Assembly (NCBI GenBank): GCA_904063045.1
Contig: CAJFCJ010000002.1
Span: 744,001-808,000 of the forward strand
Direction: 5' to 3'
Origin: Dimorphilus gyrociliatus
Lineage: Eukaryota > Animalia > Annelida
Length of the DNA: 64,000 bases
The translations under genes and the position numbers were made by a program. The notes beneath the pieces are model-generated. The model had not been told where the DNA came from, did no database searches, and saw nothing but the letters and a program-made list of their open reading frames with translations. Positions 1 to 64,000 of the stretch are shown in pieces (the stretch's first letter is position 1; each line of letters starts with the position of its first letter).

Positions 1-2
1 AT

Positions 3-1139
3 CAGCTGCAACAATACAGCAAAGGTCGAGCGGAATTGTGCTTACCTATTCTACACGAGTCGTATTACTTAAAACATTCTATGCAAGAGCGAGCAAGAAT
101 ACGTAAGAGTGTACAAAAACATAACTCGCAAGAAATAAGAGCTAAAAGGCATCGGAGAACTATGCAGCCTCCCAAAGCTAGAAGTTTAAAAGCATTAAGA
201 ATGGCTTTAAATGAGCATGAAGAAAAGGCAATTAAAAAACAGAGAGAAGAAATAGTTGCTGAAATTAAGCGTCAACGAGATGAGGAATTGAAATACTTGT
301 TCGAAAACGCAATAAAGCAGAAAGAAAATTTACCAAAATTGCCAAAATTTTATAGACGACTTGAAGAGAATATAGACAACTTGATAAAGAAAGAACCATT
401 ACCCAGTATACCAATAGAGCCTAAAATTGATCAAGATTTATCAGCATGTATTGAAAATTCAGATACAAGCTTTCAGAGTGAATCTATGATATCGAAATCA
501 GAGATAAGTGAGTTAAAGACTGGTGATACACAAATTATTATGAGAAAAGGTCCTCCTTACCTTATGCCTATTAAAGAAAAAACTGTAATTTCGGAGTTTA
601 AAGAGAATGATGAGATAAAAAGCGAAGAAGAATCTGAAAAAGACATAGAGATTCAAGAGCAACAAGAATATCAGAAATTGAACAATGACAAGCAAAATAT
701 TGAAAGACCTCTGTCCAATGTTTTCCTTTGGAAGAAGTATCGTAGTGTAGCCTCTCGACACCCTTCTTACAGAGACTGGGAAACAAGTGACAAAACATTA
801 TCATTCTTGGAAGATCGACTTCGGCAATTTAGGACCCCAAAACAGAAAGTAACTTTCCTCCCAAAACTTAAAAGATTCGAAACTAATGACCACTTAACTG
901 AAGATCAGCCCAAACCTGGTGGAAGAGTACTTGTCAAGTCAACCAGATGCCCAGAAGGAAAGTCTGAGCGAACTTTTGCTAATCATGAGCATGTACGATA
1001 CAGCCTTGTTGAAACTCTTCCTAATTATCAAAATTTGCATAAAAACAAACTTTTACAACACATGTTCATGGATAAAGCTATAGAATCGTACAAAAAAACT
1101 ACTACGGGTGAAACTTCTAACCAAGTAGTGCTTCCTTAA
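3..1139 (+). CDS. 3' part (long terminal exon) of an uncharacterised charged/coiled-coil protein; 5' end lies outside the window
   Basis: Frame is open from position 3 (QLQQYSKGRAELCLP...) to TAA at 1139. It is E/K/Q-rich with no family motif I recognise. AATAAA signals follow at about 1161-1172. Confidence 0.65.
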   Translation, partial: QLQQYSKGRAELCLPILHESYYLKHSMQERARIRKSVQKHNSQEIRAKRHRRTMQPPKARSLKALRMALNEHEEKAIKKQREEIVAEIKRQRDEELKYLFENAIKQKENLPKLPKFYRRLEENIDNLIKKEPLPSIPIEPKIDQDLSACIENSDTSFQSESMISKSEISELKTGDTQIIMRKGPPYLMPIKEKTVISEFKENDEIKSEEESEKDIEIQEQQEYQKLNNDKQNIERPLSNVFLWKKYRSVASRHPSYRDWETSDKTLSFLEDRLRQFRTPKQKVTFLPKLKRFETNDHLTEDQPKPGGRVLVKSTRCPEGKSERTFANHEHVRYSLVETLPNYQNLHKNKLLQHMFMDKAIESYKKTTTGETSNQVVLP

Positions 1140-1519
1140 ACATTTACACTTTCATAAAACTTTGTTCAACAATTAATCATAAATAAAATAAATATTTGAC
1201 TCTGTAAAACTTTTTATTTTAAAAAACAGATATATGAAGTTTGTTTCAAATAAGTTCTTTCTGTAGCTGAAAATTTGCTTCATATATTACAATATGTATT
1301 TAACATTCTCACTTGAATATATTAAATTTCGATTTTCCTATATAGAATTTCGATTTAGTGACTGTTGAGTTTACTTTGGAGAGAATATCCTCTTCTCTTA
1401 TTGGCAAAATAATGCACCATCCCATTTGAAAGGCAAATAAACTCTATTGATAGTAAGTTCTGTATATATAGAGTGGAATAGTCTATGGCTATCTTGCAGA
1501 TTAACTTCTCCAGTGAAAA

Positions 1520-2344
1520 ATGAGTAATTTTTTCTCGATTTATGTTCTCTTTATTCCTCTTATTTACTCGAGTCCTTGTCCCAACTATGTAAAATCATCA
1601 GCTTGGTTCAAGTCAGGTGGAATATGTTACTTTTCTAGTTATAAAGCTTCTCTTCCTGAAAAATCCGCTGTGGCAGCTGAGATTTCATGTTGGATGCATC
1701 ATTCCTCTATGAGAATAGCTTCTTTTAAAAATCAATTCGAGTTGAATGCAATTTTGTCAAATCTTCCAAGTGGGACAGAACATTTCATAGGACTATACAG
1801 ATGGGGACTATTTGCTGATAGGGATAATTGGAAATGGTCGAATCCTTTTTATGAGTACACTTTAGCTGCTTTTGAATCTTCCTGGAGCGTTAATGAACCA
1901 AATAATGGAGGAAATTATACTTTGTATGGAGTCCTCTATTCAGAGTGGATTCCATCATTATGTGACAAGCCGACCTATGTTAAGCTACCATATTTATGTA
2001 TGAAATATAATTTTAATCCTAGACCATGTTCAACTGTCAATGGAAACACTTGGAATATTTATGAAATATATACACTACAAGATCGTTGGACAATGAGTTT
2101 GCAACCATTTTTAAAGATTAAAACTTCAAAGATAAGATGCATGATTTTATGCTCCGACATAAAATGTACAGTAGGCATCTATAAAAGTACGGGAAATTGT
2201 CTTCTATGGACTTGGCAATCAGGCCCATTATCATTATTCAGATTGTTTCCAGGGCGAGTTTTTTCTAATATTCTAGACTTTTCTTTCCTACCTAGATGTG
2301 TGGGTATTTGTAAATATAATTTGAATAAAATCATCTGTATATGA
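1520..2344 (+). CDS. Secreted C-type lectin domain protein with a C-terminal Cys-containing (PAN/apple-like) module
   Basis: N-terminal signal peptide (MSNFFSIYVLFIPLIYS). CTLD hallmarks: W..GGICY, A...C, FIGL, W.W, W...EPNN, W....C....YLC. The second module CMILCSDIKC...YKSTGNCLL has PAN-like Cys spacing. Confidence 0.75.
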   Translation: MSNFFSIYVLFIPLIYSSPCPNYVKSSAWFKSGGICYFSSYKASLPEKSAVAAEISCWMHHSSMRIASFKNQFELNAILSNLPSGTEHFIGLYRWGLFADRDNWKWSNPFYEYTLAAFESSWSVNEPNNGGNYTLYGVLYSEWIPSLCDKPTYVKLPYLCMKYNFNPRPCSTVNGNTWNIYEIYTLQDRWTMSLQPFLKIKTSKIRCMILCSDIKCTVGIYKSTGNCLLWTWQSGPLSLFRLFPGRVFSNILDFSFLPRCVGICKYNLNKIICI

Positions 2345-2610
2345 CTGATATAAGTTATTGTAGCTCAAATACGGTGATCATACGATAGTATATCACATAG
2401 TTTGATAACATGACTTCATTAAATAATATGTAAACACCATGAAAATTTAGTATTTCTTTAGTATTCCACTGGTATTAATATCAAGATACTACGATGACCT
2501 TCACCTTCATATCATACATATTCCAAACGTGGTATAGACTGGTGCGCTCCGAATATAACAACGTCTAGAATACAACCGATAAATTTACACAATGATATCA
2601 AGTGTTTATC

Positions 2611-3807
2611 ATGACATCTAGGACTACGAAGAACCCAGATGTCCGATTAAATTTAACAGTTCAAGATTGGATGCAAGCTATTCGTAAACCTACCCCATAC
2701 CGAGTTGGTAGCAGTGTTACTCTAAATACAAATATGATACGTCTAGGAATTGTCATTGCCATTGCTTTTGTGATATTTTTCGTTGTATTGCCTGTGTACA
2801 CAAATGATTCTTGTGGTATAGATAAGTATTCGAAGGACTTAAAATACAATAATACCTATCCCTTGTCCAAAACTATTACATTAGCTGATGGGTCTTTCAG
2901 ATTCCGTATAGCTGTTGTTACCGATTTAGATACAGAGTCTAAAAGTATAAACGAAAAGAGTACGTGGTATAGTTATTACAGAAAAGGCTATTTAATTTGG
3001 AACCCGTCAAAAAATACTGCTAAAATTGAATGGGATCAAGAAACAAAAAAATTGATATCAAATGTTGCAGCCAAGGGCCGTTCCATGGAATTATCTGAGC
3101 TAATTGTTTTCAATGGCAAACTCTATACTGTGGATGACCGAACGGGAATTGTTTATCAAATTTCAGAAGAAAACCAAGTTATACCTTGGGTTATTCTGAG
3201 TAACGGTGATGGAAAACAGGTCCAAGGTTTCAAGAGCGAATGGGCAACAGTAAAAGATGAAAGACTATATATTGGGGGTTTAGGAAAGGAGTGGACAACA
3301 CAAACAGGTCAATTTGTTAACACTTATCCTCAATGGATTAAATCAATAGGGCCTAATGGAGATATAAAACATTTGGATTGGTCCGAGAACTATAACAAGC
3401 TAAGAGAAGTTGCAGGCTTTGAAAGTCCTGGCTATATGATTCATGAATCAGCTTATTGGAGTGATATTCATAAAAAATGGATATTTCTACCAAGGAGAGC
3501 AAGTAAAGAGAAATATGATGAAACCTTAGATGAGAATAGGGGTACTAACCTTCTATTTCTAGCTGACGAAGAGTTTAAGAATATTCATTACCAAAGAGTA
3601 GGACCTCTGAATCCGTCTAGGGGATTTTCTTCTTTCAAATTTATCCCAGGAACAAATAACAGAGTCATTGTAGCTTTGAAAAGTGAAGAGCGAAATGAGA
3701 AACCTGTGGCTTCTTACATAACTATATTTACTATAACTGGTAATGTACTCTTGGCAGAAGAACCTTTAGAGGGAGCTTTTAAGTTTGAAGGAATCGAATT
3801 TATTTAA
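2611..3807 (+). CDS. CANT1: Soluble calcium-activated nucleotidase 1 (apyrase), type II membrane anchor, intronless
   Basis: Motifs IAVVTDLD, GRSMELSEL, VDDRTG, GFKSEW, LYIGGLGKEW, GYMIHES, FLPRRAS, RGFSSFKFIPGT, IVALKSEE, KFEGIEFI. First ATG is at 2611 and the TM segment follows the N-terminus. Confidence 0.96.
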   Translation: MTSRTTKNPDVRLNLTVQDWMQAIRKPTPYRVGSSVTLNTNMIRLGIVIAIAFVIFFVVLPVYTNDSCGIDKYSKDLKYNNTYPLSKTITLADGSFRFRIAVVTDLDTESKSINEKSTWYSYYRKGYLIWNPSKNTAKIEWDQETKKLISNVAAKGRSMELSELIVFNGKLYTVDDRTGIVYQISEENQVIPWVILSNGDGKQVQGFKSEWATVKDERLYIGGLGKEWTTQTGQFVNTYPQWIKSIGPNGDIKHLDWSENYNKLREVAGFESPGYMIHESAYWSDIHKKWIFLPRRASKEKYDETLDENRGTNLLFLADEEFKNIHYQRVGPLNPSRGFSSFKFIPGTNNRVIVALKSEERNEKPVASYITIFTITGNVLLAEEPLEGAFKFEGIEFI

Positions 3808-4003
3808 ATTTAAATCGTGTTGATTTGTTGCTTTCACTTCTCAGTTTCTTTCTCTTTTTGTACTTCTCGTACATATCAGTAAATACACATTTTGACTTTA
3901 ACAATATACAACTGATACATCATAAAAGTGTAAGCTATTGATGCATGTTTATTAATGAATTATGTGAAAGTAGCAATATCAATGACAGAGAAAACTAGTT
4001 AAA

Positions 4004-4265
4004 TCATAAATCGCATAAGTTTACATTGTTTGTTCCATTGTTCAAAGGCGAATTTTTTAATCTTAAATCTATTTCATCAATCTCAGTATCATTCTCAAAC
4101 TCTTTTCCCTGCAAATTCATAACAATCAAGAAGAAATAAGCCTCAATATTCTTAAAACTCACTGTTAACGAGAGAATATGTTTCTTAGCTGAGTGACAGC
4201 GGAAATGTAATCTATTTTCAAGGGTGAAACCTTTCTTTTGCCTATAATATAAGTTAAATATACTG

Positions 4266-4300
<35 letters not shown>

Positions 4301-7300
4301 GAATTTATATATATATATATATGAATTTATATATATATATATATGAATTTATATATATATATATGAATTTATATATGTATACTGTATATATATACAGTAT
4401 ACATATTTAGTCAAATATATATTTATAAATTCTATATACAGGATATACATATATTCCACTTTCTAGAGAGATTATTGTAATAAACTGATTAAACGTACTT
4501 GGCTAACTCTATGAATTTCAAAGCTCTGTCATAGCTTTTCATTTCACAATATATTAAAGCTATTTCAAGATGAGAATATGGAATAAGATAAGTATCTTGT
4601 TTTATATCTTTCTCTCTGTTAGTAGGAAATGAGGATAAACAAAAAATATAGAAGTAAACGAAAAACACGAACTTTTCTTGAAGTTGTTTTAGAATAGATA
4701 AAGCTTCCTTTAGCTGTCCTAAATGACGAAGACAGGCACCCTTTAATAAGAGTAACAAACCTAGGTCGTCATAAAAAGAATCTGAAATAAAAATTGATAT
4801 AAGACATACTAATATATTGTATAAGATTTATTCACAAAGATTACCAGGTTTTTCAGGCGATTCCAACAAAAGTAAATTATTATCTATTTCTGCCAATATT
4901 GGTTGCAATAAGCCGGCAGATTTGCTCATAATGCTAAAATGATTCCACAAGTATTGCAATTCCTAAATAGTAAATGAAGCAAATTTGTATATTATTTTAT
5001 TATAGACGAAAAACAAACATATGCAGGAACAAGGAGGCGCCTTTTCTGTGCAAAATATCTTTCGCACTTTTTGATCGCAAATTTTTCCATAGGTAATGAT
5101 TTTCCAGCAATTTTTTGTTTAAATATAGGAGCTTTTCTAAATTAATTGTTCAATGAAGGTTTTAAATGATAATTATTTAAAATTACTCAAGTAGGTCAGT
5201 CACATGTTCCCTTAAATCATCTGACTGCTCTTCTATCATCAGGAGAAATGCTGCTTTTTGATATAAATACATCACCTTGCTCCATTTACTTTCTTCAGAT
5301 AGCATCTCAGCATATTTCATTGCAAATGTCCACTCCCTTTTAAATCTTAAAATTTAAAAGAGTAATATGATTTCAGTATACGCCATTAAGTTAAAACGTA
5401 CGAATGGCACCACATTAATTCCCAATAACAAATATGTTTAAACTGAGTTAATTCATCTTGGCAATCTCTACACTCTTCTAGTTTTTCGATTGCTTCATCA
5501 ATTTCGCCGCTAACTTCTCTTAGTCTACCAGCGAAGAAGAGAAAGAAAACGCCCTATATGAAAAAATATAGAATTATGACTAAAAAAATACTTGGATTTC
5601 ACCTTTGGGTACTTTGCTTCATATATTTTAATAATTCTCTGTGCCAGATGCAAATCTCCATCTTCTGATCCTAGTTTTGTATTTCATTTATATTGGACTA
5701 TTTTTCTTTAAGAAATCAATGTATTTGACACATACCAATGAAGAAGCAAATTACGGTATGGTAAGCCAAAAGTGCCAAAGCACAGAGAGGAGATCTCAAT
5801 GCCTTATCTAGACTAACGCCAGATTGCAGCTCGGTTAGTCCTTTATTCTGTAAATAAATAGCATATCTGCTATCGTAAGTGAACTCAGATACACTAACAC
5901 CTATATCAAATATTTTCAGAGATTGAATAAATTATTGAGATCTAATGTATTTAGTTTGGCAATTATTTTGATGTACAACATACATTAATAAGTTAGTCTT
6001 TTTAATGATTCTATTGTTTGTATCAAAATATTATTACTCGATATGAATAAACCCTTATAATACTCGCAACTAGCCTTTCAAGGGCTATAGCCACAGTGGC
6101 AGAATTTACCTCTGGGTAATATTCTGACAGATAAAGTTTTAAGATCATCTTTATTTTTAGTATGTTTGCCGAATACATTAAAAACACTCCACAATTCCAT
6201 CACTACTTTTGGCTAATTTGCATTTGTTCAGATTTTATATTGTCTCTTGCTTTGGCTACAGCCTTTCTATAAAATTTACATACTATTTTATGTGAATTAT
6301 TAAAGAGCCTAAACATTGGGTAAAAATATATATAAAACTATTTTTCAAAAAATGTAAATAAAACTACTTTTCAATCCCTTCCCACAAACCTTATCGCCTG
6401 AAAATCCTACAAACTCCAAAAGTTTTAAAATTTTGGCTGGCATTAAAGATATCATCTGAAAGCAACATGCCAATTATTAGCTGTCAATTTGTGGGATTTT
6501 ATATAATACCAGATTAAATAAACCTATACCAAAACGAACTCCGCTTTCAAAATCAATTTTGGACATATTAGAATCATTTTTAAAGTTTCTTTTTTCTATT
6601 ATAGTGTAGCATGCTCTGATATAAAAACAGATATATAATTAGAAATCACAAAGATACAAATACTTGTAGGCACTAAAAGAATTTCTTATCTTCAGTCCAG
6701 CTTTAATAAATGCCATAAGACTCTCATCTTGTATGATCGTCAACATCGCTCTGAAGCATAAGAGTTCAGCATAGCATAACTCTGCATGGACCTCCTCTAG
6801 AAGTGAATCAAGCACTTGATTAGATACTATATTTAAATACTCTAATGTGTAGGTTAAGATATACAGTATATACAGTACATATAATTAAAACTTAAAAAAC
6901 TTTCTCTAATTGCTATTGATGCTAAATTTCAAATCGAGTGTATTATCAACCTGAAATTCATTCACTGACGTTTTGAAACTTTTAATTAAGGTCATTAGAG
7001 ATATTAGACTAATACAGTAAATAAATAGACCATTTTTAGCTTAATTAAAGAGCAGTATAAAAAATATTTTTATGGATTCGAATGTGAAAACAAAAGGTCA
7101 TAAAGAACCATATATTTCAGAGAAAATACTAACCATTACTGAAGCTATTATAATTTTGAATAGTTATCATGTTCGTAACACTCTCTATTAATCCATTTTT
7201 TTTTCGTTTCTTGCTAATAACCTTTAGTGCTGATTTAACTGCTCCAGAGGCTATCTCGATATCTGCCTGAAAATTGAAGTATAGCTTCTTTTTAAATTCT

Positions 7301-7743
7301 CTACAATATTCTTTTGTATAAAAACATACAGCTTCAAATGTCATTGCTGCCTGCATATATAGAATAACAGCATATCCCAGAGCATGATACATATCTTTAT
7401 CAGCACTGAATGAAATGAACACTTTAAAAATTATCTGTCAAGTTCATTATTTTAATGTACCCCTTTCGCATTCGCCGCTTTGATTCTTCGAAGTGATTGT
7501 TTAAAAAAAGGTTAAGAGCTATTCTCATCTCTTCCAAAGTTTCGAGAAATTCCATGGAAAATGACCTTTATTTTTTAAAGTTTGAACTCTGAAAAGTATA
7601 TTTGGCGAAAACATACGTGTCAACACTTTCAACAGCATCTTGGAAGCACTGAAAAAATACAATATAGTTTTTTTATTGTATTTAAAAAAATATGTTCAAG
7701 ATTATCAAACCTCATCATCACTGCAGTTTTCATAAGCTGCCAT
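4004..7743 (-). CDS. TTC39: Tetratricopeptide repeat protein 39 family (multi-exon)
   Basis: Exons read MAAYENCSDDE|CFQDAVES, YHALGYAVILYMQAAMTFE, EVHAELCYAE, FESGVRFGIGLFNL, LLEFVGFSGDK, YPK|GVFFLFFAGR, LLLKGACLRHLG, YLIPYSHLEIA, LENRLHFRCH. Stop TGA is at 4006-4004. The frame stays open 17 codons upstream of the ATG to a splice acceptor, so a longer N-terminus is possible. Confidence 0.92.
4262..4406. repeat. Compound (TA)n microsatellite with four GAATTT interruptions, ending in a 34-bp perfect palindrome, inside a TTC39 intron
   Basis: Read directly: ATGAATTT(AT)n units x4; ATATGTATACTGTATATATATACAGTATACATAT at 4373-4406 equals its own reverse complement. Confidence 0.9.
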
Positions 7744-7806
7744 AGCATTCACAGGGAATAGTGTATTAATATCAAATTCTTTCAAAAGCAATGCTAGGAA
7801 AATTAA

Positions 7807-7809
<3 letters not shown>

Positions 7810-7837
<28 letters not shown>
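7810..7837. repeat. (TA)n microsatellite
   Basis: About 13 TA units immediately upstream of the TTC39 ATG-containing exon. Confidence 0.9.
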
Positions 7838-7840
<3 letters not shown>

Positions 7841-9803
7841 TTAACATTTTAGTCAATGATAAACGTACTTTATTAGTTGAAACTGAGTATATCATCTAAC
7901 AACCTTCGGACTCCTTTTCTTCGATCTGAGTAAATACGCACTAAGTATTCATATTTACCATATCTTGGAACTATAGCCAATGAAATAAATAAATATACCT
8001 TTTTCTGAATTATCAGTTCTAATTCTTTCTTGGTTTATGGATTATTAAAGAACTAAAATATTAGACTTAAATTAAGCTCTGCTTTATTATTCGTGAACCT
8101 TTGGAGCTTCAGTCCTCTTTGAATTTCTTCCATAAATATTACTCCAAACGTTTTTTGATGTAATTCTTTTTGTCTTGAAAAAATCAATATTCGTATCTCT
8201 TTAACATATCTGTAATTGTGATAAAAAATTTGGGTAAAAATATTATCGTCTTACTTTTCAAAATATAATTTTACTCTAATGTATTTGTATATATTCATAG
8301 AAAATACACTAATTATGCTAGCTGCTCTTCATTCAAGCATTGTCTCTAATATTTTAAGGGACTTTTCGGTTGAGATATTATTAGAGATGCATTACGATGA
8401 GAAATAAGATTATTATTGACGCACTTAATGCTTGCTTTCAAAAAAGAATTGATAGCCTTCATTATATTTTGCATGAAAATTAAAGCAGTCTCTTTAGTTG
8501 TTTCTCCATTTCTTTATAAAGTGAAACTTAAAGAAGTAAATATGTTTTGGTTGTAATATAGAGGTCGTAATTATGGCAGTCAAGAAATTAGAATATCAGC
8601 AATAACATCTTAGTGTGATGATGCAATATTCCATGTTCTATCGATTCATAGGCTATATATAGTTCTAGCTTCTTATTTATGAGAAAAACTGAGCGTTTCT
8701 AGGATCGTGATTAATTTACTAAATGCATATTTGATGAGCTCAAGCCGATTTAATCATATAATATCAGAAGATATTTTTTATCAATTCTATTCGTAAAAGA
8801 AATCACGAATTTATCCCTTCAACACTTTTTATGCTGATTTTATTTTATGGGATTGCTAATGAATCATAATAAAACATTTCTCTAGAATATTATCGTTTCT
8901 TAGATTTTGTTGGCGTTACCTGATTTCTCAAAGATTAATTTAGATATAAAAATGAATAGCGTCTAGTCCACAAAATACTTTCAACACTTTTTATAAACTT
9001 TTATATGCGTAGAAACATTATCTCACTCTAGATGGCGTTTGAAGTTCTAGTAAAAAATTTTTGGTAGTATTTTAGCTACGTCAAAAATATAGTTTAATCA
9101 GGGAACGCAAACTTAGTTAATTAGCTTATTTAACCAAATACGAGTGCTATTTAAGCAATTTAGACTTGATGATAGTTGGATATGATAACTAGTGGCCAAA
9201 GGTGATGAAACGGCGGTACACTCTCTTTTCTGTTTCTATATACCTAATAAAGAGGTTTTTTCAGCATAGAGCGAATAACGTCACATCTTATTGAGATTTA
9301 TATTCGTTTCTCGTTGTTTACTGAGGTAGCCTTTTCTGAACGATAATCGATATAATTTGGCCTAATAGATAGATGTATGGAAATTTGCTTTGTAGATCTC
9401 TTTCTTTCTTCTACAGTTAACTATAGACTAAAATTTTGTTAGAGAATAAACAAAATCTTATATTGTCATATAAGCAAGCTGGCTTCGGTTGTGCAAATCT
9501 CCTTAACTGATAAATGGAAACGTTGAATTTCACATTAGTCAGATTGCAGTTTCCACTTAAAGTATAATTTTTTACACCATTTATCATTTTCCCTCTTATT
9601 TTAAATAATACCTTGCTATATATAATTAAATTTGGGATTGAGAAAAGTTAACGCTCGTTGGTATTTCTTTTATTTATACATTGTTCTACACCAGAGCTCT
9701 CATCAGTATATGAATGAGTCAAATACAAAACCATTCCGGTGCTCATCAACAATGCAAAAATTATTTGTTTTCATTCCGAATAGTCAATATGTACACAGAA
9801 GAG

Positions 9804-9850
9804 TCATCCGGCCGGATGAGCCACAATATGCAGTCACGAGTCGTGGCTGT
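9804..9850. other. Two adjacent GC-rich inverted repeats in intergenic DNA
   Basis: TCATCCGGCCGGATGA (9804-9819) is a perfect palindrome. GCAGTCACGA-G-TCGTGGCTGT (9830-9850) is an imperfect inverted repeat. Function unknown. Confidence 0.6.
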
Positions 9851-11074
9851 TCTGACTAAGATTCGCCGTGCCTGCTTTCTTAAGCGTCTTTCCTTTATTT
9901 CCTCTATTCTCATATTTTGATATTCGAAATATACCCCCTCATAAAAATATATAGTATTTCCTCCTGTCTGACATTACTATTAGAAATTAAGTAAGCATGA
10001 CACATTGATATATGAACACACACATTGGTCTCGCAACATACCCATTTTCGCTATACAAAATGTTTAACCGAAATCATCTATGTACTTTGCAAATAGCGTT
10101 CTTTTTGAATTTTTTTATTATTATTTAATCCATAATATTCTTACATTTATAATGGGAGAGTAAATTGCTTTTTCTGAAATTGCTCTTAGGCCTATAGGTG
10201 GTCATGAATGCATAAAGCTAGATCGATGTAATAAAAGTAGTCAAATATTCTCTTCCGGGGTGGACAAACTGAAAAAAAAACAATTTCTTTATAATATAGT
10301 CGGGCCGTCGTCACAATATCTTGTTTGCCAATTTCTTTGCCCTTCTCTTTTGGACATAAATTGCATTTGATTTATACACTGGCCGAGACCGCATTAAATC
10401 TATAATAAGCCCAAGTTTAAATCAGTGAAAGAATTAGAAAACCTAACAGAAAAATTCAATTGATATAAAATAATATATACCTATCATTTGGTCCAAGAGC
10501 TTCTCCCTATTAAGTTTTTTTAAGTCTTTCATCTTATTGCTACTCAAATTGCGTATAATTGTTTGTAAAGAACGTAAATTATAGACAATGATGTAAACGT
10601 TTGATCGATTACCACTTTCCAGTTAATACACCGGTATGAAAAATAAATTAGAAAACATTTACGAAAAATTTCTTGACTTATTTCTACCTAACCCCTATTA
10701 ACCTTTTTCATCTCTAACGTGACTATGACAATGGACTCTGAAAATTGTGTGGAGTTCTCTGGATTGAGCAAACAGTTTTACGACTTTCTTAGCTTACATA
10801 TTGTCTCCGACATACTGGCCTGTTGAGCCTTTTAGCCGACTGTCACATCTTATTGCTTTTACCCTCTCCCGGGAACAATGTGGTCACTATACTGTAATTA
10901 ATTAATGACTCTTGCTGTAAATGTCCTTATAGGTTTACTCACGGTTTTATACGGCTGCTTTGCGTTTATTAATTATGCACATATTCAATTTATCCGTACA
11001 TTGCGTATACTGTAAATGGATTTCAGACACATGTACACGGTATATGTGGATTTTTACTATTTTTAATAATATAG

Positions 11075-13262
11075 CTAATAAAAAGATTTGTAGTACAATG
11101 ATCCATATAGAGTTGTTAAAGGGAAACGGAAGTGAGCTAAGAGCGATGAAGCTCGTCCATCCATGTTCTTTGCAGATTCGGGCCAATCGAATTCTTCATC
11201 ATGGATCACTTGTCTTCTAGAAAACTGTTTAAGTTTTGTCGAGTTTTGCATACTAAAGTGCTTTAACTTATCATGGCATAGCTCGAACGGTAACTGGACA
11301 AATCCCTCTGTCAAATTCGATTCTGATGAGTAGAATACGAAACATGTAAAAGTCTTGCTTTCACGATTCACTACGACAATATAGCGTCCTGGTATTTCAC
11401 TTTGCTTCATATCCCAGGCTTCTATACAGTCATATGTGCTGATGAAGGGCTGTGAACACTTACTTCTATCTCTTATCAATCGAAAATATTCCCTATTTTC
11501 ATTATAACTCAATTTAACAGGGCATTTCATTGCTGGACTTATTGAAAAAGTTTGATTAAGAAATGATTTGTTGAATGGCCTGCACGCGACAAAAGAAGTA
11601 ACTTTTGCCTCTTTTTTCTTGGCTGGTAACCAATGAGACTTCGTAAATGGATGAAACGAATCGCCATAAGAATCGAATGGAAAACTTTTGCAATCTACAC
11701 GGAAATTTTCTGTTGGTGGTGGCCATTTATATGCTTGAGATAACCTAAATCTAATAACGAGAATGTCTTAATAAAAAAATACAATCTAATGAAATACTTG
11801 ACTTACTTTAAGATAAATGGACTCTTCATTAACAATTTCAAACACAAATAACGGTTACTACAGCCATTTTTAAACTGTCTAACAAGCATTAAATGAAATT
11901 CTCCCTTTGCGACATCAATACATTTGTCACCTCTTTTTCCTATATCCCATTTAATACTTTGATAGATTTGATCATTCAAAAAGATCTTCCCGTTCCTTTC
12001 AATTTTAAGAGATACTCTTATATCATTTGAAGTCGTTGTCCACTCTCCGATTAACAAATCAGGAGGGGTACATAAGAAAGGCTTTTCATCAGAGCAGACT
12101 CCACTTTGTCTCGGACAATTTTCGTAGTAATATGTATCCAAATGTTTGGATTTAGATTTATTTTGGGGGCAGATATGCTAAACAACGACGAATAAAAAAT
12201 TTATTTAGAGAAAAATAGGGTTTGTATATATTCTAACCGGTGATTCTCGAGGACAAAATTCATAATTTTTTCTAGATTCATAGCTCCATAAATATAAATC
12301 AATGAATTTGCCAGTGGAATCGACCGTCAAATCTCTGAATAGCTTAGCTCTGATTAAGCCACCATGACTTTTTGGCATCCTTTTTAAGAGTGGTGTTAAT
12401 GATGGAAACTCTTGAAGAAAGATAACTCACCGCAGATTCCAAAAAAACTCTTGATTATCTCGTTTTAAAATTATATTATAATTTTTCTTGTCATGTTTCC
12501 AAAATGCAATACAATGCAGTCTCTGATTTAAAGACATATTAATTTTAGGTATGCATTGCGGCTTTCCCCACCTTTCAAAGTGAACAAAAATTTTGTTAGG
12601 AATATTTTGTCGAAAGGAATTCTTCTCTTAGATACTTACTGAAAAATTAATCCTTCCCCAGTCTCACATTCACTCTCTATTCTCTGTAGATGTAATCTTT
12701 CACATAAATTTCCTGTCACTGTTTTGCCCACGAAAAATCGGTAAACACCGTGAAACGGGCATTTGGAGAACTCAAATTTTGGACTGCTTGTTATCCAAAT
12801 CCATGGATCAAGAATTAAATTTTCTTTTGAACACAAATATCTAGCTAACTCTAGCTTTCTCGTACCTTTTGATTTTTCCATCTGAACAACGTTTAAACTT
12901 CTTTTTATAAAATGAACACACCTGTAGCTCGATTTTGAATTTATTTTCGATTGATAAAGAATTATAAACTTCCTTTCATGCAATAATTCCAAGCATTTCA
13001 TCAAATAAACGAATTTATATAACTTTTTCTGATCATTCCTGTGAAAAACTTTAACAATACCTCCTTTAACCATATAGTCTGTTGTATAATTCGAATATCT
13101 CTTTTCCACAATATGACTCTTCCAAAAACGATGTGTAATCGATAGCCATCCATCTCTTGTATAAGATTGTAAAAATTCAGGAAATTTACACTTAGATGTA
13201 TATGCAATACAAAAATATTGCAATACCAGAATGAAAATGTACAGTCGAGGGACACCGTTCAT
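11075..13262 (-). CDS. Secreted multi-module Cys-rich protein of unknown function (multi-exon; APCDD1-like repeat character)
   Basis: Signal peptide, then repeated CxFP/CPFxGxY/CP modules with 'Y.C..F..RS.NVVQ' and 'F.CFVF' strands. Coding segments at 12636-13262, about 12410-12530, 11803-12141 and 11075-11740 are flanked by GT/AG. Middle exon joins are not fully resolved. Confidence 0.7.
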
Positions 13263-15053
13263 TCTCTTAATTTCATCTCCTCGGGTAAGGCAAACGAGGG
13301 CGACATCTAGCAGTCATAAGTGACTATCTAATTAAAATCTTTGGCCCTTAAAGTGAATATAAGTAACCAATTTTTGTCCTATCAACAGATTACTTGCTAT
13401 TTCAGTCGGACAATCGATATACATAATAATACTGCATAAGTCTTATATTTTACTCATCATTGTACAACTTGTAACGGAATAGTAAATGCTTGCAATGTAA
13501 ATCTTATTGTAAACATAATCATATCCTTTAATTTTTCATAGATTGTTTATACATTAGAAGACTTTTAGTTTGTCTGAGATGCTTCAGCATTTTATGAACA
13601 AAAGATGGCGCCGTGGCATATCATCATCAGATTTAATTGAGTATTCAATAGAAATTTAATTGAAAGTATGATCATTAACATAATATTGTTTGTCAAAATT
13701 AATTTCTGAATGACACATTGAATTTTTCAATCCCTATCTCATTTTAATAACAAGTTTTAAAGAAGAACAACTATTAGTATGCTCTTCTAGTTGCATAACA
13801 ATTATATTTCCAAAAGATTCTTTTGCCGATTTTTATGCAACAGAGGAAAATCATACTGTTTTACTATATTATAATCATTCATCAAATATTCTTCAACAAT
13901 AAATATACTATTTTCATAATTTATTAGATTTTTCCAATAAAAGTAAGATCAATGACTGCTGACGTTTTTTTATTATCGCAAATTGCAAGTAATTATCACA
14001 GCTACGGTTTCAATCTGTCAGAGTATTTTAAATGTCTTACACGTATACATTGTATATTAACTTTGTAATATACAGCATATAGTTTGTTTTAAAGTATAAC
14101 TGACTGTTCTTTTCAAATATATACTATTACTTATACTATATTTTGTACACTATTAAAGGTATATGTTTGGAGCTTTGTTATCAATATTTGCTTCTAACAT
14201 TGTTAGAAGGTTTTATTTATAAACAAAGCTAGACTGTAACTCCAGTTTAGTGACATACGTCACCAACCATTGATCTCAACGGTTGCTGGAATACATCCTA
14301 TTGACCAGCCTGTAAATTAACACACCAACAATACCTAAACTCCTTTTATCGCTCAGAAAAGTTTTAACTTTAACTTTCTATTATTCATTAGAAAATAGAT
14401 AGAAATTTTAATTCATTTATGTGTTAAATTATCTTTGTAACTTTCTTAACATCATCAGAGTAGATAATACAATTTCAAAAGTGCGCTTAAAATTGTTGAA
14501 AAACTAATCACTCTACTGTTGCTGTCCTCTAAGATTTAGAAATTTTATTTCAGTGGCCCAAGAGAATCGATGGTGGAATTTTATTACAACAGCTTTTAAT
14601 TTTCTGCCTTCTTTCTCCAATAATACAAGGTAATGAAGATAAAAAGTACTTATATTTATGTGTATCCATTATCTGGATCCCTTTCACATACAATAAACTA
14701 GAGAGTTATATAATTTTGAATATAATTTATACTATTGTAGATGTAAAAGAAATTATTAACAAAGAGGACCTAGTTTGTTAGTACAGAAGTTACCAGCTAA
14801 CAAATAATTGAATTTTGTAATATTTCTCTGAGCAGCACAAACATAGGTTAATCAATCTCTAATTAGCTCACATGTTAATTTTCTTTCCAAGACCAGCCCT
14901 TATTGTTAAAAATTGTTTCATAATTATTAACGATGAACTATTAAGTTCAACAGTTTGTTCAATATTTTATGATAGAATACTAATTACGCATGTACATATA
15001 TGATTAGAAAACTGCCAGAGTGTTGTAAAATTTATCACTTTTTAGAATAGCCA

Positions 15054-15920
15054 ATGGCAGTTACATCTGCTAAAAGATTGGATCATTGGATTATTAGGAA
15101 CACAGGTAAACATAGAGCTCCTGGAATATGTGCAGCCCTCTTCGGATTTTTATTAATGTTTACTGGAATTTTGGTTTTAACTGTTGGCAAATCGGTATCC
15201 AAAAAAGGAAAAGTTAACAAAAGTATTTCAGACTTGGAAGACGCTGGGCCTGCGTTTCTTTCTATAGGAATTTTGTTGATATTAATAGGATTCACTTATC
15301 AGTATATAAGGCACAAAAGATTCAAAAAAGCCTTAACTGAAAAACGAAAGCGGAAACTTGAAGGACGAGCAAATGACTATGTAATGACGGACGATGAACA
15401 TTTTGAGGGTATCGATTCTTTAGATCCTGTTGAAGAATTCCAAATGGACGAACCATCTACTTCGACTGGTATAGTTTTAAATGTTGTTTCACTTCCCAAT
15501 AATTCTGTTCAGAGCGAAAACTTTTTACCTGAGATTGTAACTGAAACTGTTCCTAAGAATGATCATTCAAATGAAATTATTCCTCCACGACCTCCTCGTA
15601 GCCATTCCGCAAGAAGCCTGAGACGACCTTCTTTGCAACCTAATCAAAGATCGCTTTCTCAAACTAATATTCAACAAGCGAGTGAAGAAATAGAACAAAT
15701 CGAACAAATCGAACAAATCGAAGACCTCAGTTTGAATGAAAAGTCACCCCAAAAAACTAAAAAACACCTAGGAAAGCAGAAAGGTACGGGCAATAACATT
15801 CTTACAGTTGACTGCATCCCGTCTCTCCGAGACTCTCCTTCTCAAGACTATATACCTAAAGCAGTTTCTAAAGGGTTCTCTAATTTCTATAGTTCGACAA
15901 AAAGCGAATCAGGTTGTTAA
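15054..15920 (+). CDS. Two-TM membrane protein with a long disordered Ser/Pro-rich cytoplasmic tail, intronless
   Basis: 288-aa ORF with two hydrophobic helices (ICAALFGFLLMFTGILVLTVG; AGPAFLSIGILLILIGFTY) followed by a basic stop-transfer cluster. No family assignment. Confidence 0.75.
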   Translation: MAVTSAKRLDHWIIRNTGKHRAPGICAALFGFLLMFTGILVLTVGKSVSKKGKVNKSISDLEDAGPAFLSIGILLILIGFTYQYIRHKRFKKALTEKRKRKLEGRANDYVMTDDEHFEGIDSLDPVEEFQMDEPSTSTGIVLNVVSLPNNSVQSENFLPEIVTETVPKNDHSNEIIPPRPPRSHSARSLRRPSLQPNQRSLSQTNIQQASEEIEQIEQIEQIEDLSLNEKSPQKTKKHLGKQKGTGNNILTVDCIPSLRDSPSQDYIPKAVSKGFSNFYSSTKSESGC

Positions 15921-16377
15921 AATATGTTTAAATGAATTCTGCTTGACAGAAACCATTTATGTAATGGTTAATACTATTTATTTTTATGAATATGATATAA
16001 CAGTCACTTAAGAAAGTCTTCAAAGTTGAAATTTAGTAAGTCAAACATGGCTGCCCTCATAAACATTGTTATCAATGCATAATGAAATATTTTTTTAATC
16101 ATTGTTCTTGTTTATACATTCTTGTGCTCCTCTGCGCCAATGACTAACTCACTGTTGAACAAAAAAAATATTATCAATTTTAATTAGCAATTCTCCTATA
16201 AAGTGTCTTATTAAACCATCAACAAAAAGTCAGAACATTTTATGTTAAAAGTTTTCAATGTAACAAATACTTTGGTTATACTGTAAAATTAATAACAAAA
16301 AGTATACTTTGTTAGTCTCAAAGATTTGTGCATTAAATTTTGACTTTTTATAGTAATACCTGATCCATTTACTATTT

Positions 16378-18649
16378 CTATTTAGCCCACATTTTAGTTG
16401 CTAGTTCACTGAATTTTCAAAGGAATAGTAAGAAAGAAATTTTGAAAAAATATGAAAAGTATTGGATAGCCCAAAAGTATGTAGATAGGACTTCTTTTAG
16501 AATTATAGGCTTATTGAAAAATATTACCTAAAATCGATTTCACCGTCTCCGTCTTGATCTAAAGCTTTAATCAGTTGCTCTATTTGCTCAGACGACAATG
16601 GTATTTTTGCTTCCTGTTTTAATAGCAATATTTTAACTATAAGAAAGAATTTTATTTATCGTCCTACTTTTAGACCCTGTTTAAATTCATCATATGTGAC
16701 GCTCATTGAGCCATCTTCATCAAATTTTGAAAATAATTCAGCTAAATTTAAATTATTTTCAGCCATGTACTCTTTCATTGCGTTCATAGCCTCTTCAACG
16801 ACGTCATATTCTTTTAATTTTCTTTGACCGTAGGAATCTGAATATCCATGCTTGATAGTTAAATCTGGATATTTTTCCTGGAGATTTGTAAGAGAAGCTA
16901 CAAATTCCTTTGTCCTAAATACAAGCTCCTGAAAGCAGAAAAGTTATGACTGAATTTTTTTAAAGCAGTTAACTAGTTTAAACGTAAATATTTTACAACC
17001 GATAAGTCTAGTAATTCCAGTGTCAAATCATCTAGTTTATACACCATATTTAACATCAAAATTGCTGTTTCTTCATTCAGATTATTTCTGCCCAGCTATT
17101 ATTAATTACAAATTGAATATCTATAATAAATATTTTAAAGGTAGTATTTTTACTTTTAATATTTTTAAATCATTGTTATTTTTCAGAGATGCAATAATTT
17201 TCAAAGCTCCTTCAGCTGAAATTCTATTAGCAGACAAATCTAATTCTTGAAGTACACAGTTCTTAAGAGCATCGGCCAAACCTAAAGCGCCTTTATCTTC
17301 AAATCCATTCCAAGACAAGTCTAATATTTTCAATGTTACATTATCCTGAGCAAAGTTTATATAAACTAATATGACTTCATACTTTATGAAAGAAATGTTT
17401 AACAAAATATAAAAATATCCTAATCTTACTTGCATGCCTTGAGCAAGTTTAAAAGCTCCTGGCATTCTTATTTTGTTCCATCTTAAATGCAATTCTTGGA
17501 GCACTTCATTTTCAGCTAAATATTAGTAAAAATGGAAGTATAAGGCATGGAAAGTAATTTAAATATTATTCATAAATGATCTCGATTGGTTAAATTAACC
17601 TAAAACTTTTTTAAATACGTATCCCGAAGGTGATCCAAATTCATTACGACTTAAATTTAAGTGTCGTAAAACTGCATGCTCTGTAATTGATTCGCAAAGC
17701 ATTTCAGCATCAGCATCAGTTAAACCATTATCTGTTGTTTGAGAAAGATTAGAATTTTTTGGAATAAGTATCCAATGACTGACCTTCCAGATTTAAGCTT
17801 ACTAAATTACTATTATCAACTAGCATTCGACTGACTAATCGACTTCCATTAAAAGCATGAATTTTGTTTTCAGAAATGTCCTGTTTTAAAATCATTCAAT
17901 AATGTTTAATTTTATTTAATTTTAATATATACCAAATCGGCTACAGATGTATTTTCTGACATCATTTGACAAACGTATTTTAAACCTTCTTCTCTGAGGT
18001 CATTTCCACGCAAGTTCAGCTTGACTATTTTTGTATTGAACTGAAAAAAATATAATATACGTCTTTAACAGCTAAACCTAAAGCAAAACATACAACAAGA
18101 GGAATAGCTAAAGCCATAGCTTCTTTCGGCCCAAGTCCATAATTTTGAAAATCAATTTCAGTCGCATTAGCAAGTTTTTTTTGGAGAGAATTTGAGGGCA
18201 GAGCTTTAAATTTTCGACAAGCGCTACCATAAATTTTCAACCCTGTTTCATCATATTCAGAAGGTTCTTCTGTTAAATCAAGAATTGTCTCTAAATCTTC
18301 CTCTTTAGCAGCTTCATATTCTTCTGGTACTGTTTTTTCTGTGCAGGAACTGCTTCTTGACTTCATTTCGTTTGGGTCTACCAATGTGTTCCTAGATCCA
18401 GTCGAAACTTTCTTGATCTTTTGTCTATAAGTTTATAAAATTTTTATATGATCCCCAATTCCTCTGAAAATAATTTAACCGATTATTGTTAGAAGTTGAA
18501 ATTTTTCCTGAATGACGATCATTCAAGTAGAAATTTTCGATAAATTCATTTGTTGGTATTTTTGATAATGCAGGTGGTTTGTAATCCGGATCGTTTGAGT
18601 TCTTTGAAAGAATATTAAATGGATTTATTTCAGTTAACTTTTTAAGCAA
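16378..18649 (-). CDS. LRRC74: LRRC74-like leucine-rich-repeat protein with C-terminal EF-hands (5' boundary uncertain)
   Basis: Y..AC....P......L....I....YGLGPKEAMALAIPL start of the LRR region; RI-type LRRs (LQELHLRWNKI, LKILDLSWNGF, LQELDLSANRI); EF-hand loops DEDGSMSVTYDE and DQDGDGEIDFSE. Last exon ends ELATKMWAK-TAG at 16378. Confidence 0.8.
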
Positions 18650-20160
18650 TTAAAACCCTAAACCTTCAATATTTCGATCCACTTTTCTTGATCCATAAAA
18701 ATTTTAAGTTCCTAAACCCTAATTTTAAAGCGTAAAAGTGCTATTATATAAATGTCTCAGTTTGGTCGTAACCAACGAAAACACTTAGTAAAATAATTTG
18801 AGATTGTTGGAAATTTTGTGTTTGATTACCTGCTGAATTGTAAATACCCTTTGATTTGTGAATAGCTAGAAATATTCTTTTAGCTATTTACCTAATGTGG
18901 TATTAAACGGCTCTTTCACTAAAAAGCTTAATTATAGAGCTATTTTATAGGAGTTCCTTTATAAACTAAAAATATTCGTAATACTTGCTGTTTAAAGAAA
19001 TTATAGAAAAAAATATCTTCCAATGAACTTACCTTGTTTTCAGTCCTAGTGTCTTTGAAATGATTATAAATTAACTCTCATTTCATACGCGCTTTCAATA
19101 TGGAATCTTTTGTGAAAAACACTTAAATGCAGTTTTCGTCCTGAATACTTCAACGCAACGCCATAAAAGAAATGTGCGTTCGATTATTTGGCGGTCTATT
19201 TCAATGGAGCGTTATTAAACATAATAATCAAGGGGCGCAGTTCTAATCGAATTGAAAGAGGTCATTTTAATTAGTTATTGCTGAAGCTTAGAAGCTATAG
19301 AGATTGTTTCTAATATCTCTATTGTTTACATAGTATTGTAATAAAACAAATTGAAAAGTGATTCGTCTTGGCATGATATTTTAAAAGAAATATAAATTTT
19401 ATCGATAAATTATGGAAGTAGTCCCAAGTAAGATTAATCTTACCCTATACGCCGTAACGATTGACTGCTTTTGTAAAAGCAGAGCACATCATATGCTATA
19501 TGACATCTGCACCAGTAAAGTACTTTCTTTATCTTTCGGAGGCAAATTTAATACAATATAAGTAATTTAAAAATGAGCTGTCATGCCATTATTATTCATA
19601 TCATACAATAAATACATCAGAATTGTGTACTTTTATAATCATAAAAAATAATACAGCTATTCGGATATATAGTTTACACTAATTAAAAATTAGTACTGAG
19701 AAGCAAAAGATATTTATAATACCATCTCTTCCTGACTAACAAAAAAAAACAAATTAATTCTATTATATCAAGCTGCTAGAGCTGCAGCATAGGTACTTAT
19801 ATCCACCTAATAATAACACTGTCTATGATAACAACAGCTTTCATTCATAACAATTAATCCAACAGGAGTATTAAAAGAATAATCATAAAATCGTTTTTAA
19901 CAGCATTTTTTTCTAAGAGCCTATATTAAAAAACTTACTTAAACAGTTTGATAAGTTCTTAAGATTACTATCCTCCATTATATGTTATATAAGATCATTA
20001 CATATAAAAATATATGTTTAAAATACCCTTTCACTGATTTCTCATGCTCTGTTTGAAACACGTTTAAGTATTTGATTCAATGAGATTAGTTATCCAATTA
20101 AACTCTGTATCTCCTAAAACTCTAAAGCTTAAATAAGTACATGTTTCATCTCTTATTTTA

Positions 20161-20434
20161 TCAACTACAGGTAAAGAGGTTTACAGAAAATTTGGAACAT
20201 ACAGTTTCGGCATCTTTAACACTTGTTCCAGTTCTTGAGAATGTTGGTTTCGTTCGCTCACTATGAACAAGCTTTGAAACTTTTGAACGATCTTTCTTCT
20301 ATTAATTACAAATAAGAAAATTTGTTTTGATTGCGTATCAAATTATTAGGAGTTACCAAGGAAGTCTGTTTTCTTGCTGGCAAGTTATCTTTTGCAACTC
20401 GATCAATTTCATCGTTTACATCCTCGTTGTTCAT
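20161..20434 (-). CDS. Putative small two-exon gene (71 aa) or distal 5' exons of LRRC74
   Basis: join(20434..20357, 20298..20161) with a 58-nt GTAACT...TAATAG phase-0 intron, giving MNNEDVNDEIDRVAKDNLPARKQTSL|KKDRSKVSKLVHSERTKPTFSRTGTSVKDAETVCSKFSVNLFTCS*. No homology recognised. Confidence 0.4.
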
Positions 20435-21191
20435 TATTTACTTCGAAAGCCTAATGAATGACTGAAAAGTTGAATATTTTTGTTTTCTTCTTGTACAGTA
20501 GCAAATTTTTTGCGTAGTGAGTACGTGCAAGGCATTGAACAGAAGTCAAAAAATAGTTTGCAGAGTAAATATTGAATATAAACAGTTGAAAAGATACAAT
20601 ACGGTTATAGGAATACTTTAGGGTAATGAATTCGGTCTCATTGTATTTGGCTTAAAAAAGTCATTAAAAAATTCCTTTTCTATGATTTGATTGGTAATAT
20701 ATTGTTTATATATCTATAAGGAATTGAATAGTTATTGTGAATCGGAATTTAACATATTTTAGATAACACAATTTACGAAATTATTTTTGTTGATAATATG
20801 GTTCTCATCTCCTGTTGTCTTTCTAGATCTTTGATAGGACATTTAGGACAATTATCTTGACCTCTAAGTTTTACTATAAAAACAATATTTTTTCTAACGA
20901 TTTCGTATTTTTTAACATAAATTAAAGTACGTGTATATAAGATGCAGTAGTTATGTCGTTTTCGTGTATGATGGAAAGAAGCTGAATAGTGGTGTTTTAA
21001 ATATTTGAATCAATGAATACGTATGAAAATATCGCTTCTATAAGACTGCTTACGTTTGTAGCCTTCGTATAAAAGCCTCTTTTGAAAAAGCTACAAATGA
21101 ATATAGGACCGCGGTTGGCTGCTATTCAGTTTTTCTCCTACCTTCCGTATTCACTTGTTTATGGCCTTAATAAAACCGCTATGAAGGAAAT

Positions 21192-22895
21192 ATGTCCTTT
21201 TACCTGAGTTTGCTGATCTTTTTTCTAATTTACAATGTTAAACTTCAAGAAGTTGTTATTGATTCGTGCAAAAGAGGAGTAGTTGTAATAGATCTTACTT
21301 CAGGGCCCTGTTCTAAGATCACTTTGAAAGGATTGAATAATTCATGCGAATTTCGCTTATTACGTAACGACACTGTGCAATTAGAAGTATCCGCAATTAA
21401 TGTAAACGGAAGTGCTTTGACTTCGTTTTTGAACGAAATAAGTGATAATGTCATTATATCAAATTTGGAGTTGAAAAGAATTCATTTGGAGGAATTCGAT
21501 ATCAGATGGGCTTTTGGAAAATCTGATAATTTTTCATTGGCTACGAATGTGAAAATTGAAGAGGCGAGCATAAAAAAGTTGATGTGTTCATTAAACAAAA
21601 TTGAAAATAGGTTACTTAACCGATTTGAATGCTCTCGGTGTAATATATTGGAGTTTTCTCAACCTTTTACATATGTCACGTTGGATTTGGTTAGTTTTCA
21701 AGTCGTTGAAATAGATATTCTTAGTCAACAGTCTCTTGCCAAAGTCGATTGTAACATTGATTTATTAGTTTTTGACTCGTGGACTATTCCTTCATTGCAA
21801 AAAAATGCATTTGAAATGTGTCGAATGAAAACTGTCCGATTCGAAAATTACTATCGTTCAAAGGAAACAGATCGGAATGATTATGGTTTCTTTATATATA
21901 ATTTAACATCCTCAAGATCCATACAGCATTATACTGAAAAAATGGCAATTTCCAGTCCTCATATTAACTCTGATAGTCTTTTATTTTATAACAGTAGTTT
22001 CAAAGTATTAAATGATATTGATCTAGGGAGCTCTCGAATTCAATTTATCTTCCAAGAAGCCTTCCCTTTCTCTAAAGTTACTCTTACAGTCGCTCTCATT
22101 GAGCTCTCTACAGATCAATTCATTTATCCATCGTTTAAGCACACTAAAATTCTGTTCAAGCTCATATCTACTCAGACTGATACTTACTCTTTCATCTCTA
22201 TAAGGAAAGATGAAGGTATGGATATAAACAGAATATCAAGCAAAGTAAAGGGAATAATGTCAATAATTAAATATTCTACCCATCTCCAAATAACTTGTAC
22301 TCAAAGGATATCAGAAAAAGAATTCGCGCCAACTGAATTATTAATAATATCCAATAATTCTTATTGGATGACTCTTGTTATTAATGATAAAAATAGAACT
22401 GTATTAGAAATGCCTTATGCAGGAAGAGAATGGCCGATTGCTGGAAAGTGCCAAGGATTTCCAGCTTTTAATTTATCGGCTATATTGCACTTAAATATTA
22501 TTGAGACAGATAAAGAAACAACAAATGTAGCCATTACTTCTTCAATGCCATCATCTAGCCAAACATACAATCATTTTTCTACATATTCTGATTATAACAC
22601 TTCTAGTCATATGACGGAAGAGAAAACAACCTCTGCAAAATTAATCAATCCTTCTATTACAACTCTGGAGAGCATTAAAAAAAATGATGATAAAAACAGA
22701 ACAACAGCTATAGTAGGAATATGTATAGGAATCGTGTTCTTTTGTTTAATTATATTTTTCTTTATAATGAGAAGTATTCGAGATAGAAAAAAAAAATCAA
22801 CAAGAATCATAACTCCCTATGGAAAGAGCAATTTTCTAAGAAAGTTTTGTTTGGGCGAAGTCTCTAATCACAGAACAATAGAAACTCAAATATAA
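21192..22895 (+). CDS. Single-pass type I membrane protein: degenerate LRR-like ectodomain, Ser/Thr-rich stalk, TM, short tail
   Basis: 567-aa uninterrupted ORF with a signal peptide and LRR-like repeats (e.g. IPSLQKNAFEMCRMKTVRFE). The S/T-rich region precedes TM AIVGICIGIVFFCLIIFFFIM and an RSIRDRKKK stop-transfer. Confidence 0.75.
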   Translation: MSFYLSLLIFFLIYNVKLQEVVIDSCKRGVVVIDLTSGPCSKITLKGLNNSCEFRLLRNDTVQLEVSAINVNGSALTSFLNEISDNVIISNLELKRIHLEEFDIRWAFGKSDNFSLATNVKIEEASIKKLMCSLNKIENRLLNRFECSRCNILEFSQPFTYVTLDLVSFQVVEIDILSQQSLAKVDCNIDLLVFDSWTIPSLQKNAFEMCRMKTVRFENYYRSKETDRNDYGFFIYNLTSSRSIQHYTEKMAISSPHINSDSLLFYNSSFKVLNDIDLGSSRIQFIFQEAFPFSKVTLTVALIELSTDQFIYPSFKHTKILFKLISTQTDTYSFISIRKDEGMDINRISSKVKGIMSIIKYSTHLQITCTQRISEKEFAPTELLIISNNSYWMTLVINDKNRTVLEMPYAGREWPIAGKCQGFPAFNLSAILHLNIIETDKETTNVAITSSMPSSSQTYNHFSTYSDYNTSSHMTEEKTTSAKLINPSITTLESIKKNDDKNRTTAIVGICIGIVFFCLIIFFFIMRSIRDRKKKSTRIITPYGKSNFLRKFCLGEVSNHRTIETQI

Positions 22896-24653
22896 AACGC
22901 CATCTTTTGGTAATAGTAATTGTTACGATTTCAATACAAAGAAACTTATTTCTTTTAAAGTTTTCTAAATTTAAATATCAGTATGTAAAAATTTGTAATT
23001 TATTTGTATTGCTTTTACAAAAAATTATACATTCAAATTTAAAAATTTTTTCTTTGGGATTATATCCACTGAACACCAAAGGGGCTCCAGACGAGGTCAC
23101 ACTTGAATGGCTTCCTTTAGAAGAGAGTATTTGAAAAAGATTTTTCAATGCTACAAAATTGAATCAAGCGGGATTTTTCTTTTTGAAACAACAAACGTTC
23201 CAAATTTGTGAAGGAACATCACTAAATTCGTATCAGACGACTAAGAGGAAAATATAAAGCATAATTTTTAAGAGCTCGTCAATCAAATGCCATTAAAATT
23301 AATTAAATAAAACGGAAACCCATATTAAGTATTAGGTTGGTCACTTAAAAATAGGCTAGCTACCTATTCCTACCTTCGTGGATCAGCGTTAAGAGGTAGC
23401 CTTCTGTTGAGAATATGACTAGGTATGTATCTAAATAAAGAATATTCGCTTCAATGGTTGCAGCGTCCAGTTTCTTGTCTTTAGTTATATTTAGAAACAA
23501 TATTCCTCTTCCATATCAAATCAGTTAAACTTTTAGACTCGTTGTCTTTACAATTCAGATATAATCTCGTAAATTTTTTCGGAGTAATTTACGGCCTAAA
23601 TTAAGGTTAGAGAAGTTGTTTAATGAAATTATATAATTATATGAGTTTTATTTGTATAAAATTGCTATATTTCACTTAGATTGTTAATAAAATATACTTT
23701 GTACACCTGTGTATGTATGAGTGTGTGTAAATTATTAACTTCTCATTTTATATACGCTGTTTTTCTCAAGCAATTCCCAAATTTAAGATTATGTTTAAAA
23801 GTTTTAATAAGAAAAAAGAGAATTTGGTTCATAATTTGTTTTTCTATTACGAACTAATTTCTTTAACGAAAATGCCCAACAGTCTTTTATTACAGTTACA
23901 CTTTTCTTTAAACTGGTTGATACTTTTGTGTATCGAATTTTTACTTTTATAATAATTTTATAAGGTTTATTGAAATTATATCTCGCTCGTAAAATTTGCT
24001 TTCTGAAGGACAGCATTTCAAATAAGTAGGACAGTATTGAGTGAATCATTAATTTAAATCTTTTTATTTAAAATCTTACAATAAACTAACTTCTATTGAT
24101 TAGGTTATACATTAAATATACTGAGTAAGATAAGTAGTTTTTGTCAGATTATATTGTTTGAATAGAAGGAAAAAATCTCTTTCCGTTCAGTAGGTTAAAA
24201 AGAAATTTTTTTGAAGAGAATACTGTATATGGTAAACACTAATGATTTCTATACACGGGATTAAATCATTCATTTGGCTTCAAAATGACTTAACTAGCGG
24301 ACAACAATATCTCCCACAACATAACAACCCTACCTTATAATCGTGGGTGTTAAGTACATTTTGGACAAATTTTGGGAGAATAAAACGCTATTTTCCTGAT
24401 CAGAATTCTTTAAGATGAATAACAGGCATTGTTTGACTTTTCTAAAAAAACATATAAAAATTGGAGGCCTATTCTTATATATTTTTTATTCATTCAATTC
24501 AATCATGTGGCCTTGAGCCTGCCCACGTATCGAAAAACTTTATTTAAATTGAATTTCAAATAGTAAAGCCGTCTATTGAATGTCTGAAGGGCATAGATGG
24601 TACTTTATCGGAGAGAAATTTGATGTAGAACTCGCTAATAAAATTTGTAAACC

Positions 24654-27600
24654 ATGGATTATAATCAAAAATTCACATCCGATTTGGATGACATCAATGT
24701 CGATGAATTATTGAAATTCTGCAGGTATATAATTAAAGGTTCCAAAATTTTTAACATCGGATATATCATATTTGTTTTTGTATTATAAGTTGCGGAAAAT
24801 TTGTATCTAAAATCATATTGCAATATACTAACTTACATGGGCTTGGTAATAAGTTTATATTACAAATTTTAATTTAAAGTTACCTCTCCTTGAAAAGTTT
24901 GTTTTTCAACTGATTAATGTATAACTTACTTATGTGTTTTTTTTTAATTTACAGTCCTTTTATTAAACAGACAATGGGTCGGGAATTAGTCTCAATATTT
25001 AATTAATTGATGGATTAATTTCAGCACTAAGTAATATAGAGTCAGTAAGAATTGGTGCTAAACTTTCTTGCTCTTAAATCTTCAAGATTCAGCATAGGCA
25101 ATAAAAGGGTGACACTTTTGTGCAAAACTGTTTCAATACCAGAAGAAATTGAAAGAGCCGCCCGTAGCTATAGTACTTAATAGGTCGGTTAGAACCAAGT
25201 CTCTTTTCTGATGTCTGAGTGAATAATATCCCTGTCTGAATACAACTTGCAAGTTTAATAAATAATAAACTATCCTTGTTTATTTACAGGAAGTTACACA
25301 GCGAAAATGATATTGATAAGAACGATAAGCCATCCTGTTCGGGTAATGAAGAAGTTCCAGGAGACCTAAAGAGCTTTTTTGAACATCCTCTGACTACCAA
25401 TAGGCAAGAGAGCGGGAATGCACTTTTACATGAATATCAAAATTTCGGAAAAATTAGAGAAGAGGAAGCGTCATCGAGCTCTTTTGATAGGTGATTTTAC
25501 AATATCAATCTAAATATTACATCAAGCATACTTTCAAAAAAGCTTTTGTTATACAAATAACTAGAAAGCGCTTTCAATCTCCCACTTTTGTAAAGTAGAA
25601 TATAATAGCGTTTACAATATGCATATTTTTCAGTTTAAGCAAAGGAAATTTTGAAAAGAACAAGAACTGCTTGGTTCTATTAACTGACCAATTCCTCAAT
25701 AAAGATGAACGATTAGCATCGCCAATCAGCTCACCTCAAACTGTACATGATGATGAATTTGCTGAAGTGAAGCAGGAAAATGAAAAAGAATATCTTGACT
25801 TTTGCATGGAAAGAATGGATTGTCCAACAACTGAAATTCCTGTGTCTCTTTCTGTAGACATACCGCCAACATCAGATGTATGCTGCACGACTGCAAATAG
25901 CATTCAATCTTTAATTAATAGTTCTGGAATGGCAGGTTCCAGGCAGACACTTCAAAGCGTTATTGAAGCTATTACCCAAAGACGTATCAACAAGGCAGAA
26001 AATATCAGTTTAAGAGAAGCTCTTGAGATGACAAACAATAATGAACAGCTTTCGCTTGTTTGCCCGGCAGAAGCAGAGGGTAAGCCGCAAAATACGCTCA
26101 TAAAAAGAAGACCGGGTCATAAAGGTAGAAAAATAGCAAAGAAAGGAAAATCATTGAATAATTTAACCCGAAATCAGAATGGCAATTATCCTCTGCCAGA
26201 AAATGAATCGTCTTTGGTATATCCTGATATGTTTTATCCCTACCCTGGAGTGTCACCAGTTTTAGTTTTGCCAGATAAATTCTTAATAAAGTCTGAGGCC
26301 CCTCCTTCTCCAGTAGCAAATCAAACCATCAATACATACTCAGAACAACCGTCGTATGTGTATACGACATCGCCAAATCCTGTATTTAATTTCGAAGAGC
26401 AGAGAAGAACTTCTATGACAAGCACTAGCAGTCTTTCTATCGATAATTTTCTGTCAGATTTCAGTGAAAAAATTCTATCTCCTGAATCAGACACATCGAT
26501 GGATTTTACTTTTAAAGCAGGCAATAGAACAATAGAAGCTCTTTCAAATAAAATTCGCAAAAGACAGCAATCACGAACTGAGAGTGAGAGTGGTGAAGAA
26601 ATTGGGAAGAGAATTTGCTTACGAGCACTGTCTAATGATGAAGGAATTAGTATGAAAAGTCCTGACTCAGGTTATAATGAAGCCTGTTCATCTCCAACAG
26701 ACTCAGTCAGTTTTTTTATAATTTTCTAAATATTAATTGTAATTCGTGCATGCACAGGTGACTTATGACGACTACGAGAAACATAGAAACCCTTTCTCAC
26801 ATGTTATGCCAAATAGCCCTATCTACAAAGAGAATAGCAGCTTCACTCATATTGCTAAATTGTCAGTACCCTTCTTAGACATAACTTTTAAACATTTCAT
26901 TTTATTACTTTGCTTAAAGGGAAAATGATATGAGTGGCTACCAGTTTTTTCTGGAGGCCCCTATTTCGACAAGTCAAAAATTAGATGAAGATCGGATGAC
27001 TTATTTAAATAAAGGAGCTTTTTATGATTTATCCTTAGAGTTACACCAAAACTTAACGAATAGACCAATTCCTATACACGATGTCAAGGTAAAAACTCCT
27101 ACTAAAGTATTATTTTAACTTCTGTAGTCCTAACTACCTTTGAACTGTCTAAAAGATTTTGTTTTTCAGTCAATTGTTCAAGTTGTTTTTCGGCAAGGAA
27201 TAAAAGGTGTTCTCAACGAAGACGAAGCGTGGAAGTTTTGGCATTCAAGACAACACAGTAGTAAAACAAGGGTATTGGATGTTGATATTAATAACAGTAA
27301 AGGATTTAGTATCAAGTCTATTGAAGAGATCGCCAATAATGGAATAGCCGTCAGATGGAACCCGAAAGCTGGAAAAGCCATGGTAATCCTTGCATAGCAA
27401 AATCTTTGAATTAACTTTTATTTTCTAGATTCACATTGCTATCAATTGCCTCAGTACGGACTTCAGCTATCAAAAAGGCATAAAGGGACTACCTCTTCAC
27501 ATTTTAATTGATACTTTTGAGGACGAAAAATCCGACTTTCCCTTCCACCGAGCGTATTGTCAAGTGAAAACATTTTGTGACAAAGGAGCAGAGAGAAAAG

Positions 27601-28438
27601 CTAGAGATGAAGAAAGGAGGAGATTGGCTAGAAATAAGGCACCAGCAGGTTTAAAAAATTAATTTAAGTTATCGTTTGACAGCTACATCAACAATCAATT
27701 TTAGGCTCAAGGCATAAACCGAAAATAGAAGACTCAAAGATTTGTCATCCATATTGTGAAAGATCTTTCTTCTACAGTATGAGAAACTTATACTTTAAAC
27801 CTATACTCTTTAAACCCAATTTATCAACCAACTTAACAAATGAAGTAAATATACTTAATGAGTCCTGTTACAACCTAATCCTTGTATGAAATTGCAGTAC
27901 GTTAAAGATATGGATATAGGATTAGACTCATTCCACAATTTAGATGTCTACAATGGTGCGACATTACTAACTGAGGATAGTAGCAGAGGTCTGCTTAAGT
28001 AATTTATGTGATATTATATTAAACCTCCATTCTCTTTCAGTGCTATTATACGTTCGAGAAAGGCAAGAAACTGTTTTTACACCGCTCCATCTAGCAGACT
28101 CCTCTGTAAACTCCTTGAAGGAAGCAGTAATTTCGATATTTTTATTTAGTTATAATATTTTAAAAAAATTTTATTCTCAGATAGAAAAAAAATACTCAAT
28201 TTCGTCCACCAAGGTTCATAATATATACAGACGATCTAGAAAAGGGTTTGTAGTATTGTTAAGAATTCAATTTCCAAACTCAATAATTGTAAACAGTATC
28301 ATAGCGAAAATGGATGATGATCTCCTCAAACATTATTGTAATGAGTCTACATTCCTGATAAGCCTCATTCGCTTGACTGAAGAACAGAATCCCGACTTTT
28401 GCTATTATAATGTTACCCTAACCGAAATCGATGAGTAA
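24654..28438 (+). CDS. grh: Grainyhead (CP2 family) transcription factor, multi-exon
   Basis: CP2 domain: [12 protein letters not shown]...[70 protein letters not shown]; C-terminal VLLYVR...F..L. First exon 24654-24724 ([31 protein letters not shown]) splices in phase to 25290. Confidence 0.93.
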
Positions 28439-29735
28439 ACAATTACAGCTTATGAAGAATCATTTTCATTGCTGAAAGATGTCGTTGACCGTTTCAACAG
28501 TATTAAAAAATTTGTGGAAAAGGAATAGTTGAGATTCAATAGAAAATCTAACATCTAGTTACAATATTTTTATTAGATTTTTAAATGAACAATAACAAAT
28601 AAAGAAATTAGAAATTAGTTAGAAATGTTTTGTTTCAAAAAGAATTGCAATAAGTTTTGTTTACAATACTCCAATCACGTGAATAATAATAACAAGTGGA
28701 TTTTAATTATTAATGAATACTAAAATCAATATATTAAAAACTACATTCTTTTCGTTTTGCTTTGACTTAAGATGTTCTTAATCTTTGCCTTAGGAAAGAA
28801 AAACTGAATATCTATTAAACTTAAGATAAAATTTTAAACTTCTTTCATATATATTTTGTCGTAATTATGACAATAAATTAAAAGCTCGATTAAGACATAT
28901 TATTAATGGATTGTAGAAAATGCTTTTGATTGTTGAAGGTAAATATTGGCGGATCAAAGATAAATAAATATGCAGTATGTTTACTTGTAGGAAATTGCTC
29001 TTAAACGAATTTTTATTACCGACATTTTTTTGCAATAAGAAGTTGCCAAAAAAACTACGATCACCATAAAAGAATCGCTTAATAGATTTTATAACAAGAA
29101 AAATTACAAATCTCTATTCTGTCGAGCATAATATATAATATTTTGTGCCATTTTTCGCTCTCTGCTGGTTTCAAGTTATGCCGATTGGTATTCGACAGGG
29201 TCATGTGACCACTTGTGCTTGTTTGCTTGCCAAAAGACTGCAAAAGCCTGAGCATAATGTCAAATTTTTTTTTCTTTCGATTTTTTCCTTCACCGTATCG
29301 TTTTTCAGCTATATAGGTAAGAATACTTTTTGTTAGTCCTTTTTAGACCACTCTTAAATATATTTGTGGTAAAAGAAAAATTACTCGACGACACACAAAA
29401 TTTCTAAGTTTTCTCTAGCTTTCCTTTTGAATAGACGTAATCAGTAAAACCGATTTTTCTTACAAGGTATTAGTCGGAATTAGGTTATAACATTAAGCAG
29501 TCTCCTTACCGGAAGCGAGATATGCATGTCACTGAAGAAGGAAACCAACTGTAATCGGCTACAAATGTAATCAAAAATTTCTAACGAAGTCAAAATTTGC
29601 ACTATAGGGTAAGAATAATAAAGACAACTATTTAGTCTCGGATCTTCAAAATATCAAGTGAAAAATTTAAACAATTGTATTTCTGCTAAAGCTTCTAATG
29701 CATGATATCAAAGAAAATGATTTGATGGCATCGTA

Positions 29736-31343
29736 ATGAAGCAAAGACGGTCTAAAAACGATATTCGTCGGAAAGCTGAAATATTTTGTCGGACTACCTC
29801 GGCCCACGGCTTAGCTCAATTTATTCGGGAATCTTCGTGTCCCAAAAGAATTTTTTGGATGGTTATCTTTATCGTAGCGGTAATAGGCAATATGACCCAT
29901 TCCCTTTTGCTATTTGTACAATATTTTAAATATGAGGCAACGGAATCAAGCACAATAGTTAATGAGAATGCCGAGTTTCCGCATATAACTATATGTAACA
30001 TTGATCCTATGTCTTCGACGAATATCATTGAACTATTAAGCAATAAAAGTTCACGAACATACAAATATGACGTTTTCCAAAGGGAACAGTTTGATACTTT
30101 GGCTAAAACTTATAATAAATCTCATCTAACTGCTCGTGTACAAAGTTGGCATGCATTCTACGAAAATATTGGTGAAGAAGAAATCAGGCGAGCAGGTCAC
30201 TCTCTTCCTGACTTCGTTGTTCATTGCCAATTTGGAGCTAGCAGAAAAGAATGTAACTTAAAGGAAGATTTTGTCGCGTTTACAAACCCCTCCTATTTTA
30301 ATTGTTATATATATCGACCGAAGCAACCATTGCGTGTCACAAGATCGGGAGCACAATATGGCCTATCATTGATCCTTTTTCTCGAAGCAACGAATGGAAG
30401 TGTGCATCCCGAAGTTTACAATGCGTTCAGCACTATTGGTAATTCAGCCGGTGCAAGAGTTTCGATACATGCACCATCTGAAGTAGCCGATCCAACAGGT
30501 GATGGTTTCGATGTGCTACCTGGGCATTCTACTACGATAAGTCTTGAGCAAGAATTTATCACTCGTTTATCAAATCCCCATGGTAACTGTACTGAAGAAA
30601 TAAAAACTACAATGTTTGGCTATCAAGTTCCGTTTACAATGTGCCTAGACTATTGTATTCAAATGATATATGTTAAGAAGTGCGGTTGCAAAACTCCTTT
30701 TCTGCCGATCACTAATACCGAGAAGGAAATTCCGTTTTGTGGACAATATGATCCAAACGAGTCAACTGAAAATTATTTTCATCGGCTTGAATGTGAAACA
30801 GAGGTATCTAAGAGGATTGATGCATTTTTCGATAGGTCCAGATGCTCATGCGCTCCCTCTTGTGAAAGTGTAGAATACTTTCCAATAATTAGTCAAAGCA
30901 AATGGCCTTTGGCTAAAACAGAGGCCTCTTTTTACGAAAAATACGTAAAAGAACGTCGCGACAAAAGTCAAATAAAATCTTTCACTACCTTAAGGAGTAT
31001 CGATTTTAAAAATCGTTTGTTACGTAGTAACGTGATTAGAAGTAACTTCCTTAGATTAAATATTAATTATAGAAAACTGACTGCTCGAAAGAGAGCTCAA
31101 GTCCCATCTTACGCATTGGCAAACTTATGGTCAGATGTTGGCGGAACATTTGGATTATGGGCTGGTGTTAGTGTGATAACAATAACAGAGGTCACAGTTC
31201 TCACATTGGGAGTGTGTTCTAGCTTATGCTCGAGAAGGAGAAAGCAAATCAGGGAAAAAGACCATGCTAGGCAAATTAATTCATTAAATGGCTATATACC
31301 AGTCTATAAAACGCAAACGGAAATATATGATATATCAATATAA
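29736..31343 (+). CDS. DEG/ENaC-family sodium channel subunit (FaNaC-like clade), intronless
   Basis: TSAHG motif, TM1 (RIFWMVIFIVA), FPHITICN, Cys-rich thumb, GLSLILFLE, RLNINY, TM2 DVGGTFGLWAGVS with the GxS filter. Confidence 0.93.
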   Translation: MKQRRSKNDIRRKAEIFCRTTSAHGLAQFIRESSCPKRIFWMVIFIVAVIGNMTHSLLLFVQYFKYEATESSTIVNENAEFPHITICNIDPMSSTNIIELLSNKSSRTYKYDVFQREQFDTLAKTYNKSHLTARVQSWHAFYENIGEEEIRRAGHSLPDFVVHCQFGASRKECNLKEDFVAFTNPSYFNCYIYRPKQPLRVTRSGAQYGLSLILFLEATNGSVHPEVYNAFSTIGNSAGARVSIHAPSEVADPTGDGFDVLPGHSTTISLEQEFITRLSNPHGNCTEEIKTTMFGYQVPFTMCLDYCIQMIYVKKCGCKTPFLPITNTEKEIPFCGQYDPNESTENYFHRLECETEVSKRIDAFFDRSRCSCAPSCESVEYFPIISQSKWPLAKTEASFYEKYVKERRDKSQIKSFTTLRSIDFKNRLLRSNVIRSNFLRLNINYRKLTARKRAQVPSYALANLWSDVGGTFGLWAGVSVITITEVTVLTLGVCSSLCSRRRKQIREKDHARQINSLNGYIPVYKTQTEIYDISI

Positions 31344-31380
31344 AGCTTAAAAGCACTTTAAAATAAAAGAGAAAATTTTT

Positions 31381-32328
31381 TTAAAATACAGCAGTATTTT
31401 CATTAAATGTAACTGACTTCTTTTCTATCTTATTTCTTGCCGAGTATGGTGAACTTGAAAAACCTGCTGAGGAATGAGAGCTTGCACTGGGTGTAGGCAG
31501 AGAACTCATTTTTGACAAATTCCAAGAGTTTCCTTCAAAAAAACTAATGTTTCCCGGATCTGTGTACAAAAAAGTGTAAAGTTAATATTCTTATTCTTCT
31601 GAATAAAGTTACGGACCCGGAGGAGTTGTCCATTTACTTGTGGTTGAAGTCGGAGAATCTAAATGTGCCATTTCGTCCTCAGAACTTTTCTCTTCTTCAT
31701 TTTTTTTTGTTTTGCACCTTTCCTTATGTTTTAACAATGACGTAGATCGAGTAAAAGTTAGAAAGCAATTTTCACATTCAAAAGTAATTCCGTATCTTCT
31801 ACCTCCGGATCCTCCCAACGGTCGTCGACTTGTTTTACGTACTCCAGCTCTAATGGTAGAACTTAGATTTTTTACCGGAAAAGGTGATAAATCTTTGTCC
31901 TCTTGATCATGCTTTTCGTCTACGTTTTGCTCATCAAATTCAACTTCGTCAGACGAGATTGCGTTATCATTAATTGTATATCCATCACAAACCTCTTTTT
32001 CTGGATGACTTTGCAAACCCTTTGAAACCAAAGCATATTTTGTTTTTTGGTATGACATACTTCTTGGTTGACAATACAAACCATCTTCATAGGGATTCAT
32101 AGATACATACGCGTAGTTGTCGAGTGTATTTTCAACATTTCGAGGACAAGTTTGTGTTTTTCCTTCATTATAAATTACTCTATCCGCTAAATGGATCACA
32201 TTCGTTTTCTGGTCTGTCGAAATAAATATCGCACCATGTATATTAAGTTGGGTACTACATTTCGTCTTCTTGATTATAACATCTATAATTTCTTTGCGGA
32301 TTTCTCCTGAATCACTTATAATTTCCAT
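31381..32328 (-). CDS. Single C2H2-like zinc-finger protein with a compact N-terminal alpha/beta domain, two exons
   Basis: FECENCFLTFTRSTSLLKHKERC (CxxC...HxxxC finger); basic RKTSRR linker. A 57-nt intron at 31616-31560 (GTCCGT...ACACAG, phase 1) joins the two ORFs in frame. Confidence 0.72.
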
Positions 32329-33487
32329 ATTGAGGACTAATAGACAAACACTGTTAGTTAATGTTAAATTGAAAACAAAAGCTTAAGCTGTGTGAGTATT
32401 AACCTGAAATAACTCAAGTTATTTATTAGTCTTTATTTCATTATATACTATTATTTTTTTTATATTAAATATAGATTAATAGAAAAAAACATTATATATT
32501 AGTATATAGTATTTTTATTAAAGCTTGGTATGAATTGATAGCTAAAAAGTAATATTTTAGCATGTGTACTGTGAATTATCAGATATGAAAATTTTTACCT
32601 TTGCCGTTAATGTAATCTTCCTTTTGTCGATTAAAAATATGCACTCAAATGACAAGAGTATTTTCATCAAATGAATCATTAAATAACTTTTACGTCTGTA
32701 AGTTATCAACCATAAGCATAGGTATAATAAAGTACAAACTTTTACAGCTTAAATTTATCAGTCGTTTCTTATCTATCTCCTTACGCCAACTCTTTACTCA
32801 TTTGGGTGGTAATATGACTTACAATGTAAATATAGGCATGTTAAAGAATGAAACGAATAGAAATAATATATAAAATGCTAATGCTTCGTGGCTTTATAAC
32901 AGCTATTAGTATATATACACCTATGTACGTTGTAATTTTCTAAAATGGTTATGCCTAAACATTGTTATGATAAAAATTTGAAATAAACAAGTTAAATGAG
33001 GCTAAATCGCTAATTACAGTGAAGAATATGTTTGTGAGGAAAGATCTGCGACAGTCTAAAAAAGAAAATTAAGTATGATATGGCAAAATCAATATTTCAC
33101 AGTTGTACACCATGAAGAAATTTCGAAGTCAGAAAGATATGAGTTTTACTAAAATAGCCAGCCTAACTATTTATGTTTGATAAATGAAGAACTGGTTGTA
33201 TATAAATTATTCACATACTTATAAAATATCATTAATGCATCCTCTAAAATAAAGTTTCAAATAAATCTTCGTGACAACAAATATTATAATTGAAATTTTT
33301 AAAACTTAAATAAATTCCCTATGGAAAATTTCAACCAGGGCCCGATAAATTGATATAGTACTTTTTTAAAAAATATTAAAAATTTCTGTCTTTTGAAAAG
33401 ATCTCTAACAAAGAGAATCCGCTGTGTAGGAATGACATCAAAGAAAAAAAAGGTTCACTTGTTACATTTCAATAATATCGTATAACC

Positions 33488-35421
33488 ATGTTTAAACAAT
33501 GTAACAGAGTATTACTATCTCGGTACTTCCTTTAAAATTGAACGATTTCAAGGATGAATGTCGAATGGGTATAGTAAGGAGAGAAGATGCCTCATATTTA
33601 GTAGTGGCTAAAGAACGTAAAAAACTTTTTCGAGAAAAAGTAATGGATATAAAGCACATTAAAGTAAATGAAAAGTTATACTTTATTTGGAATGAGGTTA
33701 GAAACTCTTAATAAATATATAAATATCTCACTAAAATTCGTAAGCAGAATTCATATATTTTTGTGAAATTATCGAACAAGAAGAAAGAAGAATTTTTGAA
33801 ACAATTACTACTGAAAAATTTAAAACCGTTAACAAGCAAGAACTCCTTGCAACAGGTTGAGACTAATGAAAAGCGTCTTGATAACTTTATACCGCAAGCT
33901 CCTCCACTGGCAAGCTCTATTATTCCAAAGGCTCCACCTGTTAACCTTGACGACTTAACAGGTCCAGCTCATAAAATTTCTAAGGAAGTTAATAATGAAC
34001 AGAAAAAAGAAAATCTTACACAAGCGTTTGCAAATGCTATAGAAGGTTTTGAATTAACAAAATTGAAAAAAGTAGATAGTGAGAAAGCACACAAACCACC
34101 TGCTTTCGATCCTGCTAGAGACATAGTTGGATTTGATAAAGGAAAGTTAAAAAAAGTAATACTACAAGTTCGAAGCAGAGATCAATGGAATGGTAGTAAA
34201 CTTGCAGGAGTAATGGTAAAAACACTATCTCATAATAAAAACGATATATATTTCAAATATTAAATTAGTAATTTGCTTACCAATAACAATTGTAGCTTTA
34301 AATCTTAAAAAAATTTTACCAGTTCCACGGAATCATTTTTTAGGCCACGATAATTTAAATTTCAATAGCTCATTGATGAAGTATTCATATTACTGCAGGG
34401 GGACCTGATGGATAAACTTCAACATCGTAGGAAACATTTAGGAGGTAAGAGATAATGGCAAGTTTTCAGGTTACTAATGACTTTAAAAATGTAGATGATA
34501 GTGAATCAGATAAAAGCGCCTGGAGTGACAGTGGTAAGACAATTTTTTTACGTGTTACCCCCAATAAATTAATAAATCAACAGCCACCAAAGATGGAAAG
34601 CAAATATTCTTCGTCGGAAAATCTTCAGCAGATGCATCATGAAGTGAAAGAGAGTTTAGTTTTTTAGAATAAATCATAAAACACTACCCTAGCATAGTTA
34701 AACAACCTTCACATGAAAATAAACTCATATTTATATGAAAATTTGAAAATTCAAAAGACTTTTAAAATATAACAACCTTGAATCATATTTAATAATCTAG
34801 TTTAACTATATACTTGAAAAGCGCTCGAATAACAATTTCCAATATGTTCATTTAAGTGAATCATATTTCATAAAACGAATAATGAGGGAAACATATACTT
34901 TAACTAAATACAATATCTGTCAATTAAGTCTTAGTTAAAATTATTTAGTATAAAAAGTTAGGTGACAATGGACAATGGAGAAGTTGAAATAGAAGGAAGA
35001 TCGGATAGAGCAAAGTTTTACAAGGGTATGAATATTTAATAGGTCTGGTTTTCATAAAAAACATGTTCATTTAGCTGAAAGTGGCGATACCGGATCACAG
35101 ACTTCCCTTGTGGATTTAGCTACCATTCCAGAAAGACGAAATAGTCTCTGCCCACCACCATTTCCTGGCTATAAACCTAGAGCGAGTTTTCAGGTGTTTG
35201 TTATTAGCGTTATTAATTTTTATATATCAATTTCTTGATTTGTTTCTGTATATATTTAATAGCTTGATCAGCCTATTGTAATGGATGACACAAAATTAAA
35301 AGATAAAAGAAAGAAATCAACATCGTCTGTTAAAAGTATATCATTTGAAGAAAACTCAGAACCCACTTGCTCTTGTCTGGGATCTAGAAAGCGAAAGAGC
35401 ACTAAAGTAGAACCTGCATAA
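33488..35421 (+). CDS. Tandem WH2/beta-thymosin-repeat protein with Pro-rich linker and candidate alternative exons
   Basis: Manual model: 33488-33508, 33553-33696, 33748-34155, then one of 34399-34444 / 34470-34533 / 34962-35025, then 35075-35193, 35263-35421; all phases are compatible. Repeats IEGFELTKLKKV and IVGFDKGKLKK(V) match the thymosin F-D-K-x-K-L-K-K pattern. The first mini-exon is the weakest part. Confidence 0.65.
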
Positions 35422-35657
35422 ACGCCTTAGTAACGTTCACTATTAAGTTAATTAAATTTGTCTTTTTTTTGGCTTATGGAGATTTACACATTTTGTGGAA
35501 TAAATATATAAACATATCAAATATTTTTAAAGGTACAAATAACTGAGTAGCAAAACATTCTAGTTTCTACAGTTCCGTTGACTGTATTTTCGCCCTCCAC
35601 TCAGTGATATTTAGTTGTCAATTCTTTGAGTTTTGGATTTTATAAGCAGTTTCTAAG

Positions 35658-36640
35658 ATGAAACCGCATGAGAAGGAAAAAAAGTTTAAACCATTGACTG
35701 CTCGTATTCTTGATATCGATGATTTAATCAGAAGCTATGTTAAGAAGTATGATTTTAGTCCAGAACACAGGAAACTAGCAAATCTAGAGGTATACTATCA
35801 AATGTCCAGCTAATTAAGAATGCTAAAATTGTCATTATATATTACAAACAACAAGCACTATTTAATTATAATTTCGAAAATGTTGTTGATTTAGGTAAAG
35901 AAAGAAGATGTTAGCTTCAAGTACTTTAGGCTGGTTCATGACAAAATCTGCTATCCGGACAAAGATGATATAACACAAAAGAGTGGCTTCAAAGTTTTGC
36001 CTGATAAAGTAACTCTTTGCACCGCTTCTTTTAAAAATGATACTGGCAGCCCCCAAGTAAGATTACGTTAATAAATGTCAGATTAATCCATCCATTTTCA
36101 TGGCAGATTTTCCACTTTAACGCTGAGAGGAAGACTAAATCAATAACAAAAGTTTCTACAGATGAAATGTACAAATTCGAAATGCACTCGGAATTAAAAT
36201 TTCCAATTCTTCCAGGCATGGGAATGGAGGCTAATGTTGGAATGAGAGGGGAATGGAACTTAACAGAGAACTATGAAGAAACTGTTGAAGAGGAATTTAC
36301 ATGGTCTGTAAATAGCGATGTAAAAGTTCCAGAGAATACAGAAACAATTGCCTCACTAGAAATTGTTGAAAATCAGTTTGAGGGTCAGTGGAAATTGAAA
36401 ACTTACTTCAAGGGGAGAATTAGTATCGCAGTGAAGAATAAAAACAAACCTGATGAGGTTGTAACAACAATCACTTTTCCTGTTGCTCATTTTGTTCAAC
36501 TAGGTGGAAAGTATTTTCAGGAAGATGACAAAGGGATCTACTTTACAAGCACTGGGTGGTGTAAAAGTCGTTTTGCGACTGATCAACAAGTTAACTTGAA
36601 ACAGTCTAAACTACCGGCGACATCTGCAGTGCAAATGTAA
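35658..36640 (+). CDS. Aerolysin/ETX-MTX2-like beta-pore-forming-toxin-fold protein (275 aa, 3 exons, no signal peptide)
   Basis: join(35658-35789, 35895-36056, 36107-36640), all phase 0. FKNDTGSPQIFHFNAERKTKS, an alternating amphipathic hairpin (FEMHSELKFPILPGMGMEANVGMRGEWNL) and TWSVNSDVKVP are typical of the ETX/MTX2 core. Confidence 0.8.
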
Positions 36641-36947
36641 ACCTTCTCCCAAGATTATATCAAACTCATTTAATTTCAGTTATTAGTCTAAAATAAGTTG
36701 TAGGTTTTCCAATTTGATATGATTAAATTAATTTTGCTGTTAATTGGAGACGATAAATAAATTTTTCTCTAGTGGTGCTATCTATATAGTTATATGTGCA
36801 AGTGCAACAATAAAAATTTGATTATCCTTCTTAGTGCAATGCAATGTATTAAGAATAGAGAAAAAATGTTGAATGTCATAGACTTGACATTGCTGTCTAA
36901 AATTTCTTTGTATCTACTGAATATAGCAGCCACCATACCTACTGTTA

Positions 36948-37771
36948 TTATTTCAATTCTGTCATTAATTCTGGATCCTCTGTTTCTAAGCCGTCTTTTA
37001 GTGAATCTTTCCAGCAAAGATGCCCATTTAGTTTCTTCAAACGTAGTATTATAACTCCGTCTTGTTCCTAAACTTAAAACGTTTTACTTAAAGCTTAATA
37101 AATAAAAAGAAATTTACTTTATCGATAAGATCTGGATCTGGTACAATGAAATCAAATAATTTAAGAATTTCCAATTGATATCTGCTGTCTAAGGGAGACG
37201 ATGATTCTTCGTACGGGTCTATTGTTAGTTTGAATGACCTAATTTGTGTGGAAAGTTGTTTATACAAGTTTACTTTAGGATGTTATCTAGAGTAGCTTCT
37301 ATTACATCAAACAATTATTCTATTATACAATGACGAATTAAAACCAAAAAATTGTATAGCTAACAAGTACAAACCTTTCATTTGGGAAAGTTAGACGTGA
37401 AATTGCGTTTGGGCATTTTGTTCCTTTTAGCTTACAGCAAGTTCTAGAATCATATCTATAATTCGGTACTATCACTCTAACTTGAATGCAATCTCCAATA
37501 TCTTTTGAGTCTAAAAATTGTGAAACATTATTGAAATATCGTTTTGTCACTTTTTTGAAAAGCAAACATTGTTAGGTAATAAGAAAGAAGTCTATATGCA
37601 TTATTTGTACAAGAAAAGGTAGGCCTTATAATTTTCTTTAAACTATCCGTCAAAATTAATATTAAGCGACTCAGATTTTTCACTAAAACATCATTTCTGA
37701 AGTTCAAAATCATACAAACCGAAAGCTGGTTCTTTATATCCTTTTTTTTTCATTTCAATCTTTTCCGACAT
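36948..37771 (-). CDS. CS-domain (p23/CacyBP/SGT1-type) protein, 142 aa, four exons; missed by the ORF track
   Basis: join(37771..37720, 37510..37375, 37238..37118, 37067..36948) with GT-AG introns in phases 1, 2 and 0. The product contains PAFDSKDIGDCIQVRVIVP...FPNERSFKLTI...YQLEILKLFDFIVP...VIILRLKK....CWKDSL, resembling the CacyBP CS core (FTERSF...Y.M.V.NL..PI...V.ILCRKK...W). Confidence 0.6.
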
Positions 37772-39032
37772 TTTGAATGGCGTAATGAACCAGTTATAAA
37801 ATTTTGTCAAAACAGAAAAAACTTCTTGTAAGAAAAGTGTATTAAATAGTCCGTTTGAGTTTTCTAAATTCTTTGGTTAGTCGGTCTTAGTGCGATAAAG
37901 CGAATGTTTCTTAGATAAAACTGTATAAATTAGAAACATATGCGATCAACCTGCGCGCCACCCAGCAACTGACATGTCTACTCGCTGATGATTGCATGAT
38001 ATTCTCTCTTTATATATAGATACATCTTAGACGGATTAAGGATAGCCGACAGCTAACTATTGTTTCCAAAGATTACAGAATACACAGGCTTGGGCGCATA
38101 ATTGATAGAGCCTTTAATTAACAATTGCTTAATCAACTTCCAAAACATGATATTTGGCTTAGCAATTGTTAAAATTCACTCTTCTTATCTCTTAAATTTT
38201 ATACTAGGTATTTCTCTAATTCTTGATTTGGGGAAGCTAGAATTTCATTGCCATTTTGTTTTCTACTTGTGGAATTCTAACACTCATCTCCGGAAATCAA
38301 TAATTACAAAAATGATCCATTAATATTTATTGTTATAAATTTTTATGAGCAATATTAACTGTAGAAAATGTGCGGGCTACCAGTATAATTTTCATTGGGT
38401 GTTAATGATTATTTTCACAAATATTTAAACTGGGTCAGCTAATAGCATTGGCATCCGAGGAGTAATTAGACTCTTCACAAATAAATATGTAATAGAAGAT
38501 TTTTATTATGAAAAAAAATGAATTAATTTTATAGAAGCGAGCAAAGTTCACAGTAAAAAGAAAATATTGCCGAATATTAGCAACAATGATTATTTGATAT
38601 CTTAGCAATATAGCAAATTACTTTTTAATTTTAAAACCTTTCCATTAAGAAGTTACAATAGAATTGATATCTCTATTTGTACAACATATAGATTATCTTA
38701 GATAATAAGCGTATTTAAAATTTATTTAGTATGCAGAAATAAATAACTAATGTCATTAAAGTAGTAAGTTTTAAGATATCGTTATCACTAGCATTAAGGA
38801 GTTCTAGATACTTTATTGTATAATTTACCAAATTTATATCAAAGTTATATTCTTTAGAAAGTGAATTTATTCACGTGGGTTTCTAAACTTAAATATCTTA
38901 TCTAAGCCAATAGAATATAACAAAAACAAAAGAATCAGAAACCTTTGAGAAAACTATGTCTTGCTTATTCATAAACACGCTACAAGTGAAACACTAAAAA
39001 TGTTGTATGCATTCTAGGGCCTAAAGCAACCA

Positions 39033-39054
39033 ATATATATATATATATATATAT
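39033..39054. repeat. (TA)n microsatellite upstream of the innexin start
   Basis: About 11 AT units seen directly. Confidence 0.85.
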
Positions 39055-39122
39055 GCTGGTCAGGTCAGACATCGGCACTATCACGAAAAAATTTGGCCTT
39101 CGTTCTGTCTATATGCGATAGA

Positions 39123-40732
39123 ATGTTTGACAAAGCTTTGCAAGCTTTAATAAAATTTGGTACAGCCGCTGATACCTTTTCAGATCGACTAAATTCAAAA
39201 TACACTTCAGCATTACTAGTTTTATTTTGTGTGCTAGTTTCGACGAAACAATATGTGGGTATGTATGCGATATTCATATTGTTTACTAAGATAAATTTCT
39301 TTGTGCTTACAAGAATCTCAAAAAAGTATTGATCATTACGTTTCGGGTCTAATATTCCTCTGAGATAATTTAATGTCCTAGAATAAGAAATTTCGTTAAT
39401 TACTTATTTCATTAGATTGAAACTTAATGTTAAGAATTTACTATTTAAAATTGTGTTTAAATCGATAAAGATTTATCGTTTCTTATTACCCATAACTCAA
39501 TTTTTGTGTGCTATACAGGAGAGCCTATTAGCTGCTGGTGCCCAGCAAATTATGCCAGTACTCATATAGATTTTGCAAATAAAGTTTGTTGGGTTACAAA
39601 TACGTATTATTTTTCCTTCAATGATACAAAACTGCTGACGAGAAAATCAAAACCCCTTAAATATATAAATTATTATCAATGGGTTCCTCTTATTTTAATT
39701 GCTCAAGCAATCTTATTCATCGTACCTCGAGTATTTTGGAAATCTTTAAATACAAGAAAAGGCATTTCTATTATGTCACTTGTTGACTCTATTTACGAAC
39801 TTCAAAAGCCTGGAGCTATTGATCCCGTTAAAAGGAGAGAAGTTATGAACTATGCTGTCAAGCATTTTACAAGATTTTTAATTGACGTAGATAGGAAAAA
39901 ACAAATAGCTGCAATAAGAAATTCTTTCTCGGTTTGCCTAAAATTTACATTCAATTTTTAAATTTATCAATTTTTATACAATATATAATAGGTCTCTGCA
40001 AGATCATGCTACTTGTCGATCTTATTTATAACAACAAAGATTATGTACTTTACAAATGCTTTTGGTCAACTGTTTCTTTTAAATTTACTTTTCACGATGA
40101 AAACCAGATATAAAGTATTCGGTATACAAGTATGGAGAGAATTGGACGAAGATATATGGACAACAGCTATATATTTCCCTCGGGTTACAATGTGTGATTT
40201 TAAAGTAAGGCGTTTGGGATCTGTTCATAAAGAAACCCTTCAATGCGCTTTAACAGTTAACCTCTTTAATGAAAAGGTATATATATTTATATGGTTTTGG
40301 TTTGTTATAGTCTCTACTGTTAGTTTCCTAAGCTTGTTAAAATGGATTATGCTTATCGCTATTGAAAGATTTAGTGTGCGATACGTTGGTGACCGTCTGA
40401 TGGCAATGAAATTAATTTGGAACCTAGACTATGACCATTCGTCTAATAATGTTAACATAACTGAAGAGAATTTTGAACAACAACTTGACAATATTCCTGA
40501 GGAGACACTTGTCAGGAATTTCGTAGTAAATTTTTTGAGAAGAGATGGTATTCTAATTTTACGGCTATTAAGCGAGCACGCGACAGATTTAATAGCTAGT
40601 GAAGCAATAGTCTCTTTGTTTGAGTTATACAAGCAAACTAGAAGTCTGTACAGACTATCTACTGAGGAACAGTCGACCATTAGTCGACTTCGAAAATATG
40701 AAAAAGGGTCAAAGAAGAAATTGAAAGTTTGA
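39123..40732 (+). CDS. inx: Innexin (invertebrate gap-junction protein), 3 exons
   Basis: DRLNSKYT, KQYVG|EPISCWCPA, CWVTNTY, YYQWVP signature, FPRVTMCDF, CALTVNLFNEKVYIFIWFW, FLRRDGILILRL. Confidence 0.96.
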
Positions 40733-41310
40733 CGTTTTCTTGTTTATACTTTTTAATTTTACAAACAAATATATTTCTTATATTTAGATAGTTACTTCTA
40801 GAACTGTTTAAATGCTTGTACTTCTCACTTGTAACATAATTAGACATAATTCATACTTTAAGAGAATTACGTAATAATTTAGAAGTATCTTTTAAATATT
40901 TTACGAGATTTATTTTAATTGCCAAATTTTTTAATTTTAAAAACTAATTAGAAATTATTTTGCCCGTTACGAATTACTGAATTACTTAAATGAGTAAGGT
41001 CATTACCATTGATTATTGTTTATAGTTTTATTATGAGAGCCATTTACAACTACATAATTACACTAATCTTATTTACATAGTTAGTGTTTTCATTTGGCTA
41101 AACATTTCGATAGACTGTTAGAAAAAAGTTTGAAAAAGTCTTCGTTTTACCTATAAGATATTCAACTTATTTTATCAAGCTCTCTCTTTGTCTATTTCAC
41201 GCTACTTTCTAAATCGATTTCTAAATCTAATAGTATCCTAAAATCAGAATAAATCTCGCAATAATCTAGAAACCCAATGAAAGTAACTCTCAATTTATAT
41301 GTTTATCATT

Positions 41311-43109
41311 TTATTTGAGAAATTTAGCTTTCAATAATATGTTCTCCAAAGATATATCAGGATCAACGTATGCTACCAATTGTGAATCTAAGTTAAATGA
41401 TTTTAAATACTGCTTTCGTCCAAAGTCTATCAATAGCTTGCATCGTTTTCCAATTTGACTTCTTTCTTCAAGAGTTAATTTTCCTTCTTTTATTTCGATA
41501 TCCTTTGTTCCACATGTATACCAGCTGCTTAACGTGCTTATAAGGTGAAAATCTCTGGCTGAAAATCCAGCTTCTTCAAAAAATTTCTTTCCCACGTATG
41601 ACTTCCAATCACATCTATGATGGCAACAAAGAGCGAGAACTAATCCACGGAATCTGTTTTGAAAATACTTCTTAGATATAATTTACATTCATACAATATA
41701 TTACTGATTCCCTGTTCCAGATAACCAATTTTCCATTAAGCAGCGTAGCATCATATCTGTAGCTGAGCCACAGAGATGCTTACCTATAGCCACTTTCTTT
41801 TTTGGATTTTTTAAAGACTCTACTTTATCTGAGAAAAGATTTCGATAGTAATTGAAGTTCGCTGAGCTTAATAGCTATTTACCTAATGCTAAATGCTCTA
41901 TATCAACTCTTAATCTTTCAAATATAGGTCCTTGGTTTTCTTCTTTATGATAGTTGTCTTTCTAACAATGAAACAAATGAACTTAATTGTAAAAATCCCA
42001 ATAAAATTCGCAATCAACCTTGTATCTGACTGCTCCTCTTTCGATTAAAATGAATTGAACACTATTGAGTTCTTTAGAAGCTTTTTCTAGTATGTGAGAT
42101 AATCCACCTATGAACAATAAATTTTTTAAATCAAATGATGCACCTTTCGCTAATTACCTTTTCCAGCGCCAAACTCAATAAAGCAAGTATCGTCTTGAAG
42201 CAACTCCAACCTGTTGATATGTTCTATGATTGAACCCTGGGCAAATAAACGCATAAGTTTTTATAGGCAAGTAAATTACAATTTGAATCGTAGGATTTAC
42301 CTGTTGTTTAAGATGCTTGACGGCTGATTTCCCGGTTTTTGGATCCGAAATATCTTTTTCAACAGAATCATGACATAAATACTCATTTAAAGTATCAGTC
42401 TGATAATATTCTGGAAAAAAATCTTTGTTATAAAGACTCGGGAAAACTTGAAATGGGAGTTAAGTATCATTCCCTAAATATAGTTTAGATGTTAAAAAAC
42501 AACTAAAAACAGGAGTAAACTAGTATAATAAAAGAGAGATTTTCTTATACTTTCATAGTAGAAATTTATTCTCTCGATCAGGCCAATAAGTTCAGGAAGT
42601 TCTATGTCGCGAATGGTCTTTCTATATTCATTCGGATTCAATGGGGAATATCCAGAGTTCAAGTTTTCTTGGTAATAAACCTGAATTGGAAGACAATATA
42701 GACTTTAGCCGATCTATTGATGAAAAGACACACCTACCGGATAAAGCTCCTTTCGGGAGTTACATTTTTTCAAATGCTTGTCTATTTTATCGGCGTAGCA
42801 AGAGCTACAAATACATTATTATTATTTAAAAACGGAAATATTTGTTAAAATATACTGTTTAGGATCCAGAGGACAAAGCATACGCTTCCTTGAAAATTCA
42901 GTCTAAAACGAGGCCTTTTTAAAAATTGGAATGAAGTCTAAAATTCTTACCTCAGAGTCATTTGAAAGATATCCATGTTCAACACAGAAGTTTGAATCAT
43001 ATCTTGAAGTTGCTTTACAGAATCTCTTCTTTCTGTCAAGAAAAAATTTACATCTAGTCGTAGAATTTACATTCTCGTCAGTTTTTTGGTAATCAGAGTT
43101 ATTTTCCAT
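41311..43109 (-). CDS. TRMT13: tRNA:m(4)X modification enzyme Trm13, multi-exon
   Basis: N-terminal C..F...KKRFC......FC.EH zinc finger, KHLKKC, KHLCGSATD, ALCCHHRC.W..YVG, SSWYTCG, IGKRCKLLIDFGR, SLENILL. Confidence 0.92.
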
Positions 43110-43319
43110 TGAAAAACCAGAAATTATAACAGAAAGTTTTAAATTAATGTAAACGAAATAAAGATCCGCTCGAATAAGAGATCTGACAGATGTAAAATAA
43201 TTCTTGAGCTAAACTTCGAATTAAATTTTCGTATGAAAGCTATTAAACTTTAAAAATTATCATTGAAATATTATTTGGAAGATCTCTATTATAAAAAAAA
43301 AACACGAAATAAAATAAAA

Positions 43320-43328
43320 ACCGGAAGT
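43320..43328 (+). promoter_or_regulatory. ETS-type motif ACCGGAAGT in the TRMT13/RAD23 divergent promoter
   Basis: Exact match to the ETS/GABP consensus, within the 315-bp head-to-head gap. Confidence 0.6.
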
Positions 43329-43424
43329 CAGCCATTTTCTTGCACCGAAACGGTGGAAACTAATGTAAAACTTAAATATTTTTAACAGTTAGTCGTTCAT
43401 TGGGAAGTCAAAACTTTGTTAGAA

Positions 43425-44866
43425 ATGTTGATTACAATTAAAACATTGCAACAGCATACATGGAAGGTCGAAGTTGTTGGGGAGACGAAAGTGAGTAACT
43501 TTTTAAGAGCTACGCTGAATCATGTTAACGGAATATCGGTACTAAAAACAGATAAAAGATCTTAAAGAACAAATCGAACAATTGAAGGGAAAAGAGTACT
43601 CAGCAGCATGTCAGAAATTAATATTCGCTGGTAAAGTTATGGAAGATGAAAAGACTGTGGCTGATTATAAGATTGAAGAAAAGGGATTCGTCGTTCTGAT
43701 GATGACCAAAGTAGTAGTGACAATTGTTACTAGTCATATGTTTTACTAACATTTACATTCTAGGTACGACCTTCACCTGCTTCTGCTAAACCAGCCGAAG
43801 ATGAAGCTAGCACCTCCGCGGCAGTTGAAGAGGCCGAAACGAAACAAGAAGAAAAACCGAAAGAAACTGAGACACCGCCAGTATCAACTGTACCTACAGC
43901 AGCAACAGAGACATTATCATCCTCTGCGAGAACTGAAACAGAGCCAGAGGCGTCACCTGGTAATTTACAAAATAAAATATTTCCGTTGTTAAAAGTTTGA
44001 ATTTCAGGACAAATAACCAGCGGAGCGAATTTGCTGGTAACCGGATCAGATTTTGAAAGAATGGTAACAGAAATCATGGGTATGGGATTTGAAAGAGATC
44101 AAGTAGAAAGAGCTATGCGAGCCAGTTTCAATAACCCCGATAGAGCTGTTGAATATTTATTTAACGTTGGTTATTTTCTTATTTAAGGCTTTTTAGAATA
44201 AAAATATGTCTATTCTAGGGAATACCTGATGTTGGTTCCACTGAGGCAGCTCCGACTCTACCCTCGCAAAGTTCTTCCAGCACAGCTCAAGAAACTCCTG
44301 CGACCCCAAGTCAGCCAGCTGATGGACCCACTGCACCTTCTGATGCTTTACAGTTCCTTCGAAGTCAGCCGCAGTTTCGTCAGATGAGACATGTAATCCG
44401 CGTAAGTACCAAAATTTATTGGAAAATTTTAATATTACTATTATAATTCTTATACATTTTAGGACAATCCGAATTTATTGCAACCATTACTTCAACAAAT
44501 ACGACAAACAAATCCAGATTTGTTTCGAATGATACAGGAAAATCAGGAGGAATTTGTAGCTATGCTCAACAGTGAAGATGAAGCCGGTGCGGGTGCAGGA
44601 GGGACTGGTAATGTGAGTGGCAATAGTTCTGATCAACCTGGATACATACAAGTGTCCCAGGAAGATAAACAAGCCATTGATAGGGTAATAATCATAAGTA
44701 AATTTGAATAATTGTGAATATTTTTTATGATCCCTCACAGTTAAAGGCGCTTGGTTTTCCTGAAAGTCTTGTTGTACAAGCTTATTTTGCTTGTGAAAAA
44801 AATGAGCAACTAGCTGCGAACTTTCTTCTTAGTCAAAACGATGGTGACGACGATATGCAAAGTTGA
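43425..44866 (+). CDS. RAD23: UV excision repair protein RAD23 (UBL-UBA-STI1-UBA), multi-exon
   Basis: UBL ([10 protein letters not shown]...[12 protein letters not shown]), UBA1 ([28 protein letters not shown]), STI1 ([14 protein letters not shown]...LQQI), UBA2 ([34 protein letters not shown]). Stop is at 44864-44866. Confidence 0.96.
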
Positions 44867-45244
44867 AGCATTCTGATATTGCATTAATCAGACTTGAAGA
44901 TATGTTTGCTTTAAGTTGCATGGTAAATATATAAATATAACGTATAAGTAAGTTTCGGAGCAAAACATTTGTCTTTGTAAAGTATTTGCAATATGTGTTA
45001 TGAAATAATTGTTTTAAAAATTCCAACAAAGAAGAGTTTATGAGAAATTTCTTTCTGATATGTCACATTGAAGTCTTATATTTTCAAACTTGACTAAATA
45101 GACTCAACTTTGATTTAAGTCAAACCCCGAGTCAGTAAGGAAAAGATGAAATGTTTACTTTATACATTTCTTCCAAAGAGTAGTATTTTCAAGAAGTTTT
45201 GTACAACAAAGATGGAAAACTAGTAAAAAAACTTTATTGAAGTA

Positions 45245-46151
45245 TCAAATAGGAAGCAAATGGTCATCTCTTTCAATATCTTCGCTTTTTTCTAATTGTT
45301 CATCACCAATACCTCTGTAATAGTTACTTTGTGGCTGTTTTCGTCGACAGATTAGATTACAACCATCCGCTTGCAAATTACCAAAATCTGTCCAAAACTC
45401 ATAATTTGGCATTTGATCCCATCCCTTAGCTCCAGCAATACAACGTCGATATAAAACGCCACACAAAATATAGAGTATACCAAGTGAAAACAGAATAAGT
45501 ACTAAAATGAGTCCAACACTGAAACTTTTAGCTGAGCATAATGATTGATGCTGGAATTCAAATAGAAAGTAACAACGATTAGTGTTCTCACGAACTTCTC
45601 GAATCATCTTAACACGACCCTGAAAATTCGAAATATTAATTTAAACTATTTTTTTTTACCAAATATACCTCTTTTTCATTTTCATTGCAAATAAACATAA
45701 TGATAGAACGCTTTCTTCCCTCTGAACAGACATCCGAAAGGTGTTCATCTCCATTTTGATATTCCAAGTAAGCCCAATTATCTAATTGAAAGGAAATGTT
45801 GAAAATTTTTCAAATGAGGTAATTACAATAAGACCTCCATAGATAAAAATTGAACTGTTAATTTTTCCAAGATCGATCGTATTTATTCCTTTTGTTTGCA
45901 AAATTCCTGTGTCATCTGCATTTACACTTTTACATATTCCTACTTGATATGTATATCCTTTGTCAGTGGTTTTGTATCTAAGTATAAAGTATATATAAAA
46001 TTAGTTGAAAAGATGTTAGGTAACTATACATTTCATTAAATTGACCCAGTTTGTTGAAAAACTTAGAATGGTGGTTTTCATCAGCAAACTGACACTTTGA
46101 AAAAACGATTGGAATCAAAACACAGCAAGTGATAATTTTCAAATGAAACAT
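45245..46151 (-). CDS. M6PR: Cation-dependent mannose-6-phosphate receptor-like protein
   Basis: Signal peptide, MRH-type ectodomain (CYFLFEFQHQSLC), TM SVGLILVLILFSLGILYILCG, tail GAKGWDQMPNYEFW.DFGNLQADGC.LICR and C-terminal DDHLLPI dileucine motif. Confidence 0.9.
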
Positions 46152-46189
46152 GTTAGGGGTGTTTGAGTATTGAAAGATTTTCACCATCT

Positions 46190-46198
46190 ACCGGAAGC
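46190..46198 (+). promoter_or_regulatory. ETS-like motif ACCGGAAGC in the M6PR/CPTP divergent promoter
   Basis: CCGGAAG core about 40 bp upstream of the M6PR ATG. Confidence 0.45.
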
Positions 46199-46677
46199 TT
46201 CACGAGACAGGAAATGGAAAAAATATATAATTTTTTCGTATTTTATAATAAATAGTATGCGAATTTTCTGCTTTAATCTACTTTTAAAAATATTTATTTC
46301 ATTGGTACGAAAAAACATATCGTCATTGCAAAAATATTCTTTGTTGAGAGCCCACTTTTGCTTTCAAAACACTTTAACAATAACCCCTTAATATTCTATA
46401 ACCAAAATTTATGTTAAGTTCGTCTAACTTAGAGTTACTGTATTAAAAAACAAGCTTCAAGCCATGATATTGCGAATCTAGTTTATTTAATTCCTTAGTT
46501 TACTTTGTTGAAGGCGTGATTTGAAGTACTTTTTCCTTTATTACACACTTTTAAATAGGTTGTAAAACGACAAAAAATAACAAGTTATTAGATTTCAAAT
46601 TTTAAAATTGACCTAAAGAGAAATCACTCGGTAATATAATTTATAAAATTCCTTTAAGTCATCTACACCATTTAGCT

Positions 46678-47376
46678 ATGTCGGAAGATGCGTTTAATCC
46701 AGATCTATGTTCGCAATTCTTTAAAGTTTGTCTGGAGCAAGATATCAGTTTGAAAGAATATTGCCAAGGCTATGAGTTGTTGTGTCGGTAAGTTTCTCTT
46801 ATATGATTTAATTGTAAATAACAGATATATTCTATAAATCCCTTATTTTCGCCCAGATTGATAAATCAATTAGGATCTATTTTCAAGTTTGTAACATCTG
46901 ACATAACTGATAAAATGGATATTTTGAAAAACTATTTAGCCGGTCCTGATGCAACACACTATTGTAATTTGCAATCATTCATTCATTACGAGGTTGAAAA
47001 TGATAAAGTGGATTTCAAGAAGCGAAATGACTCAGGCTGTAGAACCTTTTTACGCCTTCATCGAGCTCTACTATTTGTCTCAGAATTCCTTAAAGAGCTA
47101 CAAAATCATGATGATGCCGGTAATCTCTCCGGAATGACTTGGAAAGTTTATGAAAAAACTCTTGGCAAATACCACAATTGGGGAATAAGAAAGCTAGTTG
47201 GTGTGGCTCTGTATACTCTTCCTACAAAGAGGCAATTGATTTTAAAAATGCTACGTCCGGGTTTGACTGAGGAAGAACTTATAGGGTTTAATACACAGTT
47301 AATTGAGGTCCTTGAAACGATATACAGCAAGTGTCAAGAAATTCTAGAGGAACATAAGCTGTTAGAATTACCCTAA
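46678..47376 (+). CDS. CPTP: GLTP-family lipid transfer protein (ceramide-1-phosphate transfer protein type), 2 exons
   Basis: join(46678-46787, 46857-47376). LGSIFKFVTSDITDK, SGCRTFLRLHRALLF and YEKTLGKYHNWGIRK carry the Lys/Arg phosphate-recognition residues characteristic of CPTP-type GLTP folds. Confidence 0.85.
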
Positions 47377-47552
47377 ATAATTCATTTAAAAATTTCAGAG
47401 TAGCTCCAAATTTTAAAAGATTTTTATGATATAAAAGTAAAATATATACTCTATTGTCAATATAAACATTTAAAAGTTATAAGAAATGTAAATATAAAAA
47501 TAGCATTTCCATGAATTTATTTAAAAATTTTTAGTGACTTGCACCTTAGATT

Positions 47553-50500
47553 TTATTCTTTACATATTGCTTGTAATTCCGCCACTTCTTGTTTCAAGTC
47601 CCTAGCCAAAAAAAAATTAATTCGTTACTTAATTACCCACATTATTGAAGGTAACTTACCTCCAGGCTTGCGATGAGGACTGAACTTTGAGTAAGTGGCC
47701 ATTTACTTGAGATTGTAAAGTTGTTATTTGACTCCTTAAACCATTTAAACAAGATTGAAGAACTCCAAGTGAAGAATTTGACTGATTTGTTGGTGTTTTT
47801 ATATTCTCTGAATATTTTTCTAAAATATCTTCCACTTGAGAATAATTGAAATTAGCTTTCGTATCTTTCGACATATTTAAAGCATTAAGGACTTCAGTTA
47901 ATTTAGCTACTCTACTCTTAAGTTGCTTGTTATATTCTCTACTCTGAAGAAGATCATTTCTGTATTGGTCCAGATCTGCATGATTTTGACGCAAGGAAGA
48001 ATTGACAGAACTTTGAGATGTGGTAAAACGTTCTTCAACACATTTAATATGTTCTTCTTGAGCTAATATTTGTTTTTCTTTTGAAATCAGTAATGATTCA
48101 TAATCGGAGATTTGCTGTTCTAATATAGGAATTCTAGTTTCGTAAATTTCTAAGTCAGTTGAAAGACGATGTATTTCAGCTCTCATGTGCCTAATAGTGT
48201 TTTCATTTTCATTACATTCTTTTCTAGCATCAAGTTCACTTTGACGTAAGTCTTTCAGCATTACCAGATTCGTGCTATGCATAGTTGCCGCACATTCTAA
48301 CTCATGTTGAAGATCTCGAATTTTGTTCTCTAATTTCAGCTTTTCAGACTTGGCCAAGCAATTTTCGTGTGAGACTTCAAAATTAATGGCCTTACTTGAT
48401 AGCTGTTTCGAATCATTAACGATTAATTCGATTAGTTGTTGATAGGTTTTTATCAGAGCTGTCAAAGAAATATTTTCTTCACACGCTGCTTTAGCTGCTT
48501 GAGATAAATCAGGAAGAGTGACAATACTGGAGACATTATCTTCTATTCCAGAGTCTCCATTTGCTGTTTCTTGCATTTTAACAGTTTGCTTAAAATTTTG
48601 TAGCTTACAGATTAAGTCAACTAGGCAAGATTCTTTGGTTTCAGTTTGACATCCATTATCACAAACTGGCCTGAAATTTTCTTCTTTTTCATTTAATAAT
48701 CGTTCTGCCTCTGATCGTAGTTCTGCCTGCTCTCGATAGTTTTTTTGCAGCTCAGCAACAAGCTCTTGTAAACGTTCGAAATCCCTAACTTTGTCGTTTA
48801 GTATATTATATTTGTGCTCAAGTTCTTCATTTTTTAATTTTAAACTCAGTTCTCGATTGGTACAGTCAGCTTGCCATTCTTTCATTCGTAATTCATATAT
48901 TTCTTCCATTTCATGAATTCTTTGCTCTGAATCTGCATGACGTTTTCCCAAAAGCTCCTCTAATTGAGCACTCAGCGACTGATTTTCTTTCTTAACTATT
49001 TGGGAATGAATTATATCAGCCTCCCTCTCATGAAGCAACTCTCGCAATTTCATTTGTAAAGTTTTTCTTTCAGTCAACAAGTTTTCTTTTTCAGTACTCA
49101 CAAATTTGAGTTTTTCATCCAAATCGTCGGAAAAATGCTTAATGTCTAAGTCTAGATTTGACTCAACTGTGTGAATTGACTTGACCTCTTCCTGCAATCG
49201 ATTTTCAAGCTTAGTAATATGTTGCTTTAGATCATGTTCGTTCCTCTGGAACATAATTAATTTGGAAGCAGTTGCCGTCCTCTCAGCCACGGCATTATCC
49301 AAATTTGCTTGCAGGTTGCTTCTTTCAATTTGAAGCTCCTTCACTCTATCCGATAACTGTTTTAATCGAATCTCGTATGCGTCTCTCTCTTTTTCAAACA
49401 TTTCTCTTTGTCTACTCTTCACTTTGGCTTTTGTTCGGATATAACTATAATTTTTTTTATTAGGTTCTAAGTCTACAGGCTCTGGAGTGATCTTCAAAGT
49501 CACAGTTTTTGATAGTATTTTCGAAATGCACAACTGAACATCGTCATAATTATCTTCAACAAGTTCCACAGCTGTCTTTAAATCTTTCACTACATCAGTT
49601 ATTAAATTTAAAATTTCCTTGTTTTTATTTTCAGAAGTGCTGGATTTGATAATGGCTATTTTGTGAGATAAGAGTGGAGGGTCTTTGCCTTGAAATACTC
49701 CTCCCATTTGATCACGAACAAATATTAAATCACTTTGAACTTTTTCCAATGCTTTTTCCAATGCAGAAACTTGTCTTTCGGATTGCTTTCGAATTTCGTT
49801 TGAGATTTTCATTTGTTCCTGCATATCTCTTTGAAGCTTTTCATTATCCACCAGTGTATCATTTAAGCGGGTAATACGCCTATCCCTTTCAACAGTCATC
49901 TCGTGAGCTAAAGCCAGTCGATGAGCGAATTCGGCTTTTAGAATTTGTTCTTGCTCCAACTGCTCGACGGATACCTTTAAGGAAGTACGAAGATTTTCTA
50001 ATTCTTGTTGCATATCTATATATAAGGAAGAGTGAACACTTTCGAACTTATCTTTTAGAGACACTGAGCGTTCTAATTTGGCTTGAGTTAGTTCAACTTC
50101 TTTTTGGACTATATCAGCCTCTATGGTCTCAAGATGCAAAGCAAGTAGTTGTTTCTCTCGAAGTGCTTGTTGCTGGGCAGTCACAAGAGCCTGATTCGCT
50201 CTCTCCTTTTCAGCCCTCATTCTTTCAATAGCACTTGCGCTTTCGATGCTCTTTGCTTGTGCGGATGTCAACTTGCTTTGAAGATTGGCTCGACTAGCAG
50301 TAGCAGAATCCAGCTGCTTCTGCAGCCATTTTTTAGCCTCTATAACTGTTTCCATTTCGGATTTTAAAGTTTTTATTTCCTGCTCAGATACAGAGGATCG
50401 TTGCATTGCGCTTTCATAATCAACATATACAGATGCTAATTTATTCTTCAATCCCTCTATAATGCTTTCTTTTTCTACAAGAGTATCTCTCGTCCGCTCC

Positions 50501-51462
50501 AACTTGCAATATAGCTCTGCGTTAGAATCTCCGACATCACTTTGTAATTTAGCAACAAAAGATCTCAGATTTTGAATTTCATCATGCTGAGTTTTAATGA
50601 CCTGCTCGAAACGCTTAACTAAATCTTCGCTTTCGATCAGTTTATCTAAAATTTCTTTATGAGGGTCATTGACTTTTTCTTCTTGAACTGTTATTGGTGA
50701 AGTTGACTTGGTAGATGTGAAGATATTATGGGTACAAACTCCTACATTTACATTTTTGGCTTTAACAGTAACATGTGATTGTACACTATTCTGAGATAAA
50801 ATCCTCTCTAAAACTGGCTTGGTTGTTCCTTCCATGTCTCTATTTGCTGTAGGATATAGAATCTTCTCCGGTGCAAGCTGATTTTCATTTTGGATGTTCG
50901 ACGAGAATGAGCCACTGGTTAAGTTATTCTTCATGTAAGCTTGATGAACATTAGCTCGACTTGGAGGTCTGTCTTGAAAAGGCTCATCTAAAGTCTCAAG
51001 AGCACAACCCGATGGTAAGCTAACTTCTCTACGCTTAACTATCTTTAAGTTTTGAGAATTCGATTTACTATGGCAAAAGTCTTTTTTAACTTTCAAATTC
51101 AAATCAGCAGTTGGTTGATTATCCAATGGTAATTGATTGACAGTTGAAGATACTCTCTGTTCTTCATCCATTTTTGTCCGATGAAATTTGTTGAGATTTT
51201 TCAATGGTTTGTGTTCTTCCGCTTTAGGTTTATCACTTCTATCGCCTGAAAGAGACTAGTTTAAAAAAGTATCAATCAGACATGCTATATAATTACCGTG
51301 TGATACAACCTCCTGAGTAACAATAGGTAAATCTCCCACATCTTTATGGACTAGTTCTTGTTCGTATGATACTAAATTACTAAAAGCATTTATTGAAATT
51401 GAAGATTGTATATCTGATTCGTCGAAATTAACTTGATGCTGTGTTAAATTTATAGGCTCCAT
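47553..51462 (-). CDS. GOLGA3: Golgin subfamily A member 3 (golgin-160)-like coiled-coil protein, 3 exons
   Basis: 1182-aa coiled-coil exon with GOLGA3-like segments (QQALREKQLLALHLETIEADI; C-terminal LQSCLNGLRSQITTLQSQVNGH). 5' exon starts at 51462 and the final exon ends ...AICKE-TAA at 47553. Confidence 0.7.
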
Positions 51463-51610
51463 ATTCTGTGATATTTCTAATAAAAGTTTTCATATGAAAA
51501 TACTATGAACAACAAGATTGATCCTGATACATCTCTAATATAGGAAATGATTTAGCGGAGCGATAAAGTGAGAACTAACGTGGCTGATGCGAAACATTTT
51601 GTAGACATAA

Positions 51611-51618
51611 ACTTCCGG
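51611..51618 (-). promoter_or_regulatory. ETS-type motif CCGGAAGT in the GOLGA3/IER3IP1 divergent promoter
   Basis: ACTTCCGG on the + strand within the 196-bp head-to-head gap. Confidence 0.55.
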
Positions 51619-51658
51619 GCGTAAAAACTGGTGAGTTCTCGCCAACTTGTCCACAAAC

Positions 51659-51965
51659 ATGGCAATTGGATTATATTCATTACTTGAGGCCATTCTATTA
51701 TGTTTAAACGCTGTGTGTATACTACATGAAAAAAGATTTCTATCAAAATGTTGGTATCATTTTAAATATATGTATATTTATCTTATTTTATTCATTCAAA
51801 TTTTTAGTTGGATGGAGAAATAATCAACATAGAGGTTTCGATGAAAATCCTGATGGCATGATAGATCGTGTGAAAAATCTTATATCATCTATTAGAACTG
51901 TTATGAGATTTCCACTAATTGGACTAAATATTTTTGTAATTGTATTTAAACTTGTATTTGGATAG
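51659..51965 (+). CDS. IER3IP1: Immediate early response 3-interacting protein 1 (Yos1), 82 aa, 2 exons
   Basis: join(51659-51749, 51808-51965): MAIGLYSLLEAILLCLNAVCILHEKRFLSK|FGW...LISSIRTVMRFPLIGLNIFVIVFKLVFG*. Matches the Yos1/IER3IP1 pattern. Confidence 0.95.
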
Positions 51966-51994
51966 AAGGAAAAGATAGAACGAGAAACTTTGCG

Positions 51995-53773
<1,779 letters not shown>

Positions 53774-53940
53774 CTTTGAATCGACTTTGCCGAACGAAAT
53801 TCAGGTCAAGGTGAATTTGTCTTTTTCTGCCAGCACTAATAACAAAAAATTTATATTTTGGCTGTTTAAATTTCAACAAATACACTTTTTGATCAATGGT
53901 TTTTTAAAATGAATATACTGAATACGAGCATAACCATGTT

Positions 53941-53950
53941 CACTTCCGGT
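53941..53950 (-). promoter_or_regulatory. ETS-type motif ACCGGAAGTG upstream of PGM
   Basis: CACTTCCGGT on the + strand, about 170 bp upstream of the PGM ATG. The same 10-mer occurs at 56620. Confidence 0.55.
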
Positions 53951-54112
53951 ATCGGGAGTCGTCTGCTAACTATATTTTCATATAATCAAATGCAAAGGAG
54001 ATCTCTCAAAAGATAATGAAATAAGGTTCAAGCGAAATTTTTAAAGCAATTTATATTACAAATTATTTAAAAACAAAAAAAAAACAATGCATTCACAGTG
54101 AAATAGAATTGG

Positions 54113-56380
54113 TCATCTTGCTTTATCTATTAAGTTATTCAATGATGTTGGTACCCAAACTCCCCCTTCATTTACAAATAGAACATTACGGTCAAAGTAG
54201 ATGAATAATCGCCCAAATTGATATATTTGCTTTGATTCGTGTGTTTTATTGGGTACGGGCAAAAAGACGATGTCATTTTCCTCGGCTCTTTTTCCTATAA
54301 TGTCTTTGTAACTAAGTGATGCTGTAGAGGTGGAAAATTTTGGTTGATTTGCTTTGCCAGGTGGCTTTTGAATACTATAAGAAGGCGAAGGCTGAACTTT
54401 TTCACCACTTACAGCTCTGTTCATGAAATCCAAAGCATTATTGAATTGATCCCTTACAGCTGAAATCTCGAGAAGAACTCTGGGAAAAATATTTTTCCAA
54501 CCCATATACCATCTACTAACTTCGTCATAATTAGGATGTTGATTTAACCAATGGCACAATGTCTGTAACCAGCGAGGAAAAAAGTGTCTCTCAAGAAGGG
54601 GAACCATGCTATTGATGGGCATAAGGTCTATCCAAGTCATAACAGAATTAAATAAATCCAACTTTAAATGGTTAGGAGATAGATCCATTTCGGCTAAGCA
54701 CTGACCTAGTTTTGGAGCAACATTTCTTACCAAAAAAGCTTGCATATGGCCTTTTAAGAAGACGTTATTCCAGGGCTCAAGCATAAACTTGGCTGATGGA
54801 TCAGAGGGATGCCAAGCGACTAAAGCATTAGCAAACTTGTGACGAATAGCTTCGTAAAGAGGACTAAGCTTATCTCCCATCATCGGAGACCACTGTAGTA
54901 ACCAATTATGAATTGGAATTCTATCGCTTAAGGGATCCCATTCATTTACGGCGTTTTGTAGTTTGGGTAAGATTAAATGATCCAATACGTCATTGAGTAT
55001 CCAGTCTGGCAAGTTATGTTGCCACCGATCTAAAAGAGCTAAGGCTTCAACATCTCTACCATTCCAGTGAGATGTTATGGCTGTCCTTACAGATGGTATC
55101 CAGGTATCCCATACAAGTCTTTCGTAGGGACTCATAAAACTCTCGGAATTTTTTCCTTTTTCTGTTAAAATCTTTTTCCAATTAGCATACATGGCTACAC
55201 CTTCCCGAAATGGATCAATAAGGGGTTGCCAACTAGAAAGTGCTGCTTTGAATAAAGGCAAAATCAAAGCTAAGATAAAAACTCCTAAATCATAAGCAGC
55301 ATATTCATTGGGGTATTCATCTTGAAGCCGCTCGGCAACAATTGCACAGTCTTTTAGAGTATTAGGATCCATCGGATCTCTTGATCTGTCAATAGCTGTA
55401 TCGATTATATGTAATACATCTTTGAGTTTTTCAATGAATTGCTCTTCCCTCTCACAAAGTATCCTTTTTTTATCAAACTCATGCTCTAAATTAGATAAAA
55501 GATCTGAGTTATTTCGTTTTTTTCTGTCACTTGATACAATTTCGTCTTCTATTGTGTCACACAAAACATTAAGATTATTTTTCAATTCTGGTAGATCAAA
55601 TCCTCGAGATTTTGTATGTATATCTTCTTGCTCAGACTTATGAGCTAGAGCTCCGTATCCTGACAATACCCTTTGCTCTTTACCCGTCATATCAATAACC
55701 TTTACTTTCACGTCAGTCTTAAAATGCATTCTTTGCGAGCCCTCAGCTATAGCATCATCAATTGTTTTCAATTGGAATTTTTTTCCTTTCTTTTTTTCTC
55801 TCTGAGGGTCTTTTTTCCAATTTTTAGTCTCAATTTTTGTCTTTTCACCTGCAATAACTTCTTTCAGATTGTCTTTATTCGCTTCTGGGATCTCTGAGCC
55901 ATAAAACCCAAGAGCTCCTTTTCCTCTTCGTTGATATACTTCGACAGGTGCTTTAATACCTTGTTCATTTTTACCTAATCCTTGGCCATGTTTATACCCC
56001 ATTTTTGATATTAAGGCCCAGCCTATACCCTTTGTGTGTTTCTCCCAATTACCAAATCCCGAAGTATCTTTTCTAGGAACTTTGAATTTAGTTTGCTTTG
56101 GTTTAAACTGTGTATCTTCGTCAAAACATATATTTTCATCCTTCTCTTCCTCATGGTTGGAAGTTTCTTTTTTAATACCCCCACTTATAAAGTTTATCGG
56201 ACCATTCCTATCTCCCGATTTACCTAATCCTGGTCGTTCATCATCGCTATCCACCATGTCACCAAGGAAAACTCCATAAGTTGCATGATTTTTCGACCAC
56301 TTCCCTCTGTTTCTATTCAAACCAAATCCTGTAAGATCTTCATCAGTTATTTCAAACGCCTCCATTTCCGGAGAAGACAT
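54113..56380 (-). CDS. TFIP11: Tuftelin-interacting protein 11 (Ntr1/Spp382; G-patch spliceosome disassembly factor), intronless
   Basis: TIP_N (ATYGVF...RP....PINFISGG), G-patch WEKHTKGIGWALISKMGYKHGQGLGKNEQGI, GCFC domain (ILPKLQNAVNEWDP...PIHNWL), FFPRWLQTLCHWL, WYMGWK. Confidence 0.97.
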   Translation of the reverse strand: MSSPEMEAFEITDEDLTGFGLNRNRGKWSKNHATYGVFLGDMVDSDDERPGLGKSGDRNGPINFISGGIKKETSNHEEEKDENICFDEDTQFKPKQTKFKVPRKDTSGFGNWEKHTKGIGWALISKMGYKHGQGLGKNEQGIKAPVEVYQRRGKGALGFYGSEIPEANKDNLKEVIAGEKTKIETKNWKKDPQREKKKGKKFQLKTIDDAIAEGSQRMHFKTDVKVKVIDMTGKEQRVLSGYGALAHKSEQEDIHTKSRGFDLPELKNNLNVLCDTIEDEIVSSDRKKRNNSDLLSNLEHEFDKKRILCEREEQFIEKLKDVLHIIDTAIDRSRDPMDPNTLKDCAIVAERLQDEYPNEYAAYDLGVFILALILPLFKAALSSWQPLIDPFREGVAMYANWKKILTEKGKNSESFMSPYERLVWDTWIPSVRTAITSHWNGRDVEALALLDRWQHNLPDWILNDVLDHLILPKLQNAVNEWDPLSDRIPIHNWLLQWSPMMGDKLSPLYEAIRHKFANALVAWHPSDPSAKFMLEPWNNVFLKGHMQAFLVRNVAPKLGQCLAEMDLSPNHLKLDLFNSVMTWIDLMPINSMVPLLERHFFPRWLQTLCHWLNQHPNYDEVSRWYMGWKNIFPRVLLEISAVRDQFNNALDFMNRAVSGEKVQPSPSYSIQKPPGKANQPKFSTSTASLSYKDIIGKRAEENDIVFLPVPNKTHESKQIYQFGRLFIYFDRNVLFVNEGGVWVPTSLNNLIDKAR

Positions 56381-56619
56381 GTTTCTCTGTTTCTACAATA
56401 GACGTAATAGGATCGTTGTCGATTGTTATTTAACTCTTAAATGCTTGTATTATCACTCTCTCATCTTCGTACATTTTACGAAAAACGGGAAGTTGTTAAT
56501 ATATATATATATAATATATAGATATATATATTAATATTTATAATTTAACATAAAATTTAGAACTAATTAAAATCTATCAAAATGTTTAAGGATAAAGAAA
56601 AACCAGGGTAAGAAGATTA

Positions 56620-56629
56620 CACTTCCGGT
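56620..56629 (-). promoter_or_regulatory. ETS-type motif ACCGGAAGTG in the TFIP11/SLC38A9 divergent promoter
   Basis: CACTTCCGGT on the + strand in the head-to-head gap. Confidence 0.55.
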
Positions 56630-56921
56630 CAATGATGTGAAATTGGGAAGTTTAATGAAGTAGCTATATAGCTATACACTCGTTTTAAGTTTTTTTTATG
56701 AAATTAATAATATCTTCCTTATTACTTTGCCCGAAAGTTTCGATTTTTAAAACTAGCTTATCAACTATGAGCAACTGAATCAAAACAATCCAAAGGTTTT
56801 AGCATGGTTTGTATTCGCGATGGACAAAATTCCATTGCTAAAACTTGACCTAAATGAATCAAATATTCCTTTAAAACCAGATTATGCGGTTTTAGAAATC
56901 ACAGCTGATAAGTTATAAAAA

Positions 56922-59384
56922 ATGAGTACATCCAGTTTTACAAATTCTCCTACTCAAAGTACGTCGGAGAAGGACCCTCTCTTAAGTAAAGGGCGGAGCA
57001 GCAATGGAACTCAAAGGTTATTAATTTCCAATGATAATGAATTTATTTAAAAAAATATAATTCTGATGAGGCAGCATGGTGCATCTGTCTTAAAAAGTCT
57101 TTCTATCAAAGTATTAAATTTCCTTTTTTAGTACATGTAACTTGACATTCTTTAAACAATTAACTTTTGTAGTGAAAGAATCAGGCACTATTCCACTCAT
57201 GCGATCGTTCAAGAAGGAGAAGAAAGTGTTACTATAAGGTTGATTTTATCAAGTTTATTAGCAAGTAAACCTTTATAATATATAGCAAACATTTGAAGGC
57301 GTCCACTGGACTATAGAAGTGTTGCGGAACAGAGTTCTAGTACAAAGGCTAGCTTGTCTCGTTACAAATATTACAGTAAATTGCAAAGTCATAGTGCTGC
57401 TCTATTAAACTTGGTTGGTTTTTGTTTCCGTGATGCAGAACGTTATAAGCCGTTTAATTTCAGCTGATGCCCACTCATGTTGTTCCTCCTGAATTTTACT
57501 TAGTTATTCCATTCAAGCCAGAGGGTGGGAAACAAAACAGTATTGTAACTATGTATGTACAACAGACACATTGTTATCTTTCCTACATTTAAACAACGTT
57601 TTTTCATAGTTTTTCAATTTGGAATACTATGGTAGGTACTTCGTTATTAAGTATCCCTTGGGCTATGCAGCAAGCTGGTTTTGGATTAAGTTTAGGCTTA
57701 ATATTTTTGATGGTTTGTCTTTGTTTGTACACGTCATATAGAGTTGTTAAGTCTGTTTATTACATCGGTAAATTTTTTAATTTTATAACCAATAAAAATA
57801 TATTCTCTAACTTCTGCAAAAATTAAAGACCCCACAGGTGATGTGTCTGACTTTTCTGAGGTTTGCAGATATTACTTTGGACGATGGGGAGATTACTTGA
57901 CGGTCATTTTTTCATGCATCACAAATCTTGGGGCTGCAGTTATATATTGGGTTTTAATGTCAAATTTTTTATTCCATACGGGAAATTTTATCTACGGTAT
58001 AAATTTTGAAATATCTAGAAGATCATTAAAATTTTATTTTTCAGAGCACATTTACCCCGTTAATAATTCTTCAACTATTATTCATAATGGCTCATATTCT
58101 GATGGTGTTTGTTTTCATAAGATGAAATTAAATATCTGATCGTAAATTCTCCCATAGCCGTTTGTCCTGTGAAAACTGCTTTGCGTAACGAATCTTCTAA
58201 ATTTCCAGCGGATTCGATTTTTCCGAAAGTTTGGCATCAAACACATACTGTGCCTTTTTTTCTTCTCATACTATTTGCGCCGTTAATTAATTTTAAATCT
58301 CCTACATTTTTCACAAAATTTAATGCTTTAGGTTGAGATCTACATCATATATACAAGTTTTTAAAATCATTTAAAAATTGACATTTCAGGAACAGTTTCT
58401 ATCCTTTATATTGTTACATTTGTTATTATTAAGGCAGCAAACTGGGGCATTCATGTGGATTTTAACAATCCAAAGAACAAATCCTACGTTGCAGGTAATA
58501 TTCATAAGTCACTCACGTCATTATTTTTTCTCCTATTCAATTTAAGAATTTCACTCATCATTTCCTGCGTTAACTGGAATACTTGCTCTGGCATTATTCA
58601 TTCATAATTGCTTAATATCTATTGTTCGAACACAAAAAAATCCGGAAAACAATGTGAGTTTACAATATTAAATAATATTAATACATGTCAATTTAATTTA
58701 TCAATTTAAATATTAGGTAAGAGACATTTCCATAGCTTATATCTGCGTTGCCTTGACCTATGTTATTATTGGAGCAGTTTTTTATTTGAGTTTTCCATTA
58801 CCAAAGTTTTGCATTGAGGATGTTCGTGTAAATTTACAATATAGACTTCTTCCAATCCTGTCTTAATATTTCAGAATTTGTTGAATAACTTCGAAAGCAC
58901 TGATTTACTCTCTTTTGTTGCTCGTCTTTTTCTATTATTCCAAATGTGTACAGTATTTCCTCTTATCACATTTGTTATGCGTGCTCAGGTTTTGCATACT
59001 TTATTTGGGAATGCCTATCCAAGGTTTGCTTTAGTACATTTAATTCTCATATTAAAAAAGTGTCTTAACAGTGTGCGGCATGTCATTGGTTTCAATACTT
59101 TAGTTGTAATAATATGCCTATTGTTTGCCGTGTTCATGCCTAAAATAGGAATAATAATAAGGTTTGTTTTTTTGTTTTCAATATTTCAGTTTTCTAATGT
59201 CGAACCATACAGATTCTCAGGAGCTCTCTGTGGATTCTCATATGTTTTTACTCTTCCTTGTGCTGTATACTTATGTTGGCTCAAATCTCAAAATCAATTG
59301 ACATGGAGAACTACGATATTACATTGCATAATTATTTTAATTGGTTTAAGCAATTTTATTGGTCAATTTCTAGTTAAAGTTTGA
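56922..59384 (+). CDS. SLC38A9: Lysosomal amino acid transporter/arginine sensor SLC38A9, multi-exon
   Basis: N-terminal RRP...RYKYYSKL and P.HVVP motifs of the Rag-binding tail; QNSIVTI|[18 protein letters not shown]; TVPFFL; FTKFNALG; [10 protein letters not shown]; [12 protein letters not shown]; RFSGALCG. Confidence 0.93.
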
Positions 59385-59545
59385 TAATAGATAATCAAAA
59401 TGTTTTATTTTATGAAATTACAACAGATTAAATGTATAAATAAACATTTTATATTGCTTTAAAATATACACATTCTTGTCTAGGCACCTAAGACATTTAG
59501 TTGTTTGATAAAGGCAATTTCAGTAGTGTATTACTCTTATCAAAG

Positions 59546-63992
<4,447 letters not shown>

Positions 63993-64000
63993 CTAGAAGA

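Follow-up and report, generated by a model that had tools for sequence, protein, structure and literature searches.

The window analysed here, a stretch of 64,000 nucleotides from the annelid Dimorphilus gyrociliatus, is AT-rich animal DNA (GC about 31%) and contains, on the + strand, the DgyrCDS1086 locus, which exon 2 of the gene under study matched at 100% when used as query in an exhaustive HMMER search. The public protein of this locus (DgyrCDS1086, CAD5111816.1, here P0001) is 339 aa long. Our revised model of the gene comprises five exons (33432-33452, 33508-33696, 33748-34215, 34399-34444 and 34495-34533) and predicts a product of about 255 aa, counted up to the conserved WSDSG. From its N-terminus, this predicted product starts with a basic tip and a domain of about 90 aa, continues through a proline motif and one or two WH2 motifs of thymosin type, and closes with a C helix and an acidic, Trp-containing tail. 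The public model omits the last two of these exons and joins 34215 to three others, at 34962-35027, 35077-35193 and 35263-35421. The features of the revised gene are the following, where L001 denotes the orthologous locus of a related species:

33432-33452, + strand: exon 0, start codon and basic tip MTSKKKK, identical to the first 7 residues of P0001
33508-33696, + strand: exon 1, beta-rich body of the N-terminal domain (residues 8-70), 51% identity to L001:9755-9943
33697-33747, + strand: phase-0 intron of 51 nt, GT..AG, matched in position and phase by an orthologue intron of 48 nt
33748-34215, + strand: exon 2, with the C-terminal helix of the domain, the linker, the proline motif, two LKKV motifs and a conserved spacer up to AGVM
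33772-33822, + strand: helix SNKKKEEFLKQLLLKNL
33889-33942, + strand: proline motif IPQAPPLASSIIPKAPPV, with the core IPxxPPLxSSxIP, aligned pairwise to IPLPPPLPSSMIPE of the orthologue
34039-34074, + strand: WH2-like motif 1, thymosin-type, IEGFELTKLKKV, one of the two stretches in a sub-threshold Pfam Thymosin match
34120-34158, + strand: WH2-like motif 2, thymosin-type, DIVGFDKGKLKKV, the best Pfam Thymosin stretch (profile positions 7-20 of 39)
34216-34398, + strand: phase-0 intron of 183 nt, with an RNA joint and GT..AG; 118 nt at the same place in the orthologue
34399-34444, + strand: micro-exon C, 46 nt, GDLMDKLQHRRKHLG, amphipathic basic helix, 69% identity to L001:10563-10608 (also 46 nt)
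34445-34494, + strand: predicted phase-1 intron of 50 nt, donor GGAG/GTAAGA, acceptor tgtAG/AT, deduced from the 56-nt intron and 39-nt exon of the orthologue
34495-34533, + strand: micro-exon A, 39 nt, (D)DSESDKSAWSDS(G), acidic, Ser-rich, with one Trp; the orthologue has a 39-nt exon, (E)DSDSDRSSWSES(G)
34534-34674, + strand: 3' stretch, read through for 44 non-conserved codons to TAG at 34665-34667, followed by AATAAA at 34668-34673

Exons and RNA evidence

The peptide strings quoted in the first-pass annotation of this DNA were all found on the + strand where they had been placed, among them IVGFDKGKLKKV at 34123-34158, GDLMDKLQHRRKHLG from 34399 and DDSESDKSAWSDS ending at 34532. The proposed start of the gene at 33488, instead, had to be moved, as the ATG at that position opens a dead frame of 15 codons and the start conserved in both species is the ATG at 33432. 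Exon 0 is followed by an intron of about 55 nt in D. gyrociliatus, and the orthologue begins with MQSKKMK and continues with a 52-nt intron. Exon 1 differs from its L001 counterpart at 25, 6 and 36 sites in the first, second and third codon positions, respectively. Exon 2, identical (100%) to residues 71-226 of P0001, lies in an open frame of 166 codons that contains no ATG, so that splicing to an upstream exon is required; such a frame, conserved in a second species, is coding and not a product of chance.

The RNA evidence comes from a single public run, available as contigs only and compared over positions 32300-37000. Since contigs lose rare forms, and holes in their coverage prove nothing, we considered this evidence as supportive and not exclusive. 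Joints flanked by GT..AG were observed at 32391->33020 and 34215->34399, together with three more in the downstream gene, and unspliced contigs spanned 33020-34216, an RNA-like contig in which the 51-nt intron 33697-33747 is retained, and 34398-34674, at a depth of 22-28. From 34675 to 35094 the depth is zero, because the adjoining bins are fully accounted for by contigs that end at 34674 or start at 35095. The donor of the WH2 exon, ATG/GTAAAA at 34215/34216, is used in the RNA contigs and in the orthologue alike; it lies 60 nt beyond the donor proposed after LKK at 34155, for which we found no support. The earlier expectation that the WH2 exon is joined to 34399 or 34470 was thus confirmed for the first acceptor by the RNA joint 34215->34399, and no joint to 34470, nor to 34962, was seen among the contigs of this run. 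In the same run the spliced form of the 50-nt intron between C and A was not seen, and contig 34398-34674 retains it.

The orthologous locus and the C/A junction

An exhaustive HMMER search with exon 2 through 1.84 billion proteins returned just DgyrCDS1086 itself and one orthologue, P0002, a 150-aa ORF with 29% identity that sits in the syntenic locus L001 of a related species; in that collection the phylogenetic distribution, a point raised by the first-pass annotation, comprises these two genes. The two loci share as neighbours a degenerin, a zinc-finger gene on the opposite strand, an aerolysin-like gene and an innexin. Three further loci, L002-L004, are identical to L001, so that all four represent a single comparison species. 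The gene itself was the sole match when exon 2, the first 100 residues of the protein and the downstream tail were used as queries in word-based protein searches, and neither exon 2 nor a 32-aa C-A peptide had a phmmer hit among PDB sequences at E<=10.

L001 contains the same five exons, in the same phases, as the D. gyrociliatus gene. Its large exon ends with ...VVTVM/GT and is followed by a 118-nt intron, a 46-nt exon encoding GDLIDKLQLRRQCLI, a 56-nt intron and the 39-nt exon (E)DSDSDRSSWSES(G), directly after which, one codon past WSES, there is a TAG stop. This exon structure points to the AG at 34493-34494 as the D. gyrociliatus acceptor, with an A exon at 34495-34533 and an intron of 50 nt, which is the sole splice that places C and A in one frame; the joined tail would read ...AGVM-GDLMDKLQHRRKHLG-DDSESDKSAWSDS-G. 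With this acceptor, the two tails form one continuous C-then-A tail. The alternative VCA-like tails previously proposed do not agree with this result, as C and A are predicted by comparison of the two loci to be consecutive exons in both species. Two other ends of the C exon were discarded. The acceptor at 34470, suggested earlier, implies a 25-nt intron (34445-34469), far shorter than the genome median of 66 bp, and shifts the frame into a stop two codons on, and the orthologue differs; a C exon that is terminal and read through to a GGKR-stop was dropped given the in-frame A exon of the orthologue. With respect to the orthologue, the codon changes are 6 synonymous and 5 non-synonymous in C, and 5 synonymous and 4 non-synonymous in A, including a Ser codon switch AGT<->TCA. 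The patterns of codon positions and synonymous changes indicate translation of C and of A in these frames.

The gene evolves rapidly. The two species share 40% identity over the whole protein, compared with 96% for the neighbouring degenerin, 79% for the aerolysin-like exon and 68% for the zinc-finger gene, and dN is 0.51 against 0.02-0.21 for the three neighbours; dN/dS is uninformative here, as the two species have diverged to saturation at synonymous sites. The divergence is not uniform along the protein. Identical residues amount to 43/92 in the N-terminal domain, 15/64 in the linker (the least conserved part), 5/29 in the first LKKV motif, which in the orthologue is without LKKV, and 18/36 in the second LKKV motif with its spacer. 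Conservation peaks in the micro-exons, where 10 of 15 residues are identical in C and 9 of 14 in A, and the read-through tail that follows A shows no conservation in L001. From this profile, the conserved core consists of the domain, the IPxxPPLxSSxIP motif, one WH2, C and A.

Domain and motifs of the predicted protein

For the N-terminal domain (residues 1-100), Pfam gave no match of any kind at E<=10, hence neither WH1 (PF00568) nor the WASH homology domain. AlphaFold2 modelled it with a pLDDT of 46 from a two-row alignment and of 45 from the single sequence. A Foldseek search of the PDB with the first of these models gave a meaningless result. When the second was compared to 48,161 chains, almost all the 50 matches listed belonged to the PH superfold (Z 4.6-5.7), and included among those listed PH, PTB and RanBD domains and the EVH1/WH1 domains of Homer and Spred; the latter, with Z of 5.0-5.7 from models of pLDDT 45-46, are not favoured over plain PH. 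The model of the domain from the ESM Atlas itself also has PH-like look-alikes, and a feature search in the same resource gave weak leads to WH2, Thymosin, PH and WH1 clusters at 0.75-0.82. A PH-like fold for this domain of about 90 aa is plausible but weakly predicted, since with pLDDT of 45-46 and a best Z of 5.7 the fold call is weak and WH1 and PH are inseparable; on such low-confidence models, the PH-like domain that had been noticed from the sequence is probably correct. The proline region that separates this domain from the putative VCA consists of a short stretch conserved as IPxxPPLxSSxIP that lacks any poly-proline run, and is likely a docking site of the SH3 or profilin type.

The only Pfam family that scores on the protein is Thymosin (PF01290). 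The ORF with both motifs reached 22.7 bits (E 8.5e-5), below the gathering cut-off of 24.8 bits, a 59-aa piece 21.8 bits and the orthologue 14.9 bits (E 0.023). Neither WH2, WH1 nor PBD was found in the D. gyrociliatus protein by Pfam at E<=10, and therefore the HMM scan envisaged in the first-pass annotation yielded a sub-threshold Thymosin signal without the WH2 and WH1 ones. The WASP-family WH2 pattern of Kollmar 2012 did not match in either species. LKKV is present, but within a thymosin-type helix and with the short thymosin linker (FDKxKLKKV). Both of the WH2 repeats described earlier exist in D. gyrociliatus; in the orthologue, the upstream one is degenerate (...AFDHNELKSSKN, without LKKV) and the second is kept as DIIGFDKSRLKKV.

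A general C domain has been described as three large hydrophobic residues (VILM) three apart, an R/K doublet or triplet and, at the end, one more hydrophobic residue (Kollmar et al. 2012, PMC3298513). This pattern is found in VMGDLMDKLQHRRKHL of D. gyrociliatus and in VMGDLIDKLQLRRQCL of the orthologue; alone it is loose, as it occurs in 17-23% of shuffles of the protein. The frequency falls to 0.04-0.18% of shuffles if the pattern has to be followed by an acidic Trp, namely a Trp within 25 residues after C and preceded by at least 4 acidic residues. The tails DDSESDKSAWSDSG and EDSDSDRSSWSESG are such acidic tails after C, with the Trp kept in both species. The A tail is mildly acidic (5 of 14 residues, with 1 basic) and contains five or six serines. 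Casein kinase 2 phosphorylates serines in the tails of WASP and WAVE, which increases their affinity for Arp2/3. The C-then-acidic-Trp arrangement comes directly after a WH2 and at the protein end; since the D. gyrociliatus frame stays open for 44 codons past the A motif, here the Trp may lie some way from the C-terminus. A CRIB pattern was found in neither species, in agreement with the lack of a PBD match in Pfam. As a whole, these motifs bear out the proposal of an actin-regulator-like gene with thymosin-type WH2, C-like and A-like motifs.

A proposed switch-less WASP-like factor and its alternatives

We propose that the locus encodes a compact nucleation-promoting factor similar to the WASP family, of about 255 aa, lineage-restricted and fast-evolving, and give this reading a probability of roughly 55%. 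As read from the predicted protein, the layout is that of the WASP-family V-C-A minus the CRIB/GBD switch. The first-pass annotation had considered the architecture as new. With C and A consecutive in both species this no longer applies, and the order (N-terminal targeting domain, Pro, V, V, C and A, as in N-WASP) is the known one of the WASP family without basic region and GBD. The same annotation was right in seeing no recognisable orthology to WASP, WAVE, WASH, Spire or ciboulot: no sequence link to any WASP-family member was detected by Pfam at E<=10, by the PDB search or by exhaustive HMMER of 1.84 billion proteins.

The likeness to N-WASP and WASP is one of order: a putative targeting domain, probably of the PH superfold, stands at the N-terminus, then come a short proline motif and (in D. 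gyrociliatus) two LKKV motifs, and the C helix precedes an acidic tail that carries a Trp. By contrast, the D. gyrociliatus protein has no detectable WH1, basic region, CRIB or autoinhibitory domain, its proline region is about 18 residues long instead of more than 100 as in WASP, its WH2s are thymosin-type, its A tail is far less acidic and its size is about half. The resemblance extends to the yeast WASP homologues, of which Las17/Bee1 is an example, as they too have a WASP layout without the GTPase-binding/autoinhibitory module. Most of them lack the basic/GBD module, CRIB and WAID having been lost (Kollmar et al. 2012, PMC3298513), and with a loss of this kind control must come from partners and localisation. 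However, those proteins are fungal and have a recognisable WH1 and very long proline regions, whereas the D. gyrociliatus gene belongs to an animal and is unrelated to them at the sequence level. A precedent for a lineage-restricted VCA with a different or missing N-terminal module is offered by WAWH and WAML, proposed as additional WASP-family subfamilies (Kollmar et al. 2012, PMC3298513). These differ from our gene in that WAWH keeps the GBD and has no N-terminal domain, and WAML has an IMD domain and WAID; both are found in amoebae and a small number of other taxa, and thymosin-type WH2s are present in neither.

The mode of actin binding and regulation can be outlined by inference from the motifs. 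The N-terminal domain, probably PH-like, would place the protein on a membrane or on a partner. The conserved thymosin-type WH2 would hold an actin monomer, with the second WH2 present in D. gyrociliatus only. Contact with the Arp2/3 complex, and with it the start of a branch, would fall to the C helix and to the A tail with its acidic residues, serines and Trp. Given that CRIB and GBD are missing, we propose that control would come via localisation, partners or phosphorylation of the Ser-rich A tail, and not through an autoinhibition relieved by a GTPase. Judging from the motifs and their order, activation of Arp2/3 by the protein is somewhat better than an even chance.

The alternative that survives best, even if unlikely, is a carrier or sequesterer of actin monomers of the beta-thymosin/ciboulot kind, in which the C-like and acidic stretches modulate or bind otherwise and Arp2/3 is not activated. 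The sole family-level signal is indeed Thymosin, the linker FDKxKLKKV is short as in thymosins and the WASP-family WH2 pattern failed; moreover, the core I-x-x-F-D-K-x-K-L-K-K-V is that of the repeat of beta-thymosin, ciboulot and tetrathymosin (PF01290), and the A tail is weakly acidic. On the other hand, about 14 of the 39 profile positions match, just one of the two motifs is kept in the orthologue, and the motifs are set between a folded domain and a C-A tail, while proteins of the Thymosin family are not known to have a targeting domain. Conservation also speaks against a monomer carrier, being highest in C and A (10/15 and 9/14, versus 18/36 for the second WH2), whose order and position at the protein end are those that define a VCA.

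A further alternative, doubtful and somewhat less probable than the carrier, is that the public 339-aa protein is the main product, with the WH2 exon spliced to 34962, the 85 nt of C+A skipped and the VCA form minor or unproductive. This protein has a different conserved end (…SLVDLA..PERR.SLCPPPFPGYKPRASFQ…) and is annotated as such in DgyrCDS1086; its exon 35077-35193 is clearly coding (85% identity, 14 synonymous versus 6 non-synonymous changes) and has no ATG of its own, and inclusion of the 85 nt shifts the frame of the downstream exons. However, the only RNA joint that leaves 34215 goes to 34399, with none to 34962 and zero depth at 34675-35094, and selection on C and A, each in its own frame, is purifying. 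Moreover, exon 34962 has an ATG in good context that is conserved in both species, preceded by about 105 nt of conserved non-coding sequence, and the AATAAA at 34668 fits a separate small gene. On the basis of this ATG, of the non-coding stretch, of the AATAAA and of the lack of RNA depth between the two units, we lean, with modest preference, towards downstream exons that form a separate small gene fused on by the annotation; the DgyrCDS1086 model probably fuses two genes. An alternative-splicing switch around C+A may instead operate, since inclusion of these 85 nt shifts the downstream frame. The public product can coexist with the other readings.

Finally, a monomeric Ena/VASP-like factor that acts on barbed ends and not on Arp2/3 is very improbable: the order fits EVH1-Pro-GAB-FAB, with an N-terminal domain that is probably of the PH superfold, then proline residues, an LKKV-like site for G-actin and a basic amphipathic helix for F-actin, Homer and Spred EVH1 domains are among the structural matches, and the GDLM...RRK helix may be like the F-actin-binding motif of VASP, but Pfam WH1/EVH1 and VASP_tetra are absent at E<=10, no tetramerisation coiled coil follows the helix and in its place there is a conserved acidic-Trp exon, which Ena/VASP proteins are not known to have.

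Returning to the WASP-like factor, a broader scenario that we regard as speculative, and as doubtful as the public product, is that dinophilid annelids possess a subfamily of their own, made up of small, fast-evolving WASP-like factors without a switch. In the present gene, inclusion of the 85-nt C+A would then give a form that activates Arp2/3, and skipping a form with WH2 only and a different, highly conserved tail with a proline motif. The gene evolves far faster than its neighbours and yet retains the C and A micro-exons, which points to C/A as the functional core. Because the two micro-exons are lacking from DgyrCDS1086, which is also a probable fusion of two genes, domain surveys of this genome would overlook the actin regulator. 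If our reading is true, the locus would provide an animal example of a minimal WASP-type activator without a GTPase switch and with thymosin-type actin-binding motifs, and such a minimal activator would test which parts of VCA proteins are really needed.

A small coding unit downstream of the WASP-like gene

The public model DgyrCDS1086 joins onto the WASP-like gene a small downstream coding unit, which is kept in the two-species comparison between D. gyrociliatus and the related species that provided the syntenic locus L001.

Small downstream coding unit: exons 34962-35027, 35077-35193 and 35263-35421, span 34962-35421

Given a start at ATG 34968, the unit is ~110 aa long, and in one of its exons (…SLVDLA..PERR.SLCPPPFPGYKPRASFQ) the identity between both species reaches 85%. 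A word-based search of the unit returned no relatives, and Pfam no match; it contains a PPPF motif, which may be similar to an EVH1/Homer ligand. Directly 5' of its conserved ATG, blocks of non-coding DNA are also conserved between the window and L001.

Conserved non-coding blocks: window 34857-34961 (L001:11010-11117), TGAATCATrTTTCA, TAATGAGGrAAACrTATAC, TCAATTAArTC

These may be a promoter or a 5'UTR. In introns elsewhere in the locus, no alignment was possible between the window and L001.

As for the RNA, a single contig at window positions 35095-37000, with a depth roughly tenfold higher, joins 35095-35193, 35263-35787, 35893-36056 and 36107 onward. It thereby runs from exons two and three of the small unit into the aerolysin-like gene (ATG 35658). 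Despite this joining contig, an AATAAA is found at ~35500, between the unit and the gene; overlapping UTRs or a shared transcript may be behind the contig.

RNA across the WASP-like gene

On the 5' side, contigs of one run revealed a + strand joint 32391->33020, with GT..AG ends and 628 nt skipped. The exon upstream of this joint adjoins the zinc-finger gene on the minus strand at its start (ATG 32328) and, therefore, the two units have a head-to-head arrangement. Between 33020 and ATG 33432 of the WASP-like gene, the leader includes several upstream ATGs.

In the same run, contigs 33020-34216 and 34398-34674 keep the ~50-nt introns of the gene (3/3), and the 50-nt intron 36057-36106 of a highly expressed neighbour is spliced out. 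The retention could be due either to low expression with much pre-mRNA or to a spliced path lost to the assembler.

The degenerin neighbour

Degenerin/ENaC gene (Pfam ASC), intronless: window 29736-31343, counterpart L001:6100-7710

The degenerin/ENaC protein shows 96% identity between the two species, with synonymous sites saturated, in striking contrast to the 40% of the WASP-like gene, only three kilobases apart.
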